A stretch of DNA of 20,121 nt. Source: Pseudobacteriovorax sp. (GTDB lineage: Bacteria > Bdellovibrionota_B > Oligoflexia > Oligoflexales > Oligoflexaceae). A program made the position numbers and the translations under genes. This document shows positions 1 to 20,121 of the stretch, piece after piece. The notes under the pieces were generated by a model, which made no database searches, was not told where the DNA came from, and was given only the letters and a program-made list of their open reading frames with translations. The stretch spans positions 1 through 20,121 of the forward strand of contig JBNKNM010000092.1 in the NCBI GenBank assembly GCA_050293845.1. The letters are read 5' to 3'. How positions within the stretch are numbered: the first letter of the stretch is position 1; each line of letters begins with the position of its first letter.

Positions 1-438
1 CAACATGTCCTTGCAAGGTCCGAAGCTTTGAGTCTTTTAGGGCAAGAAGTTTTGTTTCGCGTCGGACGCAATAGGCTATATTCAGTTTCGGAAGAGAAGT
101 CAGAAGTACTTAAAAGTGGACTCCAAATCAAAATTACGGCTTTAGAGTATAGAAATGATAGAATAAAGCTTAATATTAGTATGGATTTAAGTCAAGGCCA
201 GGGAAATCAAGCCAGATTTGATGCCAACGAGTTTAAATCTCAACTCTGGTTGAATCTGAATGAAGATATTATTGTTTCTTCATCTTCTATGGAAATATCA
301 GATCTAACAGAAAATGGAGTGCCGATTCTCAGAGAAATTCCGATAATTTCTCCGCTTTTTAAGGGCGATAGTCGCGGTACTTCGAAAGCACAGATTTTCA
401 TTAGTATGAAGATGGTGCTATTACAGGGGGAACATTGA
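1..438 (+). CDS. Secretin-family (type II/III secretion or Tad/type IV pilus) outer-membrane protein, C-terminal part; 5' end lies outside the window
   Basis: Frame is open from base 1 (QHVLARSEALSLLGQEVLFRVG...), so the TTG at 28 is probably not the start. GVPILREIPIISPLFK resembles the secretin C-terminal signature G(V/I)PxLxxIPxxGxLF. Confidence 0.7.
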   Translation, partial: QHVLARSEALSLLGQEVLFRVGRNRLYSVSEEKSEVLKSGLQIKITALEYRNDRIKLNISMDLSQGQGNQARFDANEFKSQLWLNLNEDIIVSSSSMEISDLTENGVPILREIPIISPLFKGDSRGTSKAQIFISMKMVLLQGEH

Positions 439-1404
439 GTTGTGCCGAAAAGGAATAACAGAATCGAGATTGTTAGCCTTCAATAGCAGAGCCAGTAGCC
501 GATCAAAACCAATTGCTATTCCGCAGCAATCGGCAATGCCATGCTGCAAGGCATTGAGAAAATCTGGATCGTGGGGTATCTCTGGTTTTCCTATGGTCCT
601 ACGGGATCGAGAACAGATTTCCAGTCGTGCAAGATTTTCCTTATAATCTGTAAGTTCCCAAAAAGCGTTACCCAGTTCGATACCTCCTAAGTAAACTTCA
701 AAGCGTTTAGCACGGTTGTTTTCCACGCGTGCTAGTGCACTTTGTGAGGGGGGGTAGTCGTATAAAATAGTAGCTACCTGTTGGGTCATCCAAGGTTCTA
801 CTGCGTCTAGCATAAGTTTAAAGAATGCTGTTTCAAAGTCATCTGATTTTTGAATCGAGATAAAACCTTTTCTAATAGCTTTTGCTGCTAGTTCTGTGTC
901 ATTATCAATAAGTTCGATACCAGTACACTGCAAGAAAATTTCGTATACCGATAGCCTAGGAAAATGCTGAGGTAACTCTAAAACTGTGAAGCCTGACGAT
1001 TTAAGCTTCTGACAACAGAAGTGAATAAGCTCTTCTGTAAGATTCATAAACCCATTGTAATTGATACCCGTTTGATAGAATTCCAACATAGTAAATTCCG
1101 GGTGGTGCCAATCTGTTTTTTCGCCACCATTACGAAAACATTTCCCAATATGATAAATTTTTTCTAAACCCTCCGCTAAGCATTGCTTTAAATGCAATTC
1201 AGGGCTTGATCTTAGAAATCGCTTATGTTTGAGTTCATGAAAATCTATCCATTTGGATTCAAAATAATCGAGATGCACTTCTGTTCCAGGGCAGGTGACA
1301 ATAATGGGTGCATCTATTTCTATGAAAGATCGACTATCAAAAAAATCCTCTATAGCACGCTTTAATATTTTTCTCGTATTTGAAATGAATGTCAGTTTAG
1401 TCAT
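421..1404 (-). CDS. epmA: EF-P lysine aminoacylase (EpmA/GenX/PoxA), LysRS catalytic-domain paralogue
   Basis: Motifs PGTEVHL, LRSSPELHLK, FRNGGE..HHPEFTMLEFY, DYPPSQSALA, RFEVY..GIELGNAFWEL, GIAIGFDRL; 327 aa with no anticodon-binding domain. Confidence 0.93.
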   Translation of the reverse strand: MTKLTFISNTRKILKRAIEDFFDSRSFIEIDAPIIVTCPGTEVHLDYFESKWIDFHELKHKRFLRSSPELHLKQCLAEGLEKIYHIGKCFRNGGEKTDWHHPEFTMLEFYQTGINYNGFMNLTEELIHFCCQKLKSSGFTVLELPQHFPRLSVYEIFLQCTGIELIDNDTELAAKAIRKGFISIQKSDDFETAFFKLMLDAVEPWMTQQVATILYDYPPSQSALARVENNRAKRFEVYLGGIELGNAFWELTDYKENLARLEICSRSRRTIGKPEIPHDPDFLNALQHGIADCCGIAIGFDRLLALLLKANNLDSVIPFRHNSMFPL

Positions 1405-3842
1405 TTTTTATCTTTACCAGGTTTAAAATGCAGTTTCTTTAACTTTGACTCAATGATAGCAAGGGCGGAATCTATAGCATATTCTCCTTCATAGGGAATT
1501 TTGTCGGTACCCAATTCATGATCGGTAGCAACCTTGAAAGCCTCCCAAGCATTTTTGATAGGAATAATTTTTAACTGGCCACTTTTAACACCTGATCGGG
1601 CATGTTCATGGAGCATCAAGTTAGAAACGTTTTTTTCTGGAATGAGCACAAAATATTCTTTGGATTCTCCAATGGCAGTGCAAGTTTTATAAAATCCTTC
1701 AATTTTTTCATTGACACCACCAATCACTTGCACTTCGCCATGTTGGTCTATAGAGCCTGTCACAGCTAAATTTTGTTTAATGGGAATACTGCTCAGTGAG
1801 CTGATTATGGCAATGAATTCTGCAACTGAGGCGCTATCACCATCAATGAGCCCGTAATTTTGTTCGAAGGTTATACTGGCAACAAGGCCATGGGGCTTTT
1901 TGCGTGATAGTAATGTGTTGATGATGCCAGTGAGGATGAATACCCCCTTATCATGAACCTTCCCAGAGAGACGGCTCTGACGTTCAATGTTGATGATGCC
2001 ACCATCACCTACAGAGTGGGTGCAGGTAATACGGCCAATCTTACCAAAGGCATAGTCACCATAATCATAGACGGCAAGTCCATTAATGCAGCCTATTTTA
2101 CTACCATCGACGCGGCTGATGATTTCTCCATTCTTGACAGAGCGTAGTAGAGTTTCTTCATATAGGTTATGCCGGTAGTATTTTTCATTAAGAGCATTTT
2201 CAACATCGGCACGGCGAATGGTTTTGGCCTTGCGCTCTCTGGCTAGAAAATTGGCTTCAATGGTTAAGTCTTTGATTTCAGAAAACTGTGTTGAGAGTAA
2301 GTTTTGATCTTCAACCAGCCGAGAACCATGTTCAATAATTGCGCATACCGCAGATTTCTCGAATGGTAAGAGATTCTCTTTTTCAGCTCTTGTGGCTATA
2401 AATGATACATAGTTTTGAATATTTTCAGTATTTTTTACCATTTTATAGTCAAAGTCAGCTTTTATCTTAAAGATTTTATGAAAATCTTCATCCTCATGAT
2501 AAAGAAAGTGATAGATTTCATCATTGCCGATCAGAATAACCTTTAGATCAAGGGGAATTGGGGCTGGGCGCAACCCTGACGTCGGCAATAGCGAATACTG
2601 CTCACCCATATCCTCAATAAATGCTTTTTGATTCTTTAAAACCCTTTTCAGCGCTTCCCAAATATTGCCAGTCCGAAATATATCTAGAACATTAAGTACT
2701 AGATAGCCACCATTGGCCCTATGAATAGCTCCCGCTTTGATCATCGTAAAATCAGTGAGGTACATACCATGTTCTACATTTTTTTCAATTTTGCCAAATA
2801 GGTTGTAGTAGGTGGGGTTGTTTTCAATGATTACAGGCGCTGCGCTCTTTTGACTGTTGTCTATGAATAAATTGATGCGATATTTATTAAATCGATTTTT
2901 GTCTTCTTGATACATTTGGCTATCTGGGTCGTCTTTATCGTCATCTTCAACAAAGTCTAATAGATTTTCCTTAATGTCTTCGATGACACTTTTCAAATAC
3001 TCCACGATTTCGGGAATCGATTGGTACTCTTCAATTAAATCTTCTACAGTGCTAGCAACAATTTGCTCACCTATGGCGTTACGTAAGTTTTCCACCTGCT
3101 CCCGGGTATCTTTATCGATGGAGCGAACCTTTCTAGCAAAGTCCAACACCTCAGGTTCAAACTCGCTGCGCTTTTGCTCAATATCTTCACGTTCTTTGTT
3201 TTTGAGCTTGCTATAATCTTTTTCTGACAATGGCAAACCATCAACAACGGGGATAGTTTCGATACCAACTCGTGTTGATTTGATGATAAAATTCCTCGCC
3301 TTGGCCAGTTTTTCGAGTTCGCTATACATTTTTGATTTTGTTTCGTTTGCAGAAGAGTAGAATGCATTGACTGCATTTTCATAATCTTCGCTTTGTAGCG
3401 CTAAGGGAATCTCATGCTTTAATGCTTTGACCAGTTTTTCCATGGTCTTTTTCAATTTTTTACCTTCACCAGCTGGTAAGCCAACAGCAATGGGGTTTTC
3501 CGTATCCTGAAAATTGTAAAGGTATATCCAGTCATAAGGGGCGGGAAGCTTTTCCGACCATTTCTGTAGAAAGCTATTAATAACGCTTGTTTTTCCAGTG
3601 CCCTCAATACCAGCTACGTAAATATTGTAACCCGACGAGTTGATACCCAGGCCCATATTGATGGCACGAATAGCTCGATTCTGGGAATAAATATCATGGG
3701 AAATATCCAATTCTTTTGTGGTATTAAAGGAAAACTGCCTAGCGCTACAACTAGAATAGACTTCACTAAAAGATAGGGGGCTGGGGCTTGCTGTTTTTGT
3801 CTTTAAATTTCTAGAACTAATTTTTTTCTTTTTCAAGACCAC
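1401..3842 (-). CDS. Lon-like protease (LonC-type; AAA-like module plus S16 protease domain)
   Basis: Walker A GIEGTGKT; NPTYYNLFGKIE; IKAGAIHRANGGYLVL; FKIKADF; catalytic Ser in DGDSAS and Lys in GGVNEKIEGF. Start is uncertain (GTG 3842 or TTG 3836). Confidence 0.88.
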   Translation of the reverse strand: MVLKKKKISSRNLKTKTASPSPLSFSEVYSSCSARQFSFNTTKELDISHDIYSQNRAIRAINMGLGINSSGYNIYVAGIEGTGKTSVINSFLQKWSEKLPAPYDWIYLYNFQDTENPIAVGLPAGEGKKLKKTMEKLVKALKHEIPLALQSEDYENAVNAFYSSANETKSKMYSELEKLAKARNFIIKSTRVGIETIPVVDGLPLSEKDYSKLKNKEREDIEQKRSEFEPEVLDFARKVRSIDKDTREQVENLRNAIGEQIVASTVEDLIEEYQSIPEIVEYLKSVIEDIKENLLDFVEDDDKDDPDSQMYQEDKNRFNKYRINLFIDNSQKSAAPVIIENNPTYYNLFGKIEKNVEHGMYLTDFTMIKAGAIHRANGGYLVLNVLDIFRTGNIWEALKRVLKNQKAFIEDMGEQYSLLPTSGLRPAPIPLDLKVILIGNDEIYHFLYHEDEDFHKIFKIKADFDYKMVKNTENIQNYVSFIATRAEKENLLPFEKSAVCAIIEHGSRLVEDQNLLSTQFSEIKDLTIEANFLARERKAKTIRRADVENALNEKYYRHNLYEETLLRSVKNGEIISRVDGSKIGCINGLAVYDYGDYAFGKIGRITCTHSVGDGGIINIERQSRLSGKVHDKGVFILTGIINTLLSRKKPHGLVASITFEQNYGLIDGDSASVAEFIAIISSLSSIPIKQNLAVTGSIDQHGEVQVIGGVNEKIEGFYKTCTAIGESKEYFVLIPEKNVSNLMLHEHARSGVKSGQLKIIPIKNAWEAFKVATDHELGTDKIPYEGEYAIDSALAIIESKLKKLHFKPGKDKK

Positions 3843-3883
3843 CTCACTCGCAACTATGCTAGAGAGGTTGGTCGACTCTCTAG

Positions 3884-4594
3884 CTATAAATAAACATCCA
3901 TAACAGCGGTTAGTTTGAGTTCTCCAGCTACTTCATTTAGCTTATCAGATAGATCGAACTCCATAGCTGATGGCTTCAGCATCAGGAAGAGATTAGTTAA
4001 AAAATGCTCTCCTTTTCCTCTCGGCTCGGAAAGGAAATAGTCACCGTAGGCGTCTAGAAAGTCAAGAGCATCTTCGATAGTTTCTTCACTTGGCTTGCTG
4101 ATGAGATGCTGAATACCGCGTTTTAGCCATTGGGAAAGTTCTTGAAAATTGATTTGTTCTTTTATACCAAGTCTCAGGCATTCGTTACAAAGGTTGACCT
4201 TCATTTCGGCTGGTAGTTTTTTGTAATGGATACCATAGAAATAGTTGAGGGTCTTGTATGCTGATCGCCAATTTCTAGTGGATTCCATAATACGAACTTT
4301 TCTCATGGTCGTATCGTAGGACTCTATGGCGCTTTCAACTTCCTGGCGTTCTTTTAGCCTTCTCGCTTCAATTTCAGGACGGTAGCGATCTCTTAAAATA
4401 GTAAATGCCTTATTTATTTCGTTAAATGTCATAGGGTCGTGAACGTCGAGGCTCTTACCCAATGCATCAGATAAGTATTCAACTACATGGGGGATTTTAC
4501 ATTTAGATTTATCAGAAATCTGAACAATGCTCCACTTAACATTGTCCGGCCAGATCTTCAGAACCTTTTCCAGCTCCATTAAAAAATCTAGCAT
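3884..4594 (-). CDS. Hypothetical protein, 236 aa, predicted helical, possible N-terminal helix-turn-helix
   Basis: Long ORF with a strong RBS (AAAGGGGG) before the ATG; 41 bp upstream of and co-oriented with the Lon-like gene. Confidence 0.8.
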   Translation of the reverse strand: MLDFLMELEKVLKIWPDNVKWSIVQISDKSKCKIPHVVEYLSDALGKSLDVHDPMTFNEINKAFTILRDRYRPEIEARRLKERQEVESAIESYDTTMRKVRIMESTRNWRSAYKTLNYFYGIHYKKLPAEMKVNLCNECLRLGIKEQINFQELSQWLKRGIQHLISKPSEETIEDALDFLDAYGDYFLSEPRGKGEHFLTNLFLMLKPSAMEFDLSDKLNEVAGELKLTAVMDVYL

Positions 4595-4719
4595 TGGATC
4601 CCCCCTTTAGGTAATACAATCTGGCTCTGGTAGTTTGACCAGATAAAAGTTTGTTCTCGAATGTAGTGATTAAGTTCTTAAATTAATTTACTTGGGGTGG
4701 TGGAGAAATGCAAAAAAAA

Positions 4720-4747
4720 TGACGTATTTTGTTTTGACGTAACAAAA
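4720..4747. promoter_or_regulatory. Candidate transcription-factor site (nested direct and inverted repeat)
   Basis: TGACGTA occurs at 4720-4726 and 4735-4741; TTTTGTT (4727-4733) and AACAAAA (4741-4747) form an inverted repeat. Confidence 0.3.
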
Positions 4748-4850
4748 CAGATAGGTCCCAGGTCCCCTGAAGAACTCGGAATATTTGGAGAGGCTTTGGA
4801 TTTTCTTAAGTAGAAAAAATTGTCAGTTGTCTTCGCAACCCATGGGCAGC

Positions 4851-4911
4851 TGGCTTTATACTCGCAAGCGAGAAGGTGCTTACTAGAACCGACTCACGCG
4901 AGAAAAAGCCA
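4851..4911. other. Long imperfect stem-loop just 3' of the small basic ORF
   Basis: Nested pairings TGGCTTT/AAAGCCA, CTCGC/GCGAG, GAG/CTC and GGT/ACC around a 10-nt loop. Confidence 0.5.
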
Positions 4912-4924
4912 ACAATCAAGCTTA

Positions 4925-5026
4925 CTAAGTACGCAATTGACGACGAAGTCTCATCATGCGACGCTTTTTGCGACCGACTTTTCTGCGACCTTTTGGATGC
5001 TTTCTCTTATGTCTTGAACCGTGCAA
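4925..5026 (-). CDS. Small, highly basic 33-aa protein MHGSRHKRKHPKGRRKVGRKKRRMMRLRRQLRT; possible ribosome/RNA-binding peptide
   Basis: Translated by hand. TTG start with GGAG 6 nt upstream; tandem TAG-TAA stops; 17 of 33 residues are Arg/Lys and none is acidic; all Gly codons are GGT and Arg uses CGT/CGC/AGA only. Below the ORF-track size cutoff. Confidence 0.75.
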   Translation of the reverse strand: MHGSRHKRKHPKGRRKVGRKKRRMMRLRRQLRT

Positions 5027-5201
5027 TGTTTACTCCAACAGAAGGTTAGTCAACGGAATATCGGAAACTATAGAGCTTTTGTAAAAAACGCAAGATATTT
5101 TTACTAGATTTTCTGTCTTACCATTGCGAAGAAATAGGTTAAAATGGAGTATAGGCTAGTAGCAACTGCTTTGATATTAATGGATTAAGGACTGAGTTAT
5201 T

Positions 5202-5708
5202 ATGGCGAGATCTCGCAAGAAGACGCACAGAAATTTTGCGGCCATCATTATTGAGCCATTCAAACAGCTCAAGCTGGGGGTCTATGTCATAGCTGTGTCT
5301 TTAACCTTTGTGGTGCTAACAGCACTGGTCTTTTTTAATGCTTTTTTCGAGCAATATCAGTACATTGTAGAAATGTTTCAGATAGTAGACCCGAACAATC
5401 AATGGGCGGCAGTAACCAATGATGTGTTCTATAAAAATGCAGTGCGGCTGGGTGTGTTATTGATTTGCTTTGTCATTGTTATCTTCTCTGTTGTCTTCTA
5501 TATCACCCATAAATACTATGGTCCTCTTATATCCATCAACCGTTTTTTGGAAGGGATTGCCAAGGGAGATTACTCCCAACGAGTAGTGATACGAAAAGGG
5601 GATGAATTGCAGGATCTGGCAGACCACCTGAATCAAATGGCAGAAAGCTTGCAAAAACGCCATGGGGTACCCTTCGACCAAGTCAATCACAAGAAGGGAA
5701 AAAGCTAG
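5202..5708 (+). CDS. Membrane protein with two TM helices and a C-terminal HAMP domain, no output domain
   Basis: Two hydrophobic segments, then GPLISINRFLEGIAKGDYSQRVVIRKGDELQDLADHLNQMAESL (HAMP pattern); AAGGA upstream. Confidence 0.85.
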   Translation: MARSRKKTHRNFAAIIIEPFKQLKLGVYVIAVSLTFVVLTALVFFNAFFEQYQYIVEMFQIVDPNNQWAAVTNDVFYKNAVRLGVLLICFVIVIFSVVFYITHKYYGPLISINRFLEGIAKGDYSQRVVIRKGDELQDLADHLNQMAESLQKRHGVPFDQVNHKKGKS

Positions 5709-5851
5709 TATGGGGAATCCGGTCATTTTTTTTGCAAACAGTCATAAGCAACGACACTTTTATGAGATAAGGTAAAAATCTTTGTTGAACTTTCTTCTGG
5801 GCTTCGTTATGTAAACTACACTTGTTGTTTTGACTTACTTTAAGAGCCTAG

Positions 5852-6925
5852 ATGGAAGATTTCTTTAACCAAACCAGGAACCAGCTACGATGGCTCTGTT
5901 CCCGTCATTTTGCCGTTCCTGAACAGCATAGCGAGAGTCTCTTGCGTGCGGCATACAAGGACTTTGCCCGTGAACCATGGAACAACAGTAGGCTTCCTAA
6001 AGCCTTGCAGCAGATGGGAGAACGCTTCAGCACGCAAGGAGTTGTTGCTGAAAAGATCGCCGTATCTCGTTATGATGGCACCGTTAAATTCTTAGGCAAG
6101 CTCCATGATGGTACTCTCATTGAAACCGTATTAATGCCTGAAAAGCACCGCATTACAATCTGTGTTTCCAGCCAGGTGGGTTGTGCCCAGGCTTGCTCTT
6201 TTTGCTATACGGGACGCATGGGTTTGGTTAGAAATCTCAGTGCTGGGGAAATTGTTGGCCAAGTGATGTTGGCCAATCTATGGATTCGCCAGCATCCACG
6301 CTGGTGCCAGGACATAGGCTTGCCCTTGAACTCCCAAGTATCTAATTTGGTATTTATGGGAATGGGGGAGCCCTTAGACAATGTCTCCGAAGTTCTAAGA
6401 GCCATAGATATTTTAACAGAGCCTTTGGGTTTTGCCATGGCGCAGAGGAGAATTTCGGTATCCACAGCTGGACATCTTGAGGGTTTAAAGGCTCTTTTGT
6501 CGGAAAAACCGAATATCAACATAGCCTTTAGTTTACATGCCAGTTCTGACCGCGAACGGTCACAGTTAATGCCCATAAACCGCAAATGGCCCCTTGGTGA
6601 AGTATTGCATTTCATTAAAGAGTTTTATGGTAATACTACGAATAAAAAGCGCAAGGTTCTGATTCAGTATACTTTGATACACGGTGTAAATGATTCCATG
6701 GATCATGCTGATGCATTGGTCGAGCTCTTAAAAGAATTGCCGATCAAATTAAATATTATTCCTCTCAATGAAATTGATCCCTCCCGATTCCAGTCGCCGG
6801 CAGCGGAAACCTTAGAAGGATTTAAAAATCGCATTCACCAATCAGGTATCAGAGTTATGATACGTTACAGTAAGGGACAGGATATAGCTGCAGCATGTGG
6901 ACAATTGGTTGTGGGTGATGCTTAA
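5852..6925 (+). CDS. rlmN: 23S rRNA m2A2503 / tRNA m2A37 radical-SAM methyltransferase RlmN
   Basis: IETVLMP, TICVSSQVGCAQACSFC (CxxxCxxC), VFMGMGEPL, ISVSTAG, SLHA, GVNDS, GQDIAAACGQL. Confidence 0.93.
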   Translation: MEDFFNQTRNQLRWLCSRHFAVPEQHSESLLRAAYKDFAREPWNNSRLPKALQQMGERFSTQGVVAEKIAVSRYDGTVKFLGKLHDGTLIETVLMPEKHRITICVSSQVGCAQACSFCYTGRMGLVRNLSAGEIVGQVMLANLWIRQHPRWCQDIGLPLNSQVSNLVFMGMGEPLDNVSEVLRAIDILTEPLGFAMAQRRISVSTAGHLEGLKALLSEKPNINIAFSLHASSDRERSQLMPINRKWPLGEVLHFIKEFYGNTTNKKRKVLIQYTLIHGVNDSMDHADALVELLKELPIKLNIIPLNEIDPSRFQSPAAETLEGFKNRIHQSGIRVMIRYSKGQDIAAACGQLVVGDA

Positions 6926-7091
6926 GTTAAGAGACATCTATGAATTTGAGCTTCTGCCATTCCCTACCGGTTGGGAAACATGAATGTTTTTTCCTTATTG
7001 GTTTTGCCTCAGAATGCCTGTATAAGTGACTATAAATTTTAAAAAAAATTTTTTATAATAGGCTTTGAAGCAAACTTTTTAACATCAAAAG

Positions 7092-7118
7092 TAAGATTTA
7101 AAGCTAAGCTACCGATAG
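7092..7118 (+). promoter_or_regulatory. Candidate sigma-28 (FliA) promoter
   Basis: TAAG-N15-ACCGATAG versus consensus TAAA-N15-GCCGATAA; ends 48 bp upstream of a flagellum-associated FapA-family gene. Confidence 0.4.
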
Positions 7119-7166
7119 CGAATTAGAAATTGGCATCAGTATTCATAAGTTTCGGTTAATGGTGTA

Positions 7167-9407
7167 ATGGAAGCAAAACTTAGCTATAATCAAACAAACT
7201 TTCGTATTCGCCTGCATGTAATTGCAAAACATGCATGGAACGATGATATTGATCCTGAAAATTTTATCCATAAAACCCGTAACAAATTGGATCATTTAGT
7301 TGAATTGGGAGACATTGACATTTACTATGTTTTTTCTTACCAATTCTTGCAATTTTGGCGGAACCTTAAAATGATCCCCAAGGATAACGACAGTCTCATA
7401 ACTTTCGATTTAGGCTTTGGAGCTAAGAAAATCGATATGCAACTGGGCCCGGGGAATAAAAATAACTATGCCTTTATAAAGAAAGTTCAAGAGGATTATT
7501 CAGGAATTTCATTTGAAAATTTTATGGTAAATGTGCTTTGTCGTTTAAAAGAAATTGAACTAGATCGGTATGCTTACGATCTCGGCATAAGAGCTGCTTA
7601 CTATCGTTGGGTGCGCAATAATCTGATTACACCGTACCCCCTAAGCAATAAAAAAAATCAACCACTCCAGGCATTGGATGTGAGTGCTACAGTTAACAAA
7701 AGCTTAAAAGAAGGATATCTATATGTAACTCATCCCTCCTATTTTAAATCTAAAGAGGGTTTAAAGGAATTATATGGTAAAGCCAAGGCCATGATGCCAA
7801 AAATTAAGTCGCAGTTTGCAAATTCTATATTCTTAAGTTCTGAGCTGATGAAAGAGTTCAAAGAAGAACTTACTAGGATCACCAGCATGGGAATTGATTT
7901 ACCAAAAGTATTTGTATTTGCCATTGATGATCCCAAAAGAAATAAAAAGAAAAAAGCCAATAGCCATAAATTACTTAAAAATCCAAATGACTGTTTTTTA
8001 AAAATTTCTGTGGATGATTTGGCGATGGAAGCCACCATAACAGGTTGTAGCAAGAATGTATTAACCCCAGCTTTTACTATTGATGAATCAGCTTTTATAA
8101 AAGAGCTTCAGTCACATGGGATTGTCTATGGTTATGCAGAATTCATGCAAGGGATTATCGGACGTATTAACAACAATGAAGAACTTAATGGAGAAGTGAT
8201 TGCTGAAGGATTGCATCCCAAGCCAGGAAGTCTTCCTTACCTTCATGTCACACACCTTGAAACTGAACTTGAGCACCAAGAAGGTGTCGATATCAGATCA
8301 ACCCAAAATCGTTTCGTAGTTGATCCCGGTGAAATTATTGCCGAAGCTCGCTTTCAGGATGGTAAAAGCGGCCTGGATGTTTTTGGTAAAGAAGTTCATG
8401 CTATAGCAGATTCAGAAGCTTTCAAAGTACGCCTAGGAAAAAATGTTACATACGATTCTCAGGGTAGAATTGCTTCTAAAATTCATGGTATGCCCTATAT
8501 TTTTAATAATAAGGTCGATTGCTCTCCTGTTTTTATTCATCAAGGGGATATCAACTTAAGCTCAGGAAATCTGGAGTTTGATGGATCCGCAGAGGTTCGG
8601 GGAAATATTGAAAGTGGAGCCAGTGTCACGGTTACGGAAAACCTGATTGTGACGGGTACTATAGGGCAAGCCTTCATCAATTGCCACGGCAACCTTATTG
8701 TTAAGGGAGGGATTGTAACCTCTGAGCGTGGATTAGTAGAAGTTGGAGGCAGACTGCAGGCGGAATTTGTAGAGAATTCTCGGATTACGGTGGGTGGCGA
8801 TATGGTCATTAGCCAGTCAGTGATTAACAGCAATGTGATTGTGGGCGGTAAGTTACATGTGACTGCTCCGCGCAGTGGTGTGATAGGTGGTGGTGTCATT
8901 AGCGCTAGGGAAAGGGTCATAACCGGCAGTTTGGGGTTTGAAGAAGGGCAAAAGACCATTTGTCGGATCGGTGTGGACTGGGTTTTCGAAAGGAAGATCA
9001 CCATTCAAAAAGATCGTTTAGTAAGAGTAGCTGATATAGAACAAAAGGAAACTAAGATTCTAAATGAGCTTAAAAAACAAACCTCCCTCAGGCAAGATGC
9101 ACGTAAAATCGAACAGCGGGACAAACTGCAGAAAAGGCTCGATCGTATTGGTCCCATTCGGCGGAAAATTGAAGCTAAAATTAAGCTTTTCCAAAGTCAG
9201 TTAACCTGGAATCGGGACGCTATTCTCATTGTCAATAATTTGCTAAGTCCTAATAGTGAGATTAATGTAGGTAACAAAGTCATCCCAGTGGGGCAGCAGT
9301 TAAAGGCTGTGATTTTAACCTACCATAAGCTCAGAAATGGGCGTACCAACCCGATTGAATACCTTAGCGATTTCGAGAATCGCATTTCAGGACCTAAGGC
9401 CTCGTAA
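7167..9407 (+). CDS. FapA family (DUF342) protein with a long N-terminal extension
   Basis: LKISVDDLAMEA, GIVYG, VIAEGLHPKPG, VDPGEIIAE, GLDVFGKEV, GDINLSSGNLEFDGSAEVRGNI, beta-helix-like Gly/Val repeats, GVIGGG and a C-terminal coiled coil follow the DUF342 layout. Confidence 0.85.
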   Translation: MEAKLSYNQTNFRIRLHVIAKHAWNDDIDPENFIHKTRNKLDHLVELGDIDIYYVFSYQFLQFWRNLKMIPKDNDSLITFDLGFGAKKIDMQLGPGNKNNYAFIKKVQEDYSGISFENFMVNVLCRLKEIELDRYAYDLGIRAAYYRWVRNNLITPYPLSNKKNQPLQALDVSATVNKSLKEGYLYVTHPSYFKSKEGLKELYGKAKAMMPKIKSQFANSIFLSSELMKEFKEELTRITSMGIDLPKVFVFAIDDPKRNKKKKANSHKLLKNPNDCFLKISVDDLAMEATITGCSKNVLTPAFTIDESAFIKELQSHGIVYGYAEFMQGIIGRINNNEELNGEVIAEGLHPKPGSLPYLHVTHLETELEHQEGVDIRSTQNRFVVDPGEIIAEARFQDGKSGLDVFGKEVHAIADSEAFKVRLGKNVTYDSQGRIASKIHGMPYIFNNKVDCSPVFIHQGDINLSSGNLEFDGSAEVRGNIESGASVTVTENLIVTGTIGQAFINCHGNLIVKGGIVTSERGLVEVGGRLQAEFVENSRITVGGDMVISQSVINSNVIVGGKLHVTAPRSGVIGGGVISARERVITGSLGFEEGQKTICRIGVDWVFERKITIQKDRLVRVADIEQKETKILNELKKQTSLRQDARKIEQRDKLQKRLDRIGPIRRKIEAKIKLFQSQLTWNRDAILIVNNLLSPNSEINVGNKVIPVGQQLKAVILTYHKLRNGRTNPIEYLSDFENRISGPKAS

Positions 9408-9525
9408 TTAAGCTCAGATTAGATCTGAAATATTTACCTAAATTTTGAGATATTTTGTAAATGTATAAGCTTTATGCTTATTTGTTTACTTTACAGCCTC
9501 TCCGAGAATCGGAAACATATGCGGC

Positions 9526-10248
9526 TTATAGATAGTAGACCAATTTGGGATCGTCATTCTGGCTTTTTAGGATATATTTTTCAAGCCTTTTTTGTGAGTC
9601 TCCTTGGAATTCCTTGAATCTTACCCCTAAACCTGGGAGGGTGTTTCGATGACCGTCGGCATCAATCCTTCTTACTACTTCTCCCTCAACGCGAATGGGT
9701 TTCTTATAGCCAGGAATGGAAAAAGACAAACACAGTAAAGTGCTTGGCTGAATGTTTATATTGGTTTCTAAGAGCACTCCTGACTTTGAGATATCTTGGA
9801 TATTGCACTCTATAACTTTGCCTTCATATTCAAATTCCACGGCACCAACGTGAGAGACGCGGTCGGTATCTCTAATTTTTTCTTCCAGCAAATTGCGAAT
9901 TTTTTCGATAAAATATTGGCGAGGAATTGGTTGCTCAATAAAGAGGTCAGGCCCAAAATCATTTTTAAGGATTTTCTTGGGAACATTTTGAACACTTGTT
10001 AAAACAACCGGCTTGTCAGGCATGGTCCGCTTAAAGTGCTCGCAAATGGTCATGGCATCTACTTGCTTAAAATCGTAGTTAATCACAATAACACTGATAT
10101 CTACTAATTTTGAGAGCTTTTCTTGGGCTTCACTGAATGTGGTTGCTTGGAACATTTGTGCCCCAATTTTTCGATAACCTGCCTTGTCAAGATCAGAGGT
10201 AATGCGTTTTTCATCTATAGAAAGGATCTTCAGAGTGGTGTTCCCCAT
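9526..10248 (-). CDS. Atypical receiver domain plus PilZ domain (c-di-GMP effector candidate)
   Basis: N-terminal receiver-fold pattern (KILSIDE...VIVINYD...PVVLTS...FIEQP); PilZ motifs RDTDR (RxxxR) and DISKSG (D/NxSxxG), GEVVR, GLGVRF; RBS AGGAG. Confidence 0.88.
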   Translation of the reverse strand: MGNTTLKILSIDEKRITSDLDKAGYRKIGAQMFQATTFSEAQEKLSKLVDISVIVINYDFKQVDAMTICEHFKRTMPDKPVVLTSVQNVPKKILKNDFGPDLFIEQPIPRQYFIEKIRNLLEEKIRDTDRVSHVGAVEFEYEGKVIECNIQDISKSGVLLETNINIQPSTLLCLSFSIPGYKKPIRVEGEVVRRIDADGHRNTLPGLGVRFKEFQGDSQKRLEKYILKSQNDDPKLVYYL

Positions 10249-10362
10249 GATTTCCGTGTCTCCTAGGTTCTACTGCACGATTAAGTTGTGATATGAGCTG
10301 CACAGATCTCGCATCGGAACTAGAGGATTTTGCATTAGGAAAATTTACATCTTTTCGATATC

Positions 10363-10392
10363 TTGTTGAAATCGTGCCAAATTTTGTATAAT
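10363..10392 (+). promoter_or_regulatory. Candidate sigma-70 promoter for tlyA
   Basis: Perfect TATAAT at 10387-10392; possible -35 elements TTGTTG (18-bp spacer) or TTGAAA (15-bp spacer). Confidence 0.3.
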
Positions 10393-10423
10393 TCATAATG
10401 GCATATAAAATCGGTGGCTAGGG

Positions 10424-11170
10424 ATGAAAGAAAAGAATAAGAAAATTAGCCTTTTAAACTTGATGATACAGAGAGGGCTTGCTGTTAATGAAGATCAAGC
10501 TCGCGGCTTAATTATGGCAGGCCAAGTCATTGTAGATGACCAAAGGGTGGATAAGCCCGGTAAATTAATATCGAGCTTAGCACAATTGCGCGTCAAGGGG
10601 CAGAACCCTTATGTGTCTAGGGGAGGAGCCAAGCTTGCCGGAGCTGTGGCTGATTTAGGTCTCGCATCAGAGTTTAATAATTCTGTCGTTCTTGATGTAG
10701 GAGCTTCAACAGGAGGGTTTACAGACTGTTCTTTACAGTTGGGAGCCAGATATGTCTATGCCGTTGATGTTGGTACCAATCAGCTAGCATGGAAACTGCG
10801 CAATCATCCCCGCATAAAGTCTATGGAAAAAACAGATATTAGAACTTTTGAGTCATGTATTGATTCTGAAATCTCTATTGTTGTGGCTGACGTGAGTTTT
10901 ACGAGTCTATCCAATGTCCTACCCTCCATTTTAAGGGCGAGTCCCAAGTCCGGGGTAAGATATTTACTTCTCATTAAACCGCAGTTCGAATTAGATCCTT
11001 CCTTAGTGCCAGTCGGGGGAATAGTTGCTGATGAAGGCTTAAGGCAATTGGCGGTAAATCATGTAATCGCTACCTTAGCACATCTTAGATTCCTAAACCC
11101 GACTGTTATTGAGAGCAAAGTAGCAGGCAGAAATGGCAACAAGGAGGTCTTTATTTTTTTTCAAAATTAG
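10424..11170 (+). CDS. tlyA: TlyA-family rRNA 2'-O-methyltransferase (S4 plus FtsJ domain)
   Basis: LIMAGQV, DKPG, YVSRGGAKL, LDVGASTGGFTD, VYAVDVGTNQL, DVSFTSL, LIKPQFE, GRNGNKE. Confidence 0.93.
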   Translation: MKEKNKKISLLNLMIQRGLAVNEDQARGLIMAGQVIVDDQRVDKPGKLISSLAQLRVKGQNPYVSRGGAKLAGAVADLGLASEFNNSVVLDVGASTGGFTDCSLQLGARYVYAVDVGTNQLAWKLRNHPRIKSMEKTDIRTFESCIDSEISIVVADVSFTSLSNVLPSILRASPKSGVRYLLLIKPQFELDPSLVPVGGIVADEGLRQLAVNHVIATLAHLRFLNPTVIESKVAGRNGNKEVFIFFQN

Positions 11171-11191
11171 AAACCCGGGATCTGAACTCCT

Positions 11192-12640
11192 TTAGAACTT
11201 TCTGGCGATTTCAGCAATTAATGCTACTCCATATCCAGTACCGAGGCCGGACACGGTTGCCGAGGGTCCCGCAAGGTCGATATGGAGCCAGGGAACTTCC
11301 AGGTCTTCAATATGATTGAAAATAAATTGAGCTGCACAACTCGATTGGGCATTCAATCGATTCTTAACAGAGTTTTTCATATCTGCCACAAGGCTCTTAA
11401 ATTCCTTTTTAAGAAATTCAGGAGCAAAAGGTAAGGGGGCCACAAGGTCTCCAGAGATTTGACCACTGGCTTTTGCTAAATCTTCAAGCTTATCCTCATT
11501 GGTAACTACAGCACAGTGGTGAATGCCGGTAGCAATCATCTGCGCTCCCGTGAGCGTGGCTGCGTCAATGATAAGGTCGGGTTTATAGTTACGACCCAAA
11601 TAGGATACACAGTCGGCTAACACGATACGGCCTTCAGCATCTGTATTGTTAACTTCAACAGTTTTTCCTGAATGCATTTCAATGATGTCGTCGTTGCGAA
11701 AGGCCTCAGGTCCAATAGCGTTTTCGACAATTCCCAAAGCGGCAATCACCCTAAATTTAACCTTGCATTGAACTAGTGTAGCAAAAGCTCCGACAACTGC
11801 AGCTGCACCACCTAAGTCAGACTTCATACCGATCATTGATCCTGATATCTTCAGACTTAACCCTCCAGAATCGTAGGTGACACCTTTACCTGCTAGGGCT
11901 ACCGTCTTTTGAGCTGACTCTGGGTTATAATCCAGTAGCAGAAGCCGAGGGTCTTCAGGGGCGCATTTACCGACAGCGTAGATACCACCAAGTTTTTCCT
12001 GAATTAGGTCTTGACCTTGAATTTCCTTGATTGTAACGCTTTGATTATCCTTAAACAGGTTTTTGATCTCAACCGAGAAGTCTTTGGGGTCCATTTCTGC
12101 CGGAGCTGTGTCCACAATTTTGCAAGCCCAGCTAACTGATGCGGCAGTTGATTTTACTTCTGCCGATGGTGTAACGATACTCCCATCTTCAAGACAGGCT
12201 ACAATATGAAAATGTTTTTGTGGAACCTTTCCCGACTTTTTATTGTAAAGCCTTTCACGTCTGGCGATTGCGGCTGCCGCTGCGGGGTAGTGCAAAGGGT
12301 CATCTAGCAGTAAGATGATGGCACTTTGGTCATAGTGCTCGATCTCCTCACTAAACTGGTAGATCCATTGCTTCCGTGTCGGACTATTTCCCCTTGATAC
12401 CTTGTTAGGTAGCACTCCAAAGCTGACGGTTTTAGTCGTTTGGTTTGCGGTATAGGTTTTTATTTTTTTTCCATTGATGCTAGTTGTTCCTTTTTGCAGT
12501 TCATGATCTACCAATTGCCAAAAGGATTCGTCAAGAATATCAGCATATATTCTTTTCTTAAAAGCTTTTTCGGGAGCTATAAAGGTTAAGTGCTCAGCAT
12601 TTTTGAGCGCAGTCGAGATTGATTTATGAAACTTTAACAT
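11192..12640 (-). CDS. M17 leucyl-aminopeptidase family protein, NPEPL1-like
   Basis: GKGVTYDSGGLSLK, MKSDLGGAAAV, ENAIGP, GKTVEVNNTDAEGRIVLAD, DAATLTGAQ, VADMKNS, WLHIDLAG, TGYGV. Confidence 0.92.
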   Translation of the reverse strand: MLKFHKSISTALKNAEHLTFIAPEKAFKKRIYADILDESFWQLVDHELQKGTTSINGKKIKTYTANQTTKTVSFGVLPNKVSRGNSPTRKQWIYQFSEEIEHYDQSAIILLLDDPLHYPAAAAAIARRERLYNKKSGKVPQKHFHIVACLEDGSIVTPSAEVKSTAASVSWACKIVDTAPAEMDPKDFSVEIKNLFKDNQSVTIKEIQGQDLIQEKLGGIYAVGKCAPEDPRLLLLDYNPESAQKTVALAGKGVTYDSGGLSLKISGSMIGMKSDLGGAAAVVGAFATLVQCKVKFRVIAALGIVENAIGPEAFRNDDIIEMHSGKTVEVNNTDAEGRIVLADCVSYLGRNYKPDLIIDAATLTGAQMIATGIHHCAVVTNEDKLEDLAKASGQISGDLVAPLPFAPEFLKKEFKSLVADMKNSVKNRLNAQSSCAAQFIFNHIEDLEVPWLHIDLAGPSATVSGLGTGYGVALIAEIARKF

Positions 12641-12656
12641 CCAAACCTCTTCAAAT

Positions 12657-13490
12657 TCATTTTAGGATATTGATGATATCAATAAGTGGTAAGTGATTTT
12701 CAAACATAGCTCCATGAAGATAGGGCATAAGAATGGGTTTTGGTGAATAGCCAACGCAAATTCCTGCTTCTTTCAGCATTGGCAAATCATTAGCTCCATC
12801 TCCTACTGCCAAACATTCTCTCGGGTCTATTGCAAGTGTCTTGCATGTTTCTAAAAGAAAGGTCTTCTTCATGGCGCTATCAACAATGGGATCTATCGTG
12901 TTCCCTGTCAATATATTGTCTTTAATTTCTAGGCAGTTTGCCATGAATCCTGAAAATCCAAGCTTTTCCGCTACTCTTTTGGCAAAACGCTGAAAACCAC
13001 CGCTAATCAGAAAAAGTTTAATATCTCTTTCTTTACAGGCTTGGCAAAAGGTTTCGAGGCCTGGGTTTATGGTTAAACGTTCGTGGACTTTTTCTAGTTC
13101 TCCAACATGGAGCCCCTGCAATGTTTCCACTCGGAGTTTCAGGGCTTCTCGAAAATCTAAAGTGCCTGCCATGGCGCGGCTGGTGATAGCTTCTACCTGC
13201 TGGCTACTGCCAGCAACTCTAGCGATTTCGACTATAGTTTCTTGTCCTATAACTGTGGCATCCATATCAAAAAATACAGCTTTGATAGGAACGACTTCGT
13301 GGAGAATGCAAGATATTTTTTCTTCATTAAGTTGGCGTACTTTTTCCATGTAGGGTATGACTGTCTGGTCGGTTTCCCATCGGAAAAGTGCTAGGTCAGA
13401 ATACGGTGAAGAAGAAGTATCAGCCTGCTGCAGTTCCGTGCCAAAATATTTTTTAAAACGAGAATCGCAGATAACTTGATATTTTGGCAT
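12657..13490 (-). CDS. serB: Phosphoserine phosphatase (HAD superfamily)
   Basis: FDMDATVIGQETIVE, ITSRAMAGTLDFREALKLRV, ISGGF, AVGDGANDLPML; 16 bp upstream of the aminopeptidase gene. Confidence 0.88.
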   Translation of the reverse strand: MPKYQVICDSRFKKYFGTELQQADTSSSPYSDLALFRWETDQTVIPYMEKVRQLNEEKISCILHEVVPIKAVFFDMDATVIGQETIVEIARVAGSSQQVEAITSRAMAGTLDFREALKLRVETLQGLHVGELEKVHERLTINPGLETFCQACKERDIKLFLISGGFQRFAKRVAEKLGFSGFMANCLEIKDNILTGNTIDPIVDSAMKKTFLLETCKTLAIDPRECLAVGDGANDLPMLKEAGICVGYSPKPILMPYLHGAMFENHLPLIDIINILK

Positions 13491-13574
13491 AGGTCGCGCT
13501 CACCTTAAAGTAAAAAAAACAATCTACAGTTTTGTGGAGATGCTTTCAAGAAGTGTCGCGTAAACCTTTCACAA

Positions 13575-13673
13575 GAGGACGGAGCGGGCAAAGGTAGATA
13601 CTTTGACCGAAATGAAGCTCAGAAAAATAGGTGTGATACAATCTGCTAAAACGTGACCCCGCTCCCGATCCTC
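13575..13673. other. Approx. 100-nt element closed by a GC-rich imperfect inverted repeat (candidate structured RNA)
   Basis: GAGGACGGAGCGGGCA pairs with TGACCCCGCTCCCGATCCTC (about 16 Watson-Crick pairs with bulges); internal hairpin CAAAG-N7-CTTTG. Confidence 0.45.
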
Positions 13674-13800
13674 AGTAAGTTTACTTGACGTTTAACCTAT
13701 TTAGGCTTCTTTGTGGAAATTATTTGTACTTGTCAACAACAATTAGTTCCACTTATATTCCCGATTTGTAGTCTTCAAGCTGGTTTTGGATTTGCAAAAC

Positions 13801-14727
13801 TCAGTTCCCTCTATACTTTTTTTCTAAATAAGTCTTGAGCCAATCATAGCAGAATTGCGCAGCTGGGCCTGCATTCCTTTTTTTCAGGCGGCAGATAGAT
13901 ATCTCACAGGTGATATCTTGCGGCGCTGTAATCGCTTTAATAGCGTTATTTTTGCCCATGGTATCGTTGGCAAGGGCTCTAGGTAGAAAGACAGCACCTA
14001 CTTTCGATTCTGCAAAGGTAGCTGCATCTAGGCAGTCCATCACAGTGGCGCGAATATTGATTTCATCCACTGTTTTATGAAATGCTGATTGAAGCCACGA
14101 CTGTAATAGAGCTCTATGATCAAAGTAGGAAATATAGGGAAGCTTGGCAAAATATTCACGGTCAAATTGATAAGGTCCCAGGTCATCCAAAAGTTCTGTA
14201 TGGCAAACTAGATCGAGCTTCTCATGAAATACTACTTCCTGACTGATTTGATGTGTTGTTGCTGCTATATCAGCAAAGGCAATATCAAGTTTACCCTGCT
14301 GTAGCATAGGGTAGATCTGAGCCACAAGGCCTGTTCTTAGTTCTAAGGTGATCTGCTGGTGGAGCTCTGCAAACTTGGCCGCTGCCGCAACCAGGGCTTG
14401 TTTACCAAAGGTGATTGGCAGGCCTATTCGTACTTTGCCTCGTGGTTCGTGGTCTTGCTGAGAGATCTCCCGTAATGCGCTTTCCAAATCCTCTAACCGG
14501 CGCGAGCACTCCTTATATAAGATCTCAGCTTCGTTGGTGGGAATGATACGCCGATTGATACGGTCAAAAAGTGTAATATTCAGGGTTTCTTCAAGGGATT
14601 TGATTTGTTGGCTAACACCTGACTGGGTCAGGTGAAGCTCTTTTGCAGCGTGGGTCATGCTGCGTGTACGATAAACAACAAGGAAGATGCGAAGGTAATT
14701 CAGATTGAGATGGTTTAAAAGGCTCAT
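13801..14727 (-). CDS. LysR-family transcriptional regulator
   Basis: LRIFLVVYRTRSMTHAAKELHLTQSGVSQQIKSLEETLNITLFDR HTH; RGKVRIG; GKLDIAF; 308 aa. Confidence 0.95.
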   Translation of the reverse strand: MSLLNHLNLNYLRIFLVVYRTRSMTHAAKELHLTQSGVSQQIKSLEETLNITLFDRINRRIIPTNEAEILYKECSRRLEDLESALREISQQDHEPRGKVRIGLPITFGKQALVAAAAKFAELHQQITLELRTGLVAQIYPMLQQGKLDIAFADIAATTHQISQEVVFHEKLDLVCHTELLDDLGPYQFDREYFAKLPYISYFDHRALLQSWLQSAFHKTVDEINIRATVMDCLDAATFAESKVGAVFLPRALANDTMGKNNAIKAITAPQDITCEISICRLKKRNAGPAAQFCYDWLKTYLEKKYRGN

Positions 14728-14757
14728 AAAGTAATTCTATAATAAGAGAAACAGCAA

Positions 14758-15021
14758 CTATGGAGCATATAAATTGGCCTCTGTGCGGATGCAATAGTAA
14801 AAGTGGGCAGCATCCAAAGCGTCTACCCAAATTGTATCATTTGTATAGTCATAATGTGCAGCGATATGCTTGCGATCAATGGCATCAAGGATGGTATCGG
14901 GATCTAGTTCGTAAAGGCTTGCCATCCCATCAATAGAAAGCTTTTTACCAGCATAGAGGTTAGGGTCGTGTCCCAGTTCATGAAGGGCAATACGGAAGGA
15001 AGCTTTGTCAACTTGAGGCAT
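14758..15021 (-). CDS. Hypothetical protein, 87 aa, excisionase/MerR-like HTH pattern
   Basis: RBS AGGAG 6 nt before the ATG; LSIDGMASLYELDPDTILDAIDRKHIAA resembles HTH_17 spacing; 30 bp upstream of the LysR gene. Confidence 0.75.
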   Translation of the reverse strand: MPQVDKASFRIALHELGHDPNLYAGKKLSIDGMASLYELDPDTILDAIDRKHIAAHYDYTNDTIWVDALDAAHFYYCIRTEANLYAP

Positions 15022-15099
15022 CGAGCGTCTCCTAAGAATTCATTATTCGGTACTCTTTTATTGTAGATATCTTTTTTGGAAATGGAACGGGTAAAGCTT

Positions 15100-15129
15100 G
15101 CAGTGTAAGGGCTTGCCCTAAATCACTGC
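15100..15129 (-). terminator. Stem-loop downstream of the DUF4301 gene (possible terminator or mRNA-stabilising hairpin)
   Basis: GCAGTG/CACTGC outer stem and AGGG/CCCT inner stem; U-tract is weak. Confidence 0.3.
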
Positions 15130-15161
15130 GGTCATCATGAACTTATCTATGGAGCCCACTC

Positions 15162-16688
15162 TTAACGGATAGTATCTTCCACTGATTTGTGGGGGTGGAA
15201 TAGAGAACGAGGTATTTCAGGAAAAAGGGTATTTGCTAGTAAGCCATTTCCTAGTAATTCGTATAGGACGGTTTCATGGTAAATCACGTCATGATCGCCA
15301 AGGTGCTTACGGGCTAAGATCCAAAATGGAGATTGCGTCTCCATATAAACATTTTCATCATCAATCAATTCGGCAGCGACAAACACAGGGTTAAAGTGTG
15401 TGGCTTTTTGGGGGTTAGCCAGAAATTTTTCTTTATCCTCGGCGCTGGCGTGGGGAACCTCTAGGCAGAGAGTCGTTCTTCCATGTTTGGTGTTTATCAC
15501 CACAGGCGTACCTCCAATATCCTTCCCAGAATTGGGGACTTGGCCTAGGGTATTGACAGGGCGCTGATACAGCTTGCGAAGTAATTCTAAGGAATTTTCA
15601 ATGCTAAAATAGTTACTTACGGTTTCGGGATAGCATTGAAATACTTCGATCTGTAGTCGCCAAAGTTCTCGAACTTCAGAGCTTTGTTGCTCGATAAACT
15701 CATATGGTTCCGCAGGGGGGGGAACACAAATCTGCTCTCTTAAGTGTTTTGCCATTTTATTAGCCTTGGCAAGGTTACTTTCCTTTAATGCAGCTCTTAT
15801 ATTTTTGATGACCCCCAATACCAGTTGATGCTGCGCAAGAAAGGCCCTGGTCGCTTGTAGGGTACTTTCGTTAGTTCCCATAATATTATCGATATTACGA
15901 ATAAACAGGGAGTGACAGGGCGGAAAATATTTTTTTACGTCAGGAATGAGTTTTGCCAGAGTTCCATGCCCCGCTGGGACAGGAGAAAGCTGTTCGTGTT
16001 CGTTGCGAAAGGGAGAGCCATTCAAATGAAAACGGATCGTGGAGAGTTTAGGGCCCTGCTCCAAAAATAGCGGAGCACCTTCCTTTGGCACAGACTCAAT
16101 ATGCAAATTGGCAGCAAATTTTTCGGCCTTTCCAGGGGGCACGATATAGACTTCTCCTGCGATGCCCTCAATCGAGGCATTTTCCTGGTGCTTAGCATTA
16201 AGATAGCTAGTGTTGTCATGACGACATGGTTGCACTGCTTTTGGTTTTTGCAAGGCTTTGCGAATGTCATCAGCCTTTTCTAGGCAGACACGAGCCGATT
16301 TCAGCATAGAATCTTTGACGATCGGAGGTAGGCACCAACCGGCTAAGCCCTTTAGCTTTAGATGCTTTAGTTCGATCTCAACTTGCTCGGTATCGTTGGT
16401 TTCTATGCTTGCTAAAAATGGGTTGAGGCTTTTAAAGTATCGGGTAGCAGCTCCTGCAGAAGGGGTAAAACTGACATATCCGCTGGGGTCTGGCCATAAG
16501 TCCTTAGATAAAAATACCTGAGGAAGAATACCTCCATTATCAATGCGACAGGTATCATGAATGGCTATTGATGATTTAACTTGGTGGGAAAGACTTTGTA
16601 AAATCCGAGTCTGATGTAATATGATTTCATGGGGATTAAGACCGAGAGATCGTAGCTCTTCCACGTTCAATTCTTCATTGCTAATCAT
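15162..16688 (-). CDS. DUF4301-family protein (nucleotidyltransferase/UDPGP-like fold)
   Basis: FTPSAGAATRYFK, PAGHGTL, FIRNIDN, RPVNTLGQVPNSGKDIGGTP, ATHFNPV and LFHPHKSVED parallel the DUF4301 motifs as I recall them (FVPASGAASRMFK, GHGAL, FIKNIDN, ATHFNPV, FNPVKTV). Confidence 0.8.
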   Translation of the reverse strand: MISNEELNVEELRSLGLNPHEIILHQTRILQSLSHQVKSSIAIHDTCRIDNGGILPQVFLSKDLWPDPSGYVSFTPSAGAATRYFKSLNPFLASIETNDTEQVEIELKHLKLKGLAGWCLPPIVKDSMLKSARVCLEKADDIRKALQKPKAVQPCRHDNTSYLNAKHQENASIEGIAGEVYIVPPGKAEKFAANLHIESVPKEGAPLFLEQGPKLSTIRFHLNGSPFRNEHEQLSPVPAGHGTLAKLIPDVKKYFPPCHSLFIRNIDNIMGTNESTLQATRAFLAQHQLVLGVIKNIRAALKESNLAKANKMAKHLREQICVPPPAEPYEFIEQQSSEVRELWRLQIEVFQCYPETVSNYFSIENSLELLRKLYQRPVNTLGQVPNSGKDIGGTPVVINTKHGRTTLCLEVPHASAEDKEKFLANPQKATHFNPVFVAAELIDDENVYMETQSPFWILARKHLGDHDVIYHETVLYELLGNGLLANTLFPEIPRSLFHPHKSVEDTIR

Positions 16689-17929
16689 TTGCTAACACCT
16701 TGATGTTGATATCGCCAAATACTTAAAGACCGACGCGCCATATCTCTAACACGTTTAGAGTCATCCTGTACCATAGCTTTTAAGTAGGGCTCGACAAGTT
16801 CGCTGCTTGGAAAGTTTGCTAGGGCGCTACAAACTTCGCTTTTGGCCCACGAATTTAGGGTATTATGAGTGAGCCTCGGCAAAAGGTCTAGTGCGCAGTT
16901 TTTGTCCATGGAGACTAATCGTTCCAGAATAACTTTCAGGGTTTTAGGTCGCCATTGGGTGATGTTATCCAGGTTTGCTATTGCTTTAAGCTGATCGATT
17001 TTAAATTTGTTAAAGACTCGCCATTGAATGGGTTCCGGCAGTCTGCGAAGCTGGTTGAGAGCTGGGGGATTCGCACTCAAGGTATGAGCCAGTTTTCCAG
17101 CGATGATATCGAAACCTAGATGGCTTAACCGTAAAATTTTTTGTTGACCAACTTGTTCCTCATAAAGAAGTTGTAAATTTTGTAATTTACTGATGTGTGC
17201 AGCGTTGAGTATGGGGATTAGCTTGCTTAGCTCTTTTAGACTACGTCCTTGCCAACCGACTGCTTCGAGAATAGAAAAAAAGAAACTAACTCTAGAAAAT
17301 TCCATGCGTTCTTTTTTTTGAAACCTCTCCTGTTCAAAAAGATCACGCAAACGATAAAGGTCTATCATCCAGGGGGTTACTTTCAGCTCTTCATTGAGAT
17401 TGGTGAGGATTTCATTCATAAGGTGGACTAATTCGCTGGAAAAAATGTAGGTGGAATCGTCCTTGCTCGAAAGCTCTGCCACCGAGCTTAAAAATTGCAG
17501 AAGACTGCTCCCAAAACCAATGTCAGCTCTCAAAGACTGGTCTGAATCTGCAGTAACACAAGCTATTAAGATATGTCGCAAAAAATCTCGATCATAACGT
17601 TCGGTATTCCAGTCTTTTTCCACGGGGAAATAACTTTGCAAAAGTTCAATACAAACCTCAACAATCTCATAAGATTGTTGACTTGCTAAGTTGTATTCTG
17701 TTGTAGAAAAATCGACAGCAAGCTCTAAAAGAGCAGAAGAGTGTACCCATGATTGATGACGAAAAAATATATAACCCAAATCTATTTGAATAACTTTTAT
17801 TAAACCTAAAGGTAGTGTTTGCTGTGAGCTTTCTAGCTGAACTCTTATCATTTGAAAAATTTTCGAAATCAGGTCTTGGCATCGATGTTCCTTGAGAAAT
17901 TTTGCTTTGCCATACATTTCGTTGATCAT
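16685..17929 (-). CDS. Hypothetical protein with central winged-helix-like segment and C-terminal HEAT-like repeat
   Basis: ORF runs 16685-17998; the ATG at 17929 has GAGGT and AGGA upstream and is the more likely start. C-terminal AKSEVCSALANF...LKAMVQDDSKRVRDMARRSL is HEAT-like. Stop overlaps the DUF4301 start (ATGA). Confidence 0.75.
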   Translation of the reverse strand: MINEMYGKAKFLKEHRCQDLISKIFQMIRVQLESSQQTLPLGLIKVIQIDLGYIFFRHQSWVHSSALLELAVDFSTTEYNLASQQSYEIVEVCIELLQSYFPVEKDWNTERYDRDFLRHILIACVTADSDQSLRADIGFGSSLLQFLSSVAELSSKDDSTYIFSSELVHLMNEILTNLNEELKVTPWMIDLYRLRDLFEQERFQKKERMEFSRVSFFFSILEAVGWQGRSLKELSKLIPILNAAHISKLQNLQLLYEEQVGQQKILRLSHLGFDIIAGKLAHTLSANPPALNQLRRLPEPIQWRVFNKFKIDQLKAIANLDNITQWRPKTLKVILERLVSMDKNCALDLLPRLTHNTLNSWAKSEVCSALANFPSSELVEPYLKAMVQDDSKRVRDMARRSLSIWRYQHQGVSK

Positions 17930-18128
17930 ATATCCTATTACCTCTGTAGAATCTAATATATAAAATACTAGCAGATTTAATACTATTTTTGGAATCATTC
18001 AAATTGATTCGTCCATATTTATTTAGGCATCTGTGACAACTGCCGACACGATGATTAGAATCCTACATATAATGTGAGCAAAGACGAAACTATTACAAAT
18101 TTATTAATGAATTAGGTCAGTACGGTTG

Positions 18129-20121
18129 ATGCAAAGAGATCCTAAAAATCTGGCAAAACTTCTACTATCTATTGGTTTTGTAAAAGACGAAAATAGGATA
18201 AACTCCTATTCATTTCAAAATGATGTAGAAGCAGCTCTTGATAAACCCTGGCTTATTAATCGTTGGGTCATTACCAGTTCCCACGGTAAGTGGGAGACAG
18301 AACAAATTGATATTTGCACCGCAATCGAAACACTTGGTAACAGACTTGATCAAGCGTTTAAGGCTGTTTATGGTCCTAGTACCAAACTGGAACTTATTCC
18401 TGCTTTAAACTATGGAGTTTGGGTACTGGTGGAGCTTTTACAGACACAGCCAAAACAAGGCGAATTTCCCAATGGAACTATCGGATTTCATTTTAATTTA
18501 ACCAGTGAGGGAGATAGCTTATGCTTACATTTTTCTAAGCATTTTATTATTGGATATGCTCCCCCTCATTTCTTAGTGGAAACATCTTTTATATTTTTAA
18601 AATGCCTGAACTTCACCCACGAAAAAATAACGTATAAAAGAGGGATCTTTGAAAGTAGAGTAGATTTTGTTGACTTCTTGTTACACAACATAGATCGCCA
18701 TGACAAACTTTCTAAACTTAGGGAGCAGGCTGTTGATTTAGGGAATTCATTAAAGGAAGGAATAAAAACCCATCTGAAGTCGAGGTTTAATGGTCGTCAC
18801 TGGCAGATAACAGCTACAAATCTGGATAGTAGTCTTTTTGAGTTTGATGTGCCTCCTATAGAAATAGTTGAATCAAGAGAACTGGGAATAAAATTTCATA
18901 AGATTGACGGTCTCATATTGAATAATAAAATCTCAGAAGCAAAGCAGCTTTGTCATGCAGCATTAGAAGAAGAAGGAGACTCGCTCTTTCTTCTCAGGAG
19001 AATAAGTATCATCGCTTTAGCTGAAGAAAAGCCCATTTCAGAGTCTTTACTTAGCAGAATGTTATCTATTGATAGCGAAAATCTTTTGTTTCTATCCATA
19101 GCTAGCTATAGTGCAATGAAAGAGAATAGGACTAAAAATCAATTAAAATATTTATCAAAAATGGGCCAGTTATTAAATGAAGAATTGACAAATTTTGATG
19201 AATTGCAAACCATGGATATGGTCTTGCCAGAGTTATTGGGCGATGGCTGGGCTCCTGTAGATCTCCAAACAGCTCAAACCTGTTACCAGCGAGTTGTGCA
19301 AAAGCGAGGTGATGTACCACGGGTTCTAAGAAAGTTGGTAAGCATCGCGCGGGAGAGACAGGATATTAATGGCGAAATTCAGCTGTTGAGCCGACTAGTT
19401 GAGGTTGATACTGATAAGAATCTCGTAGCTGAAAATTATATGAGACTTGCCAATCTTTATCAAAGCAACGATATAAGGCTTGCAGCAGAGAATGCCCTTA
19501 GTGCTTGGAAGCTTGATCCTACGAATACCAATTATGCAGAATTTGCCGCATATGGTTTAGTGCAAAGTAAAGATTTTGAAAAGGCTGTGCGCGTTCTCGA
19601 TGATTGTCGTAAATTTATTGATTCTGTTGCGGATAATCAGAAAAAAATAAATCTGGAATTAGCCATTGCCAGAATTTGGTTCACTTTTTTAAAAAGGAAA
19701 GATCTGGCAAAACTTAGGATCGAGCATGCTTTATTGCTCATGCCAGACGATTTGGAAAATTTAAAGCGCTGCGAAGATATTAGCTTAGAGTTTGGCGAGG
19801 AATCATTACTCGTTGATATTCGTCAGAGAATATTCCATCAGGCCCTCCGCATTAGAAATAAAACTGAAGTTTTTCGCGTTGTGGATCACCTTCTCAAACA
19901 TTATAAAACTCAAGCGAATATGGATGCTCAAATTGTCAAAATTTATGAAAAATTAATCCAACACTATCTCATCAGTCATGAGGAACTTTACGGCCTATTA
20001 TCTTTGAAAAAAGTGAGTATCGATTGGACAAGATTGGTTGAAAATATTGAAAATCATGTAGATGCAGAAAAAGACATCGATAAACAACCTTATCTCATAT
20101 TTATGGGAGAAGTTTCGCAAT
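18129..20121 (+). CDS. Large TPR-repeat protein, N-terminal 664 aa; 3' end lies outside the window
   Basis: Translated by hand: MQRDPKNLAKLLLSIGF...PYLIFMGEVSQ with no stop to the window end; in-frame TGA at 18108 bounds the start (ATG 18129 or TTG 18126, AGGT upstream). TPR-like segments TAQTCYQRVVQKRGD, YMRLANLY...AAENALSAWKLDPTN, IEHALLLMPDDLENL. Confidence 0.85.
   Translation, partial: MQRDPKNLAKLLLSIGFVKDENRINSYSFQNDVEAALDKPWLINRWVITSSHGKWETEQIDICTAIETLGNRLDQAFKAVYGPSTKLELIPALNYGVWVLVELLQTQPKQGEFPNGTIGFHFNLTSEGDSLCLHFSKHFIIGYAPPHFLVETSFIFLKCLNFTHEKITYKRGIFESRVDFVDFLLHNIDRHDKLSKLREQAVDLGNSLKEGIKTHLKSRFNGRHWQITATNLDSSLFEFDVPPIEIVESRELGIKFHKIDGLILNNKISEAKQLCHAALEEEGDSLFLLRRISIIALAEEKPISESLLSRMLSIDSENLLFLSIASYSAMKENRTKNQLKYLSKMGQLLNEELTNFDELQTMDMVLPELLGDGWAPVDLQTAQTCYQRVVQKRGDVPRVLRKLVSIARERQDINGEIQLLSRLVEVDTDKNLVAENYMRLANLYQSNDIRLAAENALSAWKLDPTNTNYAEFAAYGLVQSKDFEKAVRVLDDCRKFIDSVADNQKKINLELAIARIWFTFLKRKDLAKLRIEHALLLMPDDLENLKRCEDISLEFGEESLLVDIRQRIFHQALRIRNKTEVFRVVDHLLKHYKTQANMDAQIVKIYEKLIQHYLISHEELYGLLSLKKVSIDWTRLVENIENHVDAEKDIDKQPYLIFMGEVSQ

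Follow-up and report, generated by a model that had tools for sequence, protein, structure and literature searches.

A short reading frame and its expression signals

The window, by which we mean the whole 20,121-nt stretch of Pseudobacteriovorax sp. DNA analysed here (genome G000), carries on its minus strand a short reading frame for a strongly basic peptide, together with putative signals for its transcription, translation and 3' end formation:

4925..5026, minus strand: coding sequence of the polycationic 33-aa protein, opening with TTG (5026-5024) and closing with TAG TAA (4927-4922), of which the first stop falls within the listed end of the ORF
5033..5036, minus strand: Shine-Dalgarno sequence GGAG, 6 nt ahead of the TTG (GGAG, GGAGG or GAGG is similarly placed in most of 47 start-aligned loci)
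5065..5093, minus strand: predicted promoter-like element, TTGCGT (5093-5088), 17-nt spacer, TAGTTT (5070-5065)
4849..4913, minus strand: predicted stem-loop directly after the stop, terminator- or stabiliser-like, with no adjacent U-run

The ORF runs from 5026 to 4925, the position at which a first-pass annotation of this DNA had described it, and reads M(TTG)HGSRHKRKHPKGRRKVGRKKRRMMRLRRQLRT, giving the full product MHGSRHKRKHPKGRRKVGRKKRRMMRLRRQLRT. Because an in-frame stop lies two codons 5' of the TTG, with a single sense codon between them, a longer reading frame is impossible. The peptide contains 11 Arg, 6 Lys and 3 His and no Asp or Glu (Lys+Arg, 17/33), for a net charge of about +17; the 11 Arg and 6 Lys, the TTG start and the well-spaced GGAG are thus as first annotated. 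Two further features singled out at that time, the double stop and the absence of acidic residues, hold for the window's own gene but not for its family: among the first 20 loci the double stop is present in the window's locus only, and some family members have Glu at position 30. Neither a signal peptide nor a hydrophobic face is present, as judged from the sequence and from an AlphaFold2 model. In this model, which was built with an alignment, a helix is predicted at residues 5-9, followed by a break at His10-Pro11 and a long helix at residues 11-32 (mean pLDDT 80.9).

Codon use, which had been called restricted, shows such a trend, although with little statistical weight. The 11 Arg codons are exclusively CGT, CGC and AGA, and all three Gly codons are GGT; CGA, CGG and AGG, which the peptide avoids, together make up 35% of the Arg codons in 14 genes of the window (P ~0.009) and 25% of those in 23 ribosomal-protein genes of the same genome (P ~0.04). 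With so small a sample, this pattern points only weakly to high expression. A search for sequencing runs that contain the sequence listed seven DNA runs from two studies and no RNA run.

Upstream of the gene, the only conserved blocks that could be seen by eye among 10 loci of the window's own family, f1, were TTGC.TTTT and, 21 nt later, TA. A consensus promoter scan returned an overlapping site (TTTACA/GATATT, 5085-5057) that scored no better than shuffled sequences. At the other end, the 131 nt of the minus strand starting from the stop codon (4930-4800) have a predicted fold of -39.8 kcal/mol (z = -3.0 vs 200 shuffles). Stable folding of this region recurs across the family: for the 90-nt segment downstream of the stop, 35 of the 47 loci score z < -2 (median z -3.1). 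A run of at least five T is found in 18/47.

Genomic neighbourhood

The immediate neighbours are a HAMP-domain protein gene (5202-5708, plus strand) and a gene for a 236-aa protein of no family (3884-4594, minus strand). The first-pass annotation had instead named the translation genes epmA and rlmN. Both identifications were correct (epmA, 421-1404, minus strand, TIGR00462, 290.5 bits, cut-off 286.9; rlmN, 5852-6925, plus strand, TIGR00048, 295 bits, cut-off 290), but neither gene is adjacent to the peptide gene: rlmN lies 0.8 kb away, beyond the HAMP gene, and epmA 3.5 kb away. An argument from association with these two genes is therefore weak, all the more so since the peptide gene has a promoter-like box and a 3' hairpin of its own and, beyond the window's order, is surrounded by different genes.

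The 236-aa gene, which matches no Pfam or NCBIfam family and is preceded by its own conserved promoter-like block, follows the peptide gene on the same strand in nearly all loci of the window's order. By tblastn it was matched in 62 of 114 loci, all of them from that order (31-81% identity), and it was absent from the Silvanigrellales, f4 and second-phylum loci. Further along the same strand, a gene for a LonC-like protease (1401-3842; PF13654, PF20436, PF20437, PF05362) runs 4 nt into the start of epmA. The arrangement suggests an operon comprising the 236-aa gene, the LonC-like gene and epmA.

Other lineages have other surroundings. In family f4, the distance from the peptide gene to a following LonC-like gene is 157 nt in L039 and 51 nt in L042. 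A separate locus, L032, has a same-strand gene for an Rsm22-like methyltransferase (PF09243) 1.1 kb downstream. In the Silvanigrellaceae, the peptide gene is flanked by genes on the opposite strand; in two genera of this family (L033:1713-2659 and L035:3397-4336) it is convergent with rplM-rpsI, the S9 gene ending 330 and 289 nt away, respectively. Overall, the neighbours vary among lineages (RecA, ScpB, LonC-like, HAMP) and the context is mostly non-ribosomal. Judged by its predicted promoter and 3' hairpin, the peptide gene is a free-standing and probably separately transcribed unit.

Elsewhere in the window, a TlyA-family rRNA 2'-O-methyltransferase gene (10424-11170, plus strand; TIGR00478, 197 bits) is a third translation-related gene besides rlmN and epmA. 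Four large ORFs (746, 508, 437 and more than 665 aa), located at 7167-9407 (plus), 15162-17998 (minus) and 18126-20120 (plus), had no NCBIfam match at E <= 1e-5.

The frame is conserved and bears the marks of purifying selection

A six-frame search of 41 related genomes recovered the peptide in 39 of them, at 76-97% identity. For an analysis of coding signatures, 47 loci were extracted, containing 45 distinct coding sequences (990 pairs). Variable sites were concentrated at third codon positions (31/32), as compared with first (21/32) and second positions (12/32), and the mean pS of 0.75 against a mean pN of 0.15 gives a pN/pS ratio of 0.20. Invariant Arg columns are encoded by both AGR and CGN codons. 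This codon-position pattern indicates a translated frame under strong purifying selection and rules out the overlapping plus-strand ORFs. In addition, the start codon switches among TTG, GTG and ATG at one fixed position across the 47 loci, with a Shine-Dalgarno box retained 5' of it, whereas the in-frame sequence 5' of the start is unconserved and of variable length. The comparison with relatives that had been proposed for this ORF, including a test for synonymous-biased substitution, thus came out in its favour: peptide, frame, start and Shine-Dalgarno box are conserved, and third positions are near saturation.

At the protein level, the N-terminal 22 residues are nearly invariant (G-S-R-H-x-R-K-H-x-K-G-R-R-K-x-G-x-K-x-R), and the Arg-rich C-terminal part is more variable. 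Among 28 sequences drawn from two phyla, 15 columns show no variation, and these include Gly, Ser and His positions. The degree of conservation is comparable to that of two ribosomal proteins, bL34 and bL36. When the G000 copies were compared with those of four genomes from across the class, the peptide was 73-94% identical, which places it between bL34 (59-71%) and bL36 (84-89%).

On these comparative data, we consider the segment at 4925-5026 (minus strand) to be almost certainly a genuine gene, translated in the frame given and subject to strong purifying selection. A chance intergenic ORF might have been suspected from the short length, the TTG start and the low complexity, and from an exact look-up in which the window's precise peptide was missing from the protein collection; the retention of frame, start, Shine-Dalgarno box and residues across 125 genomes, with synonymous sites saturated, already refutes that explanation.

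A single-copy core gene of the Oligoflexia

A profile built from nine members matched 125 of the 131 genomes in the window's GTDB phylum (Bdellovibrionota, class Oligoflexia, in NCBI terms), among them 79 of 83 high-quality genomes and 53 of 55 genera, with the family occurring in the orders Oligoflexales and Silvanigrellales. Each matched genome has one strong match, and a second, weak one was found in two genomes only (G020 and G099; E 7e-4 and 0.01). The gene is retained in small genomes of 1.2-1.8 Mb (G097, G029, G048 and G128) and in a Daphnia pathogen. The six genomes of the phylum that have no peptide match include G041 and G042, which belong to family f17 and are discussed below, and G130 (98% complete). 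In G130 the 580-aa gene that flanks the peptide gene in a congener was not found either, so gene loss and an assembly gap are indistinguishable in this genome.

Searching one genome per species (185,579 species) with two strict peptide patterns yielded 32 confirmed loci, including some in apparently mislabelled metagenome-assembled genomes (Polynucleobacter, 2; Bdellovibrio sp., 1; Bacteriovoracaceae, 1). The last of these, G131, falls outside the 131-genome phylum; in the second GTDB phylum, to which it belongs, 5 of 251 sampled genomes have a form of the peptide that is one residue longer just after the start. The gene is therefore a single-copy core gene of the Oligoflexia, with a small number of further occurrences in a second GTDB phylum. 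Among 1.84 billion representative proteins, the profile matched seven clusters at E <= 0.001, all plainly of the same family, several of which bear spurious N-terminal extensions. The sole public name that we found was 'hypothetical protein Spiro2_000314', from Spirobacillus cienkowskii.

The family matches no named protein family

Neither Pfam nor NCBIfam contained a family matching the peptide at E <= 10 (hmmscan). Against all PDB chains, HMMER searches with the peptide and with the profile (E <= 10) gave a single hit, a His-tagged Get2 fragment (E 1.8) that we attribute to its His tag; this chain set should include the bL37, bTHX and eL41 chains of at least 20 residues, so that a relationship to these three proteins, named in the first-pass annotation as examples of the same kind, finds no support. 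A Foldseek search of PDB with the AlphaFold2 model had no match, an Rfam search across the whole window returned no family, and the eL41 profile (PF05162) matched neither the peptide nor anything in G000. The nearest named ESM clusters were eL41 (0.88), a cluster with COX24_C on 26% of its members (0.86) and bL37 (0.82); as all of these scores are below 0.9, they serve as leads only. In the literature that we searched on Oligoflexia ribosomal proteins and on the distribution of bS22, bL38 and bL37, we found no description of such a family. By these sequence searches, the 33-aa family belongs to no named family, as had been anticipated, and is previously undescribed in the literature covered.

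One apparent relative was suggested by eye. The peptide resembles the core of bL34 in the succession H-G-x-R ... G-R-x-x-V ... R-R, both being Arg-rich and both having H-G-[FS]-R early in the segment that matches, which raised the idea of a truncated, divergent bL34 paralogue. However, a canonical bL34 gene lies elsewhere in G000 (C90, 81.8 bits) and in 5/5 relatives tested, Pfam Ribosomal_L34 (PF00468) does not match the peptide, and an hhalign comparison of the family with six Oligoflexia bL34 sequences returned a probability of 1.0%. We rejected this origin, which is close to refuted.

Within the class, bS22 and the 33-aa peptide are almost mutually exclusive

The ribosomal protein bS22, which we take to be related to mitochondrial mS38 and to have eL41 as its eukaryotic counterpart, is the named protein to which the distribution of the peptide draws attention. 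Searches for COX24_C (PF08213) and for ribo_bS22 (NF047430) across the phylum found the same three genomes, G041, G042 and G027, with those for PF08213 being above cut-off. Two of them, G041 (94% complete; PF08213, 32.1 bits; NF047430, 57.2 bits) and G042 (96% complete; 26.5 and 36.0 bits; NF047430 cut-off, 34), are the only two members of family f17, and in neither did the 33-aa peptide have a credible match at E <= 10, the one hit (14.5 bits) being spurious. The f17 genes are as follows:

L082:1495-1590, minus strand: canonical 31-aa bS22, GTG start behind GGAGG
L083:1498-1593, plus strand: canonical 31-aa bS22, GTG start behind GGAGG

Positional orthology between the f17 bS22 gene and the peptide gene was not found: the former adjoins a pheA-like gene, on opposite sides in the two genomes, which is not the context of the latter. 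The third genome, G027, carries both, a bS22-like ORF of 33 bits, just under the cut-off (L081, G027:C237), and the peptide on G027:C1065. This genome is rated 8% contaminated and its bS22-like ORF sits on a 2.1-kb contig, whose GC content (45.6% vs 44.9%) does not set it apart from the contig with the peptide. Within the class, then, bS22 and the 33-aa peptide are almost mutually exclusive, G027 excepted. This complementarity is the strongest functional hint that we have, and it consists of a single evolutionary contrast, in one clade and two genomes. Both bS22 and the 33-aa peptide are missing from most of the 251 genomes sampled in the second phylum. In many bacteria the bS22 pocket is simply unoccupied, and a genome that lacks bS22 is thus not in need of a substitute. 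Three second-phylum genomes of 1.6-1.8 Mb (G178, G186 and G170; L095-L097) contain a bS22 variant that passes the cut-off of PF08213 but not that of NF047430, with no Shine-Dalgarno box visible in the 25 nt upstream.

The comparison with bS22/COX24 profiles that had been recommended for the peptide gave no sign of sequence homology. In a six-frame search, G000 had no match to PF08213 (E <= 10) or to NF047430 (E <= 0.01); Smith-Waterman alignments of the peptide with three bS22 sequences scored below the mean of composition-matched shuffles (z -0.6 to -1.0, 5000 shuffles each); hhalign of the 33-aa family with bS22 returned a probability of 1.1%; and the invariant motif GSRH.RKH.KGRRK.G was absent from the six canonical bS22 sequences that we collected. 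The bS22 profiles also miss our control genome, Bacteroides thetaiotaomicron, although, according to PMC10618245 and PMC12123416, cryo-EM places this protein in the ribosomes of Bacteroidetes and Borrelia, where it is about 19% identical to mycobacterial bS22. A profile miss therefore does not exclude a bS22 role. These papers describe a protein of 30-33 aa with more than 50% Lys/Arg that is overlooked or labelled hypothetical in annotation, whose gene lies outside ribosomal operons and in Borrelia begins with GTG, and which is defined structurally by a pocket formed by 16S h2/h27/h44/h45, with contacts to 23S H68-H70 (PMC10618245, PMC12123416).

Possible functions of the 33-aa protein

The reading that we favour, with a probability of roughly 55%, is that the 33-aa protein is a structural constituent of the ribosome. 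It draws on the complementary pattern with bS22, on size and charge, and on precedents such as the unannotated bS22 of Borrelia. A fixed N-terminal motif with a looser Arg helix, a single copy per genome, retention in small genomes and an evolutionary rate resembling those of bL34 and bL36 are what would be expected of a peptide buried in rRNA. They would be less typical of a weapon, a leader peptide or an unspecific polyanion binder. Within its lineage, the family is near-universal, single-copy and slowly evolving, as is generally the case for ribosomal proteins. We infer both the binding to the ribosome and its site. As we picture it, the near-invariant 22 N-terminal residues would thread into an rRNA pocket while the Arg-rich helix at the C terminus, which is more variable, would run alongside an rRNA helix and offset its phosphate charge, a mode of working analogous to that of bS22, eL41, bL37 and bTHX. 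The likeliest site would be the h44/h45 pocket, located where the subunits meet and occupied by bS22 in other phyla. That the protein is indeed a bS22-site analogue filling this pocket is a more tentative proposition. It would be possible, on that basis, that the Oligoflexia swapped canonical bS22, still present in f17, for an unrelated 33-aa protein in the same h44/h45 pocket near the decoding centre. Such a swap, which we put forward with the same reserve, would amount to a non-homologous displacement of a ribosomal protein, by a new family defined by GSRH.RKH.KGRRK.G.

The main competing explanation, a serious one though we think it less probable than a structural place in the ribosome, is that the protein binds nucleic acid in some other capacity, as a nucleoid protein of the protamine type, as an RNA chaperone, or as a factor that associates with the ribosome or its assembly in sub-stoichiometric amounts; in that case the positive charge would serve to compact or screen DNA or RNA. 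With 17/33 Lys/Arg plus three His, the composition would suit any polyanion binder, the family has no homology to any ribosomal family, and in most lineages the gene lies outside ribosomal operons among variable neighbours. However, binders driven by charge tolerate drift, whereas this family has 15 invariant columns and evolves at the same pace as bL34 and bL36, which together suggest a fixed and highly specific partner surface such as rRNA; moreover, the complementarity with bS22 would be left without an explanation. An action outside the cytoplasm or on other cells, as an antimicrobial peptide, a predation-related factor or a small toxin, is improbable. Short Arg-rich peptides can be membrane-active, and some members of the NCBI Bdellovibrionota are predators, but the peptide lacks a signal peptide and a hydrophobic face, no antitoxin or transporter partner is conserved alongside it across orders, and each genome has one strong match to a near-invariant sequence, unlike the diversification and fluctuating copy number that are usual for weapons and toxins. 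Its retention in small genomes and in a Daphnia pathogen also speaks against such a use.

We rejected, as very improbable, a regulatory role for the ORF as an upstream ORF or leader peptide whose translation, for example at its 11 Arg codons, would control the downstream genes for the 236-aa protein, the LonC-like protease and EpmA. Gene order lends this idea its appeal: in almost every locus of the window's order the 236-aa gene comes next on that strand, and in f4 the LonC-like gene begins 51-157 nt further on. But residues other than Arg, which a codon-sensing leader does not need, are invariant too; a stable hairpin follows the stop in 35/47 loci; the 236-aa gene has a conserved promoter-like block of its own; and the next gene in Silvanigrellales is convergent, so that nothing lies downstream to regulate.

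Returning to the ribosomal reading, the original proposal of a lineage-restricted, tiny, basic ribosomal or nucleic-acid-binding protein is borne out as regards an overlooked gene that is phylum-wide, under purifying selection and without a family, and its bS22 lead gains indirect support from the f17 genomes; sequence homology with bS22/COX24 is not supported. Regardless of function, a core gene of a whole class has been missed or left unnamed by gene callers and family libraries, and a simple HMM made from the present alignment would let annotation pipelines name the family. If the protein is ribosomal, the family would join the short list of lineage-specific bacterial ribosomal proteins (bS22, bL37, bL38, bTHX), and if the swap is true it would be a natural case of one tiny protein replacing another near the decoding centre and the aminoglycoside site. 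Cultured members of the class exist (Silvanigrella, Oligoflexus, Pseudobacteriovorax), which makes the ribosomal hypothesis directly testable.

Comparison with known small ribosomal proteins

The peptide is similar to bL34 and bL36 in size, charge and evolutionary rate within the same genomes. The canonical genes of both lie elsewhere in G000, and the 33-aa family has no Cys and hence no zinc ribbon of the bL36 type. In the Thermus protein bTHX (26 aa, small subunit), a lineage-restricted, tiny and Arg/Lys-rich polypeptide is buried in 16S rRNA. The 33-aa peptide is like it in lineage restriction, small size and richness in Arg and Lys, but comes from a different phylum and has no sequence match to a PDB chain. 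Mycobacterial bL37 (24 aa, large subunit) is likewise tiny, basic and encoded by a standalone gene. It is nine residues shorter, and the peptide had no HMMER match to a PDB chain or an NCBIfam model; a stretch R-K-H-[S/P]-K that the two have in common was seen by eye only, in the bL37 sequence given in the supplement of PMC10618245.

The closest parallel is offered by bS22, to which the peptide has no detectable sequence relationship. By eye, the Flavobacterium and Borrelia sequences included in the supplement of PMC10618245 share with the peptide a pair of small residues after the start, a basic run and a His at about position 10. Both proteins are of the same size class and consist of Lys and Arg by more than half, and both are encoded by standalone genes, often with a non-ATG start, that annotation misses or calls hypothetical. 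Like bS22, the peptide as modelled has a short N-terminal segment, a bend and a long helix; the predicted bent two-helix shape is compatible with the bent helix described for bS22, such a shape being a non-specific feature. In their distribution the two proteins are set apart in a complementary manner, with f17 having bS22 only and the rest of the class, G027 excepted, having only the peptide.
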